Shown here: in pieces, positions 1-64,000 of the stretch | How positions within the stretch are numbered: the stretch's first letter is position 1 | Layout of the letters: the number at the start of each line of letters is the position of its first letter | Origin: Alphaproteobacteria bacterium | GTDB taxonomy: Bacteria; Pseudomonadota; Alphaproteobacteria; UBA7985; JAUIBT01 | Reading direction: 5' to 3' | Assembly (NCBI GenBank): GCA_030428255.1 | Contig: JAUIBT010000004.1 | Location: forward strand, 66,604 to 130,603 | Length of the DNA stretch: 64,000 nucleotides | The notes under the pieces: generated by a model | The model's input: only the letters and a program-made list of their open reading frames with translations | The model's database searches: none | Told to the model about the DNA's origin: nothing | Program-made: the position numbers and the translations under genes

Positions 1-2240
<2,240 letters not shown>

Positions 2241-2341
2241 ATGCAAGTGTCTCCTTTTGGGGACGGCGCCACCGGCTGGTGGTGACGCAAAATAGAGGGC
2301 GGCGGCCCGGCGCGCGGTCACGCGCCAGGCCGGAAAAGCGC

Positions 2342-5300
2342 TTAGCTGCGCTCCTGGACCAAATCGACGTTCAGACACAAAGCCCGCAGTTCTTTGGTCA
2401 AAACGTTAAAGGATTCCGGGATACCCGCTTCAAAGTTGTCGTCGCCGCGCACGATGGCCTCATAGACCTTGGTACGGCCCGCCACGTCATCCGACTTGAC
2501 GGTCAACATCTCCTGCAAGGTATAGGCAGCGCCGTAAGCCTCCAGCGCCCAAACCTCCATCTCACCAAAGCGCTGTCCGCCGAACTGCGCCTTACCGCCC
2601 AAGGGCTGCTGGGTGACCAGCGAGTAAGGACCAATCGAACGCGCGTGCAGCTTGTCGTCCACCAAGTGGTGCAGCTTCAGCAAGTACTTGTAACCCACGG
2701 TCACCTTGCGGTCGAACTGCTCGCCGGTACGACCGTCGAACAACTCGCTTTGACCCGAGCCATGCAGACCTGCTTTTTCCAGCAGCTCTTCGATCTCTGA
2801 CTCGCGCGCACCGTCGAACACGGGCGAGGCCATGGGCACGCCGTTGACCAAGTTGCCAGACAGCTCCAGCACCTCGGCATCGTTCATGTCCGCGATGGAG
2901 TCGTTGAAGATCTCCTCGCCATAGGCGGTCTTCAGACGCTCTTTGACCTCTGAGAGATCGCTGACCTGCTTGTGCTGATAGGCTTCAATCGCTTGACGGA
3001 TTGAAACGCCCAGACCGCGCGCGGCCCAGCCCAAGTGGGTCTCCAAAATCTGACCCACGTTCATGCGCGAAGGCACGCCCAAGGGGTTCAGAACGATGTC
3101 AACCGGCGTACCGTCGGCCAAGAAGGGCATGTCTTCGATGGGGTTAATCCGCGAGACAACACCCTTGTTGCCGTGGCGGCCCGCCATCTTATCGCCGGGC
3201 TGAAGCTTCCGCTTAATGGCGATATAGACCTTGACCATCTTCATGACCCCAGGAGGCAGCTCGTCGCCACGCTGGATCTTGTCGGCCTTGTCCTCAAAGC
3301 GCTTGACGATCTCGTCAACCTCTTGATCGAATTCCTGCTTGGCGCGCTCGATGGCAGCCATGGTCTCGTCGTCTGCAACCGAGAAGAGACGCCAGTTGCC
3401 TTGCGGAATTTCTTCCAGCATGGCTTCGTCGATCACTTCAGCGCTGGACGAGCGCGCCGGACCGTCAACGATGGTCTGGCCCAACAGCAGCTCGCGCAGG
3501 CGGAAGAAGAATGAGCTTTCGATAATCGCGCGCTCGTCGTCGCGGTCTTTGGCCAAGCTTTCGATCTCTGAACGTTCAATCGCCAGAGCGCGCTCGTCCT
3601 TGTCGATGCCGCGGCGTGAGAAGACGCGCACATCAACCACGCAGCCCGAAGAGCCTGGCGGCAGGCGCAGCGAAGAATCGCGCACATCCGAGGCCTTCTC
3701 ACCGAAGATCGCGCGCAACAACTTTTCTTCTGGCGTCATCGGGCTTTCGCCTTTGGGTGTCACCTTGCCAACCAGAATGTCACCGGCTTTGACCTCAGCG
3801 CCGACATAGACAATGCCTGCTTCGTCGAGGTTGCGCAGCGCTTCTTCACCGACGTTAGGGATGTCGCGGGTAATTTCCTCGGGTCCCAACTTGGTGTCGC
3901 GGGCCATCACCTCGTAATCGTCGATGTGGATCGAGGTATAAACGTCGTCCCGCACGATGCGCTCAGAGATGAGGATCGAGTCCTCGAAGTTGTAACCCTG
4001 CCAAGGCATGAAGGCCACCAACACGTTCTTGCCCAAAGCCAGCTCGCCCAAGTTGGTCGAAGGACCGTCGGCGATGATATCGCCGGCCTTGATGCGGTCG
4101 CCGGTCTTCACAAGCGGCTTTTGGATGATACAGGTCGATTGGTTCGACCGCTGGAACTTGGACAGCTTATAGATGTCCACGCCCTCTTCGCGGCCGGTGT
4201 CATCGTTGATCACGCGGATCACGATACGCCGTGCGTCCACCTGGTCCACAGCACCAGAGCGGCGCGCCACAACCGCAGCACCGGAGTCGCGGGCAACCGT
4301 GCGCTCCATGCCGGTGCCGACGAAGGGCGCTTCAGACACCACCAACGGCACAGCCTGACGCATCATGTTCGAGCCCATCAGGGCGCGGTTCGCATCGTCA
4401 TTTTCCAAGAAGGGAATGAGCGAGGCCGCAACCGAAACAATCTGCTTGGGCGAAACGTCGATGTAGTCCACGTCGCCGGGCGTCACCAGCAGCGATTCAC
4501 CATCGCGGCGGACCGACACCAGCTCACCAGAAAGCTTGCGCTCGGCGTCGGTTGAGGCGTTGGCCTGAGCCACGGTGTAGTGGGCTTCTTCGATGGCTGA
4601 CAGGTAAGTCACCTCGTCAGACAACTGGCCGCCCTCTTCAACCTTGCGGTAGGGGCTTTCGATAAAGCCGTATTGGTTGACGCGGGCATAGGTGGCCAGC
4701 GAGTTGATCAAACCAATGTTCGGACCTTCGGGGGTCTCAATTGGACAAATCCGGCCGTAGTGGGTCGGGTGGACGTCGCGCACCTCAAAGCCCGCACGCT
4801 CGCGGGTCAGGCCGCCTGGGCCCAAGGCCGACAAGCGGCGCTTGTGGGTGATCTCAGACAGGGGGTTGGTCTGGTCCATGAACTGCGAAAGCTGCGACGA
4901 GCCAAAGAATTCACGCACCGCGGCCGCCGCGGGCTTGGCGTTGATCACGTCTTGCGGCATGACGGTGTCGATTTCGACCGACGACATACGCTCGCGGATC
5001 GCGCGCTCCATGCGCAGCAGGCCAACGCGGTATTGGTTTTCCATCAGCTCACCGACCGAGCGCACACGACGGTTGCCCAGGTTATCGATGTCATCCGGCC
5101 CGGCGCTGGAGTCCTTCATGGTATGCAGCGTGCGCACGATAGCGATCAGGTCTTCACGGCGCAGAACCCGCAGGCTGTCTTCGCCTTCCAGTCCCAGGCG
5201 GGCGTTCATCTTCACGCGGCCAACCGCAGACAAGTCATAGCGCTCTTGGTTGAAGAACAGCGATTGGAACAGGTCTTCGGCGGTCTCCAAGGTGGGCGGC

Positions 5301-6523
5301 TCGCCCGGGCGCATAATGCGGTAGATGTCCAGCAAAGCATCTTCGCGGGTGGCGTTCTTATCGACGGCCAGAGTGTTGCGCAGGTGGGCGCCCACCTGGT
5401 TGTGGTCGATCGACAGAATTTCCAGCTCTTCCTGGTTCATGTCGGCCAGATAGTCGAGCAGGTCTTGGGTGATCTCGTCGCCCGCTTCGGCAACGACCGC
5501 GCCGCTTTCCTCGATGTAGTCGGTCGCCAGGTAGCGTCCAATCAGGTCATCTTCGGGAACCAGATAGGCTTTCATGCCGCCATCCAGCAGCTTGCGTGCC
5601 TTGCGCGGCGACAGCTTGGTGCCTGCCTCAGCGACCACCTCACCGGTGTCAGCGTCTTGCAAGTCGCGCTCCAGCTTGACGCCCTTCAGCGCCGTCGGGT
5701 TGAAGTCCAGCGTCCAACCACGGCCTTGAGCGTCCTTTTTATAGGTCACGGAGCCGTAGACGATGCTCAGGATTTCCTCGCGGGTCATGCCCTGCACGTC
5801 GCGGCGATCGATGGCGCGGCCTTCGGCGGCGGCCTCTTCGCGCTTGGCGGCGGTATAGTTGCTGTCCAACGCCATCAGCAAGGTGGTGGCGGGCAGCTTA
5901 CGACGGCGGTCGATACGCACGTTCATAATGTCCTTGGCGTCGAACTCGAAGTCCAGCCAAGAGCCACGGTAGGGAATCACGCGCGATGAATAGAGGTACT
6001 TGCCAGACGAGTGAGTCTTGCCGCGGTCATGGTCAAAGATCACGCCCGGCGAGCGGTGCATCTGAGAGACGATCACGCGCTCAGTGCCATTGACGACAAA
6101 GGTGCCGTGCTTGGTCATCAGCGGCATGTCGCCCATGTAGACGTCTTGCTCTTTGATATCGCGGATCGAGCGCGCGTCGGTGTCCTCGTCGATTTCCCAG
6201 ACCACCAGGCGCAGCGTAACTTTCAGCGGCGCAGCAAAGGTGATGCCGCGCGACATACACTCTTCGACGTCGTACTTGGGCTCTTCGAGTTCGTAGGACA
6301 CGAACTGCAATTCGGCGCGGTTCGAGAAATCCTTGATCGGGAAGACCGAGTGGAAGACCTCCAACAGGCCCGCCATCTCGCGCTCATCGTGGCGCATATT
6401 AGCCTGCAAGAAGCGCTCGTATGAGCGACGCTGAACCTCGATGAGGTTCGGCATCTCGATGACTTCGGGGATGCGGCCAAACGAGCGACGGATGCGCTTG
6501 CGTTCAGTAAAGGACTTGCCCAT
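2342..6523 (-). CDS. rpoB: DNA-directed RNA polymerase subunit beta (1393 aa)
   Basis: Full-length ORF in track; N-terminus [40 protein letters not shown] and conserved rpoB blocks throughout; stop TAA at 2342-2344. Confidence 0.97.
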
Positions 6524-6930
6524 GGACCTACCATCTAATTTGGAGCCTTGTGCAAGCAGGCAGCGTGGGGAGGGCAGGAAAAGCGGCCAATCTCAGCCGT
6601 ATCAAACGCCAACAGCGCAGACGACCTGTCTCCAAACCTGGGGGCCGCTGCGCACTCCGACAAGCTAATCGCTTACCAAGAAACTCGAGTTGTCAATGAA
6701 ATCACCAAAGTGATTGGCAGCGCAGAGATCTGCACCACGTTCAATAGAGAGGGGGAGTTGCGGCGGCACCATCCATTCGTGCCGGTCGGGCTGTATAGGC
6801 GCAAAACTGTGGCTTGACAAGGGCGAATGGGCCGGTCTGCGTCGCTTGGCGCTGGCAAATCGCCCGACGGTGAGGCTTTGCGACATGCCGTCGCAACCTA
6901 AAATAGGTCTAACCCCACCACTTCTAAGCG

Positions 6931-7743
6931 CTATTCGTACGACTCGCACACAAAGTCGATGTTGCAATAACTGCCCGCAGTACAGATTTCTTTGGGGGCG
7001 CCACAAGATTCACCGACGCCCTTGACGAACTTAAGCGTCGAGCTGCTCTCGCACAGTTGCTGATCGTTGCAAAAGCTGCCTTGGGCGCACTCATCTTGCG
7101 GGCCGCCACAGAACTGGCCAATGCCGCGAATGAATTTGAGCTGGCTGGCTTCGCAGCGCTGTTGGGCGTTACAAAAGCTGCCAATGGTGCATTCATCGGT
7201 TGGTCGGCCGCAGTACTCGCCAATATCCCGCAAAATCCGGATCGTCTGTTGTGCGCAAATGTGGCGGTCGTTGCAGTAGGTGCCCGGCTCGCAAACATCC
7301 GACGAGCGTGCACAGGATTCGCCCAAGCCCTTGACCACGCGCGCACCAACACGCTCGCAGACGCTGTATTCGTTGCAAAAGCTGCCAAACTGGCACTGGT
7401 CTTGCCCGCCTGAGCAAGACTCACCAATGCCGCGAATATTTCCGCCTGCGCTGCGGCCTTGGCAGATCTGCTGCGCGTTACAAAAGGCACCGTCTTGGCA
7501 GATGTCGCTGGGGCCGCCGCAGTATTCGCCGATGCCGCGAATAATCTGCACCGATTTCGACTGGCAAATTTTGTATTCGTTGCAAAACGCGGTCGGCGTG
7601 CACTCGTCATAGGGTCCGGCACAAGAGTCGCCAATGCCTTTGATGAACTTGATGCCTTGGGATTGGGCAGGGGCCAGAGTGGCGAAGGCCAGCAAGCCGG
7701 ACGCCAGCAACAGGGTCAACAATACTCGATCAAAGAGCTGCAT
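6931..7743 (-). CDS. secreted cysteine-rich tandem-repeat protein (270 aa; signal peptide + seven ~31-aa repeats each with 4 Cys, pattern I(K/R)GIGExC-x6-C-x5-C-x5-C); unknown function
   Basis: ORF 6931..7743 translation MQLFDRVLLTLLLASGLLAFATLAPAQSQG (signal peptide) followed by repeats IKFIKGIGDSCAGPYDECTPTAFCNEYKICQ / VQIIRGIGEYCGGPSDICQDGAFCNAQQICQ / ...; co-directional with rplL and rpoB; GC slightly lower than neighbours. Confidence 0.7.
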   Translation of the reverse strand: MQLFDRVLLTLLLASGLLAFATLAPAQSQGIKFIKGIGDSCAGPYDECTPTAFCNEYKICQSKSVQIIRGIGEYCGGPSDICQDGAFCNAQQICQGRSAGGNIRGIGESCSGGQDQCQFGSFCNEYSVCERVGARVVKGLGESCARSSDVCEPGTYCNDRHICAQQTIRILRDIGEYCGRPTDECTIGSFCNAQQRCEASQLKFIRGIGQFCGGPQDECAQGSFCNDQQLCESSSTLKFVKGVGESCGAPKEICTAGSYCNIDFVCESYE

Positions 7744-8037
7744 GACGGGCTCCTTTCCTCTTCACCGCAATCTCATCGTGAGAGAAGTGGGGACGCTAGG
7801 CGCAAGATTGCTGTATCCTGGATAGCCAGCTCTGGCGAAGGACCGGTGCCCTGGGCGAGTGGTGCAGACCGCAAATCCGATCTTGTCCAGCGCTGGCAGT
7901 GCCAAAATGAGGACGCGATCCACGTCTCCACCAACACAAAATCAGGCACAAAAAAAGCGGCTGGCGCCACCCGAGCCATGTCGGGGAAACCAGCCGCTTG
8001 AAACGGCAAAAGCCGCGCGGTGTCGATAAGCCGAAGC

Positions 8038-8424
8038 TTACTTGATTTCGACGCTCGCGCCTGCTTCTTCCAGCTTCTTCTTCAGCTCTTCAGCTTCGTC
8101 CTTCGGCACGCCTTCTTTGACGGGCTTGGGAGCGCCTTCAACCAGTTCCTTGGCTTCTTTCAAGCCCAGGCCGGTGATCGCGCGAACTTCCTTGATCACG
8201 TTGATCTTCTTCTCGCCAGCAGAGGCCAGGATCACGTCGAACTCGGTCTTCTCTTCAGCAGCAGCAGCAGCTTCAGGTGCAGCGGCCATCATCATCATGC
8301 CGCCGCCAGAAGCAGCTTCTACGCCCCACTCGTCTTCCAGGCGCTTGGCCAGGTCGGCGGCTTGCTTAACGGTCAAAGCTGACAGCTTTTCTACCAATTC
8401 ATCGAACAATGCATCATCAGACAT
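8038..8424 (-). CDS. rplL: 50S ribosomal protein L7/L12
   Basis: Translation [37 protein letters not shown]...[58 protein letters not shown]; start ATG at 8422-8424 (track ORF starts earlier at a spurious Met). Confidence 0.95.
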
Positions 8425-8508
8425 GTGTCTTCTCCAGGTTTTGCTTCCGCAAGGCACGGTCTCGGCCTCGGGAAAAGTCGTAATAATAAGGGTTTGGTCG
8501 GTCTAAGA

Positions 8509-9033
8509 TCAGGCGGTTTCTGCCAGCTTGTCTTCGTACGCCTTGATGACGCCGACGACCTTCTGAGCAGGGGCCTTGAGAACACCAGCCATTTTGGCTG
8601 CAGGTGCTTTGAGCAGGCCGGCCAGCTTGGCGCGGATCTCGTCCAATGTCGGCATTTTCGACAGGACGTTGACGACACCATCAGCATCAAACAGTTCGCC
8701 TTCCATGGCGCCACCGATGATTTCCAAGTTGTCGCTGCTCTTGCAGTAATCGACCATGATTTTCGCTGCTGACGAAGGGTCAGTAGAGAAAGCCAGTGTC
8801 GTTGGGCCTTCCAGGATAGGGCTGAGAGGCTCAAAGGGTGTTCCTTCGATCGCGATGCGCACGAGGCGGTTTTTCGCCACGCGGAAGGAGCAATCCTTCT
8901 CACGAATTTTGCCACGCAGGTCTTGGGTCTTCGCAACGGTCATGCCTTTTTGACGGGCAACGACCACTGACGTAGACGCCTCGAACTGAGCGCGAAGTTC
9001 TTTAACCAACGCTTCCTTTTTTGCGCGATCCAT
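8509..9033 (-). CDS. rplJ: 50S ribosomal protein L10
   Basis: Translation MDRAKKEALVKELRAQFEASTSVVVARQKGMTVAKTQDLRGKIREKDCSFRVAKNRLVRIAIEGTPFEPL...; directly upstream of rplL. Confidence 0.93.
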   Translation of the reverse strand: MDRAKKEALVKELRAQFEASTSVVVARQKGMTVAKTQDLRGKIREKDCSFRVAKNRLVRIAIEGTPFEPLSPILEGPTTLAFSTDPSSAAKIMVDYCKSSDNLEIIGGAMEGELFDADGVVNVLSKMPTLDEIRAKLAGLLKAPAAKMAGVLKAPAQKVVGVIKAYEDKLAETA

Positions 9034-9441
9034 GCGGATCTCCTTTCAAAAAGGTAGGGTTAGAGGAAGTAGCTCTAGCCAAACAGCACCAAGACGCCCA
9101 AAAGCCCCCTGACCACCACTCGGTCAAAGCCACACCGCACAACACTGTCCAAAGGAAGCAAAACCATCATTATCGGTTGCAGCGCCCAGCCGAAGCAGTG
9201 CTGCGTCCACAAAATCTGGCTCAATCGCGTTCCGTCTAGAAAGGGAGATTACAGCGCCCGCTTGGCCTAAGCCGCCCGTTTGCCGACCCAATCGTCTTGG
9301 ACAGTTCGCTTCAATGAGACGAGCCGAACCCGTCCCAACAAAGAGAGCGGCTAGATAGAACAAGGCCGGATCAAGAGTCAAGCCCGGATTGCACCACCCA
9401 ACCAGCGAGCTGAGCCTGCCTGCAAAACCAGCGCTTAGAGC
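9034..9441 (-). promoter_or_regulatory. rplJ leader region (expected L10-L12 autoregulatory mRNA leader / promoter); no structure verified
   Basis: 408-bp non-coding stretch upstream of rplJ start; position-based inference only. Confidence 0.3.
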
Positions 9442-10341
9442 CTAATCCTTAAACAGGGCCGCGTAGCGCGGAATAAAGTACTTAGCGAAGGCCTTGACCT
9501 CAGCCCGGCGATAGGCGTCGGGCGCGATCAGCACCATGTGCTCGGCGTTGAGCGCCGCGGGCGGCTCGAAACAGCGGATCACTGCCCCTGCTTTTTCCTT
9601 TGCCGCAATCAGGCGCAGATTCAACAGCCCCAACCCCTGACCCGCATAGACCGCAGCGTACATCAAGCTGGTCTCGCTATAGATCCGCGCCAACTTGTCT
9701 TCGGGCACATAGTGCGTCAGCCAGTCGTGCAGGGTCGGCCGGATATCCGAGCGCTTAAAGGAGAACACGGCGTGCTCGGCCAGCTCCTCGGGCTTGGTTG
9801 GCAAGCCGTGCTTGGCTGCATAGTCCGGCGTACCGTAAACGCTATACCGCGCCAAGCTGATCGTCCGGCAGATCAAATCGGGATCTTGCGGGCTGCGGCT
9901 CAGGCGCAGCGCGATGTCGGCCTCGCCTGCCACCAGATCAAGGGTCTGCATACTCGGCAGGAATTCGATCTGAATCTTGGGGTGCAGCGCGCAGAACTCG
10001 TTAAAGATCTGCGACACCCGTTCGCTGAAATTGGTGTCGAATCCAGTGATGCGGATCGGGCGCGGCTGGCTCAAGTCTTGGACCTTGCGGCTCAGCGCCC
10101 CTGCTGCGTCCTCAAAGGCTTCAGCGATTGGCAAGATGGCCATGGCATCCTTGGTTGGCTTGAAGCCCCGCGTGTCACGTACAAACAAGGTCAGACCGGT
10201 CTCGTGCTCCAACGCGTCGATGCGGCGCGCGACAGTAGGTTGAGCCAGCCCCAACACCTTCGAGGCCGCCAGGGTCGAGCCCTCACGCACCACGGCGAGA
10301 AAGATTCTCACATCCGACCAAGAGCGAAACTCGTTCTTCAT
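9442..10341 (-). CDS. LysR-family transcriptional regulator
   Basis: N-terminal HTH MKNEFRSWSDVRIFLAVVREGSTLAASKVLGLAQPTVARRIDALEHETGLTLF then LysR substrate-binding domain; start chosen at MKNEF (ATG 10339-10341). Confidence 0.85.
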   Translation of the reverse strand: MKNEFRSWSDVRIFLAVVREGSTLAASKVLGLAQPTVARRIDALEHETGLTLFVRDTRGFKPTKDAMAILPIAEAFEDAAGALSRKVQDLSQPRPIRITGFDTNFSERVSQIFNEFCALHPKIQIEFLPSMQTLDLVAGEADIALRLSRSPQDPDLICRTISLARYSVYGTPDYAAKHGLPTKPEELAEHAVFSFKRSDIRPTLHDWLTHYVPEDKLARIYSETSLMYAAVYAGQGLGLLNLRLIAAKEKAGAVIRCFEPPAALNAEHMVLIAPDAYRRAEVKAFAKYFIPRYAALFKD

Positions 10342-10343
10342 AT

Positions 10344-10359
10344 TTGTAGAACAGCACAA
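10344..10359. promoter_or_regulatory. candidate LysR-type box (TTGTAGAACAGCACAA, partial dyad TTGT-N8-ACAA) in divergent promoter region
   Basis: Imperfect palindrome just upstream of the LysR start and upstream of divergent small ORF/ChaC/amn genes. Confidence 0.2.
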
Positions 10360-10437
10360 AATTTGCGCCTCTACCAGCCCCTAAGGGCCAAGGCTTATCT
10401 TGAGAGCATCCGCTCACCGACGAACAGGAGACCGCTC

Positions 10438-10701
10438 ATGTCCGCTACATTCATGCCCCACCTGCCCTCCTTGACCCGCGCCCTGGCATCCTTGCGCGGT
10501 CGGGTTCACGCAGCGCGTTCCGCCGTTCGCGCCCGCCGCGCCCAGCGGGCACAAGAGCGCTTGGCCGAAGCCGAAGCGAAAGCAGCCTATGACGACCGCT
10601 ACAGCCAGCGCGAGTTCATCCAAGAAATTATGGCCCGCAACCCCGATGCCTTTGCGAGCGACTTGGACGTGGAGGCATTTTTGCAATACTGTCCGCGTTG
10701 A
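10438..10701 (+). CDS. small hypothetical protein (87 aa), Arg/Ala-rich N-half
   Basis: ATG preceded by AGGAG RBS (gaacAGGAGaccgctcATG); lies in extension of a longer antisense ORF; divergent from LysR. Confidence 0.4.
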   Translation: MSATFMPHLPSLTRALASLRGRVHAARSAVRARRAQRAQERLAEAEAKAAYDDRYSQREFIQEIMARNPDAFASDLDVEAFLQYCPR

Positions 10702-10761
10702 AACCAACCAACGCGAGGGGGCTGGCCTGGGCCCGCCACCCTTCGTGACGAGGACACCTGC

Positions 10762-11538
10762 TTGACACCACCATCGGACCCCTTTGCCCATCACCCCGAG
10801 CTGCGCGGACGCATCGACGATCCGTACCGCTCCTTCTTCCGCGATTTCAGCGTCGAAGGGCTGATGGCGCGCTTCCCCCAACTCGAAGAGCATCGCGGCT
10901 GGGTCTACAGTGACGCGGTACGCGAGGCCATGCGGGCAGAAGCACTGCGCCAGCACAGCGGCGATCTTTGGGTCTTCGCTTATGGCTCCTTGATGTGGGA
11001 CCCGGCCCTTGACTTTGCCGAGGTGCGGCGCGCCCGACTTCAGGGCTATGCCCGGCGCATGATCCTGGTCGATGCCCGCGGCGGACGCGGCACCGCTGAG
11101 GCCCCTGGGCTGATGGCCGCGCTGGACGAGGATCCGGCCTTTGGAGGTCCTGGCGACCCGGCCACGAGCTGCGAGGGCCTGGTGTTTCGCATCCCAGCGG
11201 AGGCGGTGGATCGCGAGACCGAGATCTTGTGGCGGCGCGAGATCGTTGGCCCGGCCTATATCCCGCGCTTCGTTGACGCCCATCTGGACCAAAGCTCCGT
11301 CAAAGCTCTGACCTTTGTGGCCGATCACGCGGTGCCTGACATCCAACCCGAGCTGAGCCGCGCCGATCAGGTGCGCCTTATCGCGACTGGTGCGGGCTTC
11401 TTGGGCTCAAGCCGCGACTACCTGGCCAACATCGTTCGTCACTTTGAGGCCATGGGCATTCACGACCCAGACTGCGCCAGCCTGTTCGAGGAGGTTGAAG
11501 CCCTGCGCGCCAGCCTCACACAGCCGCCTCAACCCTGA
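10762..11538 (+). CDS. ChaC-like gamma-glutamylcyclotransferase (paralog 1)
   Basis: Contains the ChaC/GGCT hallmark VFAYGSLMWDP. Confidence 0.8.
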   Translation: MTPPSDPFAHHPELRGRIDDPYRSFFRDFSVEGLMARFPQLEEHRGWVYSDAVREAMRAEALRQHSGDLWVFAYGSLMWDPALDFAEVRRARLQGYARRMILVDARGGRGTAEAPGLMAALDEDPAFGGPGDPATSCEGLVFRIPAEAVDRETEILWRREIVGPAYIPRFVDAHLDQSSVKALTFVADHAVPDIQPELSRADQVRLIATGAGFLGSSRDYLANIVRHFEAMGIHDPDCASLFEEVEALRASLTQPPQP

Positions 11539-11549
11539 AAGCACAGCCC

Positions 11550-12287
11550 ATGACCGACCAAGCGAGTCACAAAGAAGACCGTCGCATCGGCCGATCACCA
11601 CAAGGCACAGCGGGGCTGCGTCCTGCGCTGCGCCTGACCCGCGCGCTGGTCGATCGCCTGCCGCAGCGCTGTGAGGAGCGCGGCCCCGTTCTGGTCAGCT
11701 CCCCCGAGCTTGCCTATTACCACGACACCGCCAGCCAGATCCTGGGCGCGTTAGAGCCAAACGAAGCGCTGTGGGTCTTTGCGGCCGGATCGCTGATCTG
11801 GAACCCGCGCATGGTGGTGGTCGAGCGCCGCACTGCCTTTATCCAGGGCTGGCGACGCGCCTTTTGCATTCAAGACCGGCGCTTTCGCGGCTCGCCCAAC
11901 CGGCCAGGGCTGATGATGGCTCTGGCTCAGGGCGGCGACTGCCAGGGCGTTGCGCTGCGCATGGACCCTGGCGATGATGCCGTCGCGACGCTGGTCAGCC
12001 TGTTGCAAAAAGAGCCGCCGGTGCCGCCGCCGTTGGTCACCGCTGAGACCGACCAAGGCCCGGTCAAGGCGATCGTCTTCGCCGTCGACGCCAGCTTTCC
12101 TATCTTTACCCCAGAACCCGCCATGGCCCGGCTGGCGGACATGCAGGCGCGCGCGGTCGGCTATAGCGGCACCATGGCGGAGTACCTGTTGAACACCGTC
12201 ACCGAATTGGAAAAGGCGGGCATCCACGACCCCCACCTGTGGGAGCTGCAAGACCAAGTCGCCGAACGCCTGTTGCGGCTGGCTTAA
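11550..12287 (+). CDS. ChaC-like gamma-glutamylcyclotransferase (paralog 2)
   Basis: WVFAAGSLIWNP motif; similar length (245 aa) and C-terminal ...YLxNxVxxxExxGIHDP block shared with paralog 1. Confidence 0.75.
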   Translation: MTDQASHKEDRRIGRSPQGTAGLRPALRLTRALVDRLPQRCEERGPVLVSSPELAYYHDTASQILGALEPNEALWVFAAGSLIWNPRMVVVERRTAFIQGWRRAFCIQDRRFRGSPNRPGLMMALAQGGDCQGVALRMDPGDDAVATLVSLLQKEPPVPPPLVTAETDQGPVKAIVFAVDASFPIFTPEPAMARLADMQARAVGYSGTMAEYLLNTVTELEKAGIHDPHLWELQDQVAERLLRLA

Positions 12288-12344
12288 GCGCGGCACAATC
12301 AACGCCAGCTTGAATTCGCCCGCGCTTGGGCCTAAGCCTGTTCG

Positions 12345-13736
12345 ATGCAGACTTACACCACCCCCCATGAGGCCGTTGAGGCCCTGATCGCGCTCTATGA
12401 TCAAGAGACCGGTCGCCTGCGCACCACCTTCGAAGCCTTTGTTGCTGGCGACGAGCCAGACGCCCCCGTGCGCGCCTATTACCCCGAAATTCGGGTCACC
12501 ATCACCGAGGCCCTGAACGACCACGACGGTCGCTCCTATGGCTTTTGTGATACCCGCGGCGAGTTCTCGACCACCCTGACCCGCCCAGACCTGTTCCGCC
12601 ATTACCTGCTGCGCCAGCTCAAGGAGCTGCGCCGCAACCACGGCTGTGATTTCCAGGTAGGGCTCAGCGATTTGCCGATCCCCATTCACTTCGCCTTTTC
12701 TGAGGGCATCTATGTCGAGGGCGCCTTTAGCGCTGACAAGCTGCAAGCCTTCAGCCGCCTGTTTGACGCCCCGGACCTGGCGACCATGGACGACCAACTG
12801 GTCAATGCCGAAGTGGATTTTCTGGGCTCGACCCTGCGCCCGTTGGCGCTGTTCAACGCCCCGCGCATGGATTATTCGCTGCACCGCTTGCGCCACTATA
12901 CAGGCACGGCCGCCGAGCACTTCCAGAGCTTTGTGCTGTTTACCAACTACCAGTTCTACGTGGATGGCTTCCGCGAGCTGGCCGAACGCAGCGTCGCCGA
13001 TTCCGCCAGCCCCTACATCGCCTTTGAGGAGCCGCATGCGGGCAATCCGCAGATGCCCGCCTATCACCTGAAGACCGCCGACGGCAGCGGCATTACGCTG
13101 GTCAACATCGGCGTAGGGCCCTCGAACGCCAAAACCATGACCGATCACATCGCAGTGCTCAGGCCCTCGGCCTGGATGATGCTGGGCCATTGCGCGGGCC
13201 TGCGCTTGACCCAGAGGCTGGGCGACTTCGTGCTGGCCCACGGCTATGTACGCGATGATCATGTGCTGGATGCCGACCTGCCGCTGTGGGTGCCGATCCC
13301 AGCGCTGGCCGAGGTGCAGCAGTCGCTAGAGCAGGCCGTCGCCGAGGTCTCGGGCCTGGAGGAAGACGCGCTGAAGCGGGTCATGCGCACCGGCACCGTG
13401 GCCTCGATCGACAACCGCAACTGGGAGCTGCGCGATCAGGCCGAGCCCGTGCGGCGCTTCTCTCAATCGCGCGCGATTGGCCTGGATATGGAGAGCGCGA
13501 CCATTGCCGCCAACGGCTTTCGCTTTCGCGTCCCCTATGGGACGCTGCTGATTGTCTCGGACCGGCCGCTGCACGGCGAGCTGAAGCTGCCCGGCATGGC
13601 CAGCCAGTTCTATCGCACGCAGGTGGCGCGGCATTTGGAGATTGGGGTGCGGGCCATGGAGCTGTTGCGCGATATGCCCGAGAGCCGCCTGCATTCGCGC
13701 AAGTTGCGCAGCTTTAACGAGGTTCCGTTTCGTTAG
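12345..13736 (+). CDS. amn: AMP nucleosidase
   Basis: 463 aa; N-terminal Amn-specific domain plus C-terminal PNP/UDP-type phosphorylase domain (GLDMESATIAANGFRFRVPYGTLLIVSDRPLHGE). Confidence 0.8.
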   Translation: MQTYTTPHEAVEALIALYDQETGRLRTTFEAFVAGDEPDAPVRAYYPEIRVTITEALNDHDGRSYGFCDTRGEFSTTLTRPDLFRHYLLRQLKELRRNHGCDFQVGLSDLPIPIHFAFSEGIYVEGAFSADKLQAFSRLFDAPDLATMDDQLVNAEVDFLGSTLRPLALFNAPRMDYSLHRLRHYTGTAAEHFQSFVLFTNYQFYVDGFRELAERSVADSASPYIAFEEPHAGNPQMPAYHLKTADGSGITLVNIGVGPSNAKTMTDHIAVLRPSAWMMLGHCAGLRLTQRLGDFVLAHGYVRDDHVLDADLPLWVPIPALAEVQQSLEQAVAEVSGLEEDALKRVMRTGTVASIDNRNWELRDQAEPVRRFSQSRAIGLDMESATIAANGFRFRVPYGTLLIVSDRPLHGELKLPGMASQFYRTQVARHLEIGVRAMELLRDMPESRLHSRKLRSFNEVPFR

Positions 13737-13840
13737 CGCAGAGCCCGAGCATTGGCCTTCAATTGCGACGGTGGCTTTGCGGTTGGGCGGGCAGGCGTCA
13801 CTGCGTTCCAAGCGTGCTACTCCGCCTTCCTGGCTGGGCG

Positions 13841-15232
13841 CTAGTCTTCGCTGTCGTCTTCTTCGTCTGCTTGCCAATGTGCTGGGCGGAACAGCCCTGG
13901 CGGCAATTTGGTGTGCCGGGCCCCTCGGGCGGCATCGATTTGCACTTGAGTCAAATTTTTTGATCTTCCAAAATCTAGCTTCTGAAAAAATGACTGGCTC
14001 AATACCGCCCTCGAGAGATTGGCTCCCGCCAATCTTGTCTCAATCAGTTGTGCCCTGCTCAAATCTGCCTCTTCAAGTATAGCATTAGTCAGATTGACCT
14101 TGTTCAAATGGGCTCTGATCATTCTCGCCCGCGTAATGTCCGCGCCTTTCAAATCGGCTTCGTACAATCTCGCACCGCCCATGCTGGCCCCAACAAGCTT
14201 GGCTCCAACCAACTTGGTCTCGATCAGTTTTGCAGCGTTTAGTTCTGCCTGCCACAAGTTGGCACCGATCAACTCAGTTCCCACCAGATCGGCTCCGTTC
14301 AGTTTGGTACTTGACAGATTTGCACCATTGAGAACGGCTTTGCTAGCAAGCGCACCTGTTAGGTTTGCTTCCCAAATCGCCGCCTTTTCAAAATTTGTAC
14401 CGATCAACTTTGCGCGACGCATATCCGCCTTCATCAATAGGGACGCTGTGAGATTATATCCTATCAAATTGGCCCCACTGAAAACAGCGCTACGGAAATC
14501 GACTTCGCAGAAATCCAGTGCTTTGTCATACGAAGAAAAACCCGCAGCAAATACCCCGCTCAAATCAATATATTTGTCACCGGGTACGCTCCGCCTGCGA
14601 CCGATCACTGTCAAGACACAGCAAATATCTAGGTTTGAATCTGAACCCTTGATCAGCTGCTCGGCAGCGTCGTTGCCCAGATCAGCCAGATCATCAACTG
14701 TCGGAAACGCCTTGGATTGCTCACGGGCAAAGCCGCTCAGGGTCTCAATGATCGACCAATAGAGATTGAAGTCGGTGTCCTGCACATCGCGCATCACCCT
14801 TTCCAGCGTATAGATTGCGCCGATCCGCACCGCCATTTTGTCAGACCCAAGTTGCTCGTAAGCCTTGGTCAAATCAGTCGAAATCTGTGTGTCCAGCGCG
14901 ACCTTGGCCTGAAGTCGGGAAGTCTCAGCTTCCTTTGCCGAAATGGCGTTGCGCCATATCCACATCGTGGCCAAAGCAATACCGGCCCAAAACGTCAGCA
15001 GGCCTGCTACGAGTTGCGCAATCGAATCTGGGTCTTTGAAAGCCTCCGCAGCCAGCGACGAACGGATCAGCGGAATCAATCGAGCAAAGAACGCCCAATT
15101 CGCGCCGAAGAACACTCCGACAAAAATCGCCACAAGCCAGAGCGGCAAATCCCATTGCCCACCGCGCCAAGGAACGGAAGCCACCCATTTGGCAAATCGG
15201 CTCTCCTTGTTCGCGTTTTTTGGCTCGGCCAC
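13841..15232 (-). CDS. membrane-anchored pentapeptide-repeat protein (463 aa)
   Basis: N-terminal TM helices (WLVAIFVGVFFGANWAFFARLIPLI, LVAGLLTFWAGIALATMWIW), C-terminal ~200 aa of A(D/N)LxxAxL pentapeptide repeats, acidic tail ADEEDDSED. Confidence 0.8.
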   Translation of the reverse strand: MAEPKNANKESRFAKWVASVPWRGGQWDLPLWLVAIFVGVFFGANWAFFARLIPLIRSSLAAEAFKDPDSIAQLVAGLLTFWAGIALATMWIWRNAISAKEAETSRLQAKVALDTQISTDLTKAYEQLGSDKMAVRIGAIYTLERVMRDVQDTDFNLYWSIIETLSGFAREQSKAFPTVDDLADLGNDAAEQLIKGSDSNLDICCVLTVIGRRRSVPGDKYIDLSGVFAAGFSSYDKALDFCEVDFRSAVFSGANLIGYNLTASLLMKADMRRAKLIGTNFEKAAIWEANLTGALASKAVLNGANLSSTKLNGADLVGTELIGANLWQAELNAAKLIETKLVGAKLVGASMGGARLYEADLKGADITRARMIRAHLNKVNLTNAILEEADLSRAQLIETRLAGANLSRAVLSQSFFQKLDFGRSKNLTQVQIDAARGARHTKLPPGLFRPAHWQADEEDDSED

Positions 15233-15364
15233 CGCTCAACCCCACATGCGTGCTAATCAAGTGGTGACCCTAGGCTCTATCCACCCTGCGCTCAAGGCCC
15301 CTGCCCAGCTTATACCCAGGCGGTAGGGCCAACGGCGCGGCATGCAAGCGTCCCGCCCCAGCCC

Positions 15365-15838
15365 TCAATCCAGCGCGCCCAGCATGACATAGCGCAGCAT
15401 AGCCACCACCTGCTCGGGCGTTTGGCAGACCGCGTTGGCCGCCGCGTCCACTTCCTTCAGCGCGTGGGCGTGCTCGGCTTGATGCATAATGATCAGCGGC
15501 TTGCCCAGGGCGGCGGCATAGCCCGCATCAAAGGCGGCGTTCCACTGCTTGTACTTGTCGCCAAAGCGCACCACCACCAAATCGGCGCCCTCGATCAAAC
15601 GGCGGGTGCGGATGGCGTTCAGCGAGGCCCCCTTGCGGTCGTGCCAGACCTTATCCGGCTCAGCGCCCAAGATGGCCACACCGCAATCATCCGAGGCCTC
15701 GTGATCGGTGACCGGCGCCGTCAGACGCACGGCCAAGCCCGCCTCAGCCACCCCCGCTGCGATGGCCTCGCGCCAGTCGGTGTGGATCTCGCCAGACAGG
15801 TAGACGGTAAAAGCGGTGGGGTTCATAGCAGGCTTCAT
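15365..15838 (-). CDS. YtoQ-family protein (nucleoside 2-deoxyribosyltransferase-like)
   Basis: TVYLSGEIHTDWRE N-terminal motif and overall YtoQ-like sequence; start ambiguous (MKPAMNP at 15838 or MNP at 15826; track ORF starts 15871). Confidence 0.7.
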   Translation of the reverse strand: MKPAMNPTAFTVYLSGEIHTDWREAIAAGVAEAGLAVRLTAPVTDHEASDDCGVAILGAEPDKVWHDRKGASLNAIRTRRLIEGADLVVVRFGDKYKQWNAAFDAGYAAALGKPLIIMHQAEHAHALKEVDAAANAVCQTPEQVVAMLRYVMLGALD

Positions 15839-15992
15839 AGCAGGGGCTCCGATCTTGGTAAGGGCGGTCAAACAGGCTCATGTTATGGCCCGCACGCCGC
15901 GCCTTGGCCAGCCCTGACCAGCCTCGGCCAACCTGGTGCTCGCCGTTTCCCTCAAGGTGGGACGCAAGCCCGGCAACAAAAAAAGGCCCGGC

Positions 15993-16026
15993 CACAAAAA
16001 AGGCCCCGCCAAACGGCAGGGCCTTG
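15993..16026 (-). terminator. rho-independent terminator downstream of icd
   Basis: On minus strand GGCCCTGCC-GTTT-GGCGGGGCC hairpin followed by TTTTTTG, about 28 nt after icd stop. Confidence 0.6.
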
Positions 16027-16053
16027 TCCAACTGTGGTGCGGGAGGCTTTGGC

Positions 16054-17268
16054 CTACGCCATGGCCGCCTGCAGGTTCTCGTCGATCTTGTCCAAGAACT
16101 GACGGGTGGTCAGCCAGCCCTGCTCGGGCGAGACCAGCAGCGCCAGGTCCTTGGTCATAAAGCCGCTCTCGACGGTCTGAACGCAGACCTTTTCCAACGT
16201 CTTGGCAAAGCGGCACACCTCGGGCGTGCCGTCGAACTGACCGCGATAGTCCAGGCCGCGCGTCCAAGCAAAGATCGAGGCGATGGGGTTGGTCGAGGTC
16301 TCTTTGCCCTGCTGGTGCAAGCGATAGTGGCGGGTCACGGTGCCGTGCGCCGCTTCAGCTTCAACAGTCTGCCCGTCGGGGGTCATCAGCACTGAGGTCA
16401 TCAGGCCCAGCGAGCCGAAGCCTTGCGCAACGGTGTCAGACTGCACGTCGCCATCATAGTTCTTACAGGCCCACACGAAGCCGCCCGACCACTTCAGAGC
16501 GGAGGCCACCATGTCGTCGATCAGGCGGTGCTCATAGGTGATACCCTTGGCATCGAACTGCTCCTTGAACTCGGTCTCGAACACCTCTTGGAACAGGTCC
16601 TTAAAGCGACCGTCATAGGCTTTCATGATGGTATTCTTGGTGGACAGGTAGACCGGCCAGCCCAGGTTCAGGCCATAGTTCAGCGAGGCGCGGGCAAAGC
16701 CACGGATCGATTCGTCCAGGTTATACATGGACATGGCCACGCCGCTGTCAGGGAAGTCGAAAACCTCGCGCTCAATAGTCTCAGAGCCATCGGCAGACTG
16801 CCACTTCATGATCAGCTTGCCAGCGCCGGGCACCTTAAAGTCGGTGGCGCGGTACTGGTCGCCAAAGGCATGACGGCCGATAACGATGGGCTTGGTCCAG
16901 CCCGGAACCAGTCGCGGCACGTTGTTCATGATGATCGGCTGGCGGAAGACGGTGCCGCCCAGGATGTTACGAATGGTGCCGTTGGGCGACTTCCACATCT
17001 GCTTGAGATTAAACTCTTCGACGCGGGCTTCATCGGGGGTGATAGTGGCGCACTTGACGCCGACGCGGTATTGCTTGATGGCGTTGGCGGCGTCGATGGT
17101 GATCTGGTCATCGGTCTCGTCGCGCTTTTCGACTGACAGATCGTAGTACTTCAGGTCGATGTCCAGGTAAGGCAGGATCAGGCGTTGCTTGATGAAGTCC
17201 CAGATGATGCGGGTCATTTCATCGCCGTCGAGCTCGACGACTGGGTTAAGCACCTTAATTTTGGCCAT
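16054..17268 (-). CDS. icd: NADP-dependent isocitrate dehydrogenase (eukaryote-like ~404-aa type)
   Basis: [57 protein letters not shown]... full-length match to IDH1/IDH2-type enzymes. Confidence 0.95.
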
Positions 17269-17552
17269 GGGCTAAGTCTCTTTCTTGAGTTCCGCAGTTT
17301 CTTGAATGCCGCAGTCTGGCACTCCACAGCAGGTCGAGTTCACCGCGCGGGGTCGCGTCGTGCGCATACAGCGTCGCCGTGCGACGGTCGGTTGGGTGGC
17401 GCGACATTAGGCGCACGGCCCTTTGGGCGCAAGAGCTAGGGTGCGCCAAACTCTATGACATGTCGCCCCATGTAAAATCGGTTTGTAAAGGCGGGACTTC
17501 GAAGCAAACGCGCTTCTAAGAGCGGGCCCAACTGCCCGCTTTGGGCGACACG

Positions 17553-18191
17553 CTAGCCCTGAGCCAGCGGCCCGCGCCCGGCCAGCGCTTTGCTCAAATC
17601 GGCGATAATCGCTTCAGGGTTGGTCGCCAGGCTGTAAAGATCCTCAAACCGATTGTGCAAATAATCCTGAGACTCGAAGTGGTCGAACAGCGCGATCAAG
17701 GGCTGCCAAAAGCCGCCAAAGTCCGCAAAAACGATGGGTTTGTCGAGTTGACCCAGTTGCTTGAGCGTCACCACCTCCATCACCTCCTCCAGCGTGCCAA
17801 AGCCGCCGGGCAAGATGACAAAGGCGTCTGCGCGCTGCATCATGATATTCTTACGTTGGTGCATGGTTTCGACCACGATCAGCTCGGCCAGGTCGCGATT
17901 GGCGGCCTCCATGTCCAGCAGGAAACGGGTGATAACGCCCGTAACGGCAGCGCCTTCTTGCTGAGCGGCCAGGCTTGAGGCTCCCATCAGGCCGACCTTG
18001 CCCCCGCCGAACACAAAATCAGCGCCCGCCAAGCCCAGCGCGCGACCGACGGCCGAGGCCTGCTCGCGGTGCGCAACAGGTCCGCGCTGCGATGCTCCGC
18101 CATAGACACAGATGGTGTAGCCCAAAAGCGGACCTTTGCGAGGCCGGGAGTTCGATTCTCTCGACTGGCTCGCGAGTGATTGTTTTGACAT
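17553..18191 (-). CDS. LOG-family protein (cytokinin riboside 5'-monophosphate phosphoribohydrolase-like; TIGR00730)
   Basis: ICVYGGAS...GGGKVGLMG...PGGFGTLEE motifs; the ATG at 18191 gives a 24-aa N-terminal extension absent from typical LOG proteins; an in-frame TTG near 18116 with upstream AAAGG is an alternative start. Confidence 0.85.
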   Translation of the reverse strand: MSKQSLASQSRESNSRPRKGPLLGYTICVYGGASQRGPVAHREQASAVGRALGLAGADFVFGGGKVGLMGASSLAAQQEGAAVTGVITRFLLDMEAANRDLAELIVVETMHQRKNIMMQRADAFVILPGGFGTLEEVMEVVTLKQLGQLDKPIVFADFGGFWQPLIALFDHFESQDYLHNRFEDLYSLATNPEAIIADLSKALAGRGPLAQG

Positions 18192-18406
18192 CTTGCGTCG
18201 TTACTCTTAGGTAAGTGCGATTCCCTCGACTCGGTTTTGACCGAGCCGCCGGTCTCACATGACATGGAACTTTGAGAAGCGGTGCGGCGCGCACAGCGGC
18301 CTAACAGATGGCCGACAGCTCGCGCAAGGGCCCCAAAAGGCGATACTGACACGCCCAAGCCCCCAGCGCCTGCCGCAGCTTACAAAATGCGGGTTGGAAA
18401 GCAACG

Positions 18407-20572
18407 ATGCCGGCAAAAATTGCAGTCTTGATTTTGTTTTTGCTCGCCGCCGCGGGCGGTGGCACCTGGTGGCTTGTGACCCAGAACCCTGCCCCGGAGC
18501 CCGCCGCTGTCACTCAGCCCGAGGCAGAAGCCCCGGCTGAGCCCGTCGCGCCTGCGCCTGCTGAAGAGCCTGTTGTGGCTGAGGCCCCGGTTGAGCCCGC
18601 CGCTCCTGCGCCAACCGAGGAGCCCGCTGTGGCTGAGGCCCCGGCTGAGCCCGCCGCGCCTGCGCCCGCAGAAGAGCCCGTTGTGGCTGAGGCCCCGGCT
18701 GAGCCCGTCGCGCCTGCGCCCACCGAAGAACCTGCTGTGGCAGAAGCCCCAATTGAACCCACCGCGCCTGCGTCTACCGAAGAACCTGTTGTGGCTGAGG
18801 CCCCGGTTGAGCCCGCCGCTCCTGCGCCCGCTGAAGAACCTGCTGTGGCTGAGGCCCCGGTTGAGCCCGCCGCTCCTGCGCCCGCTGAAGAACCTGCTGT
18901 GGCTGAGGCCCCGGTTGAGCCCGCCGCGCCTGCGCCCGCTGAAGAACCTGCTGTGGCTGAGGCCCCGGCTGAACCCGCCGCGCCTGCGCCTACCGAAGAA
19001 CCTGTTGTGGCTGAGGCCCCGGTTGCGCCTGCCGCTCCGGCGTCTACCGACGAACCTGCTGTAGCTGAGGCCCCGGTTGAACCCGCCGCGCCTGCGCCCA
19101 CCGAAGAACCCGTTGTGGCTGAGGCCCCGGTTGAACCCGCCGCGCCTGCGCCCACCGAAGAACCCGCTGTGGCTGTAGCACCGCAAGACCTCAACACGCT
19201 GGAAGGTCTGTCGGCTTTGGTCGATTCTTTCCAGATTACCGAAGAGGACACCCAGGCTGCCTTTGGCGACGGCAGCCAGCTCTCAAGCAATGGCAAGGCC
19301 TCTGCGAGCGGCCTGGATCAGCTCGATCTGGCCAAAGCGGAGAGCGAGCCGAACCAAACTGGAGCGCCCAATTCACCCGACGCGCCGCAAGATCTGCTTG
19401 AAACCTCACAGGGCAGCTTTGATCTCATTCGCTTGGACCCGCAAGGCAAGGCCGTTCTGGCTGGCTCCAGCAACCGGCGGACTACCAGCTTGTTGATGAA
19501 CGACACTTTGCTTGAGAATCTGGAGGTGTCAGAAGCTGGGCAGTGGTCCTATGTAACCGACAAGCCGCTGCCGACCGGCGCACTGACCTTTGCCCTTGCC
19601 GTGCGCGACCCTGTGACGGGTGCCTTCTTGGAGCCCTACTTAGCGGTGGCCGCTCTGTTTATCGACGCTCCGCAAGCGCCAGGCAAGCAAGCCGAACAGG
19701 ACGCCAAGGCGGATCCTCAGATTGCCAAAGCCGACAGCAGCCCGCCCAGCACAAGTCCGTCAGACACAGGCCCAGCATCAGCCAACGCTGAAGCGGCCAG
19801 CGGCGAAGCCACACCTGCGCCCGCGCCTGCGCAAATCCCAGCGCCGCAAGCTTCGGAGCAGCAGACATCCGAGCCGCAGATTGCCGCCGCGACGCCCGAG
19901 GCCGCACCGTCTGACGATGCCGGAGCAAGCCCCGATCCAAGCAAGCTCGCGGACCAACTTATTGCCAAGGCCGACAGCTTGGCCGAACCGCTGAACCCCA
20001 AAGCCAACAGCGAACTCAAGACCGGTGAAGGTGGGCAAATGCGCCTGCTTGCGGTCTCCAAGAGCGCGGGCGATACGCAATTTCGCGTCCTGAGCGCCCA
20101 GCTTTCCGGCCCACAGCGCGACGGCGAATTGTTCCTTGAGCGCCTCGATTACGATTCCTTCGGCAATTTGGTCCTCACTGGCCAGGGCCAAGCTAGCCAG
20201 CGTGTCAATCTCTACGTCGATAACGTGCTGGTTGGTCAGCCGCGCGTGCGCCGCGACCAGCGCTGGCACCTGGCACCGCGGGGCTATCAGTGCGAGGTGG
20301 GCGAGCATACCCTGCGCGCCGATCTGGTCGATGACCAAGGCCAAGTCCTGTCCCGCGTTGAGCTGCCGTTCGAGCGCAAAGCCACATCCTGGGATACCTT
20401 GGGTAAGGTGGATCTGACCATCCGTCGCAATGACAATCTCTGGACCATCGCCTCGCGTGCTTTTGGCGAGGGGGTAAAATATACCTTGATCTATGAAAAC
20501 AATAACGATCAAATTTCAGACCCAAACTTGATCTACCCTGGCCAAGTCTTTGAGATTAAGCGTGAAAACTAG
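18407..20572 (+). CDS. membrane-anchored Pro/Ala/Glu-rich repeat protein with C-terminal LysM domain (721 aa)
   Basis: N-terminal TM anchor IAVLILFLLAAAGGGTWWLV; twelve 18-aa repeats AEAPxEPxAPAPxEEPxV; C-terminal LysM-like DNLWTIASRAFGEGVKYTLIYENNNDQISDPNLIYPGQVFEI. Confidence 0.8.
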   Translation: MPAKIAVLILFLLAAAGGGTWWLVTQNPAPEPAAVTQPEAEAPAEPVAPAPAEEPVVAEAPVEPAAPAPTEEPAVAEAPAEPAAPAPAEEPVVAEAPAEPVAPAPTEEPAVAEAPIEPTAPASTEEPVVAEAPVEPAAPAPAEEPAVAEAPVEPAAPAPAEEPAVAEAPVEPAAPAPAEEPAVAEAPAEPAAPAPTEEPVVAEAPVAPAAPASTDEPAVAEAPVEPAAPAPTEEPVVAEAPVEPAAPAPTEEPAVAVAPQDLNTLEGLSALVDSFQITEEDTQAAFGDGSQLSSNGKASASGLDQLDLAKAESEPNQTGAPNSPDAPQDLLETSQGSFDLIRLDPQGKAVLAGSSNRRTTSLLMNDTLLENLEVSEAGQWSYVTDKPLPTGALTFALAVRDPVTGAFLEPYLAVAALFIDAPQAPGKQAEQDAKADPQIAKADSSPPSTSPSDTGPASANAEAASGEATPAPAPAQIPAPQASEQQTSEPQIAAATPEAAPSDDAGASPDPSKLADQLIAKADSLAEPLNPKANSELKTGEGGQMRLLAVSKSAGDTQFRVLSAQLSGPQRDGELFLERLDYDSFGNLVLTGQGQASQRVNLYVDNVLVGQPRVRRDQRWHLAPRGYQCEVGEHTLRADLVDDQGQVLSRVELPFERKATSWDTLGKVDLTIRRNDNLWTIASRAFGEGVKYTLIYENNNDQISDPNLIYPGQVFEIKREN
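18527..19175 (+). repeat. 12 near-identical 54-bp tandem repeats (coding, in frame)
   Basis: Unit GCTGAGGCCCCGGTTGAGCCCGCCGCTCCTGCGCCCGCTGAAGAACCTGCTGTG repeated head-to-tail with few substitutions. Confidence 0.9.
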
Positions 20573-20734
20573 AGCAAGCCTTGAGGTATAGAGGCCCGCA
20601 GACCGCTGACTTCAGCCAAGTCGGCCAAAAGTGGACCTCGACACCCCACTGCGGACGGTGAAAACCGCCCCAGATCGCGCGCTCCAGGGCCTGCGCATTG
20701 CACAACCTGCGTGTCGCACAAGGAGTGCCCCTGC

Positions 20735-22240
20735 ATGCCCGCATTTGTTTCCGCCCTTCTGCACCCGCTGAAACCACTGGTTCTGCTGGGTCGCGCGGGC
20801 CTCTTCGGCCTAGGCCTGTTGGCCGCCACTCAAGCCACAGCACAGACCACCGCCAGCCCAGTCGCCGTGGTTTGCCAGACTGCGGTGGCCAATCCCGACG
20901 CCATCATGCTGGAGCTGATGGCTAATGAAGCCCAAGACCTGGAGGCGCGCCTTGCCGCCGGTGACGCGGAGCTGGCCTGCGTGCTGCAACACCTCATCAG
21001 CCTCAAGGGTTATCCGCTGAGCATTGACGGCGACTTCGGTCCACAGTCGCGCCGGGCGCTGGCCTCCTTCAAGGCCGTTCATTGTAACGACGGCGACCCC
21101 AACGAGCGCCTCAACCGCGCCGCCTTGTCCTGCCTGATTGATGACAGCAAGCCCCTTCCCCTGGCCTTTATTGGCGCGACGCTTCCACCGGCTGACACGG
21201 TGCCCAACTCCAACCCCCTCAGCCTGCCCAGCCTACCCAGCTTGGGTACGACAGCGCCCAATACGACAGTGCCCAGTACGACAGCGCCCAGTACGACCGC
21301 CGCCACTGCAGACGCCCAAAGCGCCACCGCTCTTCCGGACCCGCTCACCACCCCGCTGCCAGGCCCCAAGCCGAGCCTGGCTGCAAACACTGCCGTTGCG
21401 GTCAGCACCACCCACCTGCGCCGCAGCTCGCAAGTCACCGGCCAGCCCTGCCGCGATCCGGCCAGTTCAAGCGACAGCGACATCCGGGCCAATCTGCCGG
21501 TTTTTGCCGCCTCGCCGCTCTGCTACTCTGTGGTGACGGTCGAAGAGGCCGGACGGCGTTGGCTGGTACAAGTTATTGAAAATTATGAGAATGTAAGAAG
21601 CTGGGCTTGGCTGGCTCCGCACGATAACGAGGATGCGGCCCAGAACGGTGGCATTTGGGCGGTCGCAAAGTACGGCGGTTTCCTGATCACCTTCGAGACC
21701 GGCAATCAGCGCATTTTCCAAGGCCAAGACGCCAATCGCATCTTCGGCATCACAGCTCAGGACGTCGCCACCTGCTCGCAATTGAGCGCGCCACACCCCA
21801 AGTTGACTGCGCTGATCGACGGCTATTTCCGCTTATCACCGCGCCCCTACTTGTCTTTGCACAGCAACGATAATGGCTATTCAGGTAACGGCGGCAGGGG
21901 CACCATTTCCGTGCTGCGCCGATCCAGCGTTCTGCAAGGTCATCCGTCAAAGACCGCGGCGGGAAAACTGGCGGATGATGAAGACAACCTGATCATGACC
22001 GCGGGAACCCTGGGCTTTGAGTCCGATCCCAAGGCTCTGCACTTCGCCAGCGCTATGACCCATCAGGGCGTTCACGTCATCTATGAGGCGGTCTCACCAG
22101 CCAAGAACGATTGCTCGTTTTCAAACTTCGTCAAGTTGAACCGCCAGGCGGACTACTATACCGTTGAGGTCGAGCACGGCAAAACCCAGCGCATGCGCGA
22201 TCTGATCGCGATATTGTTGGCCTATCTGGGCCAGCGGTGA
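20735..22240 (+). CDS. secreted protein with peptidoglycan-binding domain (PG_binding_1-like), Thr/Pro-rich linker and uncharacterised ~270-aa C-terminal domain
   Basis: Signal peptide MPAFVSALLHPLKPLVLLGRAGLFGLGLLAATQATAQ; LKGYPLSIDGDFGPQSRRALASFKA PG-binding motif; start chosen at internal ATG 20735 (track ORF begins 20711). Confidence 0.65.
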   Translation: MPAFVSALLHPLKPLVLLGRAGLFGLGLLAATQATAQTTASPVAVVCQTAVANPDAIMLELMANEAQDLEARLAAGDAELACVLQHLISLKGYPLSIDGDFGPQSRRALASFKAVHCNDGDPNERLNRAALSCLIDDSKPLPLAFIGATLPPADTVPNSNPLSLPSLPSLGTTAPNTTVPSTTAPSTTAATADAQSATALPDPLTTPLPGPKPSLAANTAVAVSTTHLRRSSQVTGQPCRDPASSSDSDIRANLPVFAASPLCYSVVTVEEAGRRWLVQVIENYENVRSWAWLAPHDNEDAAQNGGIWAVAKYGGFLITFETGNQRIFQGQDANRIFGITAQDVATCSQLSAPHPKLTALIDGYFRLSPRPYLSLHSNDNGYSGNGGRGTISVLRRSSVLQGHPSKTAAGKLADDEDNLIMTAGTLGFESDPKALHFASAMTHQGVHVIYEAVSPAKNDCSFSNFVKLNRQADYYTVEVEHGKTQRMRDLIAILLAYLGQR

Positions 22241-22304
22241 AGAGCAAAGTCAAAGCCACGGCTCGCCACCTCGCCACCAGTCCCCTTTGCCGAAAACGGA
22301 CAGC

Positions 22305-22868
22305 TCAGGCGTCGCAAACGCGGGCGAACATCAAAACATCACGCGGTGCGTCGTCAAGTTCGGGCTGCAGATAGAAGCGCCGCAATCGTCCTTCGAACTG
22401 CAAGCCTGCGCGCTCCAGCAATGACCGCGAGGCGGCATTATCAACATCGCAAAAGGCTTCAACGCGCCAGATCTGCGGCTGCGCCAACCCCCATGCGCTC
22501 CAGAACCGCAACGCCTCTAGGCCATAGCCTTGCCGCCAGACCCCGCGCGCGTAGGCAAAGCCTAGGTTCAAACGCGTGCCTTGTTGTTTGATGTGAAAGT
22601 TGCCGATCAAGCGATCCGGGTCATCAAGCGCTGACACCAGGTAGGAAGAGGCCTTCCCCTGGTCCCAATCCGTCACCAAGCGTTGCCAATGGGCTGCGGC
22701 TTGGCGGAGTTCTTGATGGGCTTTAAAGCCGCAAAAGCGCGCCACCAAGGGGTCTGAACTCCAAGCGAACAGCTCGCCTAGGTGTTGGGCATTCGGCTTG
22801 GTCCAAGGGCGTTGAAATCGCAAGCGGGCGCTGTCGATTTGCTCCGGCCATACCAGCGCACTCGACAT
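22305..22868 (-). CDS. GNAT-family N-acetyltransferase
   Basis: C-terminal acetyl-CoA-binding block QGYGLEALRFW...WRVEAFCDVDNAASRSLLERAGLQFEGRLR; start chosen at MSSALVWPE (ATG 22866-22868), 4 bp after upstream gene. Confidence 0.75.
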   Translation of the reverse strand: MSSALVWPEQIDSARLRFQRPWTKPNAQHLGELFAWSSDPLVARFCGFKAHQELRQAAAHWQRLVTDWDQGKASSYLVSALDDPDRLIGNFHIKQQGTRLNLGFAYARGVWRQGYGLEALRFWSAWGLAQPQIWRVEAFCDVDNAASRSLLERAGLQFEGRLRRFYLQPELDDAPRDVLMFARVCDA

Positions 22869-22872
22869 GGCC

Positions 22873-23481
22873 TTAGCCGATCTGACGCAGGTAGATGGCC
22901 AGGTCTTGGTATTGCTCGACGACATAAAAATCCAAGGCGACCAAGCCCAGAACAATGATAATCGCAACCTTCAGATGGCCGTTGAAGATGCGATATAGTG
23001 CATTGGCCAACACCACGATGATATAGAAGAACAGCAGGAGGCTCAGGAACGCGCCGGCATCCTCGCCGATGACAGGCGACAGCAGCAGCAAAGGCAGCAG
23101 GATCAAGATTTGCAGCGCGCCCAGCCAGTTTAGGACCGACAAGACCGCTGCCAAGGCGGCCCGGCGCAAAGGCGGAGCAACCGCGACGCGCATAACCAAC
23201 ATGACGAACCAGACATCAACCGCCCAGTCAAAGCCGTAGGTCGTCAGCCAGCCCAGCAGCACCACCAAACCCTGCGACGAGCCGGCTTGCTGTAGACCAA
23301 TACTGGCGCCCAACAGATCGCTGTAGAGATAGGCGACGACCGGCAGTTGGTAGACCGCCAGCCAGAAGGAACGCAAGGCCCCCGCCGGGCTGGTATCAAT
23401 CCAGCGGAAGCCCTGAGCATCCCAGCGGCACAACAAGTAAGCGCCATAGAGGCTGGCGCGCAGCTCGGCCCAGGAGATCAC
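22873..23481 (-). CDS. hypothetical integral membrane protein (~5 TM; Yip1-like?)
   Basis: Hydrophobic segments throughout; overlaps dapE stop by 4 bp and precedes GNAT gene, suggesting a dapE-membrane-GNAT operon. Confidence 0.55.
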   Translation of the reverse strand: MISWAELRASLYGAYLLCRWDAQGFRWIDTSPAGALRSFWLAVYQLPVVAYLYSDLLGASIGLQQAGSSQGLVVLLGWLTTYGFDWAVDVWFVMLVMRVAVAPPLRRAALAAVLSVLNWLGALQILILLPLLLLSPVIGEDAGAFLSLLLFFYIIVVLANALYRIFNGHLKVAIIIVLGLVALDFYVVEQYQDLAIYLRQIG

Positions 23482-24650
23482 GCGCTGACCCCAAAATAGT
23501 CGGCCAACAAGCGTTGGAATACCTGGGTCAGGGGCTCCAGATCGCTGATGGTCACGAATTCATCGACCTGGTGCATCGAGCTGCCGACCGCACCGAACTC
23601 GGCCACAGGGCACATGTCTTTGATAAAGCGGGCGTCCGAGGTGCCGCCGTTGGTCTGATAGGCGGGCCGCCTGCCGGTCACCGCCTCGACCGCTTTGGCG
23701 ATGGCCGCGCCCAGCGCATCGGGAGCGAAGACAAAGGATTCGCCCGAGGAGCGGAAGCTCAAGCTGTAGTCGTCATAGACCGCATCCAGGCGGCGACGGA
23801 TCTCGGCTTCCAGACTGGCTGCGTTCCAAATATCGTTGTAGCGCACGTTGAAGGTCAAACGGCCCTCGGCGGGAATGACATTGCTGGCCGGGTTGCCAAC
23901 GTCGATGCTCACCACCTGGAGGCTGGTGGCCTGAAAATGGTCGTTGCCCTGGTCAAAAGGGGTGTCGCTCAGCGCCAGGCCCATGCGCATCAAGGGGTGC
24001 AATGGATTGCGCGCCCGGTCCGGGTAAGCGGCGTGGCCTTGGATTCCGCGCACGCTCAGGTGCCCGGTTGCCGATCCACGGCGGCCAATTTTGATGGTAT
24101 CGCCCAAGGCCTCAACACAGGAAGGTTCGGCCACCAGGCAGTGATCAGCCTGCTCGCCCTGGGCGCGCATCCAGTCCAAAATAGCGGTAGTGCCCGCCAG
24201 CGCCTCGCCCTCTTCGTCGCCGGTGATGAGGAAAGCGATGGAGCCCGGCAGGTCGGGGTGTTGTTCAACCAAGCGCCCAACAGCCGCCATGAAAGCCGCC
24301 ACGCCCGATTTCATGTCGATGGCCCCGCGTCCCACCAGCTTGTCGCCGACGATGCTGCCCGCAAAGGGCGGGTGGCTCCAGGCCGCTTCGTCGCCCACAG
24401 GCACAACGTCGGTGTGTCCAGCAAAGGCGAACAGCGGCGCGCAGCTGCCCCACCGACAATAAAGATTGTCCACGCCATAGCTGGGACTGGCGGCCGGAAT
24501 GCGCGTACAGACAAAACCCCGCGCCTCAGCCCAGGCCTGGATCAAATCCAAGCTGTCGCCCGGATCGGGCGTCACTGACGGGCAGCGTACCAGGGCCTGG
24601 GTCAACAGGACGGGATCGTTAGAGCGCAAAACGGCGTCATCAATGCTCAT
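23478..24650 (-). CDS. dapE: succinyl-diaminopimelate desuccinylase (M20 peptidase)
   Basis: MSIDDAVLRSNDPVLLTQALVRCPSVTP...FAFAGHTDVVPVGDEAAWSHPPF...GRGAIDMKSGVAAF typical DapE blocks. Confidence 0.9.
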   Translation of the reverse strand: MSIDDAVLRSNDPVLLTQALVRCPSVTPDPGDSLDLIQAWAEARGFVCTRIPAASPSYGVDNLYCRWGSCAPLFAFAGHTDVVPVGDEAAWSHPPFAGSIVGDKLVGRGAIDMKSGVAAFMAAVGRLVEQHPDLPGSIAFLITGDEEGEALAGTTAILDWMRAQGEQADHCLVAEPSCVEALGDTIKIGRRGSATGHLSVRGIQGHAAYPDRARNPLHPLMRMGLALSDTPFDQGNDHFQATSLQVVSIDVGNPASNVIPAEGRLTFNVRYNDIWNAASLEAEIRRRLDAVYDDYSLSFRSSGESFVFAPDALGAAIAKAVEAVTGRRPAYQTNGGTSDARFIKDMCPVAEFGAVGSSMHQVDEFVTISDLEPLTQVFQRLLADYFGVSA

Positions 24651-24879
24651 AGGTCACCTTGGTGGCTTGCGTGTTGAGGGGTCTCCGCCCCAAGAGGCTA
24701 GGGTGGGTAAGGGCCCCTCAGGGAGGTGGCGAGATAAGAAAGAGGGACCGAAGCGCGCGCTGCGGTCCCCGTGATTTCTATCGGAACGCTGCTGGTGGCA
24801 GCGATCACAGTTGCGTCAGATCAAGCCCCTGCCCCGCTTGGCGAGTTGCGGCGCGGCGTTACAGGGTGCGACTCCAGCC

Positions 24880-25743
24880 CTAATCGCGCAGCAAGTCGTT
24901 GATCGAGGTCTTAGCGCGGGTCTGCTCGTCCACGCGCTTAACGATAACCGCGCAGTAGAGCGACGGACCCGGCTCACCGTTTTCCATCGGTTTGCCCGGC
25001 AAAGAGCCTGAAACCACGACAGAATAGGCAGGCACGCGGCCCATGAAAACCTCGCCGGTCTTGCGGTCAACAATCTTGGTCGAGGCCCCGATGAAGACGC
25101 CCATGGAAATAACCGAGCCTTCTTCGACCTTGACGCCTTCGACCACTTCCGAACGCGCGCCGATGAAGCAGTTATCCTCGATGATAACCGGGCCCGCTTG
25201 CAGGGGCTCCAGCACGCCGCCAATGCCCGCGCCGCCGGAGATGTGGACGTTCTTGCCAATCTGCGCACAAGAGCCCACGGTTGCCCAGGTATCCACCATC
25301 GTGCCGCTGTCAACGAAGGCGCCCAGGTTGACGAAAGAAGGCATGAGCACCACACCGGGCGCAATGTGAGCCGATCGGCGCACGATACAGTTGGGCACCG
25401 CGCGGAAGCCCGCAGCCTGGAAGTCCTCACGGCCCCAGCCTTCGAACTTGGACGGCACCTTATCCCACCATGGCGTGTTGGCGTTGCCGAACGCCGGCCC
25501 GCCGTTCATCAGGTCCATGTCGTTGAGGCGGAAGGACAGCAGCACGGCCTTTTTGGCCCACTGGTTGACCTGCCAGCCGTCGGCGCCCTTTTCGGCAACC
25601 CGCAGCTCACCGCGGTCCAAAGCCATGAGCGTCGCCTCGACGGCATCGCGAACCTCACCTTGGGTGCCGGTGTTGATAGTGTTGCGGTCTTCAAAGGCTT
25701 GATTGATGAGGGCTTCAAGGCCGGCGCGCTGAGCAGTATCCAT
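24880..25743 (-). CDS. dapD: 2,3,4,5-tetrahydropyridine-2,6-dicarboxylate N-succinyltransferase
   Basis: Hexapeptide-repeat region and conserved DapD N- and C-terminal blocks ([20 protein letters not shown]...[18 protein letters not shown]). Confidence 0.92.
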
Positions 25744-26032
25744 GGGTGCGGGGCTCCATTCCTAATTTGCAACGCCCAGCGGTCACATTGGCGGCCCGCC
25801 TGGGTCATTTGGGGTCTAAGCTGACACTTGAAGTAGCGGGAAGCGGAGTGGTGGTCAACACAAGGCGAAGTCTCTGCGCAAGGAAGCCGGATTAGAGTAT
25901 GCTGCCGGTTGGCCATGCGTCGCCCTCATGCAGGCGGCGCAAACGATCCCGCTGACCGGCATCGGTCGCAGGCCAAGCTGTCTTCTGCCGGTCCGACCCG
26001 CCCCTCTATCCCGTCTTGCCTCAAGGTCCATC

Positions 26033-29000
26033 ATGATACGAGCCCTGCGCCACAATCCCCTTTTGAGCATCGGGCTCTTGGCCCTGACTCTGGTCATTGG
26101 CCTGTTGGTGGCCGCCTATATGCGCCTGCACGACGAGACCCAGCGGCTGGAGACCCTGCGCGATCACTCCAACCTGGCGACGCTGTATCAAATCCAATCC
26201 AACGTGCAGCAGCTTGAACACCTGGTCGAGCTGCGGGGTGCCAAGGACGATCCTTTGGTCAATCTGCGCCTACACGACGCCTATGAAGCCCTGTGGGGCA
26301 ATCTGCGCAAGATCTTGAGCCCCGATCTGTCGCCCGAGCTGCGCCCCTTGCCCGGCTCGGTGGTGGTGTACGAAAAGATGCGCGCGGTGCTGGAGAGCGG
26401 CGAGCCGCTGATTCGCACCCTGGCGACACCGGGCCAAGCTTCGATCGAGCTGACCCCGCAGGAGTGGGACCAATTGGAAGCCTGGCGTTCGGACATGTCA
26501 GCGCTGGGCGCGCGCGCCTCGACCTATCCGCTGGACACTGAGGCAGCGCAGAACATGCAGTTGCAGGAGGCGCGGCGGCGGCTCAGCGAAGCCAAGCTGC
26601 AAATCGTGCTGTATTTTGCTGGCGTCATCGTGTTGGGCACGCTGCTGCTGGTCTTTTTGTGGCGTCAGGTGCGCCGCGCCAGCAAGTCCGAAAACCGCTT
26701 GGCCGCAGCCATCGCCACCATGCCGTCAGGCTTTGCGCTATTCGATGCCAAGGGTCGCCTAACCCTGCATAATGCCGCCTACACCCAGTTGTTTGGTGAG
26801 GCCCCGGATCTGGCCGACAGCCAAAACCACATTCCCAAGGTCGCAGGCCAGCTTGAACATGGCCGTGCTCAGGAGGTCGAGCTGGACGACGGGCGCTGGA
26901 TTCGCCTCATTGATCACAAGAACGAAGATCAATCTTGCATCTTGCTGGCCAGCGATATCAGCCACGCCAAGACCCGCGAAGCCGAGCTTGAGACCAGCCG
27001 CCAACGCTTCGAGCGCCTGGCTGATGCCTCGTTTGAAGGCACCGCCGTGCTACAGGGCGGGCTGATCGCCTCGGCCAATGCACGCATGAGCGAGTTGTTC
27101 GACTATGACACTCAAACCTTGGTCGGCATGGACGCCCGCCTGCTGGCCGAGCCGAGCGAGCGCCAGCGCTGGCAGAGGCTGCTTGAGGCCGAAGAGAGCA
27201 AGGACGATCCAACCGGCGCGGTGCTGGATCTGCGCTGCGTGCGTGCGGATGGCAGCGCCTTTGACGCCGAGGTGTCGTTGCGCCGCCTAGCCGACGGCAA
27301 AACCCGCGTTGTCGCCCTGCGTGATGTATCAAAGGTCCGCGCCCAAGAAGCTGAGCTGCGTCAAGCCATCGAACAAGCCGAAGCCGGCAACCGTGCTAAG
27401 GGCGAGTTCCTGGCCACCATGAGCCACGAAATTCGCACGCCCATGAACGGCGTGGTTGGCATGTCCGAGATGTTGTTGGAAACCCCGCTAGACCCACGGC
27501 AAAGCAAGTACGCCTCGACCTTGCGCGACAGCGCCAAGTCCTTGTTGGTGGTGCTGAACGACGTGCTGGACTTCTCAAAGCTGGATGCAGGCGAATACCA
27601 ACTGGAAGAGCTGAGCGTTGACCTGCCGCAGCTTGTCCACTCGGTGGTCGATCTCTATGAGGCCGCCGCGCGCGATAAGGGCCTTGAGCTGCGCGCCGTC
27701 ATCGCGGAGGGCGTGCCGGAGGTGCTGCGCTGCGATCCCTCGCGCTTGCGCCAGGTCTTGTTTAACCTGGTTTCGAACGCCATTAAGTTCACCCACGAGG
27801 GCAGCGTTACCATCCACCTGAGCGCCAAGGCCAGCGATCCCACCCGTGGCCCGCAGCTCAAGTTTGAGGTCCGCGATACGGGTATCGGCATCGACGACCA
27901 TAACCAAGACGAGTTGTTCAATCCTTTCAAGCAAGCCGACAGCCGCGTGTCGCGCGAATACGGTGGCACCGGCCTGGGACTGGCGGTCTCGAAGCGTCTG
28001 GTTGAGCTTATGGGTGGCTCCATCGGCATGGTCTCCAAGCTGGGCCTGGGCTCGACCTTCTGGTTCTGCCTGCCCGCAAAAATCGGCGACGCGGACGCCC
28101 TGGTCGATGTGGCCAACTACCAAGGTCCGCTACCGGCCTCCCTGTCACCGGCCTGGCAGGAGCTGAACAGCGCGCAACGCCAAGACTGGTTGCAAGCCAA
28201 TCAGCATCGGCGCGTTCAGCGCAATGTCGGCAAGCAAGTCCAAGAGGGCAAGGCCGCCGGTGACGAGACCGAGCCGCTGGGCCGCCTGCTGCTGGTCGAG
28301 GACAGCAAGACCAACCAAGACGTGGTGCTGGCCATGCTAGACGGCCAGTCCTACGAAATTGATATCGCCAGCGACGGTGAAATGGCGGTGCGGCAAGCCA
28401 GCGAGATCGACTATGATCTGATTTTGATGGATGTTTCCATGCCGGTGATGGACGGCCTCAGCGCGACCCGCCTCATTCGCGACAGCGGCGGCGCCTCGGC
28501 CGAAAGCCCCATCGTCGCCTTGACCGCCAACGCGCGCGAGGATGATCGCAATGCCTGCCTGGACGCTGGCATGGATGATTTTATCACCAAGCCGCTGAAC
28601 AAAGCGATTTTGCTGGAAACGCTGGCCACTTGGGTCAGTCACCGCGCCTCTATGGAAAGCCTTGACCAAGCCGGAGCGGACCAACAGCAAGACGGCGCGC
28701 AAGCCAGCGACGCCAAATCGCAAGGCGAGGCGATGAACGGCTTTGATCCCTTGGGGCATCTCAAGCTGGAGGACGCCGAGCTTCTGAGCGAAGACATGCT
28801 GGGTCAGCTTAAGTCCGATGTCGGAGAGGCCACCGCGCGCAAGTTGCTGGCGGGATTCTTTGACGAGCTTAACGGTAAGGTCAGCGATTTGCGCGACGCC
28901 TTAGACGACAGCGACATGGCACGCCTGCGCCACATCTGCCATTCCATTAAGGGCAGTGCGGCCACCTATGGCGCCCTGCGCCTATCACTCAGTGCCAAGG

Positions 29001-29110
29001 CCGCCGAACAAGCGGCCGATTCCGAGCAGCTCGATGCTGCCCGCGCGGCGGCGCGCAGCACGCTCGACCTGGTGCCCGATACCCAGCAAGCCTTCGCGGC
29101 GGAGTTTTAG
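26033..29110 (+). CDS. hybrid sensor histidine kinase/response regulator with PAS domains, HisKA, HATPase_c, REC and C-terminal Hpt
   Basis: TM helix [22 protein letters not shown]-box [24 protein letters not shown]-box [13 protein letters not shown]; receiver [11 protein letters not shown]...[14 protein letters not shown]...KP; Hpt [14 protein letters not shown]; start chosen at MIRAL (26033), track ORF starts 25928. Confidence 0.9.
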
Positions 29111-29209
29111 GACCAAGGCCGGCGGCTGCCGACGGTGCGAAACTTTGGTTCGACGTGTTTTGCAACCCCCGATTAGACAGCCCTGCGGTCCCTTCGGCGC
29201 GATGCTGGG

Positions 29210-30145
29210 TTAGACCGTGTCCAAAGGCTGCAAGCTGGTCTCCAACTCGGGCCGCAAATGCGCGTGCTGGCTCGGCAGTTTGAGCTGGCTGCCCAGCGCG
29301 CTCAGGTCTTCGTCACGGTCAAAGCCGGGTTCGTTGGTGGCGATCTCAAACAAGATCCCGCCGGGCGTGCGGAAATAGATCGCCCAAAAATAATCGCGAT
29401 CAATCGGCTTGGTCACCGCTTGGCCTTCGTCGATGAGAGCTTGGCGGATGCGGTCCTGAGCGGCTCTGTCGGCCACGGCAAAAGCGATGTGGTGCACCGA
29501 ACCCGCGCCTGATCCCGCCTTATCCAAACCTGCCTGCTGCTCCAGGTCGATGTGATCTGCGCCGTTGCCATCGGGAACATGGAAGCGCTGACGGCCATCG
29601 CGGGTCTCCAGCGGTTCGTAGCCCATAAAGGTCAGCAGCTCGCGTGTCGGCCCAATGTCCGCCAGGCGCAAGCTGGCACCGGCAAAGCCCTTGATCGCAA
29701 GCTCGGGCTCCAAGCTGTCGTTGTGATAGCCCGCCCGCGTATCGCCCTCGCGCTCGATCAGCAAAAAGCGGTCGCCGTCAGGCGCGGCAAAAGCCAAGGC
29801 ACGCTGGCCAAACACCTCTTCGATCGCGGTCGGCTGCGCGCCATGCTGAGCCAGGCGGGCCTGCCAAGCGGGCAAGGTGCCCGGATTGACACTGAAGTGG
29901 GTCACGCCAACCTCACCCGTGCCGCGCTGGCCTTGTGCCAGACCCGGAAAGGGGAAATAGGTCATGACTGTGCCCGGCTCGCCGCGCTGGTTGCCGTAGT
30001 AGAGGTGGTAAACGCTGGGGTTGTCGAAGTTGACAGTCTGCTTGACGCGTCGCTGCCCCAGCGCACCAGTGAAAAAGCGGTCATAGGTCACCGCGTCAGA
30101 TGCCAGGGAAGTGACGTGGTGCAAACCTTTGATCATGCGGTCCAT
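29210..30145 (-). CDS. VOC-family ring-cleaving dioxygenase (glyoxalase/extradiol dioxygenase fold, two-domain)
   Basis: IKGLHHVTSLASDAVTYDRFFTGALG N-terminal VOC motif and second VOC module (HHIAFAVAD). Confidence 0.75.
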   Translation of the reverse strand: MDRMIKGLHHVTSLASDAVTYDRFFTGALGQRRVKQTVNFDNPSVYHLYYGNQRGEPGTVMTYFPFPGLAQGQRGTGEVGVTHFSVNPGTLPAWQARLAQHGAQPTAIEEVFGQRALAFAAPDGDRFLLIEREGDTRAGYHNDSLEPELAIKGFAGASLRLADIGPTRELLTFMGYEPLETRDGRQRFHVPDGNGADHIDLEQQAGLDKAGSGAGSVHHIAFAVADRAAQDRIRQALIDEGQAVTKPIDRDYFWAIYFRTPGGILFEIATNEPGFDRDEDLSALGSQLKLPSQHAHLRPELETSLQPLDTV

Positions 30146-30353
30146 GGGATGTGCCTCTGTTTATTGCCTATCACCAAGGTAATGCAGACAGGGGTCGCAA
30201 TCTAGAGGCCAGCGCGAAACCTATTGTGCGGAATATGGAAACAATCGCGCGCTCCGAGCGCCGCGCCGCAGTGACCGCTCTCAGCCATGATAGGGCGCTG
30301 AGACACACAGCGAATCACAGCGAAGCACGGCATGAAGCGGCCTGGCTTCGGTG

Positions 30354-31268
30354 TCAGTCTTGTTCGGCCGCCTGCAACGCCTGCCACTCATAATCCAGGC
30401 CCTCGCGATAGGTGGGAAAGCGCAGCTCATAGCCCAGCGCGCGCTTGAGTTTGCTGCTATCGACCCGCTTGTTGTCGGCGTAAAAGCTGCGTGCCATAGG
30501 GCTCAAGTCCGCCTCCTCGAAGGCCAGCAGCGGCGGCGGCGCGACCCCCATCAGCTCGGCGGCGTAGACGATCACCTCACCCGGCGGGCAAGAGAAGCTG
30601 TCACACACATTGTAGACCTCGACCTGGCCCGGTGCAGCGGCGGGGTGCCTCAGCGAGGCCGCCAGCGCCCCCGCGATGTCCTCGACGTGGATGCGGCTGA
30701 AGACCTGGCCCGGCTTGTCCAAGCGCCGCGCTTTGCCGCTGCGCAAGCTGTGCAGCGCCGATCGACCGGGGCCATAGATACCCGCCAGCCGGAAGATATG
30801 CAGCGGCAGCCCCAGCGCGCTCCAGCCCGCTTCGAAGGCCAGACGGCGCAAACCGCGTTCGGTGGTGGCCTTGGTAGCGCTGGTCTCGTCCACCTTGGCC
30901 CCGTGCCAGTCGCCATAGACCACCGTGGTCGAAAGATAGCCCGCCCAGCGCAAACCAGCGAGCGCTTGGGGTCGGTCTGTCAGCAGGCCGCGCACGGCCT
31001 CAAGTGCTGCGTCGCCCTGGGCGTCGCCGGGCACGCTCGACAGCATCGCGTCAGCGCCACAAAGCCAAGCTATGGCCTCTTGGGGCAAGGGCGTGCTGCC
31101 GTCATAAACGAAGGTGGTCAGGCCTTGCGCGGCCAAAGCCTCGGCCTTGTCAGCGCTGCGCACCGTGCCCGCCACCTGCCAGCCCTCGGCCTGCAAACGC
31201 CGCGCCAGCACCTGAACGCTGTAGCCAAGGCCGAAACAGAACAAACGTGGAGCCGTCATGCGCGTCAC
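30354..31268 (-). CDS. NAD(P)-binding SDR-family protein (NAD-dependent epimerase/dehydratase-like)
   Basis: Rossmann motif FCFGLGYSVQVLARRL near N-terminus; 304 aa. Confidence 0.75.
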   Translation of the reverse strand: MTRMTAPRLFCFGLGYSVQVLARRLQAEGWQVAGTVRSADKAEALAAQGLTTFVYDGSTPLPQEAIAWLCGADAMLSSVPGDAQGDAALEAVRGLLTDRPQALAGLRWAGYLSTTVVYGDWHGAKVDETSATKATTERGLRRLAFEAGWSALGLPLHIFRLAGIYGPGRSALHSLRSGKARRLDKPGQVFSRIHVEDIAGALAASLRHPAAAPGQVEVYNVCDSFSCPPGEVIVYAAELMGVAPPPLLAFEEADLSPMARSFYADNKRVDSSKLKRALGYELRFPTYREGLDYEWQALQAAEQD

Positions 31269-39149: not shown

Positions 39150-41738
39150 TTAGTCCGCGGCCTGCCAGCGCACGGCGGTTTCCTGGTAGCCCACACGCTG
39201 CGCCTCATTGAGCCCCGCAGGCTCGGCGATCTGTGCCTGTACCAGCGCTGCAACCCGCTCAAACAGAGCCTCCAGGCCGTCAAACGGCCGCTGGTCCCGC
39301 CAATCGCCGCCATACAGACGCGCCAAGAACTGGGCGTGCTGAAGGGCCAGCGCGTCGCTGGCCAAGCGAGAGGTTGCGCCCAGCGCGCGATCCAGCGCGG
39401 CGGGCAGGTCGCAGGGGGCCTGATCCAACAGCTCGGGATGGTCAGCGGCCAGGGTCAAAACCTGAACGTTGATCAAGAACTCCAGCTCCATCAGCCCGCC
39501 GGGACGCAGCTTCACTTCGCCAGCCGAGGGCTCGGCCTCATAGCGCGCGCGGCGCAAACGCCCCAGCATCTTCCAAGCATCCTGGTGAAGCTGCAAGCCA
39601 TCGCGCGGCTTGGACAAGATCGCGCGGCGCACGGCGCGAATATCCTGGCTGATGCCAGGATCGTCCAAAACAACCCGGCTGGTGACTAGGGCTAGGTGCT
39701 CCCAGGTGTGGGCCTGCTTGGCCTGATAGGTCTCGAACGACGACAAGCTGACCGTCGGCGGTCCCGAGCGCCCCGAGGGACGCAGGCGCGTATCCGTAGG
39801 GTAGGCGCGGCCCTCCTTCATCGGTGCGTCCAACAAAGCGACAAAGCGGCGAGCGATCTTGTTGGCTTTTTCAAATTCGGTGCCGTTGGGCACGATGAAA
39901 ATCAGATCCAAATCGGACAGCGGCATCATGTTGCGCGTCGCCAGTTTGCCCAGCGCCAACACGCTGAAGGGCAGCGCCTCGAGCCCTTGTTCCTGGCACA
40001 AGATGTCCGAGGCAAGCTGAAGCGTCATGTCCGCCAGATCGGTCAAAAAACCCTGCGCCCACAAAGTATCTTTCTGCTCATCGAACACCGCCAGAAAGGC
40101 CATATAGAGCTGCTCGTTGACGAAGGCCCGCAGCGCGCCCAACTGGCGCTCATAGTTAGGCGCGGCGGTGACCAGCGCTTGGCCGGTCTCCAAATCTGGC
40201 ACCTCCGGCACCCGGCCTCCGTTGGAGATGAGGCCGTCTACCACATAGGGCGATTGGTGCAGCAAGATCGCCATGGCGCCCGAGTGCATCAAAGGGCGGA
40301 TGACGTGGGCGGTCAGGCGCGGCTGTTCGGCGAACAAACGCAGGTAGGAGCCCGCGCTTGGACCTAGACTTTTCAAAAAGGCGTGGGTCGCTTTGGCGGC
40401 CGCGTTGGCATCGGCACTCTCCAGACAAAGACGTGCCATTTCCTGGCCCAACGCCTTGAATTTTGCCTCAGCGTCTTGGGGCAAACCGTAGGCCTGGAAG
40501 CCCGCTTGCCAAATGTTGAGCAGCTCAATGTCGGTCTCAACCGCCGCGCCCAAGCTGTCATCGGTAGCAAAGTAGGCCTGAAACGCGGCCTGGACGCGGG
40601 CACGGATCGCCACCACCTCTTGCTCAAGCGCCGCCCAATCGGGCTGCCCTGAGCGCTGGGCAATCCAGGCTTGCTGATCGGGGGTGTTGGGCAATGCATG
40701 CTCGTGGCCGTCGGCCCAGAGCTGCACTCGATTCTCCAGAGCGCGCAGCCGCTTATAGGCGGGCTCAAGCTCGGGGGCCAACAGGCCTTCGTCCACCAAG
40801 ACCCGCAAGGCGGACAGCGTGTGGGCAGTCTGCAAACGCGGATCGCGACCGCCCCAAACCAACTGATGCGCATTGACCAAGAACTCGATTTCGCGAATGC
40901 CGCCGCGGCCCAGCTTGGTGTGGAAGCCCGCTGCCTGGTCCAGCGGCACCTGCTGGGACCGCTCGCTTTTCAGCTCGGGGTGCTCGGCGTGGATCTTGGT
41001 GTGCAGAGCGTTGATCTCGTCGATTGCGCCCTTGTCCAATGAACGCCGCCAAATGAAGGGGTGCAGCTCGGATAAAAAGCGCCGCCCGGCCTCCAGATCG
41101 CCGGCCACCACCCGCGCCTTCATCATGGCCAAACGCCGCCAGGGCGGTGAGTGGAAAAAGAAATAGTCTAGCCCGGCTGCCACCGACATGGCCAAGTCCG
41201 TAACCGAAGGATCCGGACGCAAGCGCCAGTCAATGCGCCAGGCAAAGGGGCCGGTCTTGGAGCCATCCAGCAGCTTGTTGAGATTGCGCAGCGCGCGCGC
41301 GCAGACATCGGTCTTACCCTCAAAGGCTTTCACCGGCACCAAATCGGGCTCATAGAAGGCCACCAAATCCACGTCGGACGAAAAATTCAGATCCTGACCG
41401 CCCAGCTTGCCCAGCCCCAGAATAAACAGGCCTGGTATGGGGCCTTGGTCGGGAAGCTCGGTGGTGCGGCGCTTCATGTCCGGCTGACGCCAGGCTGCAG
41501 CAAGCCCCTCGTCCAGCATGCGGTCGGCTTGATCGGACCACCAATGGCCCAGGGTCTCAGGGTCTTCACCGGCTGCATCGCGTGCAATATAGTCGCGCTG
41601 GATGCGGCGCTTGTCGGCCAAAAAGCCTGCCCGAACCTCGTCACCGCCGCTCAAGGGTTCGGGGCCATCTAGCCGCTCTTGCAAGGGGAAGACATCCAAG
41701 GGCGAGACAAGTGCGGACATAGCGGCGCTTTCATGCAA
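39150..41738 (-). CDS. glnE: bifunctional glutamine synthetase adenylyltransferase/adenylyl-removing enzyme
   Basis: Two nucleotidyltransferase domains (GLGKLGGQDLNFSSDVDLV and LALGKLATRNMMPLSDLDLIF); 862 aa; real start possibly MSALVSPLD at 41720. Confidence 0.88.
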   Translation of the reverse strand: MHESAAMSALVSPLDVFPLQERLDGPEPLSGGDEVRAGFLADKRRIQRDYIARDAAGEDPETLGHWWSDQADRMLDEGLAAAWRQPDMKRRTTELPDQGPIPGLFILGLGKLGGQDLNFSSDVDLVAFYEPDLVPVKAFEGKTDVCARALRNLNKLLDGSKTGPFAWRIDWRLRPDPSVTDLAMSVAAGLDYFFFHSPPWRRLAMMKARVVAGDLEAGRRFLSELHPFIWRRSLDKGAIDEINALHTKIHAEHPELKSERSQQVPLDQAAGFHTKLGRGGIREIEFLVNAHQLVWGGRDPRLQTAHTLSALRVLVDEGLLAPELEPAYKRLRALENRVQLWADGHEHALPNTPDQQAWIAQRSGQPDWAALEQEVVAIRARVQAAFQAYFATDDSLGAAVETDIELLNIWQAGFQAYGLPQDAEAKFKALGQEMARLCLESADANAAAKATHAFLKSLGPSAGSYLRLFAEQPRLTAHVIRPLMHSGAMAILLHQSPYVVDGLISNGGRVPEVPDLETGQALVTAAPNYERQLGALRAFVNEQLYMAFLAVFDEQKDTLWAQGFLTDLADMTLQLASDILCQEQGLEALPFSVLALGKLATRNMMPLSDLDLIFIVPNGTEFEKANKIARRFVALLDAPMKEGRAYPTDTRLRPSGRSGPPTVSLSSFETYQAKQAHTWEHLALVTSRVVLDDPGISQDIRAVRRAILSKPRDGLQLHQDAWKMLGRLRRARYEAEPSAGEVKLRPGGLMELEFLINVQVLTLAADHPELLDQAPCDLPAALDRALGATSRLASDALALQHAQFLARLYGGDWRDQRPFDGLEALFERVAALVQAQIAEPAGLNEAQRVGYQETAVRWQAAD

Positions 41739-41826
41739 AAGATCGGGGCACCAGCATGGCCCAGCTCGCCTTGGTGCTCAAGTCCTGTCGCCTGCCCTTA
41801 TGGCCGAGCGGCGGCTGTTTCGCCCG

Positions 41827-42589
41827 TCACCAGAGCTGGTTTTGCATCTCAAAACCGACACGAATGCCAAAGGTGTGAGTGCCGCCGCCGTCGGTCAGCT
41901 TAGGATCGTCTAAGATCTGGCTGTGTTCATAGAGCCCGATGATCAGACCGCCCTCGGTCACATAATCAATGCCTATGCCAAAATCATACAGCAGCGCGGT
42001 TTCCTTGTTGCTGTAAGACGTGGCGTTCCAAGTGCCTGAAAAATCATAACTGGCGCGGCCCAGGCCCAGGTGAATATAGGGCTCCAGAACATCGTTCTCC
42101 AGGCGGTAGTGAACCCCCGGCGTGACCGAAAAGCTGGTGTAATCGCCACCGGTGACGGCCCAGGTAGCAGCGTTAGAATCGGTGACTTGATCGAAATTCA
42201 TCGTCACATTCGACACCTTGAGGTTCAGGCCAAAGCCCGAAAACAAGTCCTGCTCAAGCCCCAGCGCGAAGGAGCGCGCATAGCGCGGATCGAAATTCAC
42301 GCTGTAGGTATTGCTGAGCTGATAGCTGCTCTCCCGCACCACGGTCGGGCCGCCTTGCAAGATGACACGCGTATCGTTGTTTGTGATGGGCCAAGCACCC
42401 TGCTGGCTGTCCAAATCGTAGGGGTCATAGGCCGCATTGTCGCTGCCTAAGTCCTCGTAACGATCCCCGCTTTCGTCCGCCCAAGCGCTGTTTGGCCCGC
42501 TCACCGTCAGCGCTAGGGCCAAGACCGTGACTGCATAGGCTAGGCCGAGAGGAACAGAGAGCCACATAGGGCGACGATGGGCGAACATG
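41827..42589 (-). CDS. outer-membrane beta-barrel protein (porin/OmpA-like barrel family), hypothetical
   Basis: Signal peptide MWLSVPLGLAYAVTVLALALTVSGPNSAWA, alternating amphipathic beta-strands, aromatic C-terminus ...GFEMQNQLW. Confidence 0.55.
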
Positions 42590-43251
42590 CAAGCATTCCT
42601 TTGAAGGCCAGTCGGACACAAACAACAAAGCCAAATTCGGTGGCTTGCGGGCCAAACTGCCCGCAGACTGGAGAGGCTAGCATGCCCAAGCTCGCACCAA
42701 GCCTTGGTGAGCAAGTCATGCACGGCTTTTTGCATGCGACCCCAGATTGGTCCCCACATGGACCACCTACCGGGCCTAGGCCAGCAGGCAAGTGTCCGCC
42801 CTAGGGTAGGCCTTGGGCTGGAGTCTCTCCACGCTAGCGCGCAGCGTGAAGCCAGGTCCGGAACCTGGCGCTGGAGAAGACCCGGGGCAGGCTAGGATTT
42901 GCTCATCTTGGCTGCATCCTTGCCAAACACCGCAACAGCAAACACTATTTTGTGATGCCATGCCCAGCTAAGTCGCCCGCTTTTTGATCTACATCAACTT
43001 CGCGAGCCAAAGGCTGGGCTAGAGCCTGTTAGCGTGCCATTTTGCCCATTTGCAAAACCAAGATATTCTACAATTATCCCATTTTGCGCCGCAGCTTATG
43101 TCACACCTCGTACAATGGGGATCCGGGGTTGGATCGGGTCCGCACCGCGATCATGTGGACCGGCGCCGCGCACCTCGGTCGGGCAGCGGTGTTTTGCTGG
43201 TTCAGACAGCCCCCAGCCGTGACGTAACTGTAGCCGATTCAGGAGGCGCCC

Positions 43252-44136
43252 ATGTCCTATGGCCTCACCCAGAAATGGCGACACATCGCCGATGTGATTC
43301 GCTCAGAAATCGACCGGCAGCTCTATCGCCCGGGCGACCAATTGCCGACCGTCGTAATTTTGGCTGAACGCTTCGGGGTCAACCGCCACACGGTGCGGCG
43401 TGCGCTGGACTCTTTGCAGCAATCAGGTCTGGTCTCGATGGAGCAAGGGCGCGGTACTTTTGTTGCAGATACCCGCGTGTCCCACCGCCCGCCTCAGCGC
43501 TTGGCGCTCAGTCTGTCGGCGCAACCGCTTGATGCGCTGGCGGGTCTGGGACTCAAACAAGACAATACTGGATTTGGAGCCAGCCAACCTCGTCTGTCTC
43601 ATCAGCGTTTGATGTTGGAAAAGATCCAACCCAACCCCGAGCTGTGCGCGCTTTTCCAAGCCTCAGAGACCGAGGCCTTGTGGCACCTGCGCATTCTGAC
43701 CCACCTGGGCCATGACCCCTTGTGTATGTCCAACCACTACCTTCGGGTCCGCCGCTTTGCCGACCTAGACGCCAGTTTGCTGCGCGAAGGCCACGATGTG
43801 GCAGCCAGCCTGGCCGCGCACGGATATCGCCAGATCGAGCGGCAGGAGACCAGCCTGCAAGCCACCATGGCGACGCCGGATCAAAAGCACCGCCTGGAGC
43901 TGTCAGATAATCACCCCGTACTGATCACCTCTGGCTTGGATCGCGATGGCCAAACCCAAGAGCTGTTGCAATACGTCATCACCGCCTGGCCAGCCCAGCG
44001 GGTCTATTTTCTGCACGACCAAGGCGACCAGCCCAACGACGGCTTGCTGAAATCCCAGGAGCCCGCACGGGGTAAAGGGGGCGATTACCTGTCAGAGAAT
44101 CAGGCGCCAGATTTACAGGCGGCGGCTGTCGCCTAG
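43252..44136 (+). CDS. GntR-family transcriptional regulator, HutC/UTRA subfamily
   Basis: wHTH LPTVVILAERFGVNRHTVRRALDSLQQSGLVSMEQGRGTFV followed by UTRA-like effector domain. Confidence 0.8.
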   Translation: MSYGLTQKWRHIADVIRSEIDRQLYRPGDQLPTVVILAERFGVNRHTVRRALDSLQQSGLVSMEQGRGTFVADTRVSHRPPQRLALSLSAQPLDALAGLGLKQDNTGFGASQPRLSHQRLMLEKIQPNPELCALFQASETEALWHLRILTHLGHDPLCMSNHYLRVRRFADLDASLLREGHDVAASLAAHGYRQIERQETSLQATMATPDQKHRLELSDNHPVLITSGLDRDGQTQELLQYVITAWPAQRVYFLHDQGDQPNDGLLKSQEPARGKGGDYLSENQAPDLQAAAVA

Positions 44137-44140
44137 GCTA

Positions 44141-44192
44141 CAGCGTACCACGCTGGTCGCACACGACAGCGTACCACGCTGGTCGCGCACGC
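44141..44192. promoter_or_regulatory. two tandem 26-bp direct repeats, each containing the dyad CAGCGT-ACC-ACGCTG; candidate operator between GntR gene and gyrA
   Basis: CAGCGTACCACGCTGGTCGC[A/G]CACG x2 beginning 5 bp after the GntR stop, about 150 bp upstream of gyrA start. Confidence 0.35.
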
Positions 44193-44344
44193 TCGCCAAT
44201 CGCCGTTTTTTCAGCTTTCAGGGCGCATTTTGCCTCAGAAAACGCATTCGGCTGTGGGCCTTAAACCTGAGGTATTTGAGACCCGCGCAGAGAGCTGCTA
44301 AACACGCTGCAAGTATAAAGACTCTTGCTGTGTAGGACTGCCCC

Positions 44345-47125
44345 TTGGTCGACGAAACCACCCTGGATCCCGCTGCTTCCGATCCTTCGGATATTGCCCG
44401 CATTACCATCGAAGAGGAGATGCAACGCTCCTACCTCGATTATGCCATGTCGGTCATCGTGGCCCGGGCCCTGCCCGACGTGCGCGATGGCCTGAAGCCG
44501 GTGCACCGCCGCATCCTCTATGCGATGAAAGAGGGCGGCTTTGACTGGAACCGCGCGCACCGCAAGTCGGCCAAGGCCGTCGGTGAGGTCATGGGTAACT
44601 ATCACCCCCACGGTGACACCGCCATCTATGACACCATGGTGCGCTTGGCGCAGCCCTGGTCGATGCGGCTCAAGCTGGTCGATGGACAGGGCAACTTTGG
44701 CTCGGTCGATGGCGATCCTCCGGCGGCCCAGCGTTACACCGAAAGCCGCCTGACCCGTGCCGCCAGCCAGATGCTGGACGACATCGACAAGGACACGGTG
44801 GATTTTCAGCCCAACTACGACGAAAGCACCACCGAGCCCGTGGTGCTGCCTACACCCTTCCCCAACCTGCTGGTCAACGGCGGCGGCGGTATCGCGGTGG
44901 GCATGGCCACCAACATCCCGACCCATAACCTGGGCGAGGTGATCGAGGCGGCCAAAATGCTGCTGGAGAACCCCGGCGCCACCATCGACGAGCTGATGAC
45001 CGTCCTGCCCGGCCCGGATTTCCCCACCGGCGCGCTGATCTTGGGCCGCTCGGGCATTCGTTCGGCCTACCACACCGGTCGCGGCTCAGTGATGATGCGC
45101 GCCGCAACGCGGATCGAGACCTTTGGCAAGAACGACCGCGAAGCCATCGTCATCGACTCGCTGCCCTACCAGGTCAACAAGGCCAAACTGGTCGAAAAGA
45201 TCTCTGAACTGGCCAAGGAAAAGATCGTCGAAGGCATCTCAGAATGCCGCGATGAGTCCGACCGCGAAGGCATGCGCGTAGTGATCGAGCTGAAGCGCGA
45301 CGCCCAAGCCGACGTGGTGCTGGCGCAGTTGTTCCGCTATACCCAAATGCAGACCTCATTCGGCGTCAACATGCTGGCGATCGACCAGGGTCGGCCCAAG
45401 CTGTTGAACTTGAAAGAGGTGCTGGCCGCCTTCATCGACTTCCGCTTTGAAGTGGTGACACGCCGCACGGCTTACTTGCTGAACCAAGCCCGCGACCGCG
45501 CCCACATCTTGGTCGGCTTGGCCGTGGCCGTGGCCAATATCGACGAGATCATCGCGCTGATCCGCTCTGCCCCAGACCCGGTCGCAGCGCGCGAGCAGCT
45601 CATGGCCCGCCATTGGCCCGCCGCAGACATCGCGCCCATGATCGCCCTGTTGGACGATCCGCAGTACCGCGTCGCCGACGACGGCACCTACCAACTGTCT
45701 GAAGCCCAGGCGCGCGGCATCTTGGATCTGCGTTTGCAGCGCCTGACCGGCCTGGAGCGCGAGAAGATCAGCGACGAGCTGGAAGAGCTGGCCGCCAAGA
45801 TCAAAGACTATCTGGACATCCTAAGCTCGCGTGACCGCGTTGTGACCATCATCCGTGACGAGATGGATGCCTATGCCGCCATGCACGGCGATGGCCGCCG
45901 CACCGTGATCGAGGACATCGAGTTCGACCAGGACATCGAAGAACTGATCCCGCGCGAGGATATGGTCGTCACGGTCAGCCACGCGGGCTATGTCAAACGC
46001 GTGCCGCTGGACACCTACCGCGCCCAACGCAGAGGCGGCAAGGGCCGTGCCTCCATGACCACCAAAGACGAGGATTTCGTCACCCGCGTGCTGGTCTGCA
46101 ATACCCACACACCGGTGCTGTTCTTCTCCTCTGTGGGCAAGGTCTATAAGACCAAGGTCTATAAGCTGCCAGCGGGTGCTCCCCAGGCGCGCGGCAAGCC
46201 CTTTGTCAATATTCTGCCGCTGGAGACCGGGGAGACCATCACCACCTTCCTGCCCATCCCCGAGGATGCCAAGGAGGCCGACGGCCTCTACCTCATGTTT
46301 GCCACCTCGACCGGCATGGTGCGCCGCAACGCCCTGTCCGATTTCGAGCGCGTGCAGTCGAACGGCAAAATCGCCATGAAGCTGGATGACGGCGAGCAAT
46401 TGATCGGCGTGCAAATCGCGCGCGAGGATCAAGACATGCTGCTGGGCTCTGCCTTCGGCAAGGCCATGCGCTTTGCGGTCAGCGATGTGCGGGTCTTCCA
46501 AGGCCGCGATTCGCGCGGTGTGCGCGGCATCAAGCTGGCAGCGGGCGACCATCTGATCTCGACAGCGGTGATAGATCACGTTGATCTGGACATTGAGGAA
46601 CGCGACGCCTACCTGCGCCGTGCCAACGCCATCCGCCGTGCGTCTGAGGGCGACGAACCCGACCTGCAAACCGGCGGTGTTGAGCTGAGCATGGAGCGGT
46701 TCGCTGAGCTGTCAGCGCACGAGCAGCGCTTACTGGCGGTGGCCAACGACGGCTTTGGCAAGCAGACCTCGGCCTTCGAATACCGGGTGACCGGTCGTGG
46801 CGGCCAGGGCGTTGAAGCCATCGACCTGTCACGCAGCAAGGCCTCTGGACGCGCCGAGACCATCGCGCTGATCCCCGTGACACCGAACGACCAGCTCATG
46901 CTGGTGACCGACGGTGGTAAGCTGATCCGCATGGGCGTGGACGAAATCCGCGTCGCAGGCCGCAGCACCCGAGGCGTGACCCTGTTCCGCATCGCCGAGG
47001 ACGAGCGCATTGTCTCGGTGGCGCGCCTGGAAGACGCGGGCAACGAGGAGCCGGACGATGGCGAGGTAGGCGTGGCAGGCGATGCTGACCCAGCCGCACC
47101 CGAGGGCGACGACAGCGCGGCCTAA
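44345..47125 (+). CDS. gyrA: DNA gyrase subunit A
   Basis: [40 protein letters not shown]...[20 protein letters not shown] (active-site Tyr region) and C-terminal beta-pinwheel repeats; track start is a TTG at 44345. Confidence 0.95.
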
Positions 47126-47267
47126 CCGCTGAATTCGCAGGCAACTGCGAGACTGAAACGCTGGCCCGGCCGGTTGCACTTCAGCGCCCTGCCGGGTCTT
47201 CGCATTTTGCCCCGAGCCTTGCGGGGCTCCTTGTCCCATCCTAGGGTTTTTACTCGCGGAGCAGGAT

Positions 47268-47483
47268 ATGGGGGCGGTCGCAATGCAGGGCGAGCACAGC
47301 AAGCTTGAAGACTTCCTTCGGCGCTACTTCGCGCGCATCGTTGCGGCGATCCTCTTCGGCTTTGTTGCCACTTGGCTGGTGACCGAGATCTTTTTCGATA
47401 CAGTGGTGACCCTTGGTACGCGCGCATTCATAAGGTCGTTGGCGATGGCGACGCCGCATCGACGAGAGGGACAAGCCCATTGA
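47268..47483 (+). CDS. short ORF with one TM helix; possibly the N-terminal fragment of a frameshifted pentapeptide-repeat gene
   Basis: IVAAILFGFVATWLVTEIFF hydrophobic helix; stops 1-2 nt away from where the downstream pentapeptide frame opens. Confidence 0.3.
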   Translation: MGAVAMQGEHSKLEDFLRRYFARIVAAILFGFVATWLVTEIFFDTVVTLGTRAFIRSLAMATPHRREGQAH

Positions 47484-47484
47484 C

Positions 47485-47922
47485 CTCAAAGGGGTCTTTG
47501 CCCTGGGCTTTTCAGTTCCAGATGACGCGCTGAACTTCAGTGATTGTGACTTGAGCGCTGCGGTGTTGGCGGGCGCAAAGCTGAACGGCTACCATTTCAA
47601 GTCTTCAATCCTTCGAGGCGCCAACCTGAGCGGTGCCATCCTGCGAAGTGCTGAACTTAGCGGGTCCAACCTGAGCGAGGCCGACCTGGGTGGTGCCGAG
47701 CTAGTCGAGGCCGACCTGAGCGAGGCCGACCTCGGCGGGACCAACCTGTATCGTGCCGACCTGAGCGGGGCCGCGCTGCGCGGGAACACTCTATGCTACG
47801 CAAACAATTTGACCCAGGACCAAATCGACCTGGCCGATGGAGACGAAAGCACCGTTCTGCCGGATGGCCAAGAGCCACCAGCGCATTGGTCAAAGCACGA
47901 AGATTCGCAAGACAAGGACTAG
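47485..47922 (+). CDS. pentapeptide-repeat protein (open frame begins 47485 after TGA; no ATG before the TTG at 47551)
   Basis: ...FSDCDLSAAVLAGAKLNGYHFKSSILRGANLSGAILRSAELSGSNLSEADLGGAELVEADLSEADLGGTNLYRADLSGAALRGN; tail PPAHWSKHEDSQDKD resembles tail of the 13841-15232 paralog. Confidence 0.55.
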   Translation, partial: LKGVFALGFSVPDDALNFSDCDLSAAVLAGAKLNGYHFKSSILRGANLSGAILRSAELSGSNLSEADLGGAELVEADLSEADLGGTNLYRADLSGAALRGNTLCYANNLTQDQIDLADGDESTVLPDGQEPPAHWSKHEDSQDKD

Positions 47923-47958
47923 CGATCCGCCAAGCAGTGGCGTTCGCCAGCTTTGGCC

Positions 47959-48105
47959 AGCGCAAATCCACTTTCAGCCCTTGGGGCCTCGGGGTTTGCT
48001 GGTTGTTCCGCGCAAATCCACCTAAGGGGTTTGCTGGTTGTTCCGCGCAAATCCACCTAAGGGGTTTGCTGGTTGTTCCGCGCAAATCCACCTAAGGGGT
48101 TTGCG
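47959..48105. repeat. ~3.7 tandem copies of a 35-bp unit (CGCGCAAATCCACCTAAGGGGTTTGCTGGTTGTTC) in the convergent intergenic region, abutting the stop of the MFS gene
   Basis: Direct head-to-tail repeats at 48009, 48044, 48079 plus a degenerate copy at about 47959. Confidence 0.85.
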
Positions 48106-49356
48106 CTAGCCACGCGGGTGGCTCTCCTTCAGCGCGAGCAGCAGCCAAAGTCCCGAGGCCAGCATGGCCGTACCCGTGACCCAAAACGCGGGCTCCAGCA
48201 GGCCCCAGGCGTCGGCCACCAGCCCCATGGCCAGCGCGCCAAAGGCGTAGCCCAGATCGCGCCAAAAGCGGTAGACCCCCAGCGCCGAGCTGCGCCAGGC
48301 CGGATGCGCCAGATCGCCCATAGCCGCAATCAAAGTCGGGTAGAGCAGCGCCATACCAACACCGATCACCGCCGCGGCCAAGCTCCAAGCCAACAGCCCC
48401 GCCAGCGCCGGAAAGACCAGCACGCCCAGCGCACAGAGCCCAAAGCCCGTCACCGTTGGCCCTTTGCGACCAAAGCGATCAGACAACGGTCCGGTCCACA
48501 GCTGGCTGGCACCCCAAACAAAGCCATAGACGCCTGTCACCCAACCGACCTCGATCAGGCTCGCGCCGCGCGCCAACAGATAGACCGGCATCAGCCCCCA
48601 CATGAGCGCATCAACGAATTTCTCGATACAGCCCGCTTGGGATAGGGCCAGAAAATTGCGGTCGCGCCAGCTCACCAGCGCAAAGACCTGACCGGTGCTC
48701 AGCGCCTCGGATTTCGCGTCTGGCCCGGCTGCCTGAGCGCGCCGGGTGGTCTCGGCCTGGGCAAAGGGCAGGGTCTCGGTAAAGGCCACCAGCGCCCCCG
48801 CCAGCGCCACCAACGCCACGGTCAGGCCAAAGACAAACAGGCTCCAGCGCGGATCAAAGCTGCTGGCCAGATAGCCGGTCGCCAAGCCCGCCAGCGCCAC
48901 CCCGCCGTAGCCCGCGAACTCGTTGAGGCCGGTCGCCAAGCCGCGCTCGCCCGCTTTGACGATATCCATTTTGGCGCTGACCGTCATCGACCAAGCGAAA
49001 CCCTGATTGACGCCCAGCAAGACGTTGGCCACCACCAACCAGCCCCACGAGGGCGCCCACAGGATCATAAAAGGAATCGGCAGGGCTGCAATCCAACCCC
49101 AGATCAGCACCCGGCGACGACCCAGGCGCTCGGACAGGCGGCCCGAGACGAAGTTCATCGCGCCCTTGACTAAGCCAAAGGAGATGATCAGCGCGAATAT
49201 GGCGGTCATGGAGCCGCGTGCCAAGCCAAAGTCGCTCTCGGCCAGCGCGGGCAGTACCGTGCGCTGGGCACCAATGGTCAGGCCGACAAACAGAACCTGC
49301 AGCAGTTGTTCAAGAAACGCCCGGCGATTGACGGCAATGCCCAGGTGATAGCTCAT
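48106..49356 (-). CDS. MFS transporter (416 aa)
   Basis: 12 predicted TM segments; MFS signature GRLSERLGRRRVLIWG. Confidence 0.85.
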   Translation of the reverse strand: MSYHLGIAVNRRAFLEQLLQVLFVGLTIGAQRTVLPALAESDFGLARGSMTAIFALIISFGLVKGAMNFVSGRLSERLGRRRVLIWGWIAALPIPFMILWAPSWGWLVVANVLLGVNQGFAWSMTVSAKMDIVKAGERGLATGLNEFAGYGGVALAGLATGYLASSFDPRWSLFVFGLTVALVALAGALVAFTETLPFAQAETTRRAQAAGPDAKSEALSTGQVFALVSWRDRNFLALSQAGCIEKFVDALMWGLMPVYLLARGASLIEVGWVTGVYGFVWGASQLWTGPLSDRFGRKGPTVTGFGLCALGVLVFPALAGLLAWSLAAAVIGVGMALLYPTLIAAMGDLAHPAWRSSALGVYRFWRDLGYAFGALAMGLVADAWGLLEPAFWVTGTAMLASGLWLLLALKESHPRG

Positions 49357-49365
49357 GCGGGCGGC

Positions 49366-50187
49366 CTAGCCGCTCACCGCGTGGCGGCCCTGAGCGTCAT
49401 AGATCACCGGGAACCAATCTTCGCGCAGGCGCTGGCCGGGCTGCATGTCATGACCAGGGAAGGGTGGTGAAGTTCGGCCGGGACGCTGGACATAGCGCGC
49501 GTCGTCGCCCACGACCCGCAGCGAAAAGGCCCGGCGGCGATTAGCGCTGTCGTTGCCCCGCGCGCCGTGCAGCACCATGAAGTTAAACGCCACCGCATCG
49601 CCCGGCTCCATGGCCCATTCGGCCACCGTCATGCCCTCGGCGTCGGGATCGGGCACCGGCATGTAGTCGTCTTCGTTGGGGTAAAAGCTGGTCTCGGCCA
49701 ACCAACGGGTCGGCAGCACAGGCTTGTCCCAAAGGTGCGAGCCCGCCACACAGCGCAAGCTGGCTTCGCGCACAGGGTCCAGCGGCACCCAATAGCTCAG
49801 GGTCTGCTGGCCCTCGACGAAGTAATAGGGCCCGTCTTGGTGCCAGGGCGTGGGCTTGGAGGTGCCCGGCTCCTTGACCAGCACGTGGTCGTGGAACAAT
49901 TGCACGGTCTGCGAGCCCATCAGCGCGGCGGCCACTTCGGCAGCGTCGCAGCTGTTGAGCGCGTCCTGAAACTCAGGGATGCGCTGCCAGTTGCAGTAGT
50001 CGTCGAAAAAGCGCCCAGCTTCACCGGGTTTCAGGTTCTCTGCCGCATAGGGGCCGGGCTCGGCCATATTGCGCTCAACGCCTTGGCGCAAGATCTCGAC
50101 CTGGTCTTTAAACAGGCCGCGAATAACAGCCACGCCGTCACGCTGAAAGGCTTGAATGTCGGCGGGCGATACAAGGGGATGGGACAT
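49366..50187 (-). CDS. phytanoyl-CoA dioxygenase (PhyH)-family Fe(II)/2-oxoglutarate-dependent oxygenase
   Basis: PhyH-like HQDGPYYF ... H-x-D/H facial triad context; 273 aa. Confidence 0.8.
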   Translation of the reverse strand: MSHPLVSPADIQAFQRDGVAVIRGLFKDQVEILRQGVERNMAEPGPYAAENLKPGEAGRFFDDYCNWQRIPEFQDALNSCDAAEVAAALMGSQTVQLFHDHVLVKEPGTSKPTPWHQDGPYYFVEGQQTLSYWVPLDPVREASLRCVAGSHLWDKPVLPTRWLAETSFYPNEDDYMPVPDPDAEGMTVAEWAMEPGDAVAFNFMVLHGARGNDSANRRRAFSLRVVGDDARYVQRPGRTSPPFPGHDMQPGQRLREDWFPVIYDAQGRHAVSG

Positions 50188-50348
50188 GCAAGGGCTCCAA
50201 GCGCAAATAAACCGGTTCGATGCGCTGCACGCTAGACCCCTGGCTGGCCCCTGCCAAGCCCGATTTCACCCGCTGTCTGCGCCATCGTGTTGCGCCCCTT
50301 TCTGGGCAAACCGCGGTTTTCGCTAGCCCCCTCGCCTGCTTTTTGGCT

Positions 50349-52373
50349 ATGTCAGTGCGGCCCAGAGGCCCATCGGCCCCGAGCCTGTTCCGCTTTCACC
50401 AGACCGAGCCCCGCGTGACCTACCTGCGCTTCATCGACGGCCTGCGCGCCTTTGCCATTTTGCCGGTGCTGGCCTTTCACCTGTCGCCTAGCCTGCTGCC
50501 GGGCGGCTATCTGGGTGTGGATGTCTTCTTTGTCATCTCGGGCTTCTTGATCACCGGCGTGCTGATCAAGGACGCTGAGCAAGGCTCGCGCGGGGTCGCG
50601 GTGGCCCTGTTGAGCTTTTGGGAGCGGCGCATGCGGCGCTTGTTGCCCGCCTCCAGCCTGGTGCTGTTGGTCAGCTTTATCGGCGCGCTGGTGTTCTTGT
50701 CGCTGGAAGATGCCGAGGTCTTTGGCGGCAGCCTGATCGCCGCGGCGCTGTTTCACGCCAACATCTTTTTTGCCCGAACGCTGGATTACTTCGCCGCCCC
50801 ACCCGAACAGCACCCCTTGCTGCACTTCTGGTCGCTGGCGGTCGAAGAGCAGTTCTATTTCATCTGGCCGCTGGTGATCTTGCTGGCCTTCCGCTTTGGT
50901 AGGGGCCGCGCGCTGGCCGCCAGCATCATTGTGGTCTTGTCACTGGCGTCTTTTGCCTGGCTGCTGTGGGGCCCCGACGCTGCCTCTGGACAGCACTTCT
51001 ACCTGTTGACGACCCGCGTTTGGGAGCTGGGCTTGGGCTCTCTGCTGGCCTTGACCCTGCCGCTGCTGCATTTGCCTGCGCGGCTGGCTCAGGCCGTATC
51101 GTTGATGGCGGCGCTGGTGATTTTGGCCAGTTTTGCGGTCTTGTCGGAAGACTACGGCCTGCCAGGCCCGGCCAGCCTGCCCTTGGTGGTTAGCACGGCA
51201 GTGTTGCTGTGGGCTGGCGCGCGCCAGGGCGGCCAAGCGCCAACCTGGATCACCCGCGCGCTGTGCTGGCGGGGCTTCGTGGCCATCGGCCTCATCTCCT
51301 ATTCGCTCTATTTGTGGCACTGGCCGGTGTTGGCCTTTGCCCACGCCGCCTTCGCAGGCGCGCTGCCGCTCTGGTCTTGGCTGCCTTTATTGGCGCTGAT
51401 CTTTATGGCCTCCCTTCTGTCTTGGCGCTTCGTCGAGCGGCCGATCCGCCGCTGGAAAGGCGCGGTGACCACCAAGCTCAAGCTGGCGGTTGTTGGGGGC
51501 AGCCTAGCGGGCCTGTTGGCGCTGGCGGGCCTGGGCGGCAGTCTGATCGCTCTGGACGGCATGCCCTGGCGTTTGTCGGGCGTCGAGCGGCTGATCTATA
51601 GCCAGCAAGCCACCAGCAACCCCTATCGCAAGCGCTGCGATTCTTGGCAGAAGGCCGAGGCCGCGCCCGAATTCTGCACGCTGGGCCGCGCCTATGATCG
51701 CCAGCACGGCTACGACGCTTTGCTGATTGGCTCCTCCTTTGCCGATCACCATGTGCCGGGACTGAAGCTCTGGGCTGAACAGCAGGGCATCAGCCTGCGC
51801 CAAGTCACCAACTCGACCTGCTCAGGGGTGCCGGGCTTGATCCGCCCGACCTATAAAAAGGTGCAGATGTGCAAAGATTATCACCAAACCATCCTGCGCA
51901 TGATCGAGAGCAACCCTAACCTCAAGCTGTTGATTTTGGCCAATCACTTCCGTTTTGCTGCCGACTTTGAGGCCTTGCTTGCGGCGGGTGATCCCCACAC
52001 CCAGGCGCTGGCGGATTTCGCGACTGACTTGCAGGCGCGCGGCATTGCTTTGCAGATCATCGCGCCGATCGAAAGCAGCATGACCCTGCGCGACCCCTGC
52101 ATAAAGCAGGCCATGCTTGATGTCTCCGCCGAGGCGGCTTGCGGGAAAGAAAAAACCGAGGGATTGAGGCAGACCGAGGCCTTCTATGCCGGGCTGGCTG
52201 CGCGCTTTGATGGGCTGGGGCTCAGCCTGCCGAGCGCTGCTATGTGCCCAGACGGACTGTGCCGGCTGGTGGCCGACGGCACGCTGTTGTATCGCAACGA
52301 GGGGCACCTGAACGCCTACGGGGCGCGCTGGCTTGCGCCCAAGCTGGGCCTGCCCGATCTGGTTCGTCGTTAA
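50349..52373 (+). CDS. acyltransferase family 3 (OafA/YrhL-like) membrane protein with C-terminal SGNH-like domain
   Basis: YLRFIDGLRAFAILPVLAFHL...GYLGVDVFFVISGFLIT acyltransferase_3 N-terminus, about 10 TM, soluble C-terminal ~300 aa; start chosen at MSVRP (50349). Confidence 0.85.
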   Translation: MSVRPRGPSAPSLFRFHQTEPRVTYLRFIDGLRAFAILPVLAFHLSPSLLPGGYLGVDVFFVISGFLITGVLIKDAEQGSRGVAVALLSFWERRMRRLLPASSLVLLVSFIGALVFLSLEDAEVFGGSLIAAALFHANIFFARTLDYFAAPPEQHPLLHFWSLAVEEQFYFIWPLVILLAFRFGRGRALAASIIVVLSLASFAWLLWGPDAASGQHFYLLTTRVWELGLGSLLALTLPLLHLPARLAQAVSLMAALVILASFAVLSEDYGLPGPASLPLVVSTAVLLWAGARQGGQAPTWITRALCWRGFVAIGLISYSLYLWHWPVLAFAHAAFAGALPLWSWLPLLALIFMASLLSWRFVERPIRRWKGAVTTKLKLAVVGGSLAGLLALAGLGGSLIALDGMPWRLSGVERLIYSQQATSNPYRKRCDSWQKAEAAPEFCTLGRAYDRQHGYDALLIGSSFADHHVPGLKLWAEQQGISLRQVTNSTCSGVPGLIRPTYKKVQMCKDYHQTILRMIESNPNLKLLILANHFRFAADFEALLAAGDPHTQALADFATDLQARGIALQIIAPIESSMTLRDPCIKQAMLDVSAEAACGKEKTEGLRQTEAFYAGLAARFDGLGLSLPSAAMCPDGLCRLVADGTLLYRNEGHLNAYGARWLAPKLGLPDLVRR

Positions 52374-52475
52374 GGCAAGTGACACGGAGCACAGAACGCG
52401 GTGCGCTCATTTTGACTCAGCAAACGCAAGGCACAAAAAAACCCACGGCCGGGCGGCTCGCGGGGTTGCGCACAC

Positions 52476-52551
52476 TGGTGATCCCTACGGGATTCGAACC
52501 CGTGTTGCCGCCGTGAAAGGGCGGTGTCCTAGGCCTCTAGACGAAGGGACC
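52476..52551 (-). tRNA. tRNA-Glu (anticodon UUC)
   Basis: Reverse complement GTCCCTTCGTCTAGAGGCCTAGGACACCGCCCTTTCACGGCGGCAACACGGGTTCGAATCCCGTAGGGATCACCA: cloverleaf with anticodon loop CUUUCAC, T-loop GGTTCGAATCC, encoded CCA. Confidence 0.9.
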
Positions 52552-52636
52552 AGAGTGTGTGGAGAGGTGGTATATCCAGAGTCACCTGCCTGCGCAAGCC
52601 CCTTTTTTCGCCAAAACCAAAGTTTTGCGTCCCAAG

Positions 52637-53749
52637 CTAGCGCTGGACTTTGACCGTCATCCAGTCCTTGCCAAACACCTCAGCCAACGTGAAGAGCATG
52701 GCGGCGTTCTTGGGGTGCAGCCGCACACAACCGTGCGAGGCCGTGCGGCCCAAACGGCGCACAGCATTGGTGCCATGGATGGCGTAAGGACCGTTGAAGA
52801 ACATAGCGTGGGGCATGGGCGCATTGTCGTATTTCCGCGATTTATAGTGCCGATGCATGCGCTGAATGCCCCAAGTTCCGGTCGGGGTGCGGTAGCCCTT
52901 GCGCCCGGTTGAGACCGGCCAATCGTACCAAGGCTTGCCGTTGACGCTCACGATCATGCGTTGCTCGGACAGGTCGATTTGCGCCACGATGTGGCCGCTA
53001 CCCATTTGCGCCTTGGCGAGCTGAGCTGCCTGCTTGTAGCCCTGCAAAGCGCCCTTGCCGCTGGTGAATTCTGGGATCGGTCCTAAGGACCTTGGTTGGC
53101 TCGGGGCCAAGGGTGTGGGTGCGGGGCTTGGAGTCGCCGGTCGTTGGTAGATGACCTGTGGGTAAGCGGGCTGCTGGTATGCGGGCTGCTGGTATGCGGG
53201 CTGCTGGTAGATCACCGGCGGGTAGATCGCCTGCGGGTAGACCGGCTGTTGGTAGATCACCTGAGGATAGCCCAGCTGGCCATAGCCCTGCTGGGGACTT
53301 GCAGGTTGCACAGGCGCACGTTGACTGGGCGCGGTTTGACTGGGCGCGGTTTGACTGGGGGCAGGCTGAAGCGGCCAGAGGCGCAAGGGCCGACCTTGGC
53401 GCTCCCAGAACGCCGCCTGCTGTTGGCCCGAAGTTACCGCCGGAACGGTGGGCGCAGATGGCGGCAAGCCGTATTGCAGCTGCTGGGGCTGCGTCGAGGG
53501 TTGGGCGACCGGCGTCTCGTCAAACTGGTACTGCGCTGGCTGGCCAGAGGGCGAAGTGGGCAAGATCGCGGTGGGAATTCTGATCGGTTGAGGCAAGACC
53601 AGTGGGGCGCTTTGCGCCGGGATCACGAGCGGCTGAAACCCGCTGGCGCTGGCGTGGGGCAGCGCGGTGTTCTGGCCCCAAGCCGGGGCAAGTCCAGCAA
53701 GGACAAGCAAGGTTGCAACGGCGGTCATCAAGCGAAAAATCGGTGGCAT
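52637..53749 (-). CDS. L,D-transpeptidase (YkuD domain) with Pro/Gln/Tyr-rich low-complexity repeat region
   Basis: Signal peptide; catalytic RTASHGCVRL motif near C-terminus; central (P)(A/V)YQQ repeats. Confidence 0.85.
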   Translation of the reverse strand: MPPIFRLMTAVATLLVLAGLAPAWGQNTALPHASASGFQPLVIPAQSAPLVLPQPIRIPTAILPTSPSGQPAQYQFDETPVAQPSTQPQQLQYGLPPSAPTVPAVTSGQQQAAFWERQGRPLRLWPLQPAPSQTAPSQTAPSQRAPVQPASPQQGYGQLGYPQVIYQQPVYPQAIYPPVIYQQPAYQQPAYQQPAYPQVIYQRPATPSPAPTPLAPSQPRSLGPIPEFTSGKGALQGYKQAAQLAKAQMGSGHIVAQIDLSEQRMIVSVNGKPWYDWPVSTGRKGYRTPTGTWGIQRMHRHYKSRKYDNAPMPHAMFFNGPYAIHGTNAVRRLGRTASHGCVRLHPKNAAMLFTLAEVFGKDWMTVKVQR

Positions 53750-53964
53750 AGGGCCTCAGCTGTTCGGTGGAGGTCCCCTTGGCGGCGTCCCTTGTGCTCT
53801 TGCGAGCAGGTGAGCTGCGATCTTGGACCCTGGCCGCCCCCGCAACGGGGAGCAGCAGTCCTGTGCTGGTGCCAGATTCTCGGCAAGATTTCAACCTAAA
53901 GTAGGCAACATCTCTGTTTTGCGACTTAACATTGCCAAAATGCCGCCACGCAGGTCGCCCTGAC

Positions 53965-55332
53965 TTAGCCGTCCCTGTCTAGGGACACTAGGTCTTCGCT
54001 CCGAGCTCCTTCAAGTTCGCCCGTGTCCGTACTGTCCGATAACGTGGTTGGTCTTGGTTTCGGCGGTGGTGCTGACCACGCGCGAAGGTACTGCGCAACC
54101 ATGGTGTAAAACAATGGGACAATGGCCTCAATGTCTTCCACGAAGGTCTGGCGGCCAGCGAAGCGCTTTGCATCGGTATGCACCATAATGACTTCGAATG
54201 AATGTGGCACCAGTGCTCCATTGTCCGCTTGAATACTTTCTGGATCTTCTCGCAATTTCGCCAAAGAACGTTCCGTGGCCTTCGCTTTGCCGGGCCAATG
54301 GGCACGAATTAGGATTCGCGGATCATCGTCTTTCAACATTCGAAGCAGCCACGTCATACGTGACCTTGTTTTCACTTTGTCCTCTGGTGCCCTGAGTCTT
54401 ATGGAAACTTGTAGGCTGCGGCGCGCCAGATCAGCGCTAATTTCAAGATCGCCCGCAGCGTTGGGGACGCGATAGCTGCTGTCCAGACAATGCGAGTCCA
54501 GCAAGCGTATTGATGCGTCCTTTAAGCGTGCGCTGGGGTCATCGCGATGCTTGCGCTCAATAACGGTAGAGACCGGCTCTCCCACAAGTCGGCTGAGTTG
54601 AAGCTCGAGGTCCCGCTCCTCCATGAACCAGGCCGAAACGCCGTCTTCAACTTCTGCGGAGTTCCAATTTAGGCTCTTTTTTTGAACGCATGCGTTGACC
54701 AACTCCTTCCATTTTGAGCCCATCTGCTTAAAGCGTTCAACGCCCGTTCCGTCACTGTTTAGAAAATGGTGGAACTCGTTGAGCAAGAAGGCTTGCTCTT
54801 TATCAGTGACTGCCGTTTGCGATTGCAGGATTTCGCATTCGGTGGCGATCCACGTCCAAGACCAATGATACAAGTCCACATTGCGTCGCTTGCTTCGGGG
54901 GATTTCAACGGGCGAGTGGCTCGCCTGGGTCACAAATTCGTTGGATATCGTTATGACCGCATCGACTCTGTTTGATTTTGCCAGCTCGAGGTAGCGTTGA
55001 ACTTGGTCGGCCTCCAAATTGGCCCTGCCAATCTTTGCTTCGATCAGCGCGGTCCATTCGGATTTCCCGTTGCGAATGCAAATAAATCCGTCCGGGCGAC
55101 AAGCACCTTCAATATCATTCTTAAAGACGACTTCGGTCCAGGCGTCGATCGTTGATCGCACGCCAATTCGCACTCCAACTGTTGAAAAAATAGTCCGCGC
55201 TAACTCCGGGATTTGCGGAACTAGGGCAAGCAAAATTGACGTGATACGCTTCTCACGACTTGTAACCGCAAAGTCGGGGAACAAGCGCGCAGCTTGTCCC
55301 GATTTCAATGCCGCAGGCAATCCATTAGTCAT
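53965..55332 (-). CDS. PD-(D/E)xK nuclease-superfamily protein, uncharacterised (455 aa), lower-GC gene
   Basis: Motif EVVF...RPDGFICIRNGKSEWTALIEAKIG (E ... PD ... E-x-K spacing typical of restriction-endonuclease-like fold); GGGAGG RBS 9 nt upstream of ATG at 55330-55332; AT-richer 156-bp upstream region. Confidence 0.6.
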   Translation of the reverse strand: MTNGLPAALKSGQAARLFPDFAVTSREKRITSILLALVPQIPELARTIFSTVGVRIGVRSTIDAWTEVVFKNDIEGACRPDGFICIRNGKSEWTALIEAKIGRANLEADQVQRYLELAKSNRVDAVITISNEFVTQASHSPVEIPRSKRRNVDLYHWSWTWIATECEILQSQTAVTDKEQAFLLNEFHHFLNSDGTGVERFKQMGSKWKELVNACVQKKSLNWNSAEVEDGVSAWFMEERDLELQLSRLVGEPVSTVIERKHRDDPSARLKDASIRLLDSHCLDSSYRVPNAAGDLEISADLARRSLQVSIRLRAPEDKVKTRSRMTWLLRMLKDDDPRILIRAHWPGKAKATERSLAKLREDPESIQADNGALVPHSFEVIMVHTDAKRFAGRQTFVEDIEAIVPLFYTMVAQYLRAWSAPPPKPRPTTLSDSTDTGELEGARSEDLVSLDRDG

Positions 55333-55488
55333 AAGTTGTAGCCTCCCTTGCACGCGCGTGCCAAGGGTGACACGCAATTTTAAAGCGTCAACGAAAACTA
55401 TACCCGACAATAGAGAAGAACAAGTCCCTTCGGAATTACCAAGGACCCATGAAACCAGCAAGGTGCCGCACCACGGACGCCCACCACC

Positions 55489-56622
55489 TCAACAAACGCG
55501 CTGGCCAGCAACATAGGTTTGCTGCACCAGGGGCGTAGCGTGATGCTCGGCGACGCGGATGAAGTCGGCCCGCAAACCGGGCTCCAGCCACCCGCGATCG
55601 CTCAGCCCCACCATGCGCGCCGTGTTGCACGTCACCTTGGGCAAGTGGCAAGCGATCGAGCAGCCGTCGCGCTGGGCCAGGTGCCACACTGCCTGCAACA
55701 AGGCCGCAGGCACATAGTCTGAGCTGATGGCGTCCAGCGCGTTCTCGTCGGACAGCTCCAGCATGGAAACGTTGCCCGAATGCGAACCGCCGCGCACGAT
55801 GTTGGGTGCGCCGCCGACCGTCGCCAACCCCGCTTGCTTGGCCAGCCGCGCGGCTTCCAGCGAGCAAGGAAACTCCGAGATGCTCAGGCCATCGGCCACA
55901 GCTTGTTCAATGTGCTCCGCCGTGGTGTCGTCGTGGCTGGCCCAGACCAATTCGCGACCGGCAAACATAGCCAGCACCGGGCCACGGTTGGCCTCAACCT
56001 GTGCGGTGCCGCGCGCGATACGCCGCTCAATATCGGCCTGGGTCTCGGCGCGCGTCTTGCCGCTGCGTTCGGCGAAATCCTTCAGCTTCTCCAAATCGCG
56101 CCATTGGCGCTGGCCAGGGGTGTGATCCATGACCGACACCAGGCCCAAACCGGGGCTGTGCTGGTGCGCCTGTAGCGTATCCAGCAGCCCCGCCGCCGAC
56201 AGCTCACACCGAAAATGCAGGCGGTGGTCGATGCGCAGCGCCCCGGTGGCCCGCGCGGCGTCTATGGCCTCCAGCATGGCACTCAAGATGCGGTGGCGCG
56301 GGATCTTCTCACCGTCGTAGGAGCCCATGGTCAGGGCGTCATAGACCGTGGTTATGCCCGCCGCCGCCATCTGAGCGTCGTGCGCCATGACCGCCGCCAG
56401 CCCGTTGGGCCAAATGACTTTGGGGCGGGGTACAAAGTGATGCTCCAGGTTGTCGGTGTGCATCTCAATCAGGCCCGGCAGGCAATAGTCGCCCTGCCAA
56501 TCTTGTGCGCTTGGCAGATGGCTAAGCCCTTCGTCTAGGGCTTGGATTCGGCCGCCTTCTATCACCAGGGTGCCAAGGCGCATGTCTTGGTCAAAGGGCA
56601 GGCGGGCATTGGTGATAATCAT
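55489..56622 (-). CDS. phnM: PhnM-like amidohydrolase (alpha-D-ribose 1-methylphosphonate 5-triphosphate diphosphatase family)
   Basis: GLIEMHTDNLEHH metal-binding motif and overall PhnM-like length (377 aa). Confidence 0.7.
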   Translation of the reverse strand: MIITNARLPFDQDMRLGTLVIEGGRIQALDEGLSHLPSAQDWQGDYCLPGLIEMHTDNLEHHFVPRPKVIWPNGLAAVMAHDAQMAAAGITTVYDALTMGSYDGEKIPRHRILSAMLEAIDAARATGALRIDHRLHFRCELSAAGLLDTLQAHQHSPGLGLVSVMDHTPGQRQWRDLEKLKDFAERSGKTRAETQADIERRIARGTAQVEANRGPVLAMFAGRELVWASHDDTTAEHIEQAVADGLSISEFPCSLEAARLAKQAGLATVGGAPNIVRGGSHSGNVSMLELSDENALDAISSDYVPAALLQAVWHLAQRDGCSIACHLPKVTCNTARMVGLSDRGWLEPGLRADFIRVAEHHATPLVQQTYVAGQRVC

Positions 56623-56718
56623 GAAGCAAGCACAAGAAAGGGCGAAAGGTAGTTGGAGGAAAGAAGGGGCGGAGCCAGATCAGGCCAACAGGTCAGGCCA
56701 GCAGATCAGGCCAGCAGA

Positions 56719-57645
56719 TCAGGCCAGCTGATCAAACCAATAGGGATTGGACCAAGCCCGGGTGCCGCCGTTGCCGATGACCGTGACGCGGAAATAGCCC
56801 TGGCGCGCGCGAATGCGGGCGATGTCGATCTCAGCATAGGTCAGATTGGGGCCCATGGCCACCGCCGACACCTCGCCGGGACCGGCCACCGCAACCGAGA
56901 CCGCAGGCGAACAGCGCACCCTCAAGATGTCGCCGTCCAGCGCTAAATCGTGGATCTCTGCGCCGGTTGAGGAGTAGGTGTGCCCGGCCTTAAGCGCGGC
57001 CACCAACAGATCGGGGTCGTTGCGCGCGGCGGCCACCATGACCCAGCCGCCGCCGAAATCATCCAACCGCATGTGGCTGTCGTCGGTGGCGTTGAAGTGC
57101 AACCGCTTGCCCTCATTGAGCAGATAGTCGGCCACAGCGATGCCAAAAGCCCGGTCACACTCGATCAAGCAGGAGTGGTTGTAGATCTCCACCGCGTCGG
57201 CGTGGCTCACTGCCAACGCCTCGTCCATGGTCAGCCCGTACCACTCGGGATGGGCAATGGAGACATAGGCACCGGCGGCTTGAGCGCGTCGCACCAGCTC
57301 GGGACCGGTTTCATCAGCGGTCGGGGCCGGAAAATCCAGCGGCAGTCCGTTGGCCACCAGATGCCACAGCCCGCGCTTGTCGTACTTTTTACCCGGACAG
57401 TGCAGCTCGGCGCTCAGAATAGTAGTGATGCGTTCATCGCACAGGCTGCGGCTGTCGGGCACGCCAGGTGCGCCAATATCCAGGCCTTGCATAAGGTGAT
57501 CTGACAGGCAGGTGAAGTCATAGCCCAGCGCTTTATAGGCAGCCACCACCTCGGCCGGGCTGCGCGCGCCGTCGGACAAAGTGGAGTGGCCATGCAGATT
57601 GCCACGATAGAAACGATAACCGAGCGAAAAGGGAGCAAGTTGCAT
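56719..57645 (-). CDS. PHP-domain metal-dependent phosphoesterase
   Basis: GNLHGHSTLSDG ... SDHL ... AHPEW PHP motifs. Confidence 0.7.
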   Translation of the reverse strand: MQLAPFSLGYRFYRGNLHGHSTLSDGARSPAEVVAAYKALGYDFTCLSDHLMQGLDIGAPGVPDSRSLCDERITTILSAELHCPGKKYDKRGLWHLVANGLPLDFPAPTADETGPELVRRAQAAGAYVSIAHPEWYGLTMDEALAVSHADAVEIYNHSCLIECDRAFGIAVADYLLNEGKRLHFNATDDSHMRLDDFGGGWVMVAAARNDPDLLVAALKAGHTYSSTGAEIHDLALDGDILRVRCSPAVSVAVAGPGEVSAVAMGPNLTYAEIDIARIRARQGYFRVTVIGNGGTRAWSNPYWFDQLA

Positions 57646-57797
57646 GGTGGACCTTCGGTAAAACAGACCAGTGGGGCGAGGCCGGGGCTTTAGTAAAGGC
57701 CAACTTGCCTAGCTCTTGTGTCCAAAATGTTACGGCCATGTCCCAAAACCGTCAGCCAGAGCAGTCCCTGGTTCCACCATGCGGCAAACCCAGAGCT

Positions 57798-59219
57798 CTA
57801 GCACTCCACCGTAGCGACCGAGACCGCCGCCAGCCGCCCGTCAAAGCGCTTCGCCAAGCCTGCCAGAGCGGTTTCTTTATAGTGCTCCGACATGTCCTTG
57901 CCGGTCTCGTACATGGTCTGGATCACCTCATCTAAGGTGACGATGTGCTCGCCGTCCGACGCCAGGGCCAGGCGCGCGGCGTTGATGGCCTTGATCGCGC
58001 CCATAGTGTTGCGCTCGATGCAGGGCACCTGCACCAGCCCGCCGATAGGATCGCAGGTCAGGCCCAAATTGTGCTCCATGCCAATTTCCGCGGCGTTTTC
58101 GATCTGTTGGTTGCTGCCGCCTAGCACCGCCGTTAGGCCGCCCGCCGCCATAGAGCAGGCCACGCCCACTTCGCCCTGACAACCGACCTCGGCCGCCGAG
58201 ATTGAGGCGTTGGTCTTGTACAACATACCGATGGCCGCGCAGGTGGTCAGGAAGGTGCGCACGCCCTGTTGGGTCGCGCCCGGCACCATGTGGCGATAAT
58301 AGGACAGCACCGCCGGAATGACGCCCGCCGCGCCATTGGTGGGCGCTGTGACCACGCGGCCACCAGCGGCGTTCTCCTCGTTCACCGCCAGGGCATAGAG
58401 GTTCACCCAGTCCATCACCACCAAGGGGTCAGGGTTCGCGCCCTTCGACTTGGCCATCAGGCGCGCGTGCAGGTCAGGCGCGCGGCGCTTTACGTTGAGC
58501 CCGCCTGGCAAGATGCCCTCCATGCGCATACCACGATCAATGCAGGACTCCATGACCTCGGCGATGCGATCAAGCCCCGCGTCGATCTCCGCTTGATCAC
58601 TGCGCACAAGTTCGTTGGCCAAAGCGATTTCCGCGATGCTCAGCTCTGCCTTTGCGCCTTGCTCCAGCAGCTCGGCTGCGCTTGAGAAGGGGTGCGGTAA
58701 GGCCAAGTTGTGCCCGCCGGTCAGCGGCGCTTCGGTTCCGGCCAGCTCTTCGCGGGTGGCAATGAAACCGCCGCCGGTTGAAAAATAGACTTGCTCGAAC
58801 AAGGTCTCGTCGTTTTCGTCCTCAACGCGAAACACCAAGCCGTTGGGATGTTCGGGCAGCGACTTGCCAAACTCCCAGATCAAGTGAATGTTGTTGGCAA
58901 AGGGCAAGTTGACCTCACCGCCCAGCATAATCAGCTCGGTACGCTGGACGCGCTGGAACATGGTGTCGGCTTCATCGGCGTCGATGGTATCGGGAGTCTT
59001 GCCCATCAGGCCCAGTATCACCGCCTTATCGGTGGCGTGTCCCGCACCGGTCAGTGCCAGCGAGCCATAGAGCCAAGCGCGCACGGTCTTGGCGCGGTGC
59101 AGCACACCGCGCACCCGCAGTTGTTCGACAAAGCGATAGCCCGCCCACATGGGCCCCACTGTGTGCGAGGACGAGGGCCCAATGCCAATTTTAAACAGAT
59201 CAAAGATGGATAGGCTCAT
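57798..59219 (-). CDS. sdaA: L-serine ammonia-lyase (single-chain, Fe-S dependent)
   Basis: [25 protein letters not shown]-terminus (start chosen here; track ORF begins 59267) and conserved C-terminal alpha domain. Confidence 0.9.
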
Positions 59220-59288
59220 AGGACGGCTCCCCCAGCGGACCATGCGACTCTGGCACAAGGGTAGCAAGCTGGCTCAGGCATAATAGCG

Positions 59289-60050
59289 TCAAAGAAGCCG
59301 TGCCAATCCTAACAGCGACAGACCCAAGAGTAACAGGAGGCAAAACAGCCGATAAAAGGGCTGCAGAGAGGGCCGGAACAGCCGCGCGCCACCAAACACA
59401 CCCAGCACCGCGACCGGCAGCAGGGTTGCCGCGCGCCACAGGGTCAAGGCATCCAGCCAGCCGCCAAGATACAAGAAGATCCAGCCGGTTGAGATCGACA
59501 GCGACAAGTACAGCACCATGGTCGCGCGCATGACCTTGGGCTCGCGATCACTGATCAGCGTATAGAGCGCCACCACCAGACCACCGACACCGGCCAGCCC
59601 TGCCGCCAGGCCTGCGCCGAGCCCTGCACCAAGGCGCATCGGCAAACCGTCAATCGACGGCGGGCGCACCTTGGCCAACTGCAACAAGGTCAGACCCATG
59701 ATGACACTGAGCGCGGCAAAGCGCGAGCTGTCTGGTGCCAGCCAATTGGTCAGCGCGATGCCAAAGGGGTAGCCCAGCCAGTTGCCAAACAGCAAGGTGA
59801 AGGCGATCTTGCGATCCGCGATGGCCCAGCCACCGCGAACCAACATCAAAGAGGCAGCCAACTCCAGGAAATAAGCCACCGCAATCAGCTCTTTGGGCGG
59901 CAAGAACAACGATAGGGAGGCCACGATCAGCGCCGTCATGCCAAAGCCGGAAAAGCCCCGTACCAGGCCAGCGACAAACACCGTCGCCAGGGTGATGATC
60001 AATTCAAGGTCTGAAAGCTGAAGCCAGGCGGCGAGTTCGGAGAATGCCAC
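59289..60050 (-). CDS. TSUP-family (TauE/SafE) sulfite/anion exporter
   Basis: Two 4-TM repeats with VAGLVRGFSGFG... and GVGGLVVALYTL motifs. Confidence 0.8.
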   Translation of the reverse strand: MAFSELAAWLQLSDLELIITLATVFVAGLVRGFSGFGMTALIVASLSLFLPPKELIAVAYFLELAASLMLVRGGWAIADRKIAFTLLFGNWLGYPFGIALTNWLAPDSSRFAALSVIMGLTLLQLAKVRPPSIDGLPMRLGAGLGAGLAAGLAGVGGLVVALYTLISDREPKVMRATMVLYLSLSISTGWIFLYLGGWLDALTLWRAATLLPVAVLGVFGGARLFRPSLQPFYRLFCLLLLLGLSLLGLARLL

Positions 60051-60053
60051 GAG

Positions 60054-60983
60054 CTACATCAACTGGGTCAAAAGCGCCACCACGGTGGCAATCGACATCA
60101 GCGTGCTGACCAAAATGATAGCTGAGACCCGCTGCACCGCTTTGCCCGCTTGTTCGGCCAGCACAAAGACGTTGCCCGCCGTTGGCAAGGCGGTCAGCAC
60201 CAGGCCGGTTGTCAGCCATAAGGGCTCAAGGCCGACCGCAAGCGCTATGGCCAAAAAGACGGCAGGCAAAGCAAACAGCTTTAAGGCGATGGGGGCTGCG
60301 ATCTGAACCCGCTCGCCTTTCAACGGGCGCACGGCCAGCGATGCGCCAATGGCAAAAAGAGCCGTCGGCCCCGCTGCGCCCGACAGGAAATTGACTGAGT
60401 TTTGCAGCACGCCAGGGATGCCGACGCCCGTTGCTGACAGCACAACGCCCAAGATCAGCGTGATGATGAAGGGATGGAACAGCAGCTTGGCGCCCAGGTT
60501 CGATAACAGCGGTCCAACGGACATCTGTCCGCGCTTGGCGTCGTATTCGACCAGCAGAACGGTGATGCCCGTCACCACCGCCATGTCGGCGGCGGTTGCC
60601 ACCAGCGCTGGTACCGCGGCCTCTGGCCCAAACAGGCTGGCGGCCAAGGGAATGCCCATGTAACCGACGTTGCCCCAAGAGGCGCCCAGGCCCATCAGGG
60701 CTGCTTCGGACAGACTGGTTTTAAAGACGCCCAAGCTGACCGCCATAGCCAAAGCGTATATGAGGATCTCGGCGGCTAGATAGCTGACCAAGAAACGCGG
60801 ATTGACCAGCTCGGTGATCTGCGAGGCCGCGATGACACTGATAATCAGGCAGGGCATGGCGAACTTGATGACAAAGGTGTTCATGCCCGCGACGCCCGCC
60901 TCGTTGATCCAGTTCAGGCGGCCAGCGAAATAGCCCAGAGCGATCAGGCCAAAGAAGGGCAAAAGAATCGGAAACAGCGTCAT
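60054..60983 (-). CDS. AEC-family (auxin efflux carrier-like) transporter
   Basis: 10-TM membrane protein MTLFPILLPFFGLIALGYFAGR... typical of the AEC/malonate uptake family. Confidence 0.8.
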   Translation of the reverse strand: MTLFPILLPFFGLIALGYFAGRLNWINEAGVAGMNTFVIKFAMPCLIISVIAASQITELVNPRFLVSYLAAEILIYALAMAVSLGVFKTSLSEAALMGLGASWGNVGYMGIPLAASLFGPEAAVPALVATAADMAVVTGITVLLVEYDAKRGQMSVGPLLSNLGAKLLFHPFIITLILGVVLSATGVGIPGVLQNSVNFLSGAAGPTALFAIGASLAVRPLKGERVQIAAPIALKLFALPAVFLAIALAVGLEPLWLTTGLVLTALPTAGNVFVLAEQAGKAVQRVSAIILVSTLMSIATVVALLTQLM

Positions 60984-61230
60984 GCGAGCGCCTCTGTTGT
61001 CAAAGAGGATGGAGCGTCCCGGCCCAGGCTGCTGCCGTCCAATTTGGACGGAATTGTTGACATGTGCAGGGTGTTCGCCGGTCTCTCATACTCCTTTCCT
61101 TGGTCTTTGCCATTGAATAAAGCGGCGGTCTGGTCCACATGAAAAGCAGGTCTGACGGCTAAGCGCCGCCCGCGCGGATCGCGGCTGCCGTCAGGATAGC
61201 AAAACAATAAGCACTTAGGAGACACAATCC

Positions 61231-61842
61231 ATGTCCGGTCCCTTTACTCTGCCTGCCCTTCCCTATGCAGAAGACGCTCTGGCCCCCGTTATTTCTTCGC
61301 AGACCGTTGGCCTGCATTACGGCAAGCACCACAAGACCTATTTCGACAAGCTGAACGGCTTGGTTGAAGGCACCGACATGGCGGGCATGAGCCTGGAAGA
61401 GGTGGTACTGAAATCCAAGGACGGCGGCGCGCTGCAAGGCGTTTTCAACAACGCTGGCCAGGCTTGGAACCACATTTTGTACTGGGAGCAGTTCCACGCT
61501 CAGGGCGCACGCACCCCGGCTGGCAAGCTGGCTGAGCTGGTTGAGCGCGACTTCGGCTCGTTCGACGCCATGAAGGAGCAGTTCGTCAACACCGCCGTCA
61601 ATGTGTTTGGCTCAGGCTGGGCTTGGCTGGTGCTGGATGGTGGCAAGCTGTCGCTGATGGGCACCTCAAACGCCGACAACCCGCTGGCGCACGGCAAGAC
61701 CGCGCTGTGTGGTTTGGACGTGTGGGAGCATGCCTACTACCTGGACTACCAAAACCTGCGCCCCAAGCATTGCCAAGCCGTGCTGGATGGCCTGGTCAAC
61801 TGGTCCTACGTGGGCGAGAAGCTGGAAACTGCCCTGGGTTAA
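61231..61842 (+). CDS. sodB: Fe-type superoxide dismutase
   Basis: FTLPALPYAEDALAPVISSQTVGLHYGKHHKTYFDKLN...DVWEHAYYLDYQNLRP metal ligands and Fe-SOD signature. Confidence 0.93.
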   Translation: MSGPFTLPALPYAEDALAPVISSQTVGLHYGKHHKTYFDKLNGLVEGTDMAGMSLEEVVLKSKDGGALQGVFNNAGQAWNHILYWEQFHAQGARTPAGKLAELVERDFGSFDAMKEQFVNTAVNVFGSGWAWLVLDGGKLSLMGTSNADNPLAHGKTALCGLDVWEHAYYLDYQNLRPKHCQAVLDGLVNWSYVGEKLETALG

Positions 61843-61881
61843 GCCGGACGCGCTCTGCGCTTTTTGAGCCCCAAGCGACAA

Positions 61882-61912
61882 AGAGGCACCCCGCCGGGTG
61901 CCTCTTTTTTTG
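61882..61912 (+). terminator. rho-independent terminator of sodB
   Basis: 10-bp perfect stem AGAGGCACCC/GGGTGCCTCT with CGCC loop followed by TTTTTTT. Confidence 0.85.
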
Positions 61913-61931
61913 TGACCGAAAGGGTTGGGCG

Positions 61932-63617
61932 TCAGTTGCCCAAGATGCCCGGCAGGCGCAAGCCGTGGGCCTTGGCGCAGTCGATGGCGGTCTCATAGCC
62001 CGCATCCGCGTGCCGCCAGACGCCCGAGGCCGGGTCGTTCCACAAAACGCGCTCCAACCGCTTGGCCGCTTCGGGGGTTCCGTCGGCGACGATCACCACG
62101 CCCGCGTGCTGCGAAAAGCCCATGCCGACCCCGCCGCCGTGGTGCAAGCTGACCCAGGTCGCGCCCGAGGCTGTGTTGACCAAGGCGTTGAGTAGCGGCC
62201 AGTCAGACACGGCATCCGAGCCATCCTTCATCGCTTCGGTCTCGCGGTTGGGTGAGGCCACAGAGCCGGAATCCAGGTGGTCGCGACCGATAACGATGGG
62301 CGCTTTCAGTTCGCCCGAGGCCACCATGTCATTGAACATCAGGCCCGCGCGGTGGCGGTCGCCCAAGCCGATCCAACAGATGCGCGCGGGAAGACCCTGG
62401 AAGGCAATGCGCTCGCTGGCCATATCGAGCCAACGGTGCAGGTGCTGGTTGTCCGGGAACAGCTTTTTCATCGCCGCGTCGGTCTTGTGGATGTCTTCGG
62501 GATCGCCTGACAGCGCACACCAGCGGAAGGGGCCAATGCCCTCGCAGAACAGTGGGCGGATGTAGGCCGGGACAAAGCCCGGGAAAGCGAAGGCGTTTTC
62601 CAAGCCCTCCTCAAGCGCGACTTGGCGGATGTTGTTGCCATAGTCCAGCGTCGGCACGCCCGCGTTCCAAAAGTCCACCATGGCGGCGACGTGGGTTTTC
62701 ATTGAGGCGCGCGCGGCTGCCTCAACCGCTTTGGGGTCGCTGACCTGCGTGTCGCGCCACTTGGACAAGCTCCAGCCCTGCGGCAGATAACCATGCACCG
62801 GATCATGGGCCGAGGTCTGATCGGTGACTATATCCGGACGCACCCCGCGGGCGTAGATCTCTGGAAAGATGTCGGCGGCATTGCCAATCAGCGCGACCGA
62901 CTTGGCCTCACCGGCGGCGGTCCAGGCCTCGATCATGGCCAGCGCCTCGTCCAGCGAGTGGGTCTTGGCGTCGCAATAGCGGGTGCGGATGCGGAAGTCC
63001 GCGCGGGTCTCGTCGCACTCGACCGCCAAGCAGCAGGCCCCTGCGAAGACCGCCGCCAAGGGTTGCGCGCCACCCATGCCGCCAAGCCCTGCCGTCAAGA
63101 TCCAGCGCCCTTTCAGCGAGCCGTCGTAGTGCTGGCGCCCGGCCTCGGCAAAGGTCTCATAGGTGCCCTGCACGATGCCTTGGGTGCCGATGTAGATCCA
63201 AGAGCCCGCCGTCATCTGGCCGTACATCATCAGGCCTTTTTTATCCAAGGCGTTGAAGTGATCCCAGGTTGCCCAATGCGGCACCAAATTCGAGTTGGCG
63301 ATCAAGACGCGCGGTGCATCGGCGTGGGTGCGTACGATGGCCACCGGCTTGCCCGACTGCACCACCAGGGTCTCGTCGGCTTCCAGATCCTTGAGCCCAG
63401 CAACGATGCGATCAAAGTCCTGCCAAGTGCGGGCCGCCCGGCCAATACCGCCGTAGACCACCAGCTCGTGTGGGTTTTCGGCCACGTCAGGGTGCAAGTT
63501 GTTCATCAGCATGCGCATGGCCGCTTCGGTCTGCCAGCTCTTGGCGCTGATCTTGGTGCCGGTCGGTGCAAAGACGTCACGGCGGTTGTGTCTCGGGTTG
63601 GGTTGGGGATCGGTCAT
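61932..63617 (-). CDS. hutU: urocanate hydratase
   Basis: 561 aa full-length match to urocanase family (…[39 protein letters not shown]…). Confidence 0.95.
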
Positions 63618-64000
63618 GCTTGGCCTTTCAGCGCGAGCGCGCGAGTCTCTAAGGTTTCAAGGATGGTTTTCAACGGGCGACGGAAGGCCTTAGCCTTGGC
63701 CGCATCGTAAGCAAAAGGCGGCGCTTCGCTGGCCAGATAAGCCAGTTGGGTCACTTCCATTTGGATGGCGTGGACGCCGTGGCTGGGCTGGCCATAGTGG
63801 CGCGTGGTCCAGCCACCACGAAAGCGGCCATTGAGCACGCTGGTGTAGCCCTGGGCCTGCTGACAGAGGGCGACAACGGCGTCTTGCAGCTCGGGCGCAC
63901 AGGTCTGGCCGTCGTTGGTGCCGACATTGAAATCTGGCAAGCGCCCCTCAAACAAGTAGGGAATGCGCGAGCGGATCGAATGGCAGTCGTACAAGATCGC
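63614..64000 (-). CDS. hutG: N-formylglutamate amidohydrolase (C-terminal part; N-terminus beyond window end)
   Basis: C-terminal ...[30 protein letters not shown]... matches the N-formylglutamate deformylase family; overlaps hutU start by 4 bp. Confidence 0.75.

Follow-up and report, generated by a model that had tools for sequence, protein, structure and literature searches.

The window analysed here, a 64,000-nt stretch of alphaproteobacterial DNA, carries rplL (L7/L12; 8038-8424, 128 aa), whose homologues harbour the Pfam domains Ribosomal_L12_N and Ribosomal_L12, and rpoB (2342-6523, 1,393 aa), both, like all features located below, on the minus strand. The two genes are separated by 1,514 bp (6524-8037). 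As reported in a preliminary description of the locus, which had put this gap at about 1.5 kb, it holds a co-directional gene for a 270-aa Cys-rich repeat protein (6931-7743, stop codon included). A Shine-Dalgarno sequence, AGGAAAGGAG (7750-7759), is located 6 nt 5' of its ATG and is kept among the orthologues introduced below, as AGGAGAGGAG in contig L006 and as AGGAAAGAG in genome L001.

The gene has a GC content of 57.1% and a GC3 of 0.69. Since the latter falls between the values of rplJ/rplL (0.63) and rpoB (0.78), its composition is not off-core. A slight deviation in GC and codon use had been suggested from TTT, AAT and ATT codons: TTT and ATT are indeed mildly enriched, but AAT is not (1 of the 8 Asn codons) and GC3 is ordinary.

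Predicted signal peptide and cysteine framework

The N-terminus of the protein is, by inspection, of the Sec type. Residues 1-26 (7666-7743) form a predicted signal peptide with a 15-residue hydrophobic core (residues 7-21, mean Kyte-Doolittle hydropathy 2.5) and a cleavage site A-P-A↓Q, or alternatively A-Q-S↓Q after residue 28. Neither a lipobox nor a twin-arginine motif is present. These features, and in particular the [A/T/V]-P-A↓Q site, are kept in all three orthologues, in line with the signal peptide proposed earlier. The predicted mature chain of ~244 aa (about 26 kDa) is acidic, with a pI of about 4.8; Cys makes up 11.5% of it, with almost no His, Met or Trp.

The remainder of the protein is composed of seven repeats. 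Cys spacing and repeat alignment delimit repeat 1 (aa 31-64, 7552-7653), repeat 2 (aa 65-98, 7450-7551), repeat 3 (aa 100-133, 7345-7446), repeat 4 (aa 134-167, 7243-7344), repeat 5 (aa 168-201, 7141-7242) and repeat 7 (aa 237-270, 6934-7035); repeat 6 (aa 202-235, 7039-7140) is, in addition, 100% identical in the L006 orthologue. The 28 Cys follow each other at spacings of 6, 5, 5 and then 14/15, seven times over, so that each repeat reads C-x6-C-x5-C-x5-C. The number of repeats and the four Cys at fixed spacing in 7/7 of them are thus as given in the preliminary description. Its unit length of ~31 aa has to be corrected to a period of 34-35 aa (a 30-aa core and a 4-5-aa linker), and the FCN motif, placed there before the last Cys, in fact contains the third.

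Alignment of the seven 34-aa units gives the consensus xxxIRGIGESCGGPxDxCxxGSFCNxxxxCE, and the module can be written as phi-[KR]-phi-phi-[RK]-G-phi-G-[EDQ]-x-C-G-G-P-x-[DE]-x-C-x2-G-[SAT]-[FY]-C-N-x4-C. Positions G8, C11, C18, C24, N25 and C30 are invariant, in 7/7 repeats of the window as in the 21 modules of the three orthologues, and F or Y directly precedes C3 in 21/21 modules. A degenerate DNA pattern encoding G-x-G-x2-C-x6-C-x2-G-x-[FY]-C-N-x4-C matched the window five times, always inside the 270-aa ORF, and gave 0 matches in 100 shuffles. No tandem repeat was detectable in the gene at the DNA level, which argues that the repeats are old. The protein has no CC, CxC or CxxC motif. As judged from the sequence, this absence, together with the aromatic residue before C3 and the invariant Gly and Asn, points to a structural disulfide scaffold.

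Transcription signals and the rplL-rpoB junction

Directly after rplL, at a position equivalent to that of the Escherichia coli rplL-rpoB attenuator (PMC4670729), an intrinsic terminator or attenuator of canonical build (7950-7999) consists of a long, GC-rich hairpin, with an 11-bp outer stem and an inner stem, followed by U7. The 93-nt rplL-proximal stretch carrying this hairpin has a minimum free energy of -40.7 kcal/mol (z -2.5), and a hairpin followed by U7-8 is found after rplL in all three lineages known to carry the gene (window, L001 and L005/L006). From the terminator to the start codon, over 114-206 nt, the sequence is poorly conserved except for the Shine-Dalgarno and, 5' of it, a short stretch GTCCC...CTGAGAAT. 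No convincing sigma-70 site that could serve as the gene's own promoter was found in this interval.

On the other side, the stop codon of the 270-aa gene is followed by a branched hairpin without U-run (6869-6919); in L001 and in L006/L007, a hairpin with a U-run occupies this place. Further on, a promoter-like TTGTCA-N17-TATACA (6792-6820) precedes rpoB. It is a sequence match, kept in L001 and absent from a stricter scan. A conserved non-coding block (6603-6821), 82% identical to L001 over 225 nt, is a candidate for the rpoB promoter and leader. The core of the candidate leader is more than 90% identical between window and L001, although synonymous sites are saturated between them. Rfam models gave no match on the rplL-rpoB spacers, this block included. 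The strong conservation of the block upstream of rpoB is perhaps as interesting as the Cys-rich gene itself.

With a terminator upstream and a promoter-like site and leader of rpoB downstream, the 270-aa gene is, on these sequence signals, located between two transcription units and not within a tight operon. Genes of one operon would be expected to have neither terminator nor promoter between them and their neighbours; here a terminator and a promoter-like site were found. The very high read-through transcription predicted earlier cannot be deduced from the position of the gene, given the strong terminator present after rplL in three lineages and the separate promoter-like site of rpoB. Partial read-through of the rplL terminator is possible, and in Escherichia coli the rplL-rpoB attenuator passes part of the transcription (PMC4670729). 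[quoted passage not shown] Unlike in that cluster, a whole gene lies here between the terminator and rpoB, rpoB has a promoter-like site and leader of its own, and rplKA are not found upstream of rplJ.

The junction itself is variable among relatives. In L009, whose rplL is 80% identical, a 1.2-kb gap before rpoB is filled by two small ORFs. In L010 and L011, the place after rplL is taken by a divergent sigma-factor gene and parC, in L012 by an MFS transporter. In L006/L007, the Cys-rich gene is followed by the tail of a convergent BrnA-like antitoxin gene in place of the rpoB leader. The premise that the rplL-rpoB junction, as part of one of the most conserved operons in bacteria, is left untouched does not hold in this group, where four related alphaproteobacterial contexts have other genes or no rpoB at this place. 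As judged from these sequences, related alphaproteobacteria often have other genes within the rplL-rpoB link or have lost it. Since this boundary differs from one relative to another, the position of the gene between rplL and rpoB is a curiosity rather than an anomaly.

Orthologues, selection and distant resemblances

When genomes were scanned, one for each GTDB species, a sole relative was returned, L001, the metagenome-assembled genome 'Alphaproteobacteria bacterium 7_bin.81', in which an 81% identical orthologue is located between rplL and rpoB exactly like the window gene. A third lineage (L005-L008, contigs from ENA, NCBI, JGI and Logan) was reached via the closest rplL homologues; its orthologue, also of 270 aa, is 73% identical and again follows rplL. 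The known range thus covers at least three lineages, all of them uncultured alphaproteobacteria, and their nearest named rplL relatives (Stappiaceae, Terasakiella, Rhodospira) are only 75-78% identical. Two short rplL contigs, P0007 and P0008, stop right after rplL and are uninformative. A literature search on the sample environment of PRJEB25810 returned nothing.

The three lineages align without indels and with unchanged copy number. Conservation of the Cys spacing in homologues, which the preliminary description had proposed as a check on a structural repeat, was observed for 28/28 Cys. Repeat n pairs with repeat n, which implies that the seven-fold array predates the divergence of the lineages. 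Between orthologues, pN (0.11-0.19) lies far below pS, which is saturated at 0.72-0.78 (for one pair, 0.11 and 0.72, respectively), and substitutions cluster in loops and linkers. Constraint is uneven along the array: between window and L006, pN is 0.28 in repeats 1-4 and 0.07 in repeats 5-7, where repeat 6 is identical. On this comparative evidence, the 270-aa ORF is a genuine gene under purifying selection. The absence of indels, the kept Cys, the low pN relative to pS and the lack of a DNA-level repeat rule out a chance ORF, a pseudogene or a recent insertion. Ordinary codons and GC, together with saturated synonymous sites, indicate instead an old resident of the clade; recent horizontal transfer was rejected on the grounds of the ordinary GC3 and the saturated dS between orthologues.

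Searches for a named family were negative. Pfam gave only a chance match to UL128, below cut-off at E 0.009; no family for the 270-aa protein came from NCBIfam, PHROGs, PADLOC or PDB sequences, and a word-indexed protein search retrieved no homologues. The module had not been recognised as a named domain in the preliminary description, and none of the five collections names it. Fold searches with Foldseek gave no family either; U1-liotoxin-Lw1a, a DDH toxin (see below), was among the non-significant matches (E 9.6). Neither a scan of viral contigs nor tblastn against plasmids and phages gave a match, and a phage or defence-system protein was rejected, with no match to PHROGs or PADLOC models and no occurrence on the phages and plasmids searched. 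These empty results mean 'none in what was searchable', since known orthologues were missing from the searched libraries: those of L006 and L007, called genes on public contigs that would score more than 320 bits against the repeat profile, were not in the protein collections, and the metagenome pattern scan did not recover the JGI contig L005, though the modules on it fit the pattern.

Against 1.84 billion representative proteins, the repeat profile yielded only two marginal matches, P0001 and P0002 (E 8e-5 and 3e-4). Both are giant proteins of myxobacterial type made of 53-aa, six-Cys units 'CDDGxFCNGxExC...CTxDxC'. These units have the sub-motif C-x2-G-x-F-C-N-x4-C in common with the window module, the match covering 15-18 columns only, but they are longer (53 vs 34 aa), have more Cys (6 vs 4) and are in a different register. 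They were not retained as family members: hhalign gave a probability of 51% over 18/34 columns, so that a common motif is present while homology is not demonstrated. No match to TIGR02232, the Myxococcus cysteine-rich acidic repeat, was found in the 270-aa protein. The cysteine-rich repeat region of Myxococcus TraA has been modelled as beta-hairpins that form a presentation stalk (PMC12045341). Like the window protein, whose hairpins are predicted, the TraA stalk and the myxobacterial-type repeat proteins are bacterial, of exported type and built of hairpin-rich Cys repeats.

In metagenomes, a peptide-pattern scan gave nothing and a DNA-pattern scan gave three single-module loci, L002, L003 and L004. 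L003 was an unrelated locus. L002 encodes an irregular four-Cys Dickkopf-like protein (sub-threshold Dickkopf_N, E 0.036) and was likewise rejected; Dickkopf_N (PF04706) did not match the 270-aa protein even at E<=10. L004 (1625-2593, minus) encodes a 322-aa Cys-rich, lipoprotein-like protein with a single 'GIGEECGGSSGTCALGAFCNENWICE' module that scores 36.6 bits against the module profile, a value inflated by the search pattern, which pre-selects 10 conserved residues. Beyond these pattern-fixed residues, the I, the E, the G-G and the trailing E are also as in the window module. The L004 ORF has one copy, otherwise irregular Cys and no Pfam or NCBIfam family, and its homology is unproven.

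Two broader classes can be compared. Secreted cysteine-rich repeat proteins (SCREPs) are a descriptive architecture class (PMC6262176; ScrepYard, PMC9885460), delimited by a length of 20-500 aa, at least 4 Cys, a secretion signal and tandem Cys-rich units, and bacterial examples are said to exist (PMC6262176). The window protein has the size, Cys content and repeats of the class (270 aa, 28 Cys, seven repeats) and, by inspection, a putative signal peptide; SCREP is an architecture label, neither a homologous family nor a function. Unlike 98.4% of catalogued SCREPs, which have at least one InterPro database feature, the window module matches none in Pfam or NCBIfam. [quoted passage not shown] The window module, C-x6-C-x2-G-x2-C-x5-C, fits it, the diagnostic Gly being present in 6/7 window repeats and 19/21 orthologue modules, but the consensus is very permissive and the fit is accordingly weak evidence. 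There was no sequence match and no significant structural match to DDH proteins, and the cited DDH peptides are arachnid venom toxins. Two independent AF2 runs, both of low confidence, placed a beta-hairpin over C3...C4 in 6/7 modules of the full-length protein (pLDDT 41.6) and in both modules of a di-module (pLDDT 59.4).

Proposed role and alternatives

While the anatomy of the seven-module protein is secure, its function is a guess. The reading that we tentatively favour, at somewhat short of an even chance, is a lineage-restricted protein whose exported array of hairpin modules, each stapled by disulfides, would serve as a stable multivalent binder or scaffold. The protein would be exported by the Sec route, with removal of the signal peptide after A26, and its 14 disulfides would form by oxidation in the periplasm. 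Two disulfides per module are plausible from the Cys pattern, and each 34-aa module would most likely be a small, two-disulfide, DDH-like beta-hairpin. Seven such modules may build an elongated or rigid, protease-resistant array in the periplasm, on the surface or outside the cell; a role as binder or scaffold is suggested by analogy with the Myxococcus TraA stalk (PMC12045341) and with SCREP-type proteins (PMC6262176). The gene would be an expression unit of its own, flanked by the rplJL terminator on one side and by promoter and leader of rpoB on the other, and presumably transcribed by polymerases that partly read through the rplL terminator, from a promoter of its own that escaped recognition, or both.

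A multi-headed protease inhibitor could be imagined, in which each disulfide-locked module offers a protease-blocking loop, either to protect the periplasm or surface or to act against hosts or competitors. In eukaryotes, small disulfide-rich inhibitors arranged in tandem work in this way. The window protein likewise is a tandem of small, rigid Cys modules in which the Cys are fixed and the loops between them vary, and the uneven rates of its repeats (pN 0.28 in repeats 1-4, 0.07 in repeats 5-7) would fit different targets. However, no similarity to inhibitor families was found in Pfam, NCBIfam or the PDB, no conserved candidate for a reactive-site residue stands out, and pN remains well below pS throughout, giving no sign of an arms race. 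We consider an inhibitor unlikely.

Membership of a functional rplJL-rpoBC operon would mean a product tied to the ribosome or RNA polymerase, or very high expression by operon read-through. The gene is co-directional and follows rplL directly in three lineages, and the attenuator of E. coli lets part of the transcription through (PMC4670729). Yet ribosomes and RNA polymerase, being cytoplasmic, are out of reach of a disulfide protein that is exported, the gene is preceded by a strong terminator and followed by a distinct promoter-like site and leader of rpoB, and in L006/L007 what follows is a convergent antitoxin-like gene and not the rpoB leader. Moreover, the three lineages are close relatives, so that the common position may be simply inherited. 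We regard the operon reading as quite unlikely. We give the same low credence to a bolder proposal, that of a hitherto undescribed bacterial two-disulfide mini-domain, repeated seven times in a secreted protein, with leaky termination after rplL serving to couple the synthesis of this protein to the transcription of ribosomal-protein genes. Were such a coupling true, a disulfide-rich binder, inhibitor or peptide precursor would be exported in proportion to growth rate, and the protein would be the bacterial equivalent of the multi-domain disulfide-rich toxins and inhibitors known from animals.

The regular modules might also be released from a polyprotein, by cuts at the basic residue before each G-phi-G, as seven ~34-aa antimicrobial, toxin or signal peptides. 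R or K (position 5) precedes G-x-G in 21/21 modules, the modules have the size of known disulfide-rich peptides and the architecture, with its signal assigned by inspection, is that of a SCREP (PMC6262176). But the basic residue lies within the conserved hydrophobic/basic, strand-like segment phi-K-phi-phi-R-G, which looks structural and not like a linker exposed for processing; the neighbouring genes include none for a protease, a transporter or immunity; and the strict order and unchanged copy number of the repeats across lineages also argue against such processing, which we regard as improbable.

Slimmer still is the chance of a periplasmic metal-binding or buffering protein, metallothionein-like, using its 28 thiols, as the Cys content of 11.5%, the acidic mature chain and the near absence of His, Met and Trp might suggest. 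Metallothionein-like proteins are characterized by CC, CxC or CxxC clusters and few aromatics. Here, Cys spacings are 5, 6 and 14/15 with no such cluster, F or Y stands conserved before C3, and Gly and Asn positions are invariant. The AF2 hairpins predicted in both di-module units and in 6/7 full-length modules, the export route, which ends in an oxidising compartment, and the lack of metal-resistance genes nearby likewise speak against metal binding. Finally, a chance ORF or decaying remnant, for which the lack of database homologues and nothing else would speak, has practically no probability left, being refuted by comparative data: three orthologues without indels or stops, 28/28 Cys, pN far below pS, and a kept Shine-Dalgarno and start codon.

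Taken together, the gene defines an unnamed, lineage-restricted family within a known general kind, the secreted cysteine-rich repeat proteins. The finding settles no open question. If the module folds independently as a two-disulfide hairpin, it would enlarge the small set of disulfide-rich mini-domains in use for peptide engineering by a bacterial, genetically simple scaffold, and as a domain family still unnamed it would merit an entry in Pfam. As for the locus, it shows that the textbook rplL-rpoB junction is, in this alphaproteobacterial group, a transcription-unit boundary able to accept genes.

Rate variation along the Cys-repeat protein

The Cys-repeat protein evolves at very different rates along its length. 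When repeats 1-4 (window 7141-7653) and repeats 5-7 (window 6934-7242) were compared with the orthologue of the third lineage (contig L006, 2263-2982), non-synonymous differences per site (pN) reached 0.28 in the former against 0.07 in the latter, and repeat 6 was 100% identical. Despite the high pN in repeats 1-4, the rplL closest to that of the window is the one from this same lineage (98%). The N-terminal half of the protein could have undergone lineage-specific acceleration or recombination.

A listed rplL sequence (P0003) is identical to that of the window. The protein collections searched do not contain the publicly available orthologues of the Cys-repeat protein, and negative homology results for this protein therefore do not prove absence.

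Sequences flanking the Cys-repeat gene

On the rpoB side, sequence comparison of two genomes revealed a conserved non-coding block 5′ of rpoB (window 6603-6821, minus strand; 8921-9143 in L001, a MAG whose Cys-repeat orthologue also lies between rplL and rpoB). The 225 aligned nucleotides are 82% identical, with a core above 90%, and synonymous sites are saturated between these two genomes. A promoter-like TTGTCA-N17-TATACA (window 6820-6792) is located at the beginning of the block, and an Rfam search with the block gave no match. As judged by sequence, it is a candidate rpoB promoter and regulatory leader RNA.

A shorter conserved stretch, GTCCC(A/C)..T...CTGA(G/A)A(A/T)T, was kept in all three lineages compared, 15-45 nt 5′ of the Shine-Dalgarno of the Cys-repeat gene (window 7760-7800, minus strand; L006 ~2100-2150; L001 ~7945-7985). 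It could be a promoter or 5′-UTR element.

On the 3′ side, a convergent gene on the minus strand ends ~250 nt past the Cys-repeat gene in two contigs of the third lineage (L006 3232-3348; L007 1886-2020). Its C-terminus, VLIQLHVDKEVADRLQANSAVDWPVYINALLRTWLMID, is presumably BrnA-type antitoxin-like. All contigs of this lineage break close to this gene.

Gene order around rplJ, rplL and rpoB

Among alphaproteobacteria with an rplL 75-80% identical (L009 3501-5057, L010 and L011 3501-5200, L012 3501-5105), some carry other small ORFs at the rplL-rpoB junction (a 59-aa ORF, a YjiS-like ORF). In others this junction is gone, and rplL is followed by a sigma factor and parC, or by an MFS transporter.

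The window also includes a 463-aa pentapeptide-repeat protein gene (13841-15232, minus strand) with a GC content of 0.52 and a GC3 of 0.57, the window average GC being clearly higher (0.61). This gene may be horizontally acquired.

Upstream of rplJ (window 8509-13736; contig L005 of the third lineage, 1-4916), rplK-rplA are absent and their place is taken by a LysR regulator, two tandem ChaC-like genes and an AMP nucleosidase, in identical order in L005 and the window. In the lineage of the window, the classical rplKAJL-rpoBC cluster is broken up.

Follow-up and report, generated by a model that had tools for sequence, protein, structure and literature searches.

The 12-unit tandem array described here most probably represents a lineage-specific, in-frame coding repeat that provides a flexible periplasmic tether in an inner-membrane-anchored LysM protein, with a loosely constrained length and no function as a calibrated ruler, and we give this reading a probability of roughly 70%. 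The array was found in a 64,000-nt stretch of DNA, the whole of which was analyzed and is referred to below as the window. It can be regarded as coding because a conserved TM segment upstream and conserved domains downstream, both of which are common to the orthologues, are in the same frame.

The array was called by Tandem Repeats Finder (TRF) at 18523..19175 with a period of 54, 12.1 copies, 87% matches, 0 indels, and a score of 914, being thus composed of similar units arranged head to tail as in a VNTR. Read in frame, it consists of exactly 12 units, a number taken from one assembly, in which a short-read assembler could have miscounted the near-identical units 6–8. The consensus DNA unit was GAGGCCCCGGTTGAGCCCGCCGCGCCTGCGCCCACCGAAGAACCTGCTGTGGCT and the encoded peptide was EAPVEPAAPAPTEEPAVA. 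The array and its youngest part are located as follows.

18527..19174, + strand: tandem array of 12 in-frame 54-bp units of 18 codons each, aa 41–256.
18797..18958, + strand: units 6–8, the most recently duplicated block, with 0 and 1 differences and a longest exact shared stretch of 84 nt at a lag of 54.

The array is real and well outside the range of chance. In dinucleotide-shuffled windows (n = 20), the best TRF score was 36–63, and it was at most 104 when the codons of the array were shuffled (n = 50), compared with 914 for the real array. A 30-nt consensus probe allowed up to 3 mismatches matched 10 units and nothing elsewhere in the window, where 0 matches were expected. The edges were also sharp, the flanking 54-mers being identical to the consensus at only 20–21 of 54 positions and the units at 46–52. 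Within the unit, a 27-nt sub-period was detected, with a self-identity of 32/54 at offset 27 versus 17–26 at other offsets. The antisense and other-frame ORFs over the array (268, 260, 163, and 80 aa) were rejected as by-products of the stop-free repeat, because only the + frame joins the conserved TM segment to the conserved domains. The first-pass annotation had described 12 tandem 54-bp repeats within a membrane-anchored LysM protein and had recommended a copy count by TRF. Its description was borne out by that count and by the confirmation of the TM helix and LysM domain, and the AEAPxEPxAPAPxEEPxV-type spacer that it placed between the membrane anchor and the LysM end is indeed encoded in frame; the end of the array, given there as 19175, is 1 base too far.

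The array lies in an ORF for a 721-aa protein, the parts of which are listed below.

18407..20572, + strand: ORF of 721 aa plus stop, in the order TM, linker 1, Ig-like 1, linker 2, Ig-like 2, and LysM (ORF list, Pfam, AlphaFold2 (AF2) domain map, and orthologues L001 and L002 with the same N- and C-terminus).
18413..18484, + strand: N-terminal TM helix AKIAVLILFLLAAAGGGTWWLVTQ, aa 3–26, without histidine (AF2 helix; Kyte-Doolittle 19-mer mean of 2.03).
19190..19237, + strand: conserved motif LNTLEGLSALVDSFQI directly 3' of the array, bounding the variable part of linker 1 and kept in L001 and L002 (AF2 helix at aa 265–272).
19409..19660, + strand: Ig-like beta-sandwich domain 1, aa 335–418 (jackhmmer family domain mapping; AF2 pLDDT >90).
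19661..20122, + strand: linker 2, aa 419–572, an acidic disordered stretch that includes one conserved helix, LADQLIAKADSL, at aa 511–524.
20123..20383, + strand: Ig-like domain 2, aa 573–659, homologous to domain 1 (weak Pfam BiPBP_C, E 1.3e-4, and Big_13; AF2 pLDDT 85–97).
20402..20563, + strand: C-terminal LysM domain, aa 666–719 (Pfam PF01476, PDB sequence matches, and AF2 beta-alpha-alpha-beta fold).

The array-encoded part consists of 216 residues (A 34%, P 27%, E 21%, and V 12%) with a net charge of -47 and 0 basic residues, and it makes up about 70% of linker 1 (311 aa). AF2 gave coil with a pLDDT of about 45–62 over aa 27–334, the array included, and confident models for both Ig-like domains and LysM, and the segment is hence predicted to be a disordered, very acidic Pro/Ala/Glu-rich linker. 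For the N-terminal helix, a retained anchor is favored over a cleaved signal peptide by the almost identical TM sequence in L001 and L002. The two Ig-like domains are homologous in that each jackhmmer domain model matched both, and the Foldseek matches of the first were generic bacterial Ig-like/Fn3-like domains. PF01476 matched the LysM domain at aa 671–717 (E 1.2e-6; 28.8 bits vs a gathering cut-off of 20.9), the AF2 fold comprised a strand (668–671), two helices (678–686 and 689–698), and a second strand (714–717) with a pLDDT of about 74–87, and the PDB sequence matches were Kbp and SafA, each in its LysM part. LysM domains in general bind peptidoglycan, and the TM-first, LysM-last order suggests that the protein would be located in the periplasm and bind peptidoglycan as well. 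A scan for promoters and terminators gave counts no higher than those in shuffles.

The gene is flanked by the following two neighbors.

17553..18191, - strand: LOG-family gene (Lysine_decarbox/LDcluster4), divergent upstream neighbor, with the adjacency kept in L001, L002, and Parvibaculum (L007 and L008).
20711..22240, + strand: 509-aa gene, downstream neighbor, syntenic in L001 and L002 only, with a weak PG_binding-like motif.

Conservation of the LOG-LysM adjacency as far as Parvibaculum suggests that the LysM gene is probably a vertically inherited core gene of Alphaproteobacteria; the LOG gene was not seen beside the LysM gene in Pelagibacterium or Cohaesibacter. The 509-aa product had no recognizable family and no match among solved structures. 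The neighbors as a whole were icd, LOG, GNAT, dapE, dapD, and a histidine kinase.

Comparison among the 12 units indicated a mean pairwise identity of 86.8% for DNA and 84.8% for the peptide. Units 6 and 7 were identical, unit 8 differed from both by 1 nt, and units 11 and 12 differed from each other by 1 nt; the longest exact stretches shared between units were 84 nt (in units 6–8), 49 nt (in units 11–12), 44 nt, and 40 nt. The four-gamete test failed for 28 of the 45 pairs of informative sites, which indicates past exchange within the array or recurrent mutation. The uncorrected divergence between units was 0.28 (0.282) for pS and 0.073 for pN, resulting in a pN/pS of 0.26, which serves as a rough indicator of selection only, the units being short, paralogous, and possibly exchanged. 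The residues E1, A2, P3, P6, A8, P9, A10, E14, P15, V17, and A18 were invariant, with the Glu and Pro positions of the unit essentially fixed and 4 positions toggling among A, V, T, and I. The high pS relative to the low pN suggests an old origin for most of the array and constraint on the encoded peptide, with few recent duplications. The array is, therefore, of greater age and less homogeneous than was supposed in the first reading of the sequence. The term "near-perfect" was too strong, (almost) identical units being confined to 6–8 and 11–12, and the statement that the DNA as well as the protein is nearly identical does not hold for most units, the two identities being about equal. The proposal of recent expansion or ongoing gene conversion holds in part: units 6–8 and 11–12 are recent copies and there are signs of exchange, but the array as a whole is neither recent nor homogenized.

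These features bear on the tentative possibility, raised in the first reading of the sequence, that the array is a hypervariable VNTR, undergoing active expansion and contraction so that strains differ in copy number and the linker is tunable in length. The unit is a multiple of 3 (54 bp, 18 codons), so that every change in copy number is in frame and alters length only, without the on/off switching of phase variation. Furthermore, the exact stretches are long enough to be substrates for recombination or slippage, the units are mosaic, fresh duplicates are present, and the linker is fully remodelled between orthologues. Against this, the limited mean identity and the pS of 0.28 argue that most units have long gone without homogenization, at a slippage rate lower than that of perfect arrays, and a second allele was absent from the collections searched, in which the exact 721-aa protein was a single record.

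Searches of genomes, metagenomes, and protein collections yielded no close relative whose sequence covers the array. The genome scan yielded three relatives only, which were L001 and L002 (52% identity, without the array) and L003 (77% identity), on a 2-kb contig starting inside linker 2. The metagenome scan with conserved peptide patterns yielded no relative, and that with a degenerate 23-nt repeat pattern yielded three single matches, which were rejected as orthologues and attributed to convergent Pro/Ala/Glu-rich stretches or chance. An exhaustive representative search added one closer fragment, P0081, with 88% identity over 134 aa of the C-terminus only.

More distant relatives place the protein in a conserved alphaproteobacterial family with the architecture TM-Ig-like-Ig-like-LysM, in which linkers follow the TM segment and each Ig-like domain. 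All 81 proteins examined were mapped as Ig, Ig, and LysM by jackhmmer, the 721-aa protein having the same order as the 80 other members, in agreement with AF2. The members, which occur in Parvibaculum, Devosia, Pelagibacterium, Cohaesibacter, and Shinella, are annotated as "LysM peptidoglycan-binding domain-containing protein" or "Ig-like domain-containing protein." At its C-terminus, the 721-aa protein has the same LysM motif as the family, NLWxIAxRxYG...IYxxNxDQIxDPxLIYPGQVF. Literature searches found no characterized TM-Ig-LysM protein in Alphaproteobacteria.

The linkers of the family vary greatly. Linker 1 was 30–450 residues long with a median of 80 in the 56 of 81 members with a detectable N-terminal TM helix, and the second and third linkers were 28–290 and 5–330 residues long, respectively. 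Typical members are about 300–430 aa long with short linkers, and minimal ones are about 319 aa with a linker 1 of about 31–35 aa. The claim that the spacer would set the distance between the anchor and LysM was thus overstated, because the same linker, ranging from 30 to 450 residues within the family, has no particular required length. The repeat score was 103 for the 721-aa protein versus at most 31 for all others, and a regular 18-residue repeat was not seen in any other member retrieved. The closest orthologues, L001 and L002, have an identity of about 52% and the same LOG/LysM/509-aa synteny without the array; their linker 1 of 355–364 aa cannot be aligned to the array linker and carries different 15-bp repeats. 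At this greater evolutionary depth, linker 1 does evolve fast. The charge density of the linker was nevertheless about -0.2 per residue in all three orthologues. Other long linkers are A/K/E-rich (P0214), K-rich and neutral (P0109), or P/A-rich and neutral (P0125), and such differing chemistries fit the role of a physical spacer or tether.

The same variation bears on a neutral low-complexity expansion, in which slippage in GC-rich Ala/Pro/Glu codons would have produced the array incidentally, with no role for its length or composition. The short linker 1 of minimal members indicates that the core function does not depend on a long linker and that the expansion could, hence, be nearly neutral. 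Members with linkers of 30 residues function, the length and sequence vary without pattern, and many members carry small, unrelated repeats in their linkers (e.g., P0013, P0033, P0060, L001, and L002). However, a pN/pS of 0.26, a Glu/Pro scaffold that is invariant despite 28% synonymous divergence, and an equal charge density in three orthologues with unalignable linkers argue for a constraint on composition, and we consider an entirely neutral origin rather unlikely.

The flexible, loosely constrained tether that we prefer may have arisen as follows. The array would have grown by unequal recombination or replication slippage from a starting unit that may have been a doublet of the 27-nt motif, and its subsequent persistence would have given most units time to diverge, with selection acting on the composition (acidic, proline-rich, and extended) rather than the exact sequence. 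Its length could still be changed in 18-residue steps with the frame intact. The product would be a flexible, self-repelling polyanionic tether. With the N-terminus held in the inner membrane, it would give the Ig-like/LysM end enough reach to bind peptidoglycan, and other family members might achieve the same with linkers of 30 to 450 residues and unrelated sequence.

A more specific proposal, which we regard as improbable, is that the family is an uncharacterized inner-membrane-to-peptidoglycan tether in which linker 1 corresponds to domain II of TolA/TonB and the 18-residue repeat acts as a quantized, quickly adjustable spacer or entropic spring tuning the spacing between membrane and wall. 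Were the family to act in this manner, lineages would attain the necessary reach by polyproline-like acidic repeats, unstructured acidic chains, or Ala/Lys/Glu helices.

It is very unlikely that short-read assembly across a repeat gave rise to the array or to a wrong copy number. The exact 84-nt stretch in units 6–8 could be mis-resolved by small k-mers, and the sequence is in a single record. However, the 21 variable columns occur in distinctive combinations, by which most junctions are uniquely resolvable, and the frame is maintained throughout the 648 bp separating the conserved flanks. Any uncertainty in the count is limited to units 6–8.

In-frame tandem repeats that build proline-rich, charged envelope spacers are well known, as in protein A Xr, TonB domain II, and many adhesins, and the array represents a further example of such ordinary linker expansion, in a family without prior study. 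Its practical value may be modest, as a candidate marker for typing or length polymorphism in this lineage and as a warning spot for assembly errors. Across the family, conserved folded domains are joined by linkers that differ fifteen-fold in length and have been rebuilt out of unrelated repeats. The family could, therefore, be a natural system for asking how important the length and charge of a tether are in the periplasm.

The octapeptide repeat number of protein A Xr varies between strains and is used for spa typing. The Ala/Pro-rich inter-domain linkers of 2-oxo-acid dehydrogenase E2 are likewise Ala-Pro-Glu-rich, extended, and flexible and give tethered domains reach, but, unlike the array, they are cytoplasmic, about 20–30 residues long, and not long tandem arrays. 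Assignment to YgaU/Kbp (BON-LysM), the JGI label for several homologues, was rejected, the NF008399 score being 45.5 bits versus a cut-off of 134, with a match that covers only profile positions 99–146 in the LysM part and leaves the BON domain outside. Region Xr of Staphylococcus aureus protein A is, like the array, an envelope-spanning spacer made of in-frame tandem repeats in a LysM-bearing protein (PMC8092194). Protein A is Gram-positive and sortase-anchored, with 24-bp octapeptide units directly adjoining LysM, whereas the array has 54-bp units in a diderm periplasm, with two Ig-like domains and a second linker before LysM, and any polymorphism of the array is putative.

TonB and TolA likewise have a TM anchor, a long proline-rich, PPII-prone or disordered segment (domain II), and a globular C-terminal domain across the periplasm, and their domain II varies widely in length and secondary structure between lineages (PMC12204202). 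That the repeat is such a domain II, passing motor-driven force to the C-terminal binding domain, is disfavored to the point of being hardly tenable: the three-part layout of a TM segment, a proline-rich or disordered middle, and a globular C-terminus resembles that description and the Ala/Lys/Glu-rich linker of P0214 is reminiscent of the helical TolA domain II, whereas the TM helix AKIAVLILFLLAAAGGGTWWLVTQ lacks His and, hence, the SHLS-type motor-binding motif (PMC12204202), Pfam and NCBIfam gave 0 TonB_C or TolA_C matches, and no ExbB/TolQ/MotA-type gene was among the neighbors here or beside the Parvibaculum, Pelagibacterium, and Cohaesibacter homologues. Membership in TonB/TolA was rejected on the same grounds, with no ExbBD/TolQR among the neighbors, and the array also differs from Escherichia coli TonB in being purely acidic with no Glu-Pro/Lys-Pro pair. 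The polar landmark proteins FimV/HubP also combine LysM with one TM segment and a long region that is acidic and partly repetitive. Their N-terminal LysM is periplasmic and is followed by the TM segment, an acidic region in the cytoplasm, and a FimV/TPR domain at the C-terminus (PMC12918733). Membership was rejected, because TM comes first here, the acidic repeat is on the LysM side, and no FimV domain was matched. The Rgs proteins of Sinorhizobium meliloti (RgsA-H, M, P, and S) were rejected by their description, in which the set contains no LysM protein and RgsD is an RrgC-like peptidoglycan binder with a signal peptide (PMC7327166). The closest likeness of the 721-aa protein is to its own family, with which it shares the domain order, the LysM motif, and the homologous Ig pair, and whose Parvibaculum members also have the LOG neighbor.

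Tandem Repeats Finder (TRF) returned a single strong array within the LysM gene (period 54, 12.1 copies, 87% matches, 0 indels, score 914), and in the frame of the ORF it reads as exactly 12 units of 18 codons with the consensus peptide EAPVEPAAPAPTEEPAVA, which confirms the copy number and unit length claimed by the first-pass annotation. The claim that the repeats form a coding linker in a membrane-anchored LysM protein was also borne out, because one ORF, the only long ORF that is biologically sensible across the array, joins a predicted transmembrane (TM) helix, the array and the LysM domain.

Features of the LysM gene and its neighbours
17553..18191 (-), divergent LOG-family gene (Lysine_decarbox/LDcluster4)
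18407..20572 (+), LysM-protein ORF, 721 aa
18523..19175, array as delimited by TRF
18527..19174, the 12 in-frame units
20711..22240 (+), downstream gene, 509 aa

A chance origin of the array is excluded: the best TRF score was 36-63 in 20 dinucleotide-preserving shuffles of the whole window and at most 104 in codon shuffles of the array (n=50), and a 30-nt consensus probe allowing up to 3 mismatches matched 10 units and nothing else in the 64 kb, where 0 matches were expected. The array edges are sharp, since the flanking 54-mers are identical to the consensus at just 20-21 of 54 positions. The description of the units as near-perfect had to be corrected to about 87% identity, with 46-52 of 54 positions agreeing with the consensus and a mean pairwise identity of 86.8%; the only identical pair is units 6 and 7, from which unit 8 departs by a single base, and units 11 and 12 are one base apart. 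The 216 encoded residues are 34% Ala, 27% Pro, 21% Glu and 12% Val; Lys and Arg are absent, and the net charge is -47. Owing to the Ala, Pro and Glu codons, the GC content is high (71.9% versus 60.9% in the window), and GC3 is 0.55, lower than the 0.675 of the remainder of the gene.

Variation among the units is found in 21 of the 54 columns, 13 of which are third codon positions. The peptide is invariant at E1, A2, P3, P6, A8, P9, A10, E14, P15, V17 and A18, and positions 4, 7, 12 and 16 alternate among A, V, T and I. Taken over all unit pairs, the fraction of sites that differ was 0.282 for synonymous and 0.073 for non-synonymous sites, a ratio (pN/pS) of 0.26. Because silent divergence is high and the peptide pattern has been kept, most units appear to be long-lived, and, as judged from the unit sequences, the array is probably mostly old, the opposite of one freshly expanded or strongly homogenised. 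The earlier proposal of recent expansion or gene conversion therefore stands for the near-identical block 6-7-8 and pair 11-12, which are recent duplicates, and does not extend to most units. Signs of continuing activity nevertheless overlie the old divergence: exact stretches of 84 and 49 nt are shared at lag 54 and others of 44, 40 and 39 nt at greater lags, and all four allele combinations occur in 28 of 45 informative-site pairs, a pattern to be expected from recurrent mutation or from unequal exchange of units that have misaligned. The alternation of VV and AV endings along the array, units 6-8 excepted, suggests an older two-unit register later upset by single-unit duplications. There is also a weak 27-nt period inside the consensus unit (self-identity 32/54 at offset 27 versus 17-26 at other offsets), and TRF lists a 27-nt row as well. 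Since the unit is 18 codons, gain or loss of copies alters length only and cannot switch the gene off.

Other repeats were observed in the window. A perfect (100%) tandem duplication at 38946..39147 (104-bp unit, 1.9 copies, TRF score 404), which looks very recent, lies essentially between the ORFs 37440..38918 (+) and 39150..41738 (-). A perfect 35-bp repeat of 3.3 copies at 47991..48104 (TRF score 228), whose end directly adjoins the ORF 48106..49356 (-), is probably non-coding, as a unit of this length is not divisible by 3. The ORF 13841..15232 (-) encodes a 462-aa pentapeptide-repeat protein (Pfam E 1e-38), and a degenerate 15/45-bp repeat at 47669..47773 resembles pentapeptide-repeat coding sequence.

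In the host protein, Pfam placed a LysM domain at the C-terminus (aa 671-717; its E-value is 1.2e-6 and its score exceeds the gathering threshold) and, ahead of it, weak Ig-like matches to BiPBP_C and Big_13 (aa 582-654). Sequence matches in the PDB covered Kbp and SafA in their LysM parts only. An AlphaFold2 model was built on a 55-sequence alignment.

Layout of the LysM protein in the AlphaFold2 model
aa 3-26, membrane helix
aa 27-334, no secondary structure except a short helix at 265-272 (pLDDT ~45-62)
aa 336-418, beta-sandwich 1, confident
between the beta-sandwiches, another disordered stretch containing a single helix at 511-524
aa 576-657, beta-sandwich 2
aa 668-717, LysM fold, beta-alpha-alpha-beta

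Foldseek against the PDB found only generic bacterial Ig-like or Fn3-like modules, such as those of SiiE, Bap and CbhA. From these matches and the modelled domains, the protein is predicted to be a string of beads, consisting of an anchor, linker 1 (311 aa, 216 of which are the array), an Ig-like domain, linker 2, a second Ig-like domain and LysM. Because LysM domains bind peptidoglycan and the sole hydrophobic helix lies at the extreme N-terminus, preceded by lysine, an N-in/C-out topology is predicted, with the entire body, including the array, in the periplasm. The near identity of the TM sequence among orthologues would point to an anchor that is retained rather than to a signal peptide that is cleaved off.

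A genome scan for relatives yielded three loci. Two of them, L001 and L002, are from alphaproteobacterial MAGs and have about 52% identity to the window's protein over the folded parts, the same synteny (LOG gene, LysM gene and a downstream gene of 485-509 aa), the same TM sequence, MPGKIAILILFLLAAAGGGTWWLL, and the same post-linker motif, LNTLEGL..DSFQI. The interval from TM to motif is 355-364 residues in these two and cannot be aligned with the 236 residues in the window. Their linkers lack the 54-bp unit and instead contain numerous independent 15-bp (pentapeptide) repeats of several different sequences, found in both linkers, e.g. MTDAA x4, DTGNT x6 and EQALA x6.

Positions of 15-bp repeats in the two orthologous loci
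L001: 5443..5509, 5669..5713, 6633..6673
L002: 2818..3047, 3454..3552, 4125..4335, 4438..4484

Repeat birth is recurrent in the linkers of these LysM orthologues. Furthermore, the net charge of the interval from TM to motif is -50 in the window and -75 and -72 in the two orthologues, corresponding in each case to about -0.2 per residue, and basic residues are almost absent; it is physical character, rather than sequence, that has been conserved. The closer relatives, the third locus L003 (77% identity; CAZHYF010000364.1, a 2040-bp contig that starts within linker 2) and the protein P0081 (88% identity), are fragments ending short of linker 1, and the low-complexity linkers may be prone to break short-read assemblies.

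A search with the non-repetitive aa 257-721 returned the protein itself as a singleton and 78 homologues, from Parvibaculum, Devosia, Pelagibacterium, Cohaesibacter, Shinella and many metagenomes, and when 1.84 billion representatives were searched exhaustively with HMMER, 148 proteins reached E <= 1e-30, mostly of 280-430 aa, with about 20 of the best 150 being at least 500 aa. Mapping by jackhmmer showed the order Ig - Ig - LysM in 81 of 81 sequences, with extra Ig copies in a few and a TM helix ahead of the Ig domains wherever the N-terminus was complete; the two Ig-like domains are mutually homologous. P0082, P0092 and P0164 have 3 or 4 Ig-like domains each.

Linker lengths in the family
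Linker 1: 30-450 residues, median 80 (56 proteins measured)
Linker 2: 28-290 residues, median 144 (81 proteins measured)
Linker 3: 5-330 residues, median 89 (81 proteins measured)

Linkers 2 and 3, when pooled, are rich in A, P, E and T with a net charge of about -12.5 per 100 residues. In the representatives with long linkers that were retrieved, linker 1 is for the most part acidic as well, the exceptions being P0214 (Ala/Lys/Glu-rich and reminiscent of the helical TolA domain II), P0109 (Lys-rich, neutral) and P0125 (Pro/Ala-rich, neutral). Small unrelated tandem repeats recur in the family linkers (for example, four copies of 13 aa in P0013, three of 17 aa in P0060 and 2.7 of 30 aa in P0033), with repeat scores of at most 31 in the mapped set versus 103 for the window array. 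The family is modular, with spacers drawing on several chemistries. No characterised member was found in the literature searched, and the family is conserved yet uncharacterised.

The array residues are predicted by AlphaFold2 to be unstructured, and sequence of this kind would be extended, prone to the polyproline II (PPII) conformation and self-repelling. A fully stretched PPII helix, at about 0.31 nm per residue, would make the array about 67 nm long, and a disordered chain would have a mean end-to-end distance of about 10-15 nm, which is of the order of the distance between inner membrane and wall in diderms. Given an extended, self-repelling chain of suitable reach, the array may act as a tether that is both long and flexible, the N-terminus being held in the membrane while the tethered Ig-like/LysM end would search for and hold peptidoglycan. 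The first-pass statement that the spacer sets the distance between anchor and wall-binding domain is too strong for a linker spanning 30-450 residues in the family; the existence of members with a 30-residue linker 1 and the fifteen-fold length range speak against a calibrated ruler. Complete neutrality of the array is disfavoured by the low pN/pS and by a charge density that is constant in the three orthologues.

The LysM gene lies in a housekeeping neighbourhood. The LOG-family gene upstream is also beside it in the Parvibaculum loci L007 and L008, and Pelagibacterium and Cohaesibacter have another context, mutually alike, in which the LysM gene is preceded by leuA-like and cysS genes and followed by an ArsR-type regulator and an ABC exporter. 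The LysM gene has the appearance of a core gene that is passed on vertically. The 509-aa downstream protein, syntenic in L001 and L002 too, has a weak PG_binding_1/3-like motif (aa 91-123, E 0.03-0.12), and its well conserved C-terminal ~250 residues, for which sequence searches of Pfam, NCBIfam and the PDB found nothing, may represent a cell-wall-related domain not yet described. A 15-bp x 3.5 repeat (TTAPS-like pentapeptide) at 21246..21297, in the low-complexity linker of this gene, is of the same micro-repeat kind as in the L001 and L002 linkers.

Among known systems, TonB and TolA also consist of a TM helix, a proline-rich or helical spacer and a globular end, and their spacer varies greatly across lineages (PMC12204202), so that the layout and the large between-lineage spacer variation are common to them and the LysM family. 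Identity with either was rejected because the TM helix is without the histidine/SHLS motif, a TonB/TolA C-terminal domain is absent, and no motor genes are found near the LysM gene in the window or near its Parvibaculum, Pelagibacterium and Cohaesibacter homologues. FimV/HubP, according to PMC12918733, combine LysM, a TM helix and an acidic region; their element order is opposite to that of the window protein, and their acidic part is cytoplasmic. The YgaU label given by JGI to several homologues is explained by the LysM domain alone, which is also all that the NCBIfam YgaU/Kbp model matched (45.5 bits versus a cut-off of 134), and a possible link to the S. meliloti Rgs proteins did not hold up on a literature check. 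The nearest textbook analogue is S. aureus protein A, in which the envelope-spanning region Xr of tandem octapeptides is followed by a LysM domain (PMC8092194), although protein A is Gram-positive, sortase-anchored and built of 24-bp rather than 54-bp units. The array is a further case of the already known in-frame repeat-built envelope spacers, in an uncharacterised conserved family.
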